Source: Eledone cirrhosa (taxonomy: Eukaryota). From it: 64,000 bases of DNA. The notes under the pieces were generated by a model. That model had not been told where the DNA came from. It made no database searches and worked only from the letters and a program-made list of their open reading frames with translations. The position numbers were made by a program, and so were the translations under genes. This document shows, piece after piece, positions 1-64,000 of the stretch (position 1 is the first letter of the stretch; the number at the start of each line of letters is the position of its first letter). The stretch covers positions 125,116,001 through 125,180,000 of the forward strand of contig OZ024743.1 of NCBI GenBank assembly GCA_964016885.1. Direction: 5' to 3'.

Positions 1-1132
1 ATTGCCTTACTTACTACGCTGCCGCTGACTTGTACTGCTGGTCCCTCTATAGGGTCTACGTGGGGTAGGGTCTCTTCTTCCCATGCATTCTCCTCATTTA
101 GTAATCTATCATAATGACTCTTCCATGCATCTTTCTTCTCAGCACTTGTGAGGGCAAGCTCACCTTTATCATTCCGGATACACTTCTCTCCAATGACATC
201 ACAACTATCTCTGACACACTGCCTCGCAATCTTGAATACCTCCTGTTTCTGGTCCTCACGTTGTAAAACATGCTTGAATTTTCTATCCTCTGCTTCCCTC
301 CTAGCTAAGTATACTTGTCGCCTAGCTTCCCTCTTGGTCTCTATGTAATGTACCCTGCTCCCCCCGTTCTTCCATTCTTTCCATGCCTGTCTCTTGGCCT
401 TGACTGCTTCATCTACTTTATTGTTCCACCACCAAGTCACTCTCCTCCTGCTTGAGGTCTTACTCCAGCCACAAACCTCATCCGTCGCCTCTAGTAAGTT
501 ATTTTTTAGGAACTCCCAGTTCTCTTCTACGTTAAATGTCTCTATCTGTTCTTCTTTACTGTCGTAGGCGTTGAGTAAAATATCTTTAAATCTGTTACTG
601 GTTGAGGGGACTTTCAGCTTCCAGATCTTTCTTCTCCAGGTTGGCCTCTGTTTCAGGGCTCGTCTAGTTCTGACCGTGAGGTCGCTGACAACTAAGCTAT
701 GTTGGGATGTACATTCCTCACTAGGAAGGCTTTTGTGTTACGACCGTCCATCTGTCACGTCCTCTGATGAGAATAAAATCTAACTGACTAGAGTGCTCCC
801 CTGATCTATAGGTGATCAGGTGGTTGTCGGGTTTTTTAAAGTTTGTGTTACATATCGACATGTCATTGGCGTCGCAGAATTCTAGAAGTCTGAATCCTTC
901 CTCATTCCTTGTGCCAACTCCATGGCCTCCATGTACTCTATTGAAGCCGTCGCAGTGTTTACCTACGTGTCCGTTAAAATCTCCTGCAATGATTAGGAAG
1001 TCCTTGTCGTCTGTTAGAGCAGTAGTGTGTATTAGGGACTCGTAAAACCTATCCTTAAGTTCGTCTGGCAGCCCCGATTGGGGTGCGTAAGCTGATATTA
1101 TTGTGGTAATTGTCTTATTCAGGACTAGTCTG
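1..1132 (-). mobile_element. 5'-truncated RTE LINE copy (APE endonuclease/linker region), continues left of the window
   Basis: Near-identical to 37577-38711. Encodes SAYAPQ...GDFNGHVG...SQLDFIL (APE motifs) with small indels. Ends abruptly in a (TA)n run. Confidence 0.93.
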
Positions 1133-1150
1133 AATATATATATATATATA

Positions 1151-1606
1151 TGTAGGAGGTGAGTTTTATTGTAGTACAATAAAGCAATGCAGATATCGGA
1201 TAAGAAGCACTCTACAGTTTGTGGGACTGGAGTATGCATAATATAAGATCAAAAGATGGTTAAAGGAGTTCCATATATTTTATTATGCGCATTTCAAAAA
1301 CAAACATCATCAAGCAATAATATTTGTGTTATATATATTATATGTAGGAGGTGAGTTTTATTGTAGTACAATAAAGCAATGCAGATATCGGATAAGAAGC
1401 ACTCTACAGTTTGTGGGACTGGAGTATGCATAATATAAGATCAAAAGATGGTTAAAGGAGTTCCATATATTTTATTATGCGCATTCAAAAACAAACATCA
1501 TCAAGCAATAATATTTGTGTTTTCATCAGATAAAACAGGAGAACATGATATGAAGGCTAAAAAACACTTGTGGATAGTGCAGTTATATATGTTGATTTAA
1601 AACTGC
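1151..1606 (-). mobile_element. Non-coding PLE pLTR/retrozyme-like element: ~180-bp partial tandem duplication carrying a hammerhead
   Basis: 1151-1330 is repeated at 1343-1521. Flanked by (TA)n. Hammerhead at 1470-1536. Confidence 0.7.
1470..1536 (-). ncRNA. Type I hammerhead ribozyme motif (this copy lacks one A of GAAA)
   Basis: Minus strand: ttttat CTGATGA [long stem II] GAA(A) TGCGCA TA ataaaa, with palindromic stem III ATGCGCAT. The upstream partial copy keeps GAAA but ends before the CTGATGA core. Confidence 0.7.
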
Positions 1607-4958
<3,352 letters not shown>

Positions 4959-5370
4959 ATGGTGGCTGCCAACTCGTTTTCGAGTACGGCCACTACTTTA
5001 TATCCATGTAGGAGAACCCCTACCGATGCGCTGAACGAGTGTGACTTTTTAGTCTAGCCAGCGACTTGAAAACTCTGGTACAAACACTACACTTGTGACA
5101 ATTATTGACACATAGTGCTGGGCCCATGGTACCATGTGACGACAAGTGCAGAGAGATCTCCAGATATAAAGTAATGCCTGTGCTGTGAAGCTTTTATAGT
5201 GAGCAAAGGCACTGCACAAAGCCAGTCTCACTCTCTTAACCAAGATGATATTTACCAAAAAGAAGAACAAGTCAACATCATTGGATACCATCAGGGTTGC
5301 AGGTGTTATATCAGAGTTTTCCTTCTCCTAGAATTCTGCCTTGACAAAGGCTAAGGGGTCATCTCTCCCG
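4959..5370 (-). mobile_element. 5'-truncated copy of a non-coding retroposon with an RTE-like 5' region
   Basis: Homologous to 12236-12645 and 11521-11785. All three share the same minus-strand 3' end (...ggcagccacca) followed by (ATGT/AT)n. Confidence 0.7.
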
Positions 5371-5378
5371 AACATACA

Positions 5379-5518
<140 letters not shown>

Positions 5519-5519
5519 A

Positions 5520-5725
5520 TCGAAAAGACCCAGATCTCATTTGCTTAACGAGTGGGGTGGAGCTTGTCAAATCAGACTGAGAAAACATTGTTTCCATTGC
5601 TCTTCTCGATTGCTAATACTATCTGTTAGTTACAAATCCAGGCAGAAGGAGCAACGTGAAACAAAGTGTCTTGCTGGTCTGGGAATCGAAATCACAACTT
5701 CATGATTGTGATTCCCATTTCTAAC
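5520..5725 (-). mobile_element. Degenerate tRNA-derived SINE
   Basis: Minus strand has A-box-like ggcacatggctgattggttag and B-box-like gatttcgattccc. Confidence 0.5.
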
Positions 5726-5791
5726 CAATCAGCCATGTGCCTTCATTATTTGTATCAAACCATAATTCAATCTCATAAACATGAGTAAACT

Positions 5792-5906
5792 TAGGAGAAA
5801 TGACACAGTTGAATTTAATGTAGCACAATTTTTCTGACATCAACACTAAAAAAAAAAAAAAAAAAAAAATTGTGCAACATTAAATTCAACTGTGTCATTT
5901 CTCCTA
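5792..5906. repeat. 42-bp inverted repeat around a poly(A)-containing spacer
   Basis: taggagaaatgacacagttgaatttaatg..cacaattttt and its reverse complement at 5865-5906. Confidence 0.85.
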
Positions 5907-6503
5907 TATACATATACATATATATACATACATATATATATACATATATATATACATATATATATACATATATATACATACATATATATATACATATATA
6001 TATACATATATATATACATATATATATATATATACATATATATATACATATATATATACATATACATATATATATACATATATATATACATATACATACA
6101 TATATATATATATATATACATACATATATATATATATATACATACATATATATATATATATACATACATATATATATACATATACATACATATATATATA
6201 CATATATATATATACATACATATATATATACATATACATACATATATATATACATATACATACATATATATACATATATATATACATATATATATACATA
6301 TATATATACATATATATATACATATACATATACATATACATATATATATACATATACATATATATATACATATACATATACATATACATATATATATACA
6401 TATATATATACATATATATATACATATAGATATATATACATATATATATACATATAGATATATATATAGATATATATACATATATATATACATATAGATA
6501 TAT

Positions 6504-6538
<35 letters not shown>

Positions 6539-6701
6539 TATATACATATATATATACATATATATATACATATATATATACATATATATATACATATATA
6601 TACATATACATATATATACATATATATATACATATATATACATATACATATATATATACATATATATATATACATATATATACATATATATATATATATA
6701 C

Positions 6702-6752
<51 letters not shown>

Positions 6753-6763
6753 CATATATATAC

Positions 6764-6818
<55 letters not shown>

Positions 6819-8036
6819 CATATATATACATATATATATATATATACATATATATACATAATATATATATATATATATACATATATATACATATATATAT
6901 ATATATACATATATATACATATATATACATATATATACATATATATACATATATATACATATATATACATATATATATATATATACATATATATATACAT
7001 ATATACATATATATATACATATATATATACATATACATATATATATACATATATATATACATATACATATATACACATATATATACACATATATATACAT
7101 ATACATATATACATATACACATATATATACATATACATATACACATATATATACATATATACATATACACATATATACATATACACATATATATATATAC
7201 ATATACACATATATACATATACATATATACATATACATATATACATATACATACACACATATATATACATATACACATATATATATACATATACACATAT
7301 ATATATACATATACACATATATATAATACATATACATATATACATATACACATATATACATATACACATATATATACATATATATACATATATACACATA
7401 TATATACATACATATATATATATATATACATATATACATATATATATATACATATATACATATATATATATATATACATATATACATATATATATATATA
7501 CATATATACATATATACATATATATTATACATATATACATATATACATATATACATATATACATATATACATATATACATATATATATATACATATATAT
7601 ATATATACATATATACATATATATATATATACATATATACATATATATATATATACATATATATACATATATATACATATATATACATATATACATATAT
7701 ACATACATATATATACATATATACATACATATATATACATATATACATATACATACATATATATATATACATATATACATACATATATATATATACATAC
7801 ATATATATATATACATACATACATATATATATATATACATACATATATATATATACATACATACATATATATATATACATACATATATATATAATAATAC
7901 ATACATATATATACTATACATACATACATATATATACATACATACATATATATATATACATACATACATATATATATATATACATACATATATATATATA
8001 CATACATATATATATATATATATAACATATATATAC

Positions 8037-8069
<33 letters not shown>

Positions 8070-8127
8070 CATACATATATATATATACATACATATTATA
8101 TATACATACATATATATATATACATAC

Positions 8128-8190
<63 letters not shown>

Positions 8191-8296
8191 CATATATATA
8201 TACATATATATACATACATATATATATACATATATATATATACATATATATATACTATATATACATATATATACATATATATATATATACATATAC

Positions 8297-8327
<31 letters not shown>

Positions 8328-8363
8328 CATATACATTATATATATATATATACATATATATAC
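5907..8363. repeat. (TA)n/(TACA)n microsatellite field
   Basis: Direct inspection. Confidence 0.98.
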
Positions 8364-8364
8364 A

Positions 8365-9092
8365 ATTAAGTTAAAAGTGTACATCCATATATGTATACTG
8401 AAATACTAGTATGCATATGAATACACACACGTATACATATATAGATGTACCAAGTCTTTCACTGGTTACTTTACTGTGAGTATCCAGCTATGCTGTATGT
8501 AAACACACAGACAAACCGGTTTTTAGAGTCATACTGGTTTTTGAGGGAACACCTTTCCTCTATTCCCCAGAAAGCCAGACAAGGAATATTGAACTAGTTT
8601 CGTTGTTGTTACAACTCATGTTTTTATCGTCTCCGTTGAACCGGTACTTACTCACACTCTATGCAAATTAGTCTGCCCACTACTAATTTTCATAGAAAAA
8701 GCATATAACGATATGTGCTTTAACGATTCTCTAGAAAGGCCGGAAGATAGGTAAATATTGCTGATGAGTTGTAACAACAACGAAACTAGTTCAATATTCC
8801 TTGTCTGGCTTTCTGGAGAATAGAGGAAAGGTGTTTCCTCAAAAACCAGTATGACTCTAAAAACCGGTTTGTCTGTGTGTTTACATACAGAATAGCTGGC
8901 CACTCACAGTAAAGTGACCAGTGAAAAAACTTGGTACATCTACATATGTATACGTGTGTGTATTCATATACATACTAGTATTTCAGTATACATATATGGA
9001 TGTACATCTTTAACTTAATTGTTTAAGCGTCAGTCATACAAAAGTGAGTTACAAACGAAACGAAATTTAATTTCGTTTCGTTATTTGTTTTT
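8365..9092 (+). mobile_element. Fold-back non-coding PLE-derived element (~255-bp inverted arms) with hammerhead
   Basis: 8365-8619 is the reverse complement of 8764-9020. Flanked by TA microsatellites. Confidence 0.8.
8754..8798 (+). ncRNA. Minimal type I hammerhead ribozyme
   Basis: aatattg CTGATGA gttg-taacaa-caac GAAAC TA GTT caatatt: 7-bp stem I, 4-bp stem II, palindromic stem III. Confidence 0.88.
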
Positions 9093-9246
9093 TATATACA
9101 TATATATATACATATATATATACACATACATACATATATACACATACATATATATACATACATACACATACATACATACACACATACATATACATACATA
9201 CATATATATACATACATACATATATATATACATACATACATATACA

Positions 9247-9282
<36 letters not shown>

Positions 9283-9323
9283 CATACATACATATATATA
9301 CATACATACATGCATACATATAC

Positions 9324-9362
<39 letters not shown>

Positions 9363-9393
9363 CATACATATACATACACATACATATATATAC

Positions 9394-9441
<48 letters not shown>

Positions 9442-9465
9442 ACATACATATATATATATATATAC

Positions 9466-9499
<34 letters not shown>

Positions 9500-9596
9500 A
9501 CATACATATACATACATACATATATATATATACATACATACACATACATACATACATACATACATACATACATACATACATACATACATACATACA

Positions 9597-9630
<34 letters not shown>

Positions 9631-9639
9631 CATACATAC

Positions 9640-10320
9640 AAAAGAGGAGGGCCAGCAGCTGACAATAAATGTAGGCTATGTAAAACAAAGATCGAGGATG
9701 TAAGCCACATTGTTGCCAGCTGCGAAAGAATGTCATCTCGCTACTACCTCCCCATGAGACACGATGGGATAGCTAGAACTATCTGGAACGCACTTCGGAA
9801 AACAAAATTAACAACAAACGAGGAAGAATATATTGAGACAGATGGCACTAAGGAATACTGGTGGAACCTGAAAATAAAAACTGCCACCAAATTAAAGCAC
9901 AACCGGCCTGATATTGTAGTTTGGGACCACACATTGAAAACGTGTTCTGTTGTGGAGATCAGCTGCCCACTTGATGTAAACGTTGTCAGAAAAATACAGG
10001 AGAAGGAGGACATCTACGGACCATTGATGAGGAGCTTACAAATCCAGTATCCAAGATACACCTTTAGCTTCATACCCATCATTATTGGTGCTACGGGTTA
10101 TATACCAACCCGCTTGGACCAAAGTATGACCGAACTTGGATTTGCGGACAAAAAGCGCAGCTCCCTAATTCATAGTCTACAAATGGCTGCGATAGCTGGC
10201 ACCTTCAAAATATGCAAAACATTCTTGCGATTCAAGGGATAACAATTTCTTTTCTTTTACAACCTTGCCACCAGGAAGGTGGCCGGTCAAAAAAATATAC
10301 TCGAAATTAAGAGAAAGAGA
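9640..10320 (+). mobile_element. 3' end of an RLE-type non-LTR retrotransposon (R4/Dong or NeSL-like)
   Basis: CRLC..SHIVASC CCHC knuckle, RHD, and RPDIVV..EISCP..K..Y (PD..D/ExK restriction-like endonuclease). Stop at 10242. Embedded in (TACA)n. Confidence 0.88.
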
Positions 10321-10324
10321 AAAC

Positions 10325-10402
10325 ATACATACAAAATACATACATACATACATACATATATATATATACATATATATATATATACATATATAATATATAT
10401 AC

Positions 10403-10433
<31 letters not shown>

Positions 10434-10541
10434 CATATATAAATATATATACATATATATATATACATATATATATATATACATATATATATATATCAAA
10501 TATATATACAATATATATACATATACATATATATATATAAC

Positions 10542-10576
<35 letters not shown>

Positions 10577-10613
10577 CATATATATATACATACATATATA
10601 TATACATACATAC

Positions 10614-10644
<31 letters not shown>

Positions 10645-10988
10645 CATATACATATATATATACATACATACATATATATATATATACATATATATATACA
10701 TACATACATATATATATATATACATATATATATACATACATACATATATATAATATACATACATATATATATATACATATATATATACATACATATATAT
10801 ATATATACATACATATATATATATATACATATATACATATATACATATATACATATATATATACATACATATATATATACATACATATATATATACATAT
10901 ATATATACATACATATATATATACATACATATATATATACACATACATATATATATACATACATATATATATACATACATATATATAT

Positions 10989-11019
<31 letters not shown>

Positions 11020-11239
11020 ATATATACACATACATACATATATATATATACACATACATACATATATATATATATATACACATACATACATATATATACA
11101 CATACATACATATATATATATATATATACATACATACATACATACATATACATACATACATACATATATATACATACATACATACATATATACATACATA
11201 CATACATATATATATACATACATACATACATATATATAT

Positions 11240-11272
<33 letters not shown>

Positions 11273-11351
11273 TATATACATATATATATACATACATACA
11301 TATATACATACATACATACATATATACATACATACATATATACATACATAC

Positions 11352-11389
<38 letters not shown>

Positions 11390-11520
11390 ATACATACATA
11401 TATACATATATATATATACATATATACATACACATACATATATACATACATATATATATATACATACATACATACATACACATACATATATACATACATA
11501 TATATATATACATACATACA
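10325..11520. repeat. (TA)n/(TACA)n microsatellite
   Basis: Direct inspection. Confidence 0.98.
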
Positions 11521-11785
11521 TGGTGGCTGCCAACTCGTTTTCGAGTACGGCCACTACTTTATATCCATGTAGGAGAACCCCTACCAATGCGCTGAACGAA
11601 TGTGACTTTTTAGTCCAGCCAGCGACTTGAAAACTCTGGTACAAACACTACACTTGTGACAATTATTGACACATAGTGCTGGGCCCATGGTACCATGTGA
11701 CGACCAGTGCAGAGAGATCTCCAGATATAAAGCAATGCCTGTGCTGTGAAGCTTTTATAGTGAGCAAAGGCACTGCACAAAGCAG
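11521..11785 (-). mobile_element. Short 5'-truncated copy of the RTE-like non-coding retroposon
   Basis: Homologous to the start of the 4959 and 12236 copies. Confidence 0.7.
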
Positions 11786-11836
11786 CATATATATATACAT
11801 ATACATATACATACACATACACATACATACATATAC

Positions 11837-11869
<33 letters not shown>

Positions 11870-11929
11870 CATACATACATACACACATACATATACATAC
11901 ATACATATATACATACATACATACATATA

Positions 11930-11961
<32 letters not shown>

Positions 11962-12026
11962 CACATACATACATATACACATACATACACATACACATAC
12001 ATACATATACATATACATACATATAC

Positions 12027-12057
<31 letters not shown>

Positions 12058-12235
12058 CATATACATATATATATACATACATATACACATACATACATAC
12101 ATACATATACATACATACATATACACATACACATACACACATAAATATACACACATATATACATACATATACATATATATACATACACATACATACACAT
12201 ATACATATACATACATATATACATATACATACATA

Positions 12236-12826
12236 TGGTGGCTGCCAACTCGTTTTCGAGTACGGCCACTACTTTATATCCATGTAGGAGAACCCCTACC
12301 GAAGCGCTGAACGAGTGTGACTTTTTAGTCCAGCCAGCGACTTGAAAACTCTGGTACAAACACTACACCTGTGACAATTATTGACACATAGTGCTGGGCC
12401 CATGGTACCATGTGAGGACAAGTGCAGAGAGATCTCCAGATACAAAGCAATGCCTGTGCCGTGAAGCTTTTATAGTGAGCAAAGGCACTGCACAAATCCA
12501 GTCCCACTTTCTTAACCAAGATGATATTTACCAAAAAGAAGAACAAGTCAACATCATTGGATACCATCAGGGTTGCAGGTGTTATATCAGAGTTTTCCTT
12601 CTCCTAGAATTCTGCCTGACAAAGGCTAAGGGGTCATCTCTCCCGGTGATTTTGGATGGCCATTGACTTTTAAGAGCTCCTTTGCCCTTTGACAGGTTTT
12701 GTTTTTAGTCCTGCAGGATGTCCAAAGTCACCCTCCTCACCAAGAAACCTTGGTGGGGTTGCCAGTTTAGTCGCCAACGACCCGACCATGAGACAGGTTG
12801 TACTGGGATACATGTTACCAGTAGCA
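12236..12826 (-). mobile_element. Longest (~590 bp) copy of the non-coding retroposon with RTE/BovB-like 5' UTR motifs
   Basis: Minus strand has the hairpin caccaag-gttt-cttggtg-aggaggg and ctaggagaaggaaaactctga, which resemble RTE-clade 5' UTR motifs as recalled. No intact ORF. Confidence 0.65.
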
Positions 12827-17805
<4,979 letters not shown>

Positions 17806-17887
17806 GTTATTCCGGGTTGAATCGGAGGTAACCACAGTAAGTAAGGTACTCAATACATAGCAGAGTATAATAGTTTTAATATAGATG

Positions 17888-17938
17888 AGATTCTACAGGA
17901 CTAGAACTGTTTCATTCATTAGAAATCATCAGGAATCT
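17888..17938 (-). ncRNA. Type I hammerhead ribozyme
   Basis: Reverse complement of 18277-18327. Confidence 0.85.
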
Positions 17939-18276
17939 GGGTATCAAAAAATAAATATGGTATTTATAGGTCTCTACAAGTGGTAGGAGAGGGTGGGGAG
18001 TGGGATGGGTGCAGGTCATTGGTTGATAGAGAAGGGAATTCATTAAAGGCTAATTCTACATAGCTATAGTTAATTTATATTTATTTATGTTTTTAGAGTA
18101 ACAAAGGCAGACAGAAATCTATAAACAAGTTCCGGATGGCATACCATTCCTTGTCAATAAGTTTCTCTTTAATGAATTCCCTTCTCTATCAACCAATGAC
18201 CTGCACCCATCCCACTCCCCACCCTCTCCTACCACTTGTAGAGACCTATAAATACCATATTTATTTTTTGATACCC

Positions 18277-18327
18277 AGATTCCTGATGATTTCTAATGAA
18301 TGAAACAGTTCTAGTCCTGTAGAATCT
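18277..18327 (+). ncRNA. Type I hammerhead ribozyme
   Basis: agattc CTGATGA tttc-taat-gaat GAAAC AG-ttctagtc-CT GTA gaatct. GUA cleavage triplet. Confidence 0.87.
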
Positions 18328-18342
18328 CATCTATATTAAAAC

Positions 18343-21407
<3,065 letters not shown>

Positions 21408-21435
21408 ATATGAACAGTCCAAATCAAAATACGGA

Positions 21436-22527
21436 TTGAACTTCCACAAATATTTATCAGAGAATTGGAAACGCTACTTGGATGATTGCCTCATCCTTTG
21501 GTCCCACACACTTGACCAACTGAAGGATTTCAAAAACTTAATAAACGGTATCAATAACCACATCCAATTCACAATGGAATACAGCCAAGATCAACTCCCA
21601 TTTCTGGACATCTTAATCACAAAAAAAGACACAAATATCGAAACTGACATACACTACAAACCAACAGATTCCAAACAATATCTGCTATTCACCTCCAACC
21701 ATCCAAAGCACACGAAGACGAACATTCCTTTTAACCTAGCAAGAAGAATTTGCACAATTGTCTCCAATTATGAAACGCGAAATAAAAGACTTCAAGAATT
21801 AAAGGAAATTATACTTGAGAGAGAGTACCCACTATTACTAATAAATAATGGAATAGAAAGGGCTAAAGCAATAGGCATTGATGAATTACGGAAACAGAAA
21901 CAAATTCAAGGTACGTCCAATATTCTATCATATATCTCAACACACAACCCAAGAAATGCGGAAGCTTACAACACTATTCACAATAACATCCCACTACTAA
22001 AACAAAACCCAAGAATGAAAAAAGCCCTTGAAACACACAAAATAATCAAAAGACAACCAAAATCACTGAAAACATTACTCACCAATGCCAAATTACCTAC
22101 CACAAACCCACAACCAAATATCAAAAAATGTGATCGCTCTAATTGTGGAACCTGCACTCACCTCATTGAAGGCAACACGTATACATTTAAATCAGGACAA
22201 AATTTTACTGTAAAAAAAAATCACTTCACTTGCTCAACAAAAAATCTAGTTTATGCCATTAAATGTAAAGGATGCAATGAAGATTATATAGGACAAACTA
22301 AACTCACACTCAGAAACAGAATGACAGTTCATCGCCAACAATTACGAGATCCAACCACGAGACAGATACCACTAAGTGCACAACTAGACATTTGCGCAAG
22401 TAATAAGACACCCAAATTCCAAGTCTTCCCATTTTACCTTTGCGCTAACAATACAACAGAACAAATGCGAATAAATAAGGAAAATATGTTTATTCAAAAA
22501 TATAGACCAACATTAAATAAGGTTTAA
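21436..22527 (+). CDS. PLE RT C-terminal half, Cys linker and GIY-YIG endonuclease (partial)
   Basis: [18 protein letters not shown], CxxxxCxxC linker, NLVYAIKC...YIGQT..R..H. Confidence 0.92.
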
Positions 22528-23017
22528 TATACATTATGTCAACACCACAATATGACATACACACACACACATAACACCTTCTACTTTAGAAAATAAAAAC
22601 CCGAACTAAATAAACCTTAACATACGTTTGCACTGGCAATACAACAGCAAACACGAAAAAGTCAGGAAAATATGTTCATTCAAAAATATTCCTACTAAAG
22701 GAATCACTTTCCTACACACACACATACACACAATATATATATATATATATATATATATTCTCTTCATCTTAACATGCTAACCATACTCCCACACACATAA
22801 CACCCATACACACCCATAACAACCCCCACACCTACAACTCCCTCCCCATTTCTACTAATAGAACCACTTTCCTACACACATATATATATATACACACACA
22901 CAAAATATATATTCTCCCCATCTTAACATACTCGCACACACATAACACCCATATACACACACACACACAACTCCCTCCCCCATCTCTACTAATAGAATCA
23001 TCTTCCAATACACACAT

Positions 23018-23048
<31 letters not shown>

Positions 23049-23549
23049 AGCACACAAATAAACACATATCTTCAGTCTCAATAGAAAATCTGAACTCTGA
23101 CAGCTGGCCATATTCACTGAACCAGAACATTTCTCCCAATCCCTTTTCTCTTGACCACTATCTCTCCATTGTCATAACATTCACTATAAAGACTACAGAA
23201 TAGTTTTCCAAATAAGGGCGCAAAAATGTAATGAAAACTTGTTCACGTGACAGCCAAATTTCATTTATAACCAACCAAAAAAAAAAGCCTTCGTGAGCCT
23301 CATTTTTTCAAGTAAAAAGAAATTCAAACACTCATATATGAAAAAACAACCTGTGACAACCTCCCCCCTTCTCTTATTTGAAGAACTATTGTAACGCGAA
23401 CTGGCGCGAAATTTATTATAATTATTGACAAACCAATCAAATTACTTCTCGAAAAACCTGGCTTTCGAGCCACTTTTTCCATATAAAACAAGTAACATTT
23501 AGAGACCAACCAGATGTGAGAAAAACCACAGACCCTCCATCTCAACTCA

Positions 23550-23587
23550 CCTTTTGAAAAGCAGAAGAACTGCGAAACCGGTAAAGG
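23550..23587 (+). ncRNA. Minimal hammerhead with U3-A8 variant core
   Basis: cctt TTGAAAA gcag-aagaa-ctgc GAAAC CG GTA aagg. Confidence 0.75.
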
Positions 23588-23765
23588 AACCAAATAAATA
23601 TATATATTTTTTAAAAAAATAAGACTTCAGTTGCATTTTCGATTTCATCCCTTTTTCTTTATATATCTATCTATCTATCTATATATCTATATCTATCTAT
23701 CTATCTATCTATATCTATCTATCTATATCTATATCTATATCTATCTATCTATCTATCTATTTATC

Positions 23766-24270
23766 TGGTGTTTCTGTGCGTAATAGCCATGGCGAAAGAG
23801 GTTGTATGGTGGACGCGTCTGAAAGGACTGAGGTCAGGCACCTTTCTCTCTGGCCAACAACTGGTCCGTTTCTTCCGATATCATTTCGGAAGAAGGATCA
23901 GGATGGAGAGAGAGGTGCTGCACCCCAGTCGTTTTTATGAAAGGTGGGTGAAAGTGGCGAGAATGGCCCGTGTGAATGGGCCTTCTCTTTACATAAGCCT
24001 GTAGGTGGAAAAGAGGAAGGAACGAGGGAGCACCCCTTCTCTGTGCTCCTGAGGAAAAGGGTTGCACACTTTTTTTCGGGGGTGTGTGCGACCCCCCAAG
24101 GCGCCTCCTCCCTATTGAGGATTTTGTTAAAAATTTTATATTTTGTTATATCTTATTTTATTTTTATATTTTGTTATTGCCTCCTCCTTATTGAGGACGC
24201 CTTTTTGTGTAAACTCCCCCCTTTGTACTTGTCCCACTTTTGATGCCCTAGTGGCAAATAAAAGAAACTT
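23766..24270 (+). mobile_element. 3' end of a Tx1/L1-like LINE inserted in (TATC)n
   Basis: AKEVVWWTR...FYERW resembles L1/Tx1 ORF2 C-termini. AATAAA precedes the (TATC)n tail, and (TATC)n also lies on the left. Confidence 0.6.
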
Positions 24271-24336
24271 ATCTATCTATCTATCTATCTATATATATAT
24301 ATATATATCTATATATATATATATATATATCTATAT

Positions 24337-25764
24337 CTATATATATATTGTTGAGGTAGCCTGCTTTACTAAGGGCGTTATCGTAGTACTCGGCGTGTTC
24401 CTTAAATACTTGTATGTTAGAAGATAGACCCGAGTTTTAAGGGAAATATTTTTAGGGATAGATTTAATTATAGAGATGGGGTGGTTAGACCCAACATTTA
24501 CGTACTTGAGATTTTCATTCAATTTATGAAACGGTTTAATCAGACCAGAGTTTAAATTGAGTGTGACATCTAGGAAGTTAACTACTTTAAGGTTGTATTC
24601 ATATGTTATAGTTAGTCCTATTTCGAGTAGTAGTTTTCTTATATCTTTGCGTAGTTTTTCTAGTTTTTGGTTATTTAGGTTTTTAACTAGGAGGAGAACA
24701 TCGTCGCGGTATATTCCGCCGTGGAGATTGCTGAATTTTTCCTGGAGTCTAAAGGCGATAAATAACCCCACAATATCAGTTATTTCCGCCGAATCGTTAG
24801 AGCCCATTGTTATGTCAAAGTTAGAGGATGTATCTTTACGTACCCAATAACTGTTCTCAAATTTGACTATAGTTTTCCTAGCTTCTAATATAATTTTAAT
24901 TTCATCGTTTGTAAGGTCAGAGTTATCCTTAGCAAACTTAATGGCTCTATTCAAAGTTTCAGGTGATATCGATGAGTAATATTCGTCGATATCAAACTGG
25001 ATAAACTTAGATTTATTCTTATTGCTAGTGCTATTAAACCATCTTATTGCTTCTTGGGTCTTCCCCCAGAGTTTAATGTTAACCTTAGCCTTAATTTTGG
25101 GGATGATTCTATCTAAGATATATTTGCTTATTTTACCTATATCTGATTTAGAGGGACAGATTAATCTAATTTTAGGGTCATTATCAAAGTTTACCTTATG
25201 GTCCTTAAGATTGAAGGTGGGTACCGCCGGTAAGAGTGGTCCTGTCCTATCTTCGATCCCGAGATTTTTCACTATTTCGCATGCCTCATCATTGATGTGC
25301 TTAAGAGTTACTTCATTCGTTTTTCTATATTTTTTATGTAATTCTTTTCGAATGAAGTTCTTGTATGTAGTGCAGTCCATAGTATACAGGTTTGATGTTT
25401 TGTCCGCTTTTACTACAATTCCTTTGGTGTTTTTAAGGTCGTCCAGTAGTTTTTTAATATCTTTCTGTAATCTGTTGTTGGTGTTACGTCCTTTGAATTT
25501 AATTTTAAGGATTAAGTCCATAAGGTCCTGCTCAAATGCATCTAATAGTGGGTTGGTGGGTGGGTTTTTACACGTTCTAAAACCAAATTTGTTGTTTACA
25601 CCACTTTCCGATGGTGAGTTCATACGGCTTCTATCATAGTGGAGGGTTTTCCACCCGACACGTCGAATGAATTCATTAGTTTTTTGAATCTTACTCAATA
25701 AGTATTCCTTTTTACCTTGGGTTGGTATGTTTTTGAGTGACATATCCAGGTAGTGTTTTTCCAT
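24337..25764 (-). CDS. Penelope-like reverse transcriptase, N-terminal 475 aa (3'-truncated)
   Basis: KADKT, KDHK..IRLI, FDIDEYYSSI, ITMGS, YRDD, VNFLDVTL, SNHP motifs. True ATG start. Confidence 0.92.
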   Translation of the reverse strand: MEKHYLDMSLKNIPTQGKKEYLLSKIQKTNEFIRRVGWKTLHYDRSRMNSPSESGVNNKFGFRTCKNPPTNPLLDAFEQDLMDLILKIKFKGRNTNNRLQKDIKKLLDDLKNTKGIVVKADKTSNLYTMDCTTYKNFIRKELHKKYRKTNEVTLKHINDEACEIVKNLGIEDRTGPLLPAVPTFNLKDHKVNFDNDPKIRLICPSKSDIGKISKYILDRIIPKIKAKVNIKLWGKTQEAIRWFNSTSNKNKSKFIQFDIDEYYSSISPETLNRAIKFAKDNSDLTNDEIKIILEARKTIVKFENSYWVRKDTSSNFDITMGSNDSAEITDIVGLFIAFRLQEKFSNLHGGIYRDDVLLLVKNLNNQKLEKLRKDIRKLLLEIGLTITYEYNLKVVNFLDVTLNLNSGLIKPFHKLNENLKYVNVGSNHPISIIKSIPKNISLKTRVYLLTYKYLRNTPSTTITPLVKQATSTIYI

Positions 25765-25814
25765 TGTTGTGGTTACGTTTGCTGTGTGGGTTGCTCGACT
25801 TTACAGGAGGTAAA

Positions 25815-26100
25815 TATACAGTATTTTCCGTAGTGTTGTAATATAAATATTACACACAGTAGTTAGAAAAATATAAAACAATCTCTTCTCAACATATATA
25901 TGTATATTAATAACCTTAAATTACCACACTAATAATGGAAAGATATGCTGATGAGAATAGGTGCAAATATGCTATAATGAATGTGTCTAAAAGCGACCAT
26001 AAGTATGTATATATATGTGAAAATGTATATAAATAAGTAAATATATATATATGTTTGATGTGTATAGTTAGATGTAAGTGCATTCATGTATTAAAGTGTT

Positions 26101-26132
<32 letters not shown>

Positions 26133-26917
26133 GACTGGAGTATGTGTGTATATATGTGTGTGTCTATACGTGTGTACATAAAGATAAGTTGAGTATGAAA
26201 ATGTATACACATGAACGCGTATGTATGTACATATATATATGTGTATATATATATGTATGCATGTGTATATGTATGTAAGTATGAGCATGTAAGTATGTGT
26301 ATGTGAGTATATGTATTTTGTAGAGGTGTGCATATATGTTTGTGTGTGAATGCGTGGGCGAAAGGATACGAACACTTGAAAGAAAAATTTAAGTCTGAAT
26401 GTTAATTAAGTGCAAACATAAAACCAACCACACATATCTATACTATCTCTAATCCTTCTATAGATTTAGAAAAATAACCAATAATATATTCTATAAAAAT
26501 GTCAAAACAACAGATGGTTATCTAATTACTCACTGCCACCAAAAATTCTCACTGCTATCAAAAAACCACTCCCTCAACTATTCTTCTAACAACTTCACCC
26601 CTCCTAATATTCTCTATAAAAACCAAACAGGTCCTCAGTAAAATTATTCCGATGAAATGACAGTTGATAATAACATTGAAATATTGAATGTCTGCATAAC
26701 TAATACTTTGTAGATAGCAGCTGTTTTCAGGTTATGTAACTGTTATAGAAACACGTGTCAATAAATTCCTTTTAACTAAACTGTATCCATTAAAATCCTT
26801 CTATTTTTCTCCGGATTACTTTTGGAACTACAACTGGAACCGTCGAGCAAACTCTACGTGAGCTGTCCATCTACTGTGTGTAATATTTATATTACAACAC
26901 TACGGAAAATACTGTAT
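25815..26917 (+). mobile_element. Inverted pseudo-LTR upstream of the PLE RT
   Basis: ~25815-25862 is the reverse complement of ~26870-26917. A hammerhead at 26644 lies on the strand opposite to the ORF. Confidence 0.7.
26644..26764 (+). ncRNA. Hammerhead-like motif with ~90-nt extended stem II and CCGAUGA core
   Basis: ttatt CCGATGA a atgacagtt...aactgttat a GAAAC ACGT GTC aataa. Confidence 0.65.
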
Positions 26918-27225
26918 ATATATATATACACACACAAATATTTTATTCACAGTTGTATAAATAACAATCGTTTGCAATTCTTTCAGAGTGAAAATATAAA
27001 CAGAGCATATGAATAAATTTACGGGAGAATAATGTAACGAGTATGTTTTAAATATATACATAGATAACATCATAAATTGCTCGTGATTCTTTCAGAAAGA
27101 TATATTCTTTTAATGTTATATTAAATTCTTTATAATATTATATTAAAGATAATGTAAAGGAAGGGGTGAGCAACCGAGCCAACACCAGAGCAAAAGACAG
27201 CAGCGAGGGGTACTGGGCAACCTCT

Positions 27226-27395
27226 CTAATGAATGTTGAAACAAGCCAGCACTCTCGCAGCGTTGCCTCGGGTGATGGCGAGGCTAATGCGCTGGAACAG
27301 CCAAGCACCCTCGCGATATTCGCCTGTTACCCCTATTAGGCGGCCCGACTCTCCCAAACGTCTCGAAAGCCACAGGCTGAAAAATGTAGCTGGCC
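27226..27395 (-). mobile_element. 3' end of a CRE-clade non-LTR retrotransposon
   Basis: WLFQRISLAITRGNAARVL matches the CRE C-terminal QRxSxAxxRGNA motif. Confidence 0.75.
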
Positions 27396-27410
27396 TACAT
27401 ATATATATGC

Positions 27411-27447
<37 letters not shown>

Positions 27448-27598
27448 TATATATATCCATTTATATGTAGAGGTTCTATTTAAATTGTTGGGATACATCA
27501 AGCAAATATTTTTATAACTGATATAAAGCACTCAACAAATTATTGGAGTAAAAATACGATATATTAACAAATGGAAACTATATTTATAAAACCATATT

Positions 27599-27660
27599 TA
27601 TTTCATTATACATATTTCAAGGACACCAAGTTAACTTATGGTGTACTTTCATCAGATAAA
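27599..27660 (-). ncRNA. Type I hammerhead ribozyme
   Basis: Reverse-complement copy of 27817-27881. Confidence 0.75.
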
Positions 27661-27816
27661 CTATAATATAGATCAGTTTTATAAATAAATATTGACATAC
27701 CCTTAAAGAATGCGACCATTTCTGTTGGAAGCTCCCGGATAGTGGGAGCTTCCAACAGAAATGGTTGCATTCTTTAAGGGTATGTCAATATTTATTTATA
27801 AAACTGATCTATATTA

Positions 27817-27881
27817 TATTTTATCTGATGAAAGCACACCATAAGTTAACTTGGTGTCCTTGAAATATGTATAATGAAATA
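27817..27881 (+). ncRNA. Type I hammerhead ribozyme
   Basis: tattttat CTGATGA aag cacacca-taagttaact-tggtgt cctt GAAA TATGTA TA atgaaata. Confidence 0.8.
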
Positions 27882-27933
27882 AATATGGTTTTATAAATAT
27901 AGTTTCCATTTGTTAATATATCGTATTTCCATA

Positions 27934-27967
<34 letters not shown>

Positions 27968-28408
27968 TTTAATACAATCTTTTATAACAATTTACACAAA
28001 GTTCATAAGATAAATAAGTGCGGGGAAGCGTGTTAGATTTTATGAAACGAAATATAAATAACGACTTCTTTAATGAAGGTATTGTTTACATTTACAACAG
28101 ATACTTTTTTCTTTCTTTTTTTTTTTTTCGTCTACGTTAGTATAAAACTGATTGTAAAATTATAATAAAACACAGCGAGGCTCCGACCGTATTCATCAAA
28201 AATATATTTAGAAATATAGGCTTTTCATAACTAATAAAACAATCGTAAATAAAAGATAAAAGCAAAGGTGACTACTTTCAAGTGATAAAAAAAAAAGCCA
28301 GAGAAATTTCATAACATTCGAGAAAAGTTTTAGAAGTTAAAAGAAAAAAAGAAAATGAAACTATGAAACAATAATTGTAAATAAGAGATTTCAGTGTCCT
28401 TAACTTAC

Positions 28409-28463
28409 CTGCACAGGCTGCTGTTAGCAATGATAAGCATAGGGCTGTCGCACGATATGTCAT
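28409..28463 (-). CDS. Probable first coding exon of a host gene encoding a signal peptide (MTYRATALCLSLLTAACA/G)
   Basis: ATG, basic N-region, hydrophobic core and A-C-A cleavage motif, then a consensus donor CAG/GTAAGT in phase 1. Lies in a repeat-poor stretch. Confidence 0.65.
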
Positions 28464-29304
28464 GCTGGTAGCATACAGCTAAAGTAGCAGACGTTTTCCT
28501 TCAGGCTTTTTTCGTTTGTACGTGTTTGCTTATCTGGTATTTGTTTTCGTCGTAGTATTTTTAAGTTTTCGTTGTCTATCCGAAGGCTTCAGGGAGGAAA
28601 AAAAAAAATAAATAAAATCGGTGAAGTTTTTAAGAACTATATCGTTCCGCTCCTACGATCGTTTCATTAAAAATAGACTCGTCAAACTTCTCGACTCTTT
28701 TCCTCAACACTAAATATAAATTATATTTTAAAATGAAATGACATGAAAAAAATAATATAAATAAACTATATCTCCAAGAATTGCAGCAGTACATGAGATC
28801 TCTCTCTTTCTTTCTCTCACTACTACTACTACTACTTAAGAGGAAAACATTAGCATAAGTCACTGTGTGTGTCACTGGAAATCGTAGGTAGGGAATATAT
28901 TCAATGAGGTTTGTTTATATTATAAATAATTTAAAAGCGATAGATTAGCAGAATCGTTGGGCTTATTTCGCTTTATACAAAGGCAGACAATAAAATGTAA
29001 ATTAAAGTAAAAGGAAAAACTCGACAATAAAATCTAACTAAATAAAAGGTGCAAGTCGTACCGGAGCCTTGGGCAAGATTTTTTCTTTTTATGAGGAACT
29101 CATATCCGACTGTTTCACCTTGTTGAGTTGGGTTGATTTAGAAGAAAGTTTGTATCGAAAGGAAAAAAATTAATAAATCGTTCAGTAGAAAAGTGTTCTC
29201 AAATAAATCTTTCAGTCAATCGATTAATATAGAATTCAAAAAGAAAAATTTTTTTTTTCATTTTGACACATTCTTTAATACTTAGAGCGAAACCTCTTTA
29301 AATC

Positions 29305-29500
29305 ATTAGAGATTAGGGCCTCAGGTAAAATGCTTTGTAGTATTTATTCCGGCTCGTTACGTACTGAGTTCAAATCCTGCCGTGGGCAACTTAGCCTTTT
29401 ATTGTCACAGGGTCGATAAAATAAACTATTAGTTAAGTACTGGGTCGATATAAAATCAGATTTTTGGTACTGACAAATTTGGAAACCACTATAAAATAAT
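29305..29500 (+). mobile_element. tRNA-derived SINE
   Basis: B box gagttcaaatcct followed by the gggtcgataaaataa..agtactggg body shared with other copies. Confidence 0.75.
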
Positions 29501-29744
29501 TTAGTTTCTATTTTGTTCTTATTCAATCAATCGGTAACAGAACCCTCCAACTAAAAAAAACTGAAGCATTTTTTTCGAATTGTGTATACATGAACCAGTA
29601 ACTTTTGGTGGACTTGTGCAGGCACCATAATGATATACAGCGTGTCTTGTATGTTTTTAAATCCTGGTGGAATCCATCCCCTCCCCAGGTTTGAACATGG
29701 TAGATTTCTTCCAGAGAAGGAGAGTGGGGTGAGAAATAAACATC

Positions 29745-29908
29745 GAAGAAAAATTGACCCCAGTACTTGACTGCTATTTTTTTTATCGACCTCGAAAAGA
29801 TGAGAGGTAAAATTGACTTCGGCAAGTTTCGAACTCAGAATGCGGAAAGGAGGAATGAATGCCGCAAAACGTTCTATCCGGCGTTCTAATGACTCTGACA
29901 ATTCGCCT
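29745..29908 (-). mobile_element. tRNA-derived SINE
   Basis: Minus strand: aaggcgaattgtcagagtcattag...ctgagttcgaaac...gaggtcgataaaa. Confidence 0.75.
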
Positions 29909-30739
29909 TTTTTTTTTTTTTTTTTTGTATGAAATTATTTTATACACGGACGAAGGGCGATTGAGTGAGGGGGAATAGAGGAAAAGTGAACTAGAAAACA
30001 TGAAAGTATTTAGTTCTACTTCTTTATGTTCTAAGATAGAGATTACCTTTTATACTCCCAATGTTGATAAAATAATATCCTGCTTCTCATTTGCCTTTCA
30101 TCTTTCCAATGTCAAAAAAATACAGTACCATTACCAGTGAAATATTAAGATTGATTCAATTATCTTTACTCTGATCCCAAATTTTCTGGCCTTGTTCCTA
30201 AATTCGAAAATCAATATTTGAGTCAGTACCAATACAGTGAACTGCTGCTAATGCTGCTCTTGTTGTTAGCGCCAGGTCAAGCGAAATTGAAGACTTATGG
30301 TCAAAGGTATTCCAGCATGACCATGCCACCAAATATATACTTTCTTTAAGATGGTTATCTGTAATTTGAGGGAGATTTTGCCTGCTATTCCTTACAGTTC
30401 GAGCGAGCGCATAAAAGCTCCATTAGTGTTGTTGTTGTTGTTGTTGGATAACCCTAAGTCAGCTGTAAATGAGCTGTCTTATGGCAAAAAGGTAATCGGT
30501 TGAACAACTAAGAGTGATCCACAGATCCATCTTCTCAGTTATACCATGTCTCCACCAAACTGAGAAGCACAATGCATACTATAATAAATCGTTGTTGTTG
30601 TTTAGCTCCTGGGTCATCCTTAATTAAGCTGACCAAAGGCAGTCCAGTTGTGACCATCCCGCCTTTTTCCTGTGTGCAGAGAATCTATGATTGTATTATT
30701 CAATATCTAATTTTCTATGTATATATGTATATTCCAGTT

Positions 30740-31050
30740 GAAGGTGCAGGACTTGGTGTTTGGGGTGTTCGGCTCACGAGTAAGGTCATGAATTCAATTC
30801 CCGGCAGCGCGTCGAGTCTTTGAGCAAGACACTTTATTTCACGTTGCACCAGTCAATTTAGCTGGTAAAGATGAGTTGTACCTGTGATTCGAAGAGGCGG
30901 CCTTGTTACATATTGTGTCACACTGAATCTCCCTGAGAATTACGTTAAAGGTTGACGTATTTACGGAATACTCAGCCATTTGCACGAAAATTTCACGAGC
31001 AGGCTGTTCCATTCTTCGCACAACTACAAAACTGGTCGATGGGGATTCAA
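30740..31050 (+). mobile_element. tRNA-derived SINE of a second family
   Basis: B-box-like gaattcaattccc and ttgagcaagacacttta. Its 3' body is homologous to 54755-54890. Confidence 0.65.
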
Positions 31051-31309
31051 CATGTGTGTTTCAAGCTGAAGAGCACATCTTTTCAAAGAGGTCATGGAAT
31101 ATGGGACTTTTAGTTTCTATATATGTTTATTATTTTTGGATGTGTTTGTATAAAGCCAAATATGAACCATCTTCTGGGTGGCTTCGATGTAACAGTTCTA
31201 AAGGAATCAACATTCTCAAAGCAACTGAAATTTGTCAACATCTTTTAAAAGTAATTTATCCGAAATATAGATAGTTCATGTCATTGTATTTTATGTATTG
31301 ATTAGGATT

Positions 31310-31416
31310 GCATCGATTAATTGGCAGATAATCGGTATCGAAGATATCAACCATTTGCCGATTAATTGGTATCGGCTTTTGCCGATTAATTGATATCAGC
31401 CTTTTGCCGATTAATT
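31310..31416. repeat. Short palindromic tandem repeats (gccgattaattggtatcggc)
   Basis: Four copies of cgattaattg. Confidence 0.7.
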
Positions 31417-32690
31417 GGTTTGTTTATTCCTAATTGGTGGTAATATTGCGTGTACTGTTGTGATTTTGCATGTGGTAATGGTGGTGGGATTGGTATCTAT
31501 TGTGGTAGTTCTGGTGGGGACGGAATTTGTTGTTTTTTTTGTTGTTATTTTGTCTTACAGCTCAAATTATTATCCTGTTCAGTCTTTGTATGAGCAGGAT
31601 GCGTTGGGTTTCTTTTTCTTTTGTTTTGTTTTTTTATGAGAAACGCTCTGACGCTCTTCCTCATATGACACATTCGAAGTGTCAGAACTTGGAAAGGGCA
31701 TTCTGCTCGGTGTCTACTTCTTTGTTTTTGTTATTATGATACGCCAAATACATTTTTCAAGATTTCAAATTCAGTAAAAAAAGAATACATTTCCATTTAA
31801 AATTACATTTTAACAGTAAATGTAATTACAGTATATTTTATTTTAAAATAACATTGCTTCATTGAGGCCTTATTATATTACACTTAATTAGATATGGTGT
31901 GGAACTGTTAAGAGTTTCTCCGCCCCAGGACCAGCATTAAGGCCAACTAGGCAGCCGCCTAGGGCACATACAACAGAGAGGCGAATTACCGAACCTTAAA
32001 AGATCATAGTTTTCTACAAATTTTTATCATTAAATTACATATATAATTTTCTGCAATCAATGACTAAATTGTTAACATAAGCAGCACTGTGTAAATATCC
32101 AGAACGGTGAAGAGGGTCGTTTTTATTATGGTCAGAGAAAAGAGTATCAAAATGTCCGTTCATCAGTTTGCCATACTGAAAGTTGAAATTGTTTCATTTT
32201 GGAGAAAAGAATGCATAATTTGTTAAAAGGGTGTACATTATAAATTACCCTAGGATACTAAATCAGACCTGCCAACCTTTAAAAACCCAAACGGGGAGTA
32301 CCAGGAAAAAAGGTGTCCCAAAACGGGGAGAAAGAGAAAAGATCTCTCACCCATCCCAAAGTGGGTGGGATATCTTCTTGCTCAGGTGCCGGCTCGGCAT
32401 CGCCCACGACCTAACATGTAAACATAACATTCAATCTTTATTTCTCACATTACAATAACTTAAAGGGTGCGATAGTACATACTAACAAATATAGTTCTTA
32501 TGAACCAATGACATCGGATGGTTACTAAAATTCAGTAACGCCATCCCGGATAGAGTAACAAAAGCTAGTTTGTGCACAACTAAAAGGAAACGTTCCTTTA
32601 GTATAGTTCAACCAATACAAAGATAAAGCATGAACGAAATGTATATCTTTATTTACAAGATTTTGAATCCATATATATATATATATATAT

Positions 32691-32730
32691 GAGCTGAGGA
32701 TCCGCTAAGGTGAAACAATTGTTTCACTTC
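32691..32730 (+). ncRNA. Isolated hammerhead fragment between two TA runs
   Basis: gag CTGAGGA tccgctaaggt GAAAC AATT GTT. Same family as the motif at 43014-43051. Confidence 0.7.
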
Positions 32731-32750
32731 TATATATATATATATATATA

Positions 32751-33695
32751 TTGTTATACTTTGGTAGGGTCATGTTGCCAATAAGAAACACACGCACCAG
32801 TTGCTTTCACTTCAATTTATTATAATAAATTTATAAATTTAGGAATTTATAAATTTCTGGTTGGTTGGTTGGTTCCACAACCAGATAGTTGTTTATATAT
32901 ATTGTCAACGTTCTTTCGTCACACATTCTGTGACCTCTTCAGTGACTGGGGATTCTTTTCTTTGTTTTTGTGCCTCTCCTTTGTTCTGTCCTACGCCATT
33001 TTGTTTCTGTGTGTGTGTTGTGTGCTCAGTCTGCGCATGCGCCACATCCGGGTGTCTGTGTGTGTTTATATTTGTTTATTTATTTGTTTATTTACATGTT
33101 ACCGGTTGGTTGTTTGTTCTATGTGTGTGTGTGTTTTCATTTTGTCCTTAATTGTAAGTTGTGATGTTGCTGTTCCATTCATGTTTTCTATTTAATTTTG
33201 GTTGGAGTTCATTTATGTTTATTGCCTCTGTGATTTGTCTAAACATTGTGTCTTTTCTGTGTGTAGATTCTATTTTTATTTCTATGTTCTCTAATTTACC
33301 CCTATGTTCTATTTTAGCATGTTGGTAGAGTACAGATGATTCTTTACTATCTTGAAGGTCTCGCCAGTGTTCATTTATCCGTTCCCCTACACTACGAGCT
33401 GTCTCACCTATGTACACTATATTTTTGTCTCTACATTGTCCTTCAGTACATCTTATGCTATACACTACATTTCTAGTTTTACAGTTAATATGGGGGCTTA
33501 TTTTACAGGTTATACATTTCTTATCTATACAGGGGGGTCTTTGGAAAGGGTATGTCTTGCTAATAAGTGTTTTTACGGAGGTACCTGGTCTTTCTACTAT
33601 CTTAATATTGAGTTTATGTTTATCTAGGGCCCTTCTAAATTTGTAAGCTAATTCACCTCTAGGGGTTGTATCGATGAACATTACACTCTGGTATT
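32751..33695 (-). mobile_element. PLE 3' fragment (provisionally Nematis-like): linker, GIY-YIG and pLTR
   Basis: ORF 33148-33681 contains CxxxxCxxC, NVVYSIRC, YIGETAR and EAI...LN. Highly similar to 43508-44436. Confidence 0.88.
32904..32946 (-). ncRNA. Hammerhead motif with mutated cleavage triplet (likely inactive)
   Basis: gtca CTGAAGA g gtcaca-gaatg-tgtgac GAAAG AA CGT tgac. The sister copy has CTT. Confidence 0.65.
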
Positions 33696-33697
33696 AA

Positions 33698-34329
33698 TCT
33701 ATAAAACTAAATACATGACGCATTAACCCTCTCATACAATCTGATTACCTCTCTCTGCTCCCCTTAAAATTCGATAAAACTACATACATGCTGCAACTTT
33801 CTCTTATATACGCTTAAACTTACAAACTTCCTTTAGAAACGTCGAAGAAAGAAGAGAGAGAGAAGAGAGGGAGAGGGAGAGAGAGAGAGAAGGTTTGTTT
33901 TTGAGTGTGGAACGGTCAAACATTTATTTACTTCAATGACAAAGAGAACTTATTACATTTCATACGAAACAACAATTATTCAAAATCAACAGATAAATTT
34001 ATTCAACAACAAAAAAAATAGCGATAAATCTTTTTTAAAACATCTCTCAACGAACGTGGAAGAAAGAAGTATCAGTTCATTTACTATACACAATAATATC
34101 CTCTATGAGGTCACTAAATCTGCTAGAAACAGCAGATAACTCTCCCCCATATCACACCCCTCCTACTGTCTTAAATTTAGAAAACATATCCTCTATGAAG
34201 TCACTAAACCTGCTAGAAACAGCAGCTAACACAGTGCCTGGCAGACAAAAAAGTGCTCCCATAAAATGGGTGGTGCAACCTAACTTTGATAACTTACTGA
34301 CCCCGAGTAACGCCGGGCTTTAATGTTTG
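33698..34329 (+). mobile_element. Non-autonomous Helitron, degenerate 3' end
   Basis: Starts TCTATAAAACT. Its 3' hairpin ccccgagtaacgccgggcttt is nearly the same as in the 51417 element. CTAG is decayed. Confidence 0.65.
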
Positions 34330-34410
34330 TATATATATATAAATATATATATATAAATATATTAAGAGAGTAAAACAAAGAAGCCTTCAATACATCAAAA
34401 GTCTTTATTA

Positions 34411-34448
34411 GCCGACAATGTTTCGCCCTATTAAGGACTCATCAGGGC
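34411..34448 (-). ncRNA. Type I hammerhead ribozyme in a non-coding PLE-like 3' segment (~34362-35060)
   Basis: gcc CTGATGA gtcc-ttaata-gggc GAAAC ATT GTC ggc. Canonical core and GUC triplet. Confidence 0.9.
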
Positions 34449-35341
34449 AATTCAAACAACAAGAAGTAATAACGGCAGATACAAGCCAGAAGCTTCGAAG
34501 AATATGGAGTGTACATATACTAAGGTATTGCAAAAATATATAATAAAAATAATAAAAATATATAATGAAAATTACTAAGGATGTATGTGACATTAAGAAC
34601 CATATTACAAATATAGTCCAAAGCAAAAAAAAACTAGGGCTAGACAAAGGTGGTTATATAGATCAGGAAACATATATAATATAATGTAATATAATATAAT
34701 TATACTTTTACCAACATTAAAGTTACAATGGAAAATCAAAAGGTACATTATGCATATGTATATATGTGTGCACACACACACACACGTACACCTACAACAA
34801 TACACACATCTATCTTCAACTGCACAAATTTAACCTTATCAAGAGTTTGAATATGAAAATGAGCATGATAGGAATGAGAATAATAATAATGATAATACTA
34901 ATACATCTACCCAATATACATGGGGTAATAATATGATATAATTATAAGTAGCATATATAATCAATAATAAACAATACAATTATATACTATATAATACAAT
35001 ATAATAGAATGGATAATCTCCGGTTAATTTACACAAACAATATAGATGTCACAATAATAATATAATTATAATATATATAAATATAAATATATATAAATAT
35101 ATATATATATATATGTATATAGATATATATACACGGGTGTATATGATTGTGTATAGAAGATTATATAAATAACAGGGATTCCAACGTTGTCTGATTTACT
35201 CGTTTTATTTACAATCCTTTAAAATTATAATGATATTGTAATGAAATAGTATGGTAGAATATTAAATGTTAAGTGTTAATTGAACAAGTACATTCATGCT
35301 TTCGCAATCTTCTGGTTCATATTCAGTGGTGACAGTCAAGT

Positions 35342-35372
<31 letters not shown>

Positions 35373-35418
35373 GAAATGACAGGAGGCTGGACTTGTGTAA
35401 ATCCTTGAAAGGTTTATT

Positions 35419-35476
35419 ATACTATGATCATTTCAATGACCGTGTTCCGTATGAATCCGGTGATATCATCAAGTAT
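35419..35476 (-). ncRNA. Hammerhead motif (U3 variant) in a ~250-bp insert between TA runs
   Basis: atac TTGATGA [accg...cggt] GAAA TGATCA TA gtat, with palindromic stem III. Confidence 0.65.
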
Positions 35477-35612
35477 TCGAAATATAATAAGTGAATGTAA
35501 TAGATAAAATCCATGGGGCTTGAACTGCTTTACGTTGAGTACTCTCCATATTATTACATTAAGATTGACCATACGGAATTGACCAGCTCTATCCAGTGGT
35601 GAAACTCAAACC

Positions 35613-35657
<45 letters not shown>

Positions 35658-35944
35658 TCATCACCGTTTTACGTCCGTTCTTCCACGCTAGCATGGGTTA
35701 GACGGGTTGTCCTGTTGTGGGCAGTGTCTGGTCGGCTGACCATGCCTTGCTCATACAGGAACTGATCTGGCTTGATTTCTACAGCTGCATGCCCTTCCTA
35801 ACACCAACCTCATTTACAGTGAGTGCTGGGTGCTTTTTCGTGGCGCCTACACGTCCACTTTACAGTGTGGGCTGGGTGCTTTTTTGCCGTGGCACCTCCA
35901 CGACCACCTTGCGGTGGGGGGGGGGGGCATATTGTTTATATGCT

Positions 35945-38900
35945 TCAGCATGTACCCATGGGAGGTCGGGTACCCTGTATTACTGCGTGACGCCAGAAGT
36001 CACGGTCGTGTGTCATTGACTTTGAGAGGTGTAGTTGGGTAAGGTCGGCTTTTATCACCTCATCCCAAGTCATCTTGGGTTTCCCCACTCCGCGGTTTCC
36101 ATCAACTTCTAGTGCTCTGCACCTTTTTATGCAGCTGTCATCCTTCATACGCATCACATGTCCATACCAGCGTAACCGCCTCTCCTGCACGCAGCATTTG
36201 ATTCCTCTTATGCTCAGTCTCTCTCTCAATTCCTTTATGCTTTGTCGTTCACGTATATTACTGTTACACATCCATCGGAGCATGCAGGCTTCGTTTCTCT
36301 CTAATCTACGTAAGTCTTCCACCTTCAGCGCCCAGGTCTCACTACCATGCAACATCGCTGTTCGGATACACGCATCATACAGTCTGCCTTTCATTCTGAG
36401 GGAGAAGCCTTTTGCAGCTAGCAGTGGTAGTAGTTCCCTAAACTTCTTCCATCCCGTTCTTACCCTAGTTATTGTACTTTCTGAACTCCCACCTCCGTTG
36501 CTAATTCGGTCACCTAGGTAGCAGAAGCTGTCTACTGTTTCTACAGGGCCCTCCCAGAGATTGGTGGTACTTGTTTCCTGTGGCTGTTTGCTTGCTGTTT
36601 CAGCACAGCTGCTGCATGTGAATCCTACATTCTTAATTAAGCTTCCTGAGATCCCGCTACATCTCTTGTGTACCCATTGTTTGCATTTGGGGCAGAGAAT
36701 GGAGTTCCTACCTACACCTTTCCTACATACTGAGCAAGGCCATTTCCCTGAGGGGATCTGGGTTCTGTTTTCTCGTCTACTTATAAGGACCTTAGTCTTT
36801 GTCATGTTGACTTTGAGGCCCTTTCTCTCTAGTCCCTGCTTCCAGGTTTGGAATTTATTCTCTAGTTCTACCATAGATTCAGCTATGAGTGCGAGGTCAT
36901 CAGCATACAGGAGTTCCCATGGGCATCCGGTCTTAAACTCCTCCGTTATTGCCTGCAGGACTATGATGAACAGGAGAGGGCTAAGAACAGAGCCCTGGTG
37001 GACCCCAACCTGTACGCTAAATTCCTCGCTATACTCATTGCCAATCCTAACTTTGCTGACTGCTCCCCTATACATGGCTTGTACCGCTTTCACAAGCCAT
37101 TCATCTACTCCTAGTTTTCTAAGAGCCCACCAGATTACTGCACGTGGAACTCTGTCAAAGGCTTTCTCAAGGTCGACAAATGCCAAGTAGAGTGGCTTAC
37201 TTTTAGCTAGGTACTTTTCCTGTAATTGCCTCACAAGGAAGAGGGCATCAGTGGTGCCTTTCCCTGGTACAAACCCAAATTGCATCTCGTCTATATTCAC
37301 CCGGTCCCTAATCAGCTGTGCTATAACTCTTTCTGTTACTTTCATGACCTGGTCCATCAACTTTATACCTCTATAGTTTGCTCTATCTAGTGCATCGCCT
37401 TTACCTTTGTAGCAGTTGACAATGATGCTACTGCACCAATCTTTTGGTATGGCCCCTCTAGTATTACCTGGTTAACGATACGTGTGGTTATAGTGTGACC
37501 TACAGACCCAGATGCCTTCAGCATCTCGGCAGCTATACCCGATGGACCGGTTGCCTTCCCTATCTTCATATCTCTGATTGCCTTACTTACTACGCTGCCG
37601 CTGACTTGTACTGCTGGTCCCTCTATAGGGTCTACGTGGGGTAGGGTCTCTTCTTCCCATGCATTCTCCTCATTTAGTAATCTATCATAATGACTCTTCC
37701 ATGCATCTTTCTTCTCAGCACTTGTGAGGGCAAGCTCACCTTTATCATTCCGGATACACTTCTCTCCAATGACATCACAACTATCTCTGACACACTGCCT
37801 CGCAATCTTGAATACCTCCTGTTTCTGGTCCTCACGTTGTAAAACATGCTTGAATTTTCTATTCTCTGCTTCCCTCCTAGCTAAGTATACTTGTCGCCTA
37901 GCTTCCCTCTTGGTCTCTATGTAATGTACCCTGCTCCCCCCGTTCTTCCATTCTTTCCATGCCTGTCTCTTGGCCTTGACTGCTTCATCTACCTTATTGT
38001 TCCACCACCAAGTCACTCTCCTCCTGCTTGAGGTCTTACTCCAGCCACAAACCTCATCCGTCGCCTCTAGTAAGTTATTTTTTAGGAACTCCCAGTTCTC
38101 TTCTACGTTAAATGTCTCTATCTGTTCTTCTTTACTGTCGTAGGCGTTGAGTAAAATATCTTTAAATCTGTTACTGGTTGAGGGGACTTTCAACTTCCAG
38201 ATCTTTCTTCTCCAGGTTGGCCTCTGTTTCAGGGCTCGTCTAGTTCTGACCGTGAGGTCGCTGACAACTAAGCTATGTTGGGATGTACATTCCTCACTAG
38301 GGAAGGCTTTTGTGTTTACGACCGTCCATCTGTCACGTCCTCTGATGAGGATAAAATCTAACTGACTAGAGTGCTCCCCTGATCTATAGGTGATCAGGTG
38401 GTTGTCGGGTTTTTTAAAGTTTGTGTTACATATCGACATGTCATTGGCGTCGCAGAATTCTAGAAGTCTGAATCCTTCCTCATTCCTTGTGCCAACTCCA
38501 TGGCCTCCATGTACTCTATTGAAGCCGTCGCAGTGTTTACCTACGTGTCCGTTAAAATCTCCTGCAATGATTAGGAAGTCCTTGTCGTCTGTTAGAGCAG
38601 TAGTGTGTATTAGGGACTCGTAAAACCTATCCTTAAGTTCGTCTGGCAGCCCCGATTGGGGTGCGTAAGCTGATATTATTGTGGTAATTGTCTTATTCAG
38701 GACTAGTCTGAGTTTAATGATTCTTGCATTTACCCTGTACACTGAGATTACTTTATCTACCCACTTGTCAGCTAATAGTATACCTACACCACCCATCCCA
38801 TCGTCATTTCCCACCCAGAAAAATTTGTAGCACTGGCTTTTTCCTACAAGGACTCTAGCAGACCCTCCTCTCCATCTAGTCTCTTGCACACAGCATACAT

Positions 38901-39063
38901 CAACTTCCTTTCGCTCTAGCATTTCTACGATTTCTCCTGCTCTTCCTTTCATTGAGCCTACATTGATGGTACCAACTCGGAGTTTTGGGCATTTGTCGAC
39001 ACTCGTAGGGGAGGGTCTCTGGGTTGGCGCTTCACGTGGGTGCTTGGTAGCTCGCAGATTCAT
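35945..39063 (-). CDS. RTE APE endonuclease-reverse transcriptase ORF with a single frameshift near 37455
   Basis: GTINVG, QETRW, GDFN, QFGF, FVDLEKAFDRV, GVHQGSVLSP, YADD, RRLRWYGHV. Adding one G to a G-run restores EGAIPKDW...YKGKGD. Confidence 0.93.
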
Positions 39064-39304
39064 ATTTCATCTATTGATTCAGAGTTGCTCGTGTATTCCC
39101 AGCTCATCCATCCATAACGGTGGGAAAATTGAGGGCTAGAAGAACAGTGGTGGTGGGGTAATGGCAGGGTGTGTTGGGATGCGCCAGAGGAGGAGAGAGT
39201 TAGTTAGGCAGGTAGTAGCAGCAGCAGTGGAAATGGCATGCTAGGTTTGATTGGTCGAATAGACTATGGTGGTGTGTGGGGGTGGGGGGGAGGGAAATTG
39301 TGAG

Positions 39305-42300
39305 GTAGGAACTGAGGGTCGCATGGTAAATATCCAAGTTAATAAGTTAATACTACATCAGTAAAATTAACAATAATAACGTCATGAAAAAACTACTAAG
39401 AGAAACCCTCGAAAATTTATCGCTAATACAGCAGGGAAAATTTAACGCTAATACAGCAGGGAACATCATAATATTAACGACAATATGTAGGCTAAAATAC
39501 CTTCGTAGATTAGATGGATGGCTGGAAAAATTGGAATCAGCTCTAGTGATACATTTTAGCAGAGAAGAATGGGAAAGTGTCTTATCTCTTCAATATTTTC
39601 AGATTGAATGAATTAGGTTAAAGACAGGGTAGTAAGCCTTAAAGAAGTGCATAGAGAGGGGGGGTAGGAACTGAGGGTCGCATGGTAAATAACTGAGAGA
39701 GATACAATAGGATTAGAATACCGCATGGTAAATATCCAAGTTAATAAGTTAATACTACATCAGTAAAATTAACAATAATAACGTCATGAAAAAACTACTA
39801 AGGGAAACCCTCGAAAATTTATCGCTAATACAGCAGGGAAAATTTAACGCTAATACAGCAGGGAACATCATAATATTAACGACAATATGTAGGCTAAAAT
39901 ACCTTCGTAGATTAGATGGATGGCTGGAAAAATTGGAATCAGCTCTAGTGATACATTTTAGCAGAGAAGAATGGGAAAGTGTCTTATCTCTTCAATATTT
40001 TCAGATTGAATGAATTAGGTTAAAGACAGGGTAGTAAGCCTTAAAGAAGTGCATAGAGAGGGGGGGGTAGGAACTGAGGGTCGCATGGTAAATAACTGAG
40101 AGAGATACAATAGGATTAGAATACCGCATGGTAAATATCCAAGTTAATAAGTTAATACTACATCAGTAAAATTAACAATAATAACGTCATGAAAAAACTA
40201 CTAAGAGAAACCCTCGAAAATTTATCGCTAATACAGCAGGGAAAATTTAACGCTAATACAGCAGGGAACATCATAATATTAACGACAATATGTAGGCTAA
40301 AATACCTTCGTAGATTAGATGGATGGCTGGAAAAATTGGAATCAGCTCTAGTGATACATTTTAGCAGAGAACAATGGGAAAGTGTCTTATCTCTTCAATA
40401 TTTTCAGATTGAATGAATTAGGTTAAAGACAGGGTAGTAAGCCTTAAAGAAGTGCATAGAGAGGGAGGGTAGGAACTGAGGGTCGCATGGTAAATAACTG
40501 AGAGAGATACAATAGGATTAGAATACCGCATGGTAAATATCCAAGTTAATAAGTTAATACTACATCAGTAAAATTAACAATAATAACGTCATGAAAAAAC
40601 TACTAAGAGAAATACTCGAAAATTTATCGCTAATACAGCAGGGAAAATTTAACGCTAATACAGCAGGGAACATCATAATATTAACGACAATATGTAGGCT
40701 AAAATACCTTCGTAGATTAGATGGATGGCTGGAAAAATTGGAATCAGCTCTAGTGATACATTTTAGCAGAGAAGAATGGGAAAGTGTCTTATCTCTTCAA
40801 TATTTTCAGATTGAATGAATTAGGTTAAAGACAGGGTAGTAAGCCTTAAAGAAGTGCATAGAGAGGGGGGGTAGGAACTGAGGGTCGCATGGTAAATAAC
40901 TGAGAGAGATACAATAGGATTAGAATACCGCATGGTAAATATCCAAGTTAATAAGTTAATACTACATCAGTAAAATTAACAATAATAACGTCATGAAAAA
41001 ACTACTAAGAGAAACCCTCGAAAATTTATCGCTAATACAGCAGGGAAAATTTAACGCTAATACAGCAGGGAACATCATAATATTAACGACAATATGTAGG
41101 CTAAAATACCTTCGTAGATTAGATGGATGGCTGGAAAAATTGGAATCAGCTCTAGTGATACATTTTAGCAGAGAAGAATGGGAAAGTGTCTTATCTCTTC
41201 AATATTTTCAGATTGAATGAATTAGGTTAAAGACAGGGTAGTAAGCCTTAAAGAAGTGCATAGAGAGGGGGGTAGGAACTGAGAGTCGCATGGTAAATAA
41301 CTGAGAGAGATACAATAGGATTAGAATACCGCATGGTAAATATCCAAGTTAATAAGTTAATACTACATCAGTAAAATTAACAATAATAACGTCATGAAAA
41401 AACTACTAAGAGAAACCCTCGAAAATTTATCGCTAATACAGCAGGGAAAATTTAACGCTAATACAGCAGGAAACATCATAATATTAACGACAATATGTAG
41501 GCTAAAATACCTTCGTAGATTAGATGGTTGGCTGGAAAAATTGGAATCAGCTCTAGTGATACAATTTAGCAGAGAAGAATGGGAAAGTGTCTTATCTCTT
41601 CAATATTTTCAGATTGAATGAATTAGGTTAAAGACAGGGTAGTAAGCCTTAAAGAAGTGCATAGAGAGGGGGGGGGGGGTAGGAAATGAGGGTCCCATGG
41701 TAAATAACTGAGAGAGATACAATAGGATTAGAATACCGCATGGTAAATATCCAAGTTAATAAGTTAATACTACATCAGTAAAATTAACAATAATAACGTC
41801 ATGAAAAAACTACTAAGAGAAACCCTCGAAAATTTATCGCTAATACAGCAGGGAAAATTTAACGCTAATACAGCAGGGAACATCATAATATTAACGACAA
41901 TATGTAGGCTAAAATACCTTCGTAGATTAGATGGATGGCTGGAAAAATTGGAATCAGCTCTAGTGATACATTTTAGTAGAGAAGAATGGGAAAGTGTCTT
42001 ATCTCTTCAATATTTTCAGATTGAATGAATTAGGTTAAAGACAGGGTAGTAAGCCTTAAAGAAGTGCATAGAGAGAGGGGGGGGGTAGGAACTGAGGGTC
42101 GCATGGTAAATAACTGAGAGAGATACAATAGGATTAGAATACCGCATGGTAAATATCCAAGTTAATAAGTTAATACTACATCAGTAAAATTAACAATAAT
42201 AACGTCATGAAAAAACTACTAAGAGAAACCCTCGAAAATTTATCGCTAATACAGCAGGGAAAATTTAACGCTAATACAGCAGGGAACATCATAATATTAA

Positions 42301-42900
42301 CGACAATATGTAGGCTAAAATACCTTCGTAGATTAGATGGATGGCTGGAAAAATTGGAATCAGCTCTAGTGATACATTTTAGCAGAGAAGAATGGGAAAG
42401 TGTCTTATCTCTTCAATATTTTCAGATTGAATGAATTAGGTTAAAGACAGGGTAGTAAGCCTTAAAGAAGTGCATAGAGAGGGGGGGTAGGAACTGAGTG
42501 TCGCATGGTAAATAACTGAGAGAGATACAATAGGATTAGAATACCGCATGGTAAATATCCAAGTTAATAAGTTAATACTACATCAGTAAAATTAACAATA
42601 ATAACGTCATGAAAAAACTACTAAGAGAAACCCTCGAAAATTTATCGCTAATACAGCAGGGAAAATTTAACGCTAATACAGCAGGGAACATCATAATATT
42701 AACGACAATATGTAGGCTAAAATACCTTCGTAGATTAGATGGATGGCTGGAAAAATTGGAATCAGCTCTAGTGATACATTTTAGCAGAGAAGAATGGGAA
42801 AGTGTCTTATCTCTTCAATATTTTCAGATTGAATGAATTAGGTTAAAGACAGGGTAGTAAGCCTTAAAGAAGTGCATAGAGGGGGGGGGGGGTAGGAACT
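39305..42900. repeat. Tandem array of 9 near-identical ~402-bp monomers
   Basis: The same 75-codon ORF recurs at 39384, 39786, 40189, 40591, 40993, 41394, 41801, 42207 and 42609. Length differences come from a G-run. Confidence 0.97.
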
Positions 42901-42914
42901 ATATATATATATAT

Positions 42915-44758
<1,844 letters not shown>

Positions 44759-44775
44759 TGTGTGCGTGTGTGCGG

Positions 44776-44822
<47 letters not shown>

Positions 44823-44859
44823 CGCGCGGGAGTGTGTATGTGTGTGTGTGTGTGTGTGT

Positions 44860-44890
<31 letters not shown>

Positions 44891-44948
44891 CGCGTGCGTG
44901 CGTGCGGGAGTGCGTATGTGTGTGTGTGTGTATACATACATACATATA

Positions 44949-45262
44949 CAGTGTACGCCCCGGCATTCGCGGTCCCGGTTATTCGCGGAATCGTAAATAT
45001 CTTATGCAATTTTTTATGGCCTTTTCATGGTAATATATATTTTTTTTATGTTAAATTATTAATAACAATATACTGTATATGCCAGCCTATTACACGCCCC
45101 TTCACATAAGACACTCCCTCTTTTTATATTATATTTTACGTTGTATTTTGATGCTAATAAGCATTTTTATGGACCTCGACCAATATTCGCAGTTTTTTTA
45201 CTTTTCGCGGGTGCTCTAGATACGTAACCACCGTGAAAATCGGGGCGGGGGGAGGGGGTAAG
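44949..45262. mobile_element. Tc1/mariner-pogo (Tigger-like) MITE remnant
   Basis: TA/CAGTG..ccccggcattcgcgg start and acgtaaccaccgtgaa subterminal motif. Right end degenerate. Confidence 0.5.
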
Positions 45263-45319
45263 TGAATATATAATATATATAATATATATATATATATATA
45301 TACATATAAATATATATAT

Positions 45320-46472
<1,153 letters not shown>

Positions 46473-46944
46473 TGTGTGTGTGTGTGTGAGAGTGTGTGAG
46501 TGTGTGTGTGTGTGTGTGTATCTCTTTCTCTTTCTTGTTTTCTCTCTTCAACTTTCATATCCTCTCTCTGTAATTCTCTACAAAATGAAAAAAGAGAGAC
46601 ATTTCTAAATGTCGGTAAAATAGATAGAATACGGTAAAAGATGAATACGGTAAAATAGATAGAATTGAGTTTAATATAAATTACTGTTTTATACATCAAA
46701 ATAAATACTACCAATACTTGTCCTTTGGGATAAGGAGCAATAATTATATTTTATACCCAAATTACCAAAACACACATCTATTTGTATATAAGCTACAATT
46801 TATGTACATGTTATGTTTATCACATATCGAAGTTTTTTTAAATCTTGGTTGATTTTTGATAATAACAGTGTTATTTATGTTAACCTTCATAGTCAATTTT
46901 CTTTTTGACATGTCATAACTTTTTCTCCGCGTATCATTATTCGC

Positions 46945-47130
46945 TGGATTGGCAGTATCGGTAGAGGGTCGGACGCCATGCTTTCCAGCATAGTTACGTC
47001 CCTTTTACGATCTGAGTTCAAATCCCGCCGAGGTTGACTTTGCCTTTCATCCTTACGGGGTCGATAAAATAAAGTACCAGTAATGTACTGGGTAATTGCT
47101 GGCCTTGTGCCAAAAGTAGAAACAATTATT
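46945..47130 (+). mobile_element. tRNA-derived SINE
   Basis: ggattggcagtatcggtagag...gagttcaaatcccgccgagg...gtagaaacaatt. Confidence 0.85.
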
Positions 47131-47542
47131 TGCCAATTGCTAATATGTGTATTCAGAGACAGATTTCATATGTCATATTGCTATAATCACTTTATGATTA
47201 TTGAAAGCTGTAAATGTAATATGACCTGTTTGGACTCAAATTGTATTTTCTGACCATTTTAGAGTGCAAAGAGCGAAACTAATCACAACTAAATTGACAA
47301 AATTTACGCCAACGCCCATCCAACAAATTCAGAAATGCTTCCACCTCCCTTATTCTAAAAATCCTTTTAAAATTATGAAAAAGGGTCATGGTTATGTGTA
47401 TATATACTGAAGATGTTATTATAGATGAATTTCTCAGAAATTTCCTTTTTTATGGTGAACATCCTATATGTGCATATATATATGTGCATATATATATGTG
47501 TGTGTCTGTGTGTGTCTGTGTCTGTGTCTGTGTGTGTGTGTA

Positions 47543-47702
47543 TAAGGCGAATTAGTAGAGTCGTTAAGACGTCGGATAGAATGCTTTACGGTATTCGTCC
47601 CACCTCGTTGCGCGCCCTGAGTTCAAATCCCACCGTGGTCAACTTTGCCTTTCATCCTTTCGAGGTCGATAAAAAAAATGTACCAGTCCAGTACTGGGGT
47701 TG
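47543..47702 (+). mobile_element. tRNA-derived SINE
   Basis: aaggcgaattagtagagtcgttaag...gagttcaaatccc. Confidence 0.8.
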
Positions 47703-48486
47703 ATTCTTCCTCTTTAGAAAAAAATCGGCTGTGTCCAGACCTGGAGACGGTTGAGCTCCGTCAGGTTTTAAAATGCCCTAGACACGCCGTTTGACGGTAC
47801 CTCTACGAGTCCACAAGGAGTTATGGGATCTTTATCATATGTGTGTGTGTGTGTGTGTGTGTGTACATATAGTTGAAGAAATGACAATACAAACACAGGG
47901 ATAAAAAAATACAAAGTCTTATTGATATCACGCTTAGGGGAAGAATATGGCTCTCTAATTGCGTACTGTTCATATTTGTGGGTGGTAAAGTGCGGTGATG
48001 TTTTAGTTCGATACATAAGTAACTGAATTCTTCTATGTATTGCCTGGCGGAGATTCGAAATGGAATCTAAAAATTCTCGCCTCTAAAATAACCTCTTGTC
48101 AGTAGGTTTCCTTCTATTGTCCCTTATACACTTTGTCTATCCTTTTGACTTCTCTATTCATTCTCTACTACTGTAAACCACAACACATAACTTCTACTGT
48201 ATCGTTTTCTTTGCTATGTACATTTACTCGCAGTATTGACTTAACAACACACACACATTCTTGCTGTCTAGTTACGCTAGTTCGAAGTAGCTAACAAAAC
48301 AATTAATGTAGTGATAATTGTATCACGATTTTATTACTCAATCTTCGATGTACCAACGAGTGAATTTTACTATTACAAAATAAACGTTGTCAATAACATC
48401 ACAATTATACATCATTCTTTTTATCATTCATCCTATGAAGAATACATCTTATCAGCTACATAGATGTGACCCTATCGCCATATACT

Positions 48487-48880
48487 CAGGGACCTCGTTT
48501 GCCTTAAAAATGTGAGGGGGACAAACCAACATTTGTTGATTCTTAAAGGAGCATAAATTGCTTATGGTACTTTCCCGGACCCTATCACATAAGTAAAATT
48601 TTACGCTAACTAAATTTTATATATTCAAATGAAGTTCAGATATAAAAGAATAAGCTTAAAATTGCTTATGGTACTTTCCCGGACTCTATCACATAAGTAA
48701 AATTTTACGCTAACTAAATTTTATATATTCAAATGAAGTTCAGATATAAAAGAATAAGCTTAAAAAGATTTTATTATATATCAAATAAACAAAAAATAAA
48801 ATATAGACGTTTGAAAAGTTTTTTTTTTGGGGGGGGGGGGGGGGCTTCTCCCCTGGTACCCCCCTGAAACAAGGCCCTTG
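48487..48880. mobile_element. hAT-type MITE with 8-bp TSD and an internal ~103-bp tandem duplication
   Basis: CATATACT at 48479-48486 and 48881-48888. Imperfect TIRs cagggacctcgttt and caagggccttgttt. Confidence 0.8.
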
Positions 48881-49199
48881 CATATACTAAACAAATTAAC
48901 ATTATGAATAAAAAATAAATCAGAACATTTACTGATTTTGTTTCAGTTTTTCGAGCCGATACACGCATGCACGCACACATACTCACACACACACATATAC
49001 TCACACACACACACAAACACATACAGATTATTATCTTTCAGCAAATTGTGTACTAGCTAAGTTATTTCCACCCGAAGTTTAATGAAAGACTGAGATAACT
49101 GACGAACGTAGCAATGATATAGTGCATATCATTGAAATGTGGTGTCTCATTTCACTGAAACACTATCTCTAAAATCCGAAACATACTCGTAGCTGCCAT

Positions 49200-49530
49200 T
49201 CTATCTCCAAGGTCACATTTCCCAAAAGCATGATAATTCTCCAGCGTCAATCTGGTGCAGTCAGCGACTAATCCAGGTTCTGCTGCAATTTGGGCTGAGG
49301 AGGGTAAACTCTCCAAGTATCGGTCGCTCTCCGACAGGTTTTCAGTCGAACCCCTAGCAGTGGAGATTTCTGGTGTCCTTGTCCCTAAGGCCACCTCGCT
49401 ACTCACCACCATAGACACTGAGCTGGTTAACCGCAGGTATGAGCCTCACGAGATGGAATGGCTCTTCCAGTGCATCTTCCTTACCAGCCTCTGGGGAAAC
49501 GCCTCCATTCTGTCTGCCGGGATCGTGGGG
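49200..49530 (+). mobile_element. Degenerate CRE-clade LINE 3' fragment
   Basis: EEGKLSKY...PLAVEISG...WLFQC....WGNA. Confidence 0.7.
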
Positions 49531-49687
49531 CGGCCAGCACGTGGGACCCCATTTTCTCATAATACAGAGAGATGGGGAGGGCGAGAGAGAAGGATGCGAT
49601 GACAGTGAGAGTTCGGCTCTTCTGTGTTCGGACCAGGAGGGCAGCGTCAGTTGTCCGTAGGGAAGTAGTGATTCACATATATATATA

Positions 49688-50584
49688 CAAGGTGTGTCAG
49701 AAAAGTTCCAGGACTGATGTCACAAAAGATTTATTTCAAACCCAAACTTCACACTAAGAGTTTTCTCCTTCAAAGTAATCCCCCTGGAGTATGTAACTGT
49801 AATCTTAGCTCTCTGCAGCAAGCAAACTTTTTTCTTCATAATTTTATATACATGTCCTCTGTTTCAGGTCGTCAAGCAATGAGCACAGAGCAACGAACAA
49901 ATTTGAAAACTCCGCCAGAAGCACTGGGATTGCTGCAGCAAGTGTATGGAGATGAGACGATGTCACGCTCACGTGTTTTTGAGTGGTGCAAGAGGTTTAA
50001 AGAAGGACGCGAGGACGTGGAAGATGACCCTAGGAGCGGAAGGCCCTCAACAACCAGAATTGAGGTCAAAGTTGAGCGCGTCAGGCAGATGGTGCGTAGC
50101 GATCGTCGGCTGACTGTTCGACTGATGGCAAATGAGCTGAGCATGAATCGGGACAGCGTCTGGGAGATTCTCACTGAAGATTTGGACATGCGGAAAGTCT
50201 GCGCGAAGATGATGCCAAAACTGCTGAACGATGATCAGAAGGGTCGACGCATGCAAGTGTGCCAGGACATCCTCGAGCGTCTTGAAAGCGAACCAGACTT
50301 GCTAGGGACAGTCATCACCGGTGATGAGTCATGGATCTTCGAGTATGACCCGGAGGGGACCCGTTTTGAAGACGTGGACGACATCAAAAAGGCTGTGACG
50401 ACGGAACTGCGGGGGATCCTGGAAGAATCCTTCCAGGAGTGCATGCAAGCGTGGCAGAAAGGGGTGGAAAAGTGCATTAGACTCCAGGGGATTACTTTGA
50501 AGGAGAAAAAACTCTTAGTGTGAAGTTTGGGTTTGAAATAAATCTTTTGTGACATCAGTCCTGGAACTTTTCTGACCCACCTCG
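49688..50584 (+). mobile_element. Internally deleted mariner element with ~90-bp inverted ends and TA target duplication
   Basis: HTH region (VYGDETMSRSRVFEW, DDPRSGRP) and TGDESW..YDPE joined directly to the C-terminal G.RF. The second and third catalytic Asp are missing. Confidence 0.93.
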
Positions 50585-51284
50585 TATATGTAGCGGATAA
50601 GTGGTATTTTTTGTATGGTAGTTTGATGAAAAGATTAATGTCAGGATTCTGTTGTTAACAATGTTTATTTTATAATAACAATATTCACTTTGAACATCGA
50701 GTAATAATATTTATGACATGAATTATCCGTACATTAAATTGCTTACTAACTTCTACGAGTTAGCGTAAATGCATGTGTTGTATCTTACAGATACAATATG
50801 ACAGAGACGAAAGAATAGGTGAAGCATAGAATGTAAACAATATGAACTTACTATGTGTGTGTGTGTGTGTGCCTATTTTTAGAATACATTATTGTCGTAG
50901 TAGTAGTGGTCAATCTGTCAGGCAGGCATGGCTGGCTGTCTGACTGAGTCGGTGGCCGAGAAGGTGGAAGCCAGTAAGGGCCAGAAGAGAGAAATGGTAA
51001 AAGGTCTACTGATGCCTACATCGTTATCACTTGCTGACTGTTATATATATATATTAATATGGCCAAGTGCCCTTATTCTTATTGCTATATTCACAATACT
51101 TTGGCCGTTGCCCTTGCAAGTACTCTCTTGATTTCGTAAGTGTGCATATTTAGTCCCAGTTATCAAAAGATGTCTGAAAATTGTAAATATTTCCAAATAA
51201 CGAAAATATATGTGTGTGTATGTGAGTGCGTGTGTTGTGTACATATTTGTAAATTAATGTACACACACACATATATATATATAT

Positions 51285-52687
51285 ATACAAATGAATATAT
51301 GATAGGGATGGACACTGATACAAGTATACATGTGTTCGCAATGCAAATGACTAAGTTAGCTAGGTTGAAAAATACTAATTAAAATAATACGGTTTGCCTG
51401 TCTCGATTTAAAATAATCTATATATATAAAACTGTGGTTGTCTGTCTGTCTATCGATTTTTGGCACACATCTCCTCTTAGAATCTCTCACGGAATTGCAC
51501 CGAAATTGCTATACTTGTACATTGAGCCCTAGCGAAGACATCGGGAAAAAAAATTTCAAATTGACCCACCCTATGTGACGAAATCGAATATAATGTATCG
51601 ATTTTTGAGCGTAAGTTCTCAGTTATTTCCCTTTGTTCTGTTTACATTGAGCGTCTGCGTGCAAAAATTAAAAAAATTACGCTGGCTTTCTCAGCGTTTA
51701 AAATGACATTAACACAATACACGATTTAAAGACTACGTAAAACAAGCCTTTTAAAACAATATTTTTACTTGAAAACAAGTCTATTTAAAAACTACTTAAA
51801 ACAAGCAAATATTTCGTAAAAAAAAGCAAAAATTATATAAGTTTATATAAAATATATGTATCTGTAAATTTCGTTAGGCGTGCAGACAGATAGTCGTTCA
51901 GAGAGGTGATATAGGCGTGCAGACAGACAGTCGTGCAGAGAGGTGATATAGGCGTGCAGACAGACAGTCGTGCAGAGAGGTGATATAGGCGTGCAGACAG
52001 ACATAACTGATAATTTGGTTACGTTAATGTTTTTCTCTGCGTTGCAGTGTTTACATTTTCGATCTTTGTTAATAAATAACCAGTGCAGTTTCTATCCCCA
52101 GCATCCTCTTTTGTTATAACATTCGGGTTATCGTTATGTTTTCTTAACTTCATAAGGCATATTGTTGGTTGAGGGAATATTAATCAAAAACACCACATGC
52201 AAGTCTGCACAGTAGACACTACAGTTTTTAAGCCAAGAAAGAAACTTAACATTGTAACTTTAACACAGCTACTGAGCGACCCCGAGCAACGCCGGGCTTT
52301 ACTGCTAGTAAATCAATAAAAACAAACCTATATTGGCAATAGCCGTGATACCCGGACAAATTTTAAGTTACTATTCCTGTACTCTTTTGCAGGTATCCAG
52401 AAATTGGTAAGTTTCACTTCAAAATACTTAAGAAGACTGAGAGAAATGTGTTATTGAGCGAAGAGCACAGGAATAGTAACTTTCACTTAATTGTTGCGAA
52501 ACAAATTAAAAATGTGTCCGGCTATTGCCAATATAGGTTTGTTTTTATTGATTTATTATTTTAAATCGAGACAGGCAAACCGTATTATTTTAATTAGTAT
52601 TTTTCAATCTAGCTAACTTGGTCATTTGCAATGCGAACACATGTATACTTGTATCAGTGTCCATCCCTATCATATATTCATTTGTAT
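51285..52687. mobile_element. Fold-back element whose left arm is split by a Helitron
   Basis: 51285-51416 plus 52309-52345 is the reverse complement of 52519-52687. Confidence 0.85.
51417..52308 (+). mobile_element. Non-autonomous Helitron
   Basis: 5' TC, subterminal hairpin cccgagcaacgccggg and 3' CTAG. Inserted between A and T with no TSD. Contains a 36-bp minisatellite at ~51876-52002. Confidence 0.92.
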
Positions 52688-52795
52688 TACACGGCTCGGA
52701 AATATTCCTTTCTTTGAGCTATTTAATTGTAAAAGACTATTTTGAGTTTATAACTATACATATATATATATATATATGAAATAGCAGGAGGAGGG

Positions 52796-52831
52796 TCTTA
52801 ACGTTTCGGACGCTAGTCCTTCTTCAGAAGA
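52796..52831 (-). ncRNA. Minimal hammerhead ribozyme in a ~115-bp insert between TA runs
   Basis: tctt CTGAAGA a ggac-tagc-gtcc GAAAC GTT aaga. Confidence 0.85.
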
Positions 52832-52888
52832 AAGAATGAGAAATTAGAGAGATTGAAGGGATGGGCGGGGTGGAATTGGAAAAAATGT

Positions 52889-52934
<46 letters not shown>

Positions 52935-52940
<6 letters not shown>

Positions 52941-53100
52941 TAATATAGAAATGGTTTATACAGGACTAGAACTGATGATTTATTCGAATGAAACAGTTCT
53001 AGTCCTGTAGAAGCCATTTCTATATTAAATTTGATGTTTATACTCTACTAATGTATTGAGAACTTTACTTACTGTGGTTACCGCCAATTGAACCCGGGAC
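52935..53100 (+). mobile_element. Short fold-back element with a hammerhead core in its loop (family of 17806-18343)
   Basis: ~35-bp arms. CTGATGA...GAAACAG..CTGTA at 52972-53009. The tail matches the reverse complement of 17811-17870. Confidence 0.8.
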
Positions 53101-53112
53101 TCACACACACAC

Positions 53113-53169
<57 letters not shown>

Positions 53170-53489
53170 GAGCACCACCATATAATCTTCCTATTTATAA
53201 TTGAATGTGCGTAAATCTAGAAACAAAACACCCTAAACAAGGCAGAAAATAAATAAAAAGTCATTAAAATGAAACCAGTTATTTTGTATTTAACTTTTAT
53301 TTATTTTATTTTTTCTGGTTTATTATTGTACAAAACAAATATTTTTAATTCAAAATACACTCACTCCATTCAACCTCCCACCTTGAAACCAAACACGAGA
53401 GAAAGACAAATATTTTGCGTTGGAAGAAATATTTACGAAAATTTAATATGCAAATCATTTTTTTTTTTTTTTTTTTCTATTTAGCAATT

Positions 53490-54002
53490 ATCCGGCTAAT
53501 GTGTGGAGTCGTTAGGACAACATTCATTGCCGAATTTATTCTGACTGTCTGTGCTTGAGTTCAAATCCCACCGAGGTTAGATTTTCTTTTCATCCTAGCA
53601 GAGTCGATTTAATCGACTTTCCCCTTCTCCAAAATCGTTGGCCTTATACCTAAATCAGGAACCATTATTCATGCTTTGCAGCATAGAGTTACATCCTTTA
53701 CGATCTGAGTTCAAACCCCGCCGAGGTTAACTTTGCCTTTCATTCTTACGGGGGTCGATAAAATAAAGTTCCAGTAATGCACTGGTATAATTGCTGACCT
53801 TGTGCCAAAAGTAGAAACAATTATTATAATCATGCCTACACCACATGTGAAATAGCAGAGCCGTTAGAGCGCTGGATAAAATGCTTTAAATACATACTGT
53901 ATTCTCTCTCTCTCTCTCTCTCTCTCTGTATATATATATCTGAACTCAGAGTTCAGTTCCCACTGAGGTCAACTTTGCTATTCATCCTTTGGAGATTGAT
54001 AA
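53490..54002 (+). mobile_element. Cluster of three tRNA-derived SINEs
   Basis: B boxes at ~53557, ~53707 and ~53950, each followed by the shared body. Confidence 0.75.
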
Positions 54003-54899
54003 GTTCAGTCATGGTTGATGGATTACCGGAATTGTTAAAAGAGTCTTGCAATATTTGTTTCGGCTCCAATACTGAGCACACCATTATCTAATGTTCCTTT
54101 AAAAATACAGAGAAATGGTTTGAAGAAACGGTATTTCTATACTGGACGTATAAGGGATTTAAAGAATCATTTTTTTCAAAACTGGAAGTGCCCACTATTT
54201 CTTTGAAAGTAGAGTGAGACGATTTAAACAATCGAGATTTCAATGTTGGTCATAACATTATCTAATGTTTCTCTGAAAATAGAGCAATTTGATTCGAAGA
54301 CAAGTTGTTGCAGTACCGGGCGAACCTTTATCTAAGATTTGAAGAAACATTATCTCAAAACCGGGATGCTTGGACAGAGAGAATATTTTGATGCCCGGTA
54401 GCGGATGGACAGTAGGGATGGACATGTACACTGGTTCTCACTTGACTTTCACTTTTGGCTCCCGAACATATTACAGCCACACCTAGATAACCGATTCTGT
54501 TGAAAAGCTAAACTTAGGGAGGGTCTGGACGCTTAAAGAAGAGATGGCTACCACAAAACAGTTCTAAGGCCCATTGTAAAATGCCATGATGGACACAGCC
54601 ATACATCAAGTGTGGGAAAAAACGAGTAGCCGCACCTGAACTACAGGAACCTGATTTGATTTGCTTGTCCTACTCTTTGATCTTAAATTTGAGTTGCTTA
54701 CTGCACATAAACTCCTCAAGCTGTCACCCATCTAAGTACAAACTAGGCTTTTCATGCTGAATCCTCCTGAGAACTACGTTAGGAGTGCACATGTCTGTGG
54801 AATGTGCAGCCATTTACACATTAATTTCACGGGCAGGCAGTTCTGTTAATTGAATCAACTAGAGCACTCGTCGTCGGAGATCCAACAACAATTTTTTGA

Positions 54900-55505
54900 T
54901 CTACAAACGTATTCCTATATAAGTTATTGACTAGCATTTGTTGACTTCTCTGGGTTCTTTTTTAATTTAAATATTTATCGCAGAAGGGATTTGACTACAG
55001 ACAGTTTATATCTAAGTGGACATCCATTGTCCTCGTGTACATCTAGGCCTTTATTGCTATTTCTCGTGTAGTCAAATCTGCTATATGAGTTGCGCTTTAT
55101 TTCTAGGTCGTGTCATCTGAAGGTATTCCAGAATTAAATTTGAGGGTGTAACTATTTAAAAAAATCTATAATTCTATCCACCTCTTCCATTACGTTTATC
55201 ACAATGGATACGTTATGGACATACTCGATAATGACCTTGTTATACACGAGAATGTCCTTTTTTTAACGGTGTCCAAGTAGAACCCTGTAACTATGTGTCC
55301 GAGTAGTGAACCCATAGCTACTCCGTCTTTGTGATTATATAGATTGCCTCGTGACAAACAGAAGAACACTTCAATTGCGTAGGCCAGCAGGAATTTTCTT
55401 AGGGTGTTTCTTGGCATATTAGGTGCCTTTATTATTGGTTGTTTATACATATTTCCTACTAGTGTGCCTATGGTTTCAATTATTGGAACATCATTGCAGT
55501 ACATT
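54900..55505 (-). pseudogene. Degenerate Penelope/Poseidon-type RT fragment
   Basis: DVPIIETI and LYNHKDGVAMGSLLG motifs. Frameshifted. Confidence 0.7.
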
Positions 55506-56049
55506 ACAACAAACCTGCCAACCTCAAAAACCTAAACGGGGAGAAATGAGGAGATTTTACATAGTGAAAGCTATACTCATTTTCACAAAAGAAGACATCT
55601 CTCACCCAAAAGTGAGTGCGAGATCTCCTTGTAAGGCGGAGAGAGCTGACGGGTTTGTTACAATACATGATACGAAGTAAAACTGGATAGATAATATATA
55701 GAATTCCTGAAAAGAATTCTACAAAAAAGTAGAAGTATAGCTATACAAGCTTTCAAAAGTAAAATAGATAGAAACTAAAATTTAACACACAGACAGAGCA
55801 TTCTAGTAATAAACTAAAAATAGTGTATTGTTGTTTAAATAAATTAGAATTAAGCTTTAACAAAATTTTTAATCTGGTTCAAATCAATAGGAACATTTCA
55901 ATGGACCTTGCAGTTGGCTAAAAAACAATCACTATCACCTACTTCGGTTGAGGCAGAACGATATTGTTCGAAACTAGACATAAAGAACTAATTAGGATAT
56001 ATAAAGAATCTTTCAATATGTATGTATCTATGGTCCCGTAACTCCTGAT

Positions 56050-56573
56050 ATGGCTATAAAATTGAGGCTTGTTTGCATAATTGCAAACGAATCGAATATT
56101 ATTATTAATATTCAAAAAACTTAGATTACATTTATTGTATTCAGCCATGTAGAGCGGACAGTTTTTTTTTAAATTTGAATATGGCAAAACCGGCCATTGA
56201 TCGCTCGGATACAGGAAACTGACTAGCCAGTCTGCTGATATGCAAATCTGGTTGATCAGTGGATCTGCTAATATGCAGATCTGACTGATCAGCCAGTCTG
56301 CTAATATGCAAATCAGGCCGATCAGTCACTGTATTTTTTAGAAAATATCATATATTTCCACTAGCTCTGACAGTTGGTAGGTGAACAGTGAACTGTACTG
56401 ATGAAGGGTAATACCCAGAAACATTAGTGTCTGCAGTTCTGTTTACATGCCAACAGAAGAGCAAGAATGAGGAACTCATTCTATTGACATGGCTTTAAAA
56501 ATTAGGCTTGTTTGCATAATTGCAAACGAATCGAATATTATTATTAATATTCGAAAAACTCAGATTACATTTA
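56050..56573 (+). mobile_element. Retrozyme-like non-coding element: ~80-bp terminal direct repeats ~440 bp apart, with internal hammerhead
   Basis: aggcttgtttgcataattgcaaacgaatcg...gattacattta at ~56064 and ~56504. Internal 33-bp tandem repeat at 56220-56330. Confidence 0.75.
56390..56439 (+). ncRNA. Type I hammerhead ribozyme
   Basis: gaactgta CTGATGA a gggt-aat-accc a GAAAC A-ttag-T GTC tgcagttc. 8-bp stem I and GUC triplet. Confidence 0.88.
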
Positions 56574-56595
56574 TATATATATATATATATATATA

Positions 56596-57099
56596 CTAGC
56601 TGAATTACCCGCGCCTTGCTGCGTTTCACACATTTTTTTTTTTTTTGTAAGAAAATGATGATTGATTTTAAATCAGTGATATAATTTATGGAGAAAATCT
56701 CTGCAATTCAATATTACTCAATGTAAAATGTAATGCATGAAAAATTGGAAAACGTAATTTTTTGTAATATATCAAATCAAAATTACATTATTTAATTTTA
56801 TTCTTATTTTGTTTCTTGTAAATAATTTTTTTCAAAATATCAATCCAAAACTTTTGTGAATAGGCATCATATCTTGTCATTTACCTATGGTTTAAATTTC
56901 ATATAAATCGAAGAGAAAATATTTTCAGCTGGGGTTTTATGCCCCCGAGGAACCCTTTGATTAAAATGAAATATACTTATCCAAGTACCCTGGGCAATGT
57001 AGTTTCAGAATATATATGGTTACGGGGGTCTATCTCCAAAGCTATAGGAGTAGCTCATGAACAAACAAACAGACGGGAATACAACTTTATATATATAGA
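56596..57099 (-). mobile_element. Non-autonomous Helitron
   Basis: Minus strand starts TCTATATATATAAAG and ends with a GC-rich segment plus CTAG. A/T flanks. Confidence 0.75.
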
Positions 57100-57264
57100 T
57101 ATATACTGTACATGCGTGTGTTTGTGTATTTTTTTATACCAGTCCGCCTGAAGTCGACCCTAGTTTTATGATACAAAATTGTATATTTTAAAGCGTGTTT
57201 ATTTATCTCAGATCCTTCCATCGTAATTTTATGTAAGAACCTTTGTTACGTTCTTAACCAACTT

Positions 57265-57596
57265 AATAATTATTTCTACTTTAGGCACAAGGCTAACAAT
57301 TTGAAGGGGGGGGGTCGATTAAATCGACTTCAGTGCATTACTGGTACTTTATTTCATCGACCCTGTAAGGATGAAAGGCAAAGCTAACCTCGGCGGGATT
57401 TGAACTCAGAACGTAAAGGTCTGTAACTCTATGTCGTGAAGCATGTTGTCCGGTACTCTACCGATACTGCCAATCCACCGCCTTTGTGTACACCAACTTA
57501 ATAATTGTTTCTACTTTTGGCACAAGGCCAACAATTACTCCAGTGCATTACTGGTACTTTATTTTATCGACCTGTATGGATGAAAGGCAAAGTTAA
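57265..57596 (-). mobile_element. One full and one partial tRNA-derived SINE
   Basis: Reverse complement of the 58630-58822 family. Confidence 0.85.
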
Positions 57597-58516
57597 AGTT
57601 AGTTATATTACTAAATCCTACCAAATCTTTGGTTATTTTCAAAATAATTTTTAAAATCACAGGCAGTGTCTTTCATTAAAAATATGGTATTGATAGGGTT
57701 AACGATTTTTATCGTCTATTTTGTGATTATTAGGTTCTGATTATAAGATGCCATTCTTACTAGGCAGATTGTTTTTAAGGTAATATTTGTGTATTTCTTG
57801 TTTACTTCACGCTTAATGACAATATTTGAATATCGTATTTTCTAAATATTTTCTAATTTTATAAAGTTCCATTCTGGTGTTTTAGAAATATTTTCGTTGT
57901 TATTTGCTTTTGTATGATTTTCTTCTTTCTCTGGCCTATTACTTAAAACTCACACATAAAATGATAAAATACCAGGCCTTTATTCGAATTTTGACAGACA
58001 CCATCAATTAAATTTGACCATTTGATGGGTACATTTTACCGAATGTTATCGGGTAAGTCTTATTCTCTTTATATATGTATAGTATTTAACTGATTTCAGT
58101 TATTAAACTGCTATCAAACTGTGGGACCGCCTTGATTTAGTTAAACATGTCACTCATAGAATTTTTTAAAATCTGGCACTCATCGGTATCTTTTTAATTG
58201 AACAGCTAAGTAACACAGACACAAATGTAAACATAAATATGAATAAGGACACACACGCGCGCGCGCTCTCACATACATATCAATAACAAATTCCATTCAC
58301 TAAGTATAGGTCAACCCGAAGAGTGGGACTGAACCCAGAACTACGCTGTTGCGAAGCGGACTCCGTGAGAAAATTATGTATTTTGACTATATGTCAACAT
58401 GCATTTATCTGGGATTGATTACTTACACTTAGACCCACTTGAAAATATTTACTATTTTATATTTTATGATGCATCATACGCTATATACAATGTACCATAC
58501 TGCACTATATTATATA

Positions 58517-58822
58517 TCCCGCCGAGGTTGACTTTGCCTTTCATCCTTACGGGGTCGATAAAATAAAGTACCAGTAATGCACTGGGTAATTGCTGGCCTT
58601 GTGCCTAAAGTAGAAACAATTATATTATTAGGGCGGTGGATTGGCAGTATCGGTAGAGAGTCGGACACCATGCTTTGAAGCATAGAGTTATGTCCCTTTA
58701 TGATCTGAGTTCAAATCCCGCCGAGGTTAACTTTGCCTTTCATCCTTACGGGGTCGATAAAATAAAGTACCAGTAATGTACTGGGTAATTGCCGGCCTTG
58801 TGCCTAAAATAGAAACAATTAT
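58517..58822 (+). mobile_element. Partial plus full tRNA-derived SINE in tandem
   Basis: gggcggtggattggcagtatcggtagag (A box) and gagttcaaatccc (B box). Confidence 0.88.
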
Positions 58823-59164
58823 ATTACATTATATTATATTATTGTATTTTATTATCTTATTATAATTTTCATATTTTAATATACTATCCTTCCTAGTTAT
58901 GACCATTACTTTACCTATCTATATTTATCCTAGTTATTATATTCCTTATTTGATCGATAACGAAATATGCGTACGATGTATTATTATCACCTAGAAACGA
59001 CTTGAATTTTTATTTCATTGTTTTAACTTATATCATGACGCTGTTTTCCTTCTGATGTTTTATTGTTTTCCGGGATTTATTTTAACCTACAACATTTTCA
59101 ACATATGGATTACATTGAGTTCTTCATGCAGACTAAACCCCACAACTAACCGTGGATATTTCTG

Positions 59165-59220
<56 letters not shown>

Positions 59221-59251
59221 TATATAAATGTATATATATATATATATATAA

Positions 59252-59285
<34 letters not shown>

Positions 59286-59303
59286 GTATATATATATATA
59301 TAA

Positions 59304-59385
<82 letters not shown>

Positions 59386-59546
59386 GTAAGTCCAAAGAAT
59401 CATTAGATAAAATATATACAGTATTTCCTCTCCCAATCAATATAAATTAACCTCATAAAAAATCATTTAAACGAGGCTATAAGTTTAAAATGTACTTATG
59501 ACGAAATAATAGACAAATGATACAGATTCTTTTCCGCGATGTACAT

Positions 59547-59912
59547 CCATATGACACTTACCTAGTGTTTCTTCTAGCCTGTAGAAATTGACTAGACAAA
59601 TAGTTAACTACACAGAATTAGGTACAAAATCGAATGCCTTGACCACTGGCCACGTGCTGGTTCTTAGCCATTTTGAATTCATTTCTGGCTGGGATCATGG
59701 TAGAAGAATCTTAGTCGAGTCTGGGCATCTCCTGATGAGTTCCGAGCCTCGTGGATGTATCCAAGACCGGGTATATCAAAAAAGTGGAACGAAACCACTG
59801 GTTGGTAGAGACTATGAGAATTCTGGTAAAATTTATGTGCATTCCGTATAGTTAACTATTTGTCTAGTCAATTTCTACAGGCTAGACGAAATAATTAGGT
59901 AGTGTCATATGG
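59547..59912 (+). mobile_element. Fold-back element (~65-bp arms) with a hammerhead in the spacer
   Basis: 59547-59611 is inverted at 59849-59912. Confidence 0.78.
59728..59811 (+). ncRNA. Hammerhead motif with long stem II and weak stem I
   Basis: CTGATGA gttcc...ggaac GAAAC CACTG GTT. Confidence 0.65.
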
Positions 59913-60039
59913 CTTGGTCTCATTCCCTGCTAACTTTTCAGAAGGCATGATGGGAGAAATTTTACTCAAACATTCGTTTTTGATTTTAATTTTAATGTTA
60001 AACCTTTTTTTACTCCCTTTTTAATTAACTTTTTTCATT

Positions 60040-60082
60040 GAATTTGACAAGATGGGACTTAATACATCGAAACCGGTAATTT
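60040..60082 (+). ncRNA. Minimal hammerhead with U3-A8 variant core
   Basis: gaat TTGACAA gatg-ggacttaata-catc GAAAC CG GTA attt. Confidence 0.62.
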
Positions 60083-60245
60083 TCTCATACACTTCATGAA
60101 AAAATTTTCAAAAAAGAATTGTCCCTCTCTTTTTTTAATAACATTATCTTTTTAATAACACTATCTTCTCAATAATGTCACTTTGACGAATCAAAACAGA
60201 AAAACAGACCCTTAAACATATCTCCCGTGCTATTTCCAAATTCAT

Positions 60246-60382
<137 letters not shown>

Positions 60383-60424
60383 CCCCAGCATGGCCTCAGC
60401 CGGATGGCTGAAACAGGTAAAAGA

Positions 60425-60458
<34 letters not shown>

Positions 60459-60531
60459 ATAATAATAAAATTGATTCTTTGCTTAAACTTTAATCTGTTA
60501 TTTTAATAAATATATATATATATATAGATAT

Positions 60532-60604
<73 letters not shown>

Positions 60605-60630
60605 CATATATATATATATATATATATATT

Positions 60631-60668
<38 letters not shown>

Positions 60669-60669
60669 C

Positions 60670-61431
<762 letters not shown>

Positions 61432-61798
61432 TATATATATATACAGCAGGTGTGATGTGTTTTGGTCAATTTTAGAATTCTTTTGTTCAAGAAGAATGTT
61501 TTTAGAAGGTGTGTTTGTGAGCAGCGCATTAGGGGTACAATTTGTTTGGGTCACTTAAGCTTGGATTCTTTTGTCCAAAAGAATGTGTCCCTAGCAATTT
61601 TTAGTACCAAAAACGAATTTGTGTGTGTGTGTGTGTGTTTGTGTGTGTGTCTGTGCGTGTGCGTGTGCGTGTGTAGTTAGTTTCTCAGTAGGAAAACAGA
61701 ATAAAGGATTTTCCACTCGCTATCTCAACTCACTACTACCACCAACCGCTTTCAACACTCCCCCATTCCTACACATATTTCTCTTAAGTAAAAACTTC

Positions 61799-64000
61799 CA
61801 TGCGCTGAATTGTCTTTAGGCTAAATTGTCATGCGCTGAATTGTCTTTAGGTTAAATTGCCATGCGCTGAATTGTCTTTAGGCTAAATTGCCATGCGCTG
61901 AATTGTCTTTAGGCTAAATTGCCATGCGCTGAATTGTCTTTAGGCTAAATTGTCATGCGCTGAATTGTCTTTAGGCTAAATTGCCATGCGCTGAATTGTC
62001 TTTAGGCTAAATTGTCATGCGCTGAATTGTCTTTAGGCTAAATTGACATGCGCTGAATTGTCTTTAGGCTAAATTGTCATGCGCTGAATTGTCTTTAGGC
62101 TAAATTGCCATGCGCTGAATTGTCTTTAGGCTAAATTGCCATGCGCTGAATTGTCTTTAGGCTAAATTGCCATGCGCTGAATTGTCTTTAGGCTAAATTG
62201 ACATGCGCTGAATTGTCTTTAGGCTAAATTGTCATGCGCTGAATTGTCTTTAGGCTAAATTGTCATGCGCTGAATTGTCTTTAGGCTAAATTGTCATGCG
62301 CTGAATTGTCTTTAGGCTAAATTGCCATGCGCTGAATTGTCTTTAGGCTAAATTGACATGCGCTGAATTGTCTTTAGGCTAAATTGTCATGCGCTGAATT
62401 GTCTTTAGGCTAAATTGCCATGCGCTGAATTGTCTTTAGGCTAAATTGCCATGCGCTGAATTGTCTTTAGGCTAAATTGACATGCGCTGAATTGTCTTTA
62501 GGCTAAATTGCCATGCGCTGAATTGTCTTTAGGCTAAATTGCCATGCGCTGAATTGTCTTTAGGCTAAATTGCCATGCGCTGAATTGTCTTTAGGCTAAA
62601 TTGCCATGCGCTGAATTGTCTTTAGGCTAAATTGTCATGCGCTGAATTGTCTTTAGGCTAAATTGTCATGCGCTGAATTGTCTTTAGGCTAAATTGTCAT
62701 GCGCTGAATTGTCTTTAGGCTAAATTGTCATGCACTGAATTGTCTTTAGGCTAAATTGCCATGCGCTGAATTGTCTTTAGGCTAAATTGCCATGCGCTGA
62801 ATTGTCTTTAGGCTAAATTGACATGCGCTGAATTGTCTTTAGGCTAAATTGTCATGCGCTGAATTGTCTTTAGGCTAAATTGCCATGCGCTGAATTGTCT
62901 TTAGGCTAAATTGCCATGCGCTGAATTGTCTTTAGGCTAAATTGACATGCGCTGAATTGTCTTTAGGCTAAATTGCCATGCGCTGAATTGTCTTTAGGCT
63001 AAATTGCCATGCGCTGAATTGTCTTTAGGCTAAATTGCCATGCGCTGAATTGTCTTTAGGCTAAATTGCCATGCGCTGAATTGTCTTTAGGCTAAATTGT
63101 CATGCGCTGAATTGTCTTTAGGCTAAATTGTCATGCGCTGAATTGTCTTTAGGCTAAATTGTCATGCGCTGAATTGTCTTTAGGCTAAATTGTCATGCAC
63201 TGAATTGTCTTTAGGCTAAATTGCCATGCGCTGAATTGTCTTTAGGCTAAATTGCCATGCGCTGAATTGTCTTTAGGCTAAATTGACATGCGCTGAATTG
63301 TCTTTAGGCTAAATTGCCATCCGCTGAATTGTCTTTAGGCTAAATTGTCATGCGCTGAATTGTCTTTAGGCTAAATTGTCATGCGCTGAATTGTCTTTAG
63401 GCTAAATTGCCATGCGCTGAATTGTCTTTAGGCTAAATTGACATGCGCTGAATTGTCTTTAGGCTAAATTGTCATGCGCTGAATTGTCTTTAGGCTAAAT
63501 TGCCATGCGCTGAATTGTCTTTAGGCTAAATTGCCATGCGCTGAATTGTCTTTAGGCTAAATTGACATGCGCTGAATTGTCTTTAGGCTAAATTGCCATG
63601 CGCTGAATTGTCTTTAGGCTAAATTGCCATGCGCTGAATTGTCTTTAGGCTAAATTGCCATGCGCTGAATTGTCTTTAGGCTAAATTGCCATGCGCTGAA
63701 TTGTCTTTAGGCTAAATTGTCATGCGCTGAATTGTCTTTAGGCTAAATTGTCATGCGCTGAATTGTCTTTAGGCTAAATTGTCATGCGCTGAATTGTCTT
63801 TAGGCTAAATTGTCATGCACTGAATTGTCTTTAGGCTAAATTGCCATGCGCTGAATTGTCTTTAGGCTAAATTGCCATGCGCTGAATTGTCTTTAGGCTA
63901 AATTGACATGCGCTGAATTGTCTTTAGGCTAAATTGTCATGCGCTGAATTGTCTTTAGGCTAAATTGCCATGCGCTGAATTGTCTTTAGGCTAAATTGCC
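61799..64000. repeat. 31-bp satellite (CATGCGCTGAATTGTCTTTAGGCTAAATTG[T/C/A]), ~71 copies, runs off the window
   Basis: Direct inspection. The unit consists of two related 15/16-bp halves. Confidence 0.98.

What the first reader, a model, noticed from the sequence alone, without database searches (positions are those of the whole stretch)
17806..18343. Two intact opposed hammerheads in a 540-bp non-coding fold-back
Transcripts from either strand contain one sense ribozyme and can form ~175 bp of dsRNA, an ambisense arrangement superficially like viroid-like RNAs. A diverged relative at 52935-53100 keeps the core and stem III, which shows it is a mobile family.
Basis: partly seen in the sequence, partly recalled or inferred. 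Interest (0 to 1): 0.72.

Follow-up and report, generated by a model that had tools for sequence, protein, structure and literature searches.

The report
Head-to-head Penelope insertion with paired hammerheads
This hairpin-shaped DNA is one of thousands of shortened, mirror-image insertions of a young Penelope-like jumping gene, each arm carrying that gene's own predicted self-cutting RNA motif, so it is an already described layout and not a viroid-like element; most sister copies stop where the gene's RNA likely starts, and one sister copy sits at the start of a very long repeat array of the bare motif.

Summary
In detail: a perfect 179-bp inverted repeat (17870-18048 / 18167-18345) carries a type I hammerhead core on each strand, inside (TA)n.

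The viroid-like reading does not hold. The 540 bp are two 5'-truncated copies of the 3' end (pLTR) of a young autonomous Penelope-like element (5,394-bp unit, RT plus GIY-YIG ORF, Hydra-clade motifs). They are joined head to head at a 3-nt microhomology, and one side has a 64-nt tail. That layout, including opposed hammerheads 100-700 bp apart, is published. In a read-through RNA the ribozyme is predicted to be buried (82 kcal/mol).

What the family adds:
- The tail 30-mer has 8,070 exact copies; 59 of 90 sampled copies are fold-backs.
- 46 of 85 arms that reach the ribozyme's 5' edge stop there, about 30 nt after a TATA box; only 5 of 139 stop at the cleavage site.
- Both arms always share subfamily variants (42 of 42).
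This points to twin run-off copies of one uncut RNA. The scan noted the same run-off pattern earlier in other genomes. A 78-bp hammerhead satellite of at least 366 kb begins at one such fold-back. No RNA data were found.

The parts
14001..17805 (.). (TA)n-rich microsatellite, left flank (insertion target; begins further left)
17806..17869 (-). 64-nt one-sided PLE tail = 3' end of the element; in full units it runs on into the 49 nt before the ORF's first ATG
   Evidence: 8,070 exact copies of its first 30 nt
17806..18169 (-). Tail arm: last 364 nt of the element, identical to the C1164 full unit
17888..17938 (-). Type I hammerhead motif (core starts 17932; predicted cut between 17894 and 17893)
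   Evidence: cleavage not tested
17961..17968 (-). TATAAATA, 30 nt before the first base of stem I (predicted promoter, pointing left)
   Evidence: mirror of 18247; function inferred; consensus recalled
18049..18166 (-). 118-bp spacer = element 3' UTR present only in the longer arm
18167..18169 (.). 3-nt microhomology (CTT) at the head-to-head junction
18167..18345 (+). Inverted arm: element positions R243 to R65 counted from the 3' end; has no tail
18193..18197 (+). CCAAT-like box (mirror at 18018-18022 on the minus strand)
   Evidence: function inferred
18247..18254 (+). TATAAATA, 30 nt before 18277; initiator-like CCAGATT at 18275-18281 (predicted promoter, pointing right)
   Evidence: consensus motifs recalled, not from a call
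18277..18327 (+). Type I hammerhead motif: stem I 18277-18282/18322-18327, core 18283-18289, GAAA 18302-18305, palindromic CTAG in loop III, predicted cut after GTA 18321
   Evidence: cleavage not tested
18346..21400 (.). (TA)n-rich microsatellite, right flank
52936..53102 (+). Mini fold-back of an older related family (B); junction at the core, 5' strand of stem I missing

Best explanation
The 540 bp are two 5'-truncated copies of the end (pLTR) of a young Penelope-like retroelement with Hydra-clade motifs, joined head to head in a (TA)n tract, and they were likely made when the element's protein nicked both target strands and reverse-transcribed one uncut RNA twice. Shown by sequence: identity to the full unit, the tail, the microhomology, the copy numbers, the pile-up of arm ends, and the variants shared by both arms. 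Inferred: one copy is primed at the tail end and the other 65-74 nt upstream, and the two cDNA ends are joined by microhomology or a few added bases. The RNA likely starts at the first or second base of hammerhead stem I, about 30 nt after a TATA box. Priming near that 5' end would give run-off cDNAs of about 130 nt, the commonest insertion. Longer arms such as this copy's (364 and 179 nt) need the downstream pLTR of a read-through RNA, a template jump or a circle. The two hammerheads are passengers: predicted to be buried in a read-through fold-back RNA, and predicted to cut mainly as a dimer or with protein help when transcribed from the arm's own promoter. Confidence by step: about 0.95 for a PLE inverted insertion, about 0.65 for run-off at the start site, about 0.55 for one RNA copied twice.
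For: Element: the full unit is 5,394 bp in tandem on C1164 with a 758-codon open frame. The protein has RWR, DKT, YRDD, CxCx5C, VY..YIG, CxxC and CxH. The window copy is identical over 364 nt. Layout: inverted copy, tail, (TA)n target and pLTR hammerhead are described in PMC8557442, and opposed pairs 100-700 bp apart in PMC4209133. 59 of 90 tail-anchored copies have an adjacent inverted arm, and 71 of 90 abut a TA/CA microsatellite. 14 of 18 longer stretches show an upstream opposite-strand partner (my count). Run-off: 46 of 85 arms at risk end at R130-134, against 0-5% per 5-nt window at R74-123 and 3-6% at R140-154; 5 of 139 end at the cleavage site. Reverse-strand exact counts fall from 5,290 to 1,673 across 9 nt. 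Family B also has TATAAATA 37 nt before its core, and all but two of the family-B cores listed match upstream for at most 8 nt. One template: the arms agree at R113 in 42 of 42 (chance 0.46 each) and at R81 in 49 of 49. The inverted arm is longer in 28, shorter in 11 and equal in 20. A purified PLE protein cuts and extends both strands, starts at two internal sites that define the tail, and prefers uncut RNA (PMC11167929). Folding.
Against: No RNA run, cap map or cleavage assay supports the start site or ribozyme activity. The sequence before stem I also reads as a splice acceptor (T-rich tract, CAG); no constant upstream exon was seen at the junctions, but a very short exon is not excluded. 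The modal end is R132, one base short of the TATA+30 position, and an extra cap-derived G was inconclusive. Agreement between arms could also come from one active source at a time, or from conversion between arms after insertion. Pfam gave only a sub-threshold GIY-YIG hit (E 0.065) and no RT hit. The sample is 90 of the first 100 listed places, all from the first 60 Mb of C1. A third Hydra-like family has a TATA box 34 nt before a core whose stems I and III I could not draw.
Confidence: 0.8

Rival explanations
1. Same element, but the inverted arm is a snap-back copy: a first cDNA or an antisense RNA folds on itself and primes its own copying, as proposed for rotifer Penelope elements.
For: The arms always share variants. 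23 of 59 junctions have microhomology, and some inserts repeat nearby CCTGA. Proposed in PMC3846280 (passages).
Against: A copy of the tail-arm cDNA cannot be longer than its template, yet the inverted arm reaches further 5' in 28 of 59, once by kilobases (L035). Both arms stop independently at R130-134.
Confidence: 0.12
2. The pile-up at R130-134 marks a splice acceptor or a block to reverse transcriptase, not the transcription start.
For: A T-rich tract and CAG lie just before ATTC, and the modal end includes the G. In Drosophila virilis Penelope the intron ends at the 5' end of helix I (PMC4209133).
Against: No shared upstream exon appears at the junctions, the TATA box lies exactly 30 nt upstream, and the family-B limit does not fit its nearest AG. 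A block caused by the ribozyme fold would be expected at its 3' side, where ends are rare.
Confidence: 0.2
3. The fold-back is a self-propagating ambisense, viroid-like or retrozyme-like RNA that cuts on both strands.
For: There is a core on each strand, and 26 of 59 sampled fold-backs keep both cores.
Against: 57 of 59 junctions differ, so the fold-backs are not copied from one another. The ribozyme is predicted to be buried on both strands. Each strand has only one sense ribozyme, so no unit-length circle can be cut out. The sequence is the end of a coding PLE.
Confidence: 0.03
4. This particular fold-back is an assembly or long-read chimera.
For: The arms are 100% identical and lie in very long (TA)n. 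No listed contig bridged this junction (list cut).
Against: The asymmetric tail, the inverted arm ending at the family's usual R65 site and the 3-nt microhomology match dozens of other loci. Family junctions occur in the contigs of a public run.
Confidence: 0.03

Closest known systems
Complex insertions of endonuclease-bearing Penelope-like elements (Craig et al. 2021, PMC8557442, passages and section 11 read; Arkhipova et al. 2013, PMC3846280, passages read)
   Same: 5'-truncated copy with an adjacent inverted copy head to head, one-sided tail, hammerhead in the pLTR, partial tandems, (TA)n target; TATA and initiator-like motifs in pLTRs were noted in rotifers.
   Different: The tail is 64 nt instead of 30-40, and the unit is 5.4 kb. 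The sharp stop of arms at the ribozyme's 5' edge is not in the passages read.
Hydra clade of PLEs (PMC8557442, section 11 read)
   Same: C-terminal GIY-YIG, DKT, RW[K/R], CxCx5C linker, CxxC and CxH, hammerhead, (TA)n insertion; molluscs are among the hosts.
   Different: Longer than 3 kb and present in thousands of copies; no tree against named Hydra elements was built.
PLE minimal hammerheads (Cervera and de la Pena 2014, PMC4209133, parts 1-2 of 4 read)
   Same: Type I, short helix III with a palindromic loop, predicted dimer; 'dual min-HHRs ~100-700 bp apart in opposite strands' were already reported and tied to truncated PLEs.
   Different: U-U instead of G-C at 10.1-11.1; 3-bp helix II; 3-bp helix III with an 8-nt loop.
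Poseidon element PAc in vitro (Frangieh et al. 2024, PMC11167929, parts 1-2 of 4 read)
   Same: Works like it: both strands cut and extended, two internal RT starts defining the tail, uncut RNA as the main template.
   Different: Different clade; here the ribozyme and tail lie upstream of the ATG. That paper does not address inverted arms or run-off at a start site in the parts read.
Metazoan non-LTR retrozymes (PMC7229834, passages read; bioRxiv 10.64898/2026.07.22.740005, part 1 of 5 and passages read)
   Same: The C28 satellite is a tandem array of a type I hammerhead derived from a pLTR, as the preprint proposes.
   Different: The fold-back itself is not tandem. The satellite unit is 78 bp against 150-450 bp and has roughly 4,700 or more units against a reported maximum of 300. 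Expression is untested.
Ambisense viroid-like circular RNAs (PMC10162972, search listing and abstract start only)
   Same: A ribozyme motif on each polarity.
   Different: Genomic DNA, linear, one duplicated motif, flanked by retroelement signatures; no evidence of circles or RNA replication.

Membership tests
Endonuclease-bearing Penelope-like element | Single ORF with RT and a GIY-YIG endonuclease in the full unit | tested here: met
   709-aa frame with YRDD at 343 and VYKC..YIG at 582-600. Pfam GIY-YIG only E 0.065, below cut-off, and no RT model hit. 29 of 30 long homologs share [YF]RDD.
Endonuclease-bearing Penelope-like element | pLTR from a partial tandem, direct or inverted | tested here: met
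   Tandem on C1164 and in L039; 59 of 90 with an adjacent inverted arm
Endonuclease-bearing Penelope-like element | One-sided tail extension | tested here: met
   64 nt; inverted arms start at R65 (22) or R74 (16) of 59; longer than the 30-40 bp described
Endonuclease-bearing Penelope-like element | Hammerhead within the pLTR | tested here: met
Hydra clade | DKT in place of DKG; RWK motif | tested here: met
   DKT at 112; RWR at 34 (K to R variant); 28 of 30 long homologs have DK[TS] and 0 have DKG
Hydra clade | CxCX5C linker; CxxC and CxH near the C-terminus | tested here: met
   CNCLNKETC at 562, CDLC at 662, CMH near the end
Hydra clade | CCHH motif absent from the endonuclease | tested here: inconclusive
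   No CxxC inside the GIY-YIG core, but a second Cys lies nine residues on; it is absent in the related family C
Hydra clade | Insertion into (TA)n | tested here: met
   71 of 90 abut a TA/CA-type microsatellite, 2 are internal, 17 other
Hydra clade | Generally under 3 kb | tested here: not met
   Unit 5,394 bp, with a microsatellite-rich 3' UTR; given in the paper as a tendency
Hydra clade | Groups with named Hydra RTs in a tree | not tested
   No named reference sequences were on hand; the paper's supplements were not read
Type I hammerhead ribozyme | Core CUGANGA, GAAA, UH with stems I-III | tested here: met
   Variation among 90 copies is concentrated in loop II, not in the core or stems. 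Stem I differs but can still pair in family B (read).
Type I hammerhead ribozyme | G10.1-C11.1 pair | tested here: not met
   U-U in families A and B; no Rfam hit
Type I hammerhead ribozyme | Self-cleavage | not testable with these tools
   Monomer fold marginal; the two-molecule minimum-energy fold is a double hammerhead, -21.2 against 2 x -5.6 kcal/mol
Ambisense viroid-like RNA | Propagates as one unit with a fixed sequence | tested here: not met
   57 distinct junctions in 59 fold-backs
Ambisense viroid-like RNA | Ribozyme can fold in each full-length strand | tested here: not met
   Probability of stems I and III 0.00 on both strands; cost 82.4 kcal/mol (computed)
Ambisense viroid-like RNA | Circular RNA of both polarities | not testable with these tools
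   Needs RNA data
Non-LTR retrozyme | Direct tandem units, each with a type I hammerhead | tested here: not met
   Not met by the fold-back (inverted pair); met by the C28 satellite, with 109 cores in 10 kb

The most novel reading that the evidence does not exclude
Penelope elements of this kind start their RNA on the first base of the hammerhead and make twin strong-stop DNAs: one protein dimer copies the same capped, uncut leader from two start sites. The promoter can then only be inherited through a retrovirus-like jump, a circle or the far pLTR. The thousands of mini fold-backs are the fossil record of that step, and one of them seeded a 78-bp, several-thousand-unit hammerhead satellite, shorter in unit than any retrozyme in the passages read, which may yield dimer-cut 78-nt RNAs.
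Probability: 0.5. Interest if true: 0.62.

Novelty: new member of a known kind. Interest (0 to 1): 0.38.

Why it matters
The locus itself is ordinary for a Penelope-like element. The family matters because how PLEs form inverted pLTRs, and what their hammerheads do, is stated as open (PMC8557442, PMC11167929). Here thousands of young copies give countable footprints. Arms stop at a predicted start site rather than at the cut site, so cut RNA was rarely the template. Both arms share one source. These make sharp predictions for cap mapping and for an existing in vitro system. The satellite shows a pLTR turning into a ribozyme array with its origin still visible. Fold-backs inside host transcripts could also be editing or small-RNA substrates, which is untested.

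Tried and rejected
Rfam at gathering score and at E<10 gave no hammerhead model; the MIR2118 hit only reflects the long hairpin. The repeat finder and a stop-to-stop ORF list were swamped by (TA)n.

The sequencing-run search listed no RNA holder. The two guessed-RNA runs laid gave only short AT-rich chance pieces. Contig depth was not used as a count: the tool says it cannot rank parts, and the satellite inflates it. Run X20 may be the assembly's own sample. One search listed no contig across this copy's junction, and its list was cut.

My first idea that L010 and L024 carry a foreign element was wrong: it is the same element's ORF in a long inverted arm. The 12-fold drop between the ribozyme 30-mer (16,662) and the TATA 30-mer (1,409) overstates the effect, because a satellite inflates the first and subfamily variants lower the second. 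I used reverse-strand counts of two 20-mers instead.

An extra cap-derived G was inconclusive: G precedes GATTC in 7 of 18 and AGATTC in 3 of 5, often supplied by the other arm. Two natural adjacent satellite units did not fold into a double hammerhead at minimum energy. Family C gave no clear stems. The window copy shows no A-to-G marks, being identical to the C1164 unit.

Searches for a printed run-off or strong-stop model for PLEs: one search gave 0 papers; no listed PLE paper held 'strong-stop'; one search gave nothing on octopus hammerheads; one search gave 0; one search gave 1 unrelated review. Older PLE reviews (2005, 2006) and all supplements were not read and may bear on this.

Full report
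1. Observation. The window holds a perfect 179-bp inverted repeat (17870-18048, 18167-18345) with a 118-bp spacer and a unique 64-bp stretch at 17806-17869, set in kilobases of (TA)n. A descriptor scan finds the same type I hammerhead at 18283 (+) and 17932 (-): stem I 6 bp, stem II 3 bp with U-U at 10.1-11.1, stem III 3 bp with a CTAG palindrome in its loop, and a GUA cut triplet. Rfam does not recognise it. Below, R n means n bases from the element's 3' end (window 17805+n): core R127, stem I 5' strand R133-128, predicted cut R88/89.

2. What it is. The window lies in a 3.0-Gb genome. The closest named homolog of the element's protein is from Octopus vulgaris (63% identity over part of the protein), which suggests a cephalopod host; that is inference. 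A 245-nt query returned 40 full-length copies at 99-100% identity. Longer stretches show the full unit: 5,394 bp in tandem on C1164, with a 758-codon open frame, a microsatellite-rich 3' UTR, and pLTR plus tail. The protein (P0001) has the motifs listed for the Hydra clade in PMC8557442 section 11: RWR, DKT, CxCx5C, CxxC and CxH. Pfam support is weak. The window copy matches that unit exactly for R1-364 on the minus strand. The inverted arm is R65-243, and the two overlap by CTT. So the fold-back is two truncated copies of the element's end. The tail 30-mer occurs 8,070 times.

3. Sample of copies. I took 90 of the first 100 listed tail matches, all on C1. Left out were the last eight, one already held, and one next to another. 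Selection was on the tail only, so it does not depend on 5' length. 59 of 90 have an adjacent inverted arm; about 13 of the other 31 are long arms whose partner may lie beyond the 900 nt examined. Among 18 longer stretches, 14 show an upstream opposite-strand partner (my count). 57 of 59 junctions are distinct: 23 have microhomology, 9 are blunt and 27 have inserted bases. 26 of 59 keep both whole cores. Extrapolated, that is roughly two thousand loci with opposed cores.

4. Where arms stop. Of 149 arm ends, 46 of 85 at risk stop at R130-134 and 33 of 118 at R124-129. Elsewhere the rate is 0-5% per 5-nt window at R74-123, 13% at R135-139 and 3-6% at R140-154. At the cut site (R86-90) it is 5 of 139, so a small excess there is not excluded. 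Genome-wide, reverse-strand exact counts fall from 5,290 (R131-112) to 1,673 (R140-121). TATAAATA begins exactly 30 nt before R133, an initiator-like CCAGATT covers it, and CCAAT lies further upstream (consensus motifs recalled). Family B, the 52935 relative (4,258 candidates, about 90-94% identity), has TATAAATA 37 nt before its core with a different spacer. All but two of the family-B cores listed match that upstream sequence for at most 8 nt. The 15 best-supported joints listed for run X20 reach at most 17938 and 18277, which is R133 on both arms (190 more were not shown, and the run may be the assembly's own sample). I infer run-off at the RNA's 5' end. A splice acceptor is the main rival; no shared exon was seen.

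5. How two arms arise. The arms of one insertion agree at subfamily sites: R113 42 of 42, R81 49 of 49, R115 42 of 42, R116 42 of 42; chance agreement at R113 is 0.46 per pair. The inverted arm reaches further 5' in 28, less far in 11, and is within 3 nt in 20, which a snap-back copy of the tail arm cannot produce. Inverted arms begin mostly at R65 or R74, next to TA-like bases that could pair with the target. A purified PLE protein cuts and extends both strands, is predicted to be a dimer, starts at two internal sites that bound the tail, and mainly uses uncut RNA (PMC11167929, parts 1-2 read). The simplest model is twin priming on one RNA followed by end joining. One active source at a time, or conversion between arms, would mimic the allele agreement.

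6. Do the ribozymes work here? Computed only. In the 540-nt read-through RNA of either strand, forming stems I and III costs 82 kcal/mol. In the leader from R133 it costs 3.6, and in the isolated motif 1.1. Two isolated motifs fold at minimum energy into a double hammerhead (-21.2 against 2 x -5.6). This fits the dimer-dependent, weak PLE hammerheads of PMC4209133 (parts 1-2 read). Opposed copies cannot form that dimer in cis. Both arms of this copy include the predicted promoter pointing outward, so their own transcripts would lack the other arm.

7. Comparison. The inverted truncated copy, tail, pLTR hammerhead and (TA)n target are described for PLEs (PMC8557442; PMC3846280). Opposed hammerheads 100-700 bp apart were reported and tied to truncated PLEs. 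Drosophila Penelope has a TATA-less internal promoter (PMC2377424, passages), unlike the prediction here. I found no printed run-off model; older reviews and supplements were not read. Earlier notes of this scan reach the same run-off reading in other genomes and a two-armed, one-RNA reading for other families in this genome. I had recorded the run-off reading before seeing them and the one-template result too. They are unchecked AI notes, not support.

8. Side result. A strand imbalance in the counts led to a satellite on C28 (2,077 forward against 6 reverse tandem pairs genome-wide). Its units are 77-79 bp of bare hammerhead. It starts at about 30,496,750, directly after a tail arm of opposite strand in (TA)n, and is present in all probes up to 30,863,000 but absent at 30,920,000. 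That is at least 366 kb if continuous, about 4,700 units. 19 of 60 cleanly delimited units keep core, stem I and stem III; units with a changed anchor were not scored. Published retrozyme units are 150-450 bp (PMC7229834, passages).

9. Verdict. Real, explained, and a new member of a known kind. The locus is ordinary. The family statistics and the satellite make a known open question testable. Interest 0.38.

Noticed in passing
G000:C28 about 30,496,750 to at least 30,863,000 (L185-L192): Satellite of 78-bp bare-hammerhead units, at least 366 kb if continuous, starting at the inverted arm of one fold-back of this family; longer repeating patterns are visible among the units.
   Followed up: partly
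G000:C1:83,679,700-83,692,200 (L166-L167): Twelve tandem ~1.08-kb copies of the element's 3' end (promoter, hammerhead, tail), followed by an ORF fragment and an inverted copy; retrozyme-like.
   Followed up: partly
G000:C1:350,200,256 and C3:296,721,078: Short tandem runs of the same hammerhead with 78-bp and about 110-bp periods.
   Followed up: no
window 8761+, 32694+, 43047-, 46107+, 32942-, 43696-, 34445-, 52827-, 56398+, 61089-: About ten further CTGANGA..GAAA cores from other repeat families. 8761 and 56398 can be drawn with stems I-III; the others were not checked.
   Followed up: partly
window 24337-25800 (-): Second Hydra-like PLE family (C), 39% identical protein, with many copies having 785-codon open frames. 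Its core lies 316 nt before the ATG with TATAAAA 34 nt upstream; an inverted partner of about 270 nt appears to flank some copies (L175).
   Followed up: partly
window 21409-22527 (+): RT C-terminus plus GIY-YIG (Pfam E 2.8e-7) with a CxxxxCxxC linker, Neptune-like, inserted at the end of the same (TA)n tract.
   Followed up: partly
window 33148-33693 (+), 43902-44623 (-), 55199-55531 (-): Further PLE-like ORF fragments, read; the first two form an opposite-strand pair about 10 kb apart.
   Followed up: no
window 35945-39066 (-) and 721-1248 (-): LINE (RTE-like) endonuclease and RT frames; a mariner-like fragment at 49672-50523 (+). Labels recalled, not from a call.
   Followed up: no
L090 (G000:C1:14,211,151): A copy whose upstream pLTR ends at R139 and runs into the ORF side: a candidate promoter-less copy that ran off near the predicted start.
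   Followed up: no
L101: Fold-back whose tail arm is family A but whose inverted arm reads like another subfamily; a possible exception to the one-template rule, without overlap to test it.
   Followed up: no
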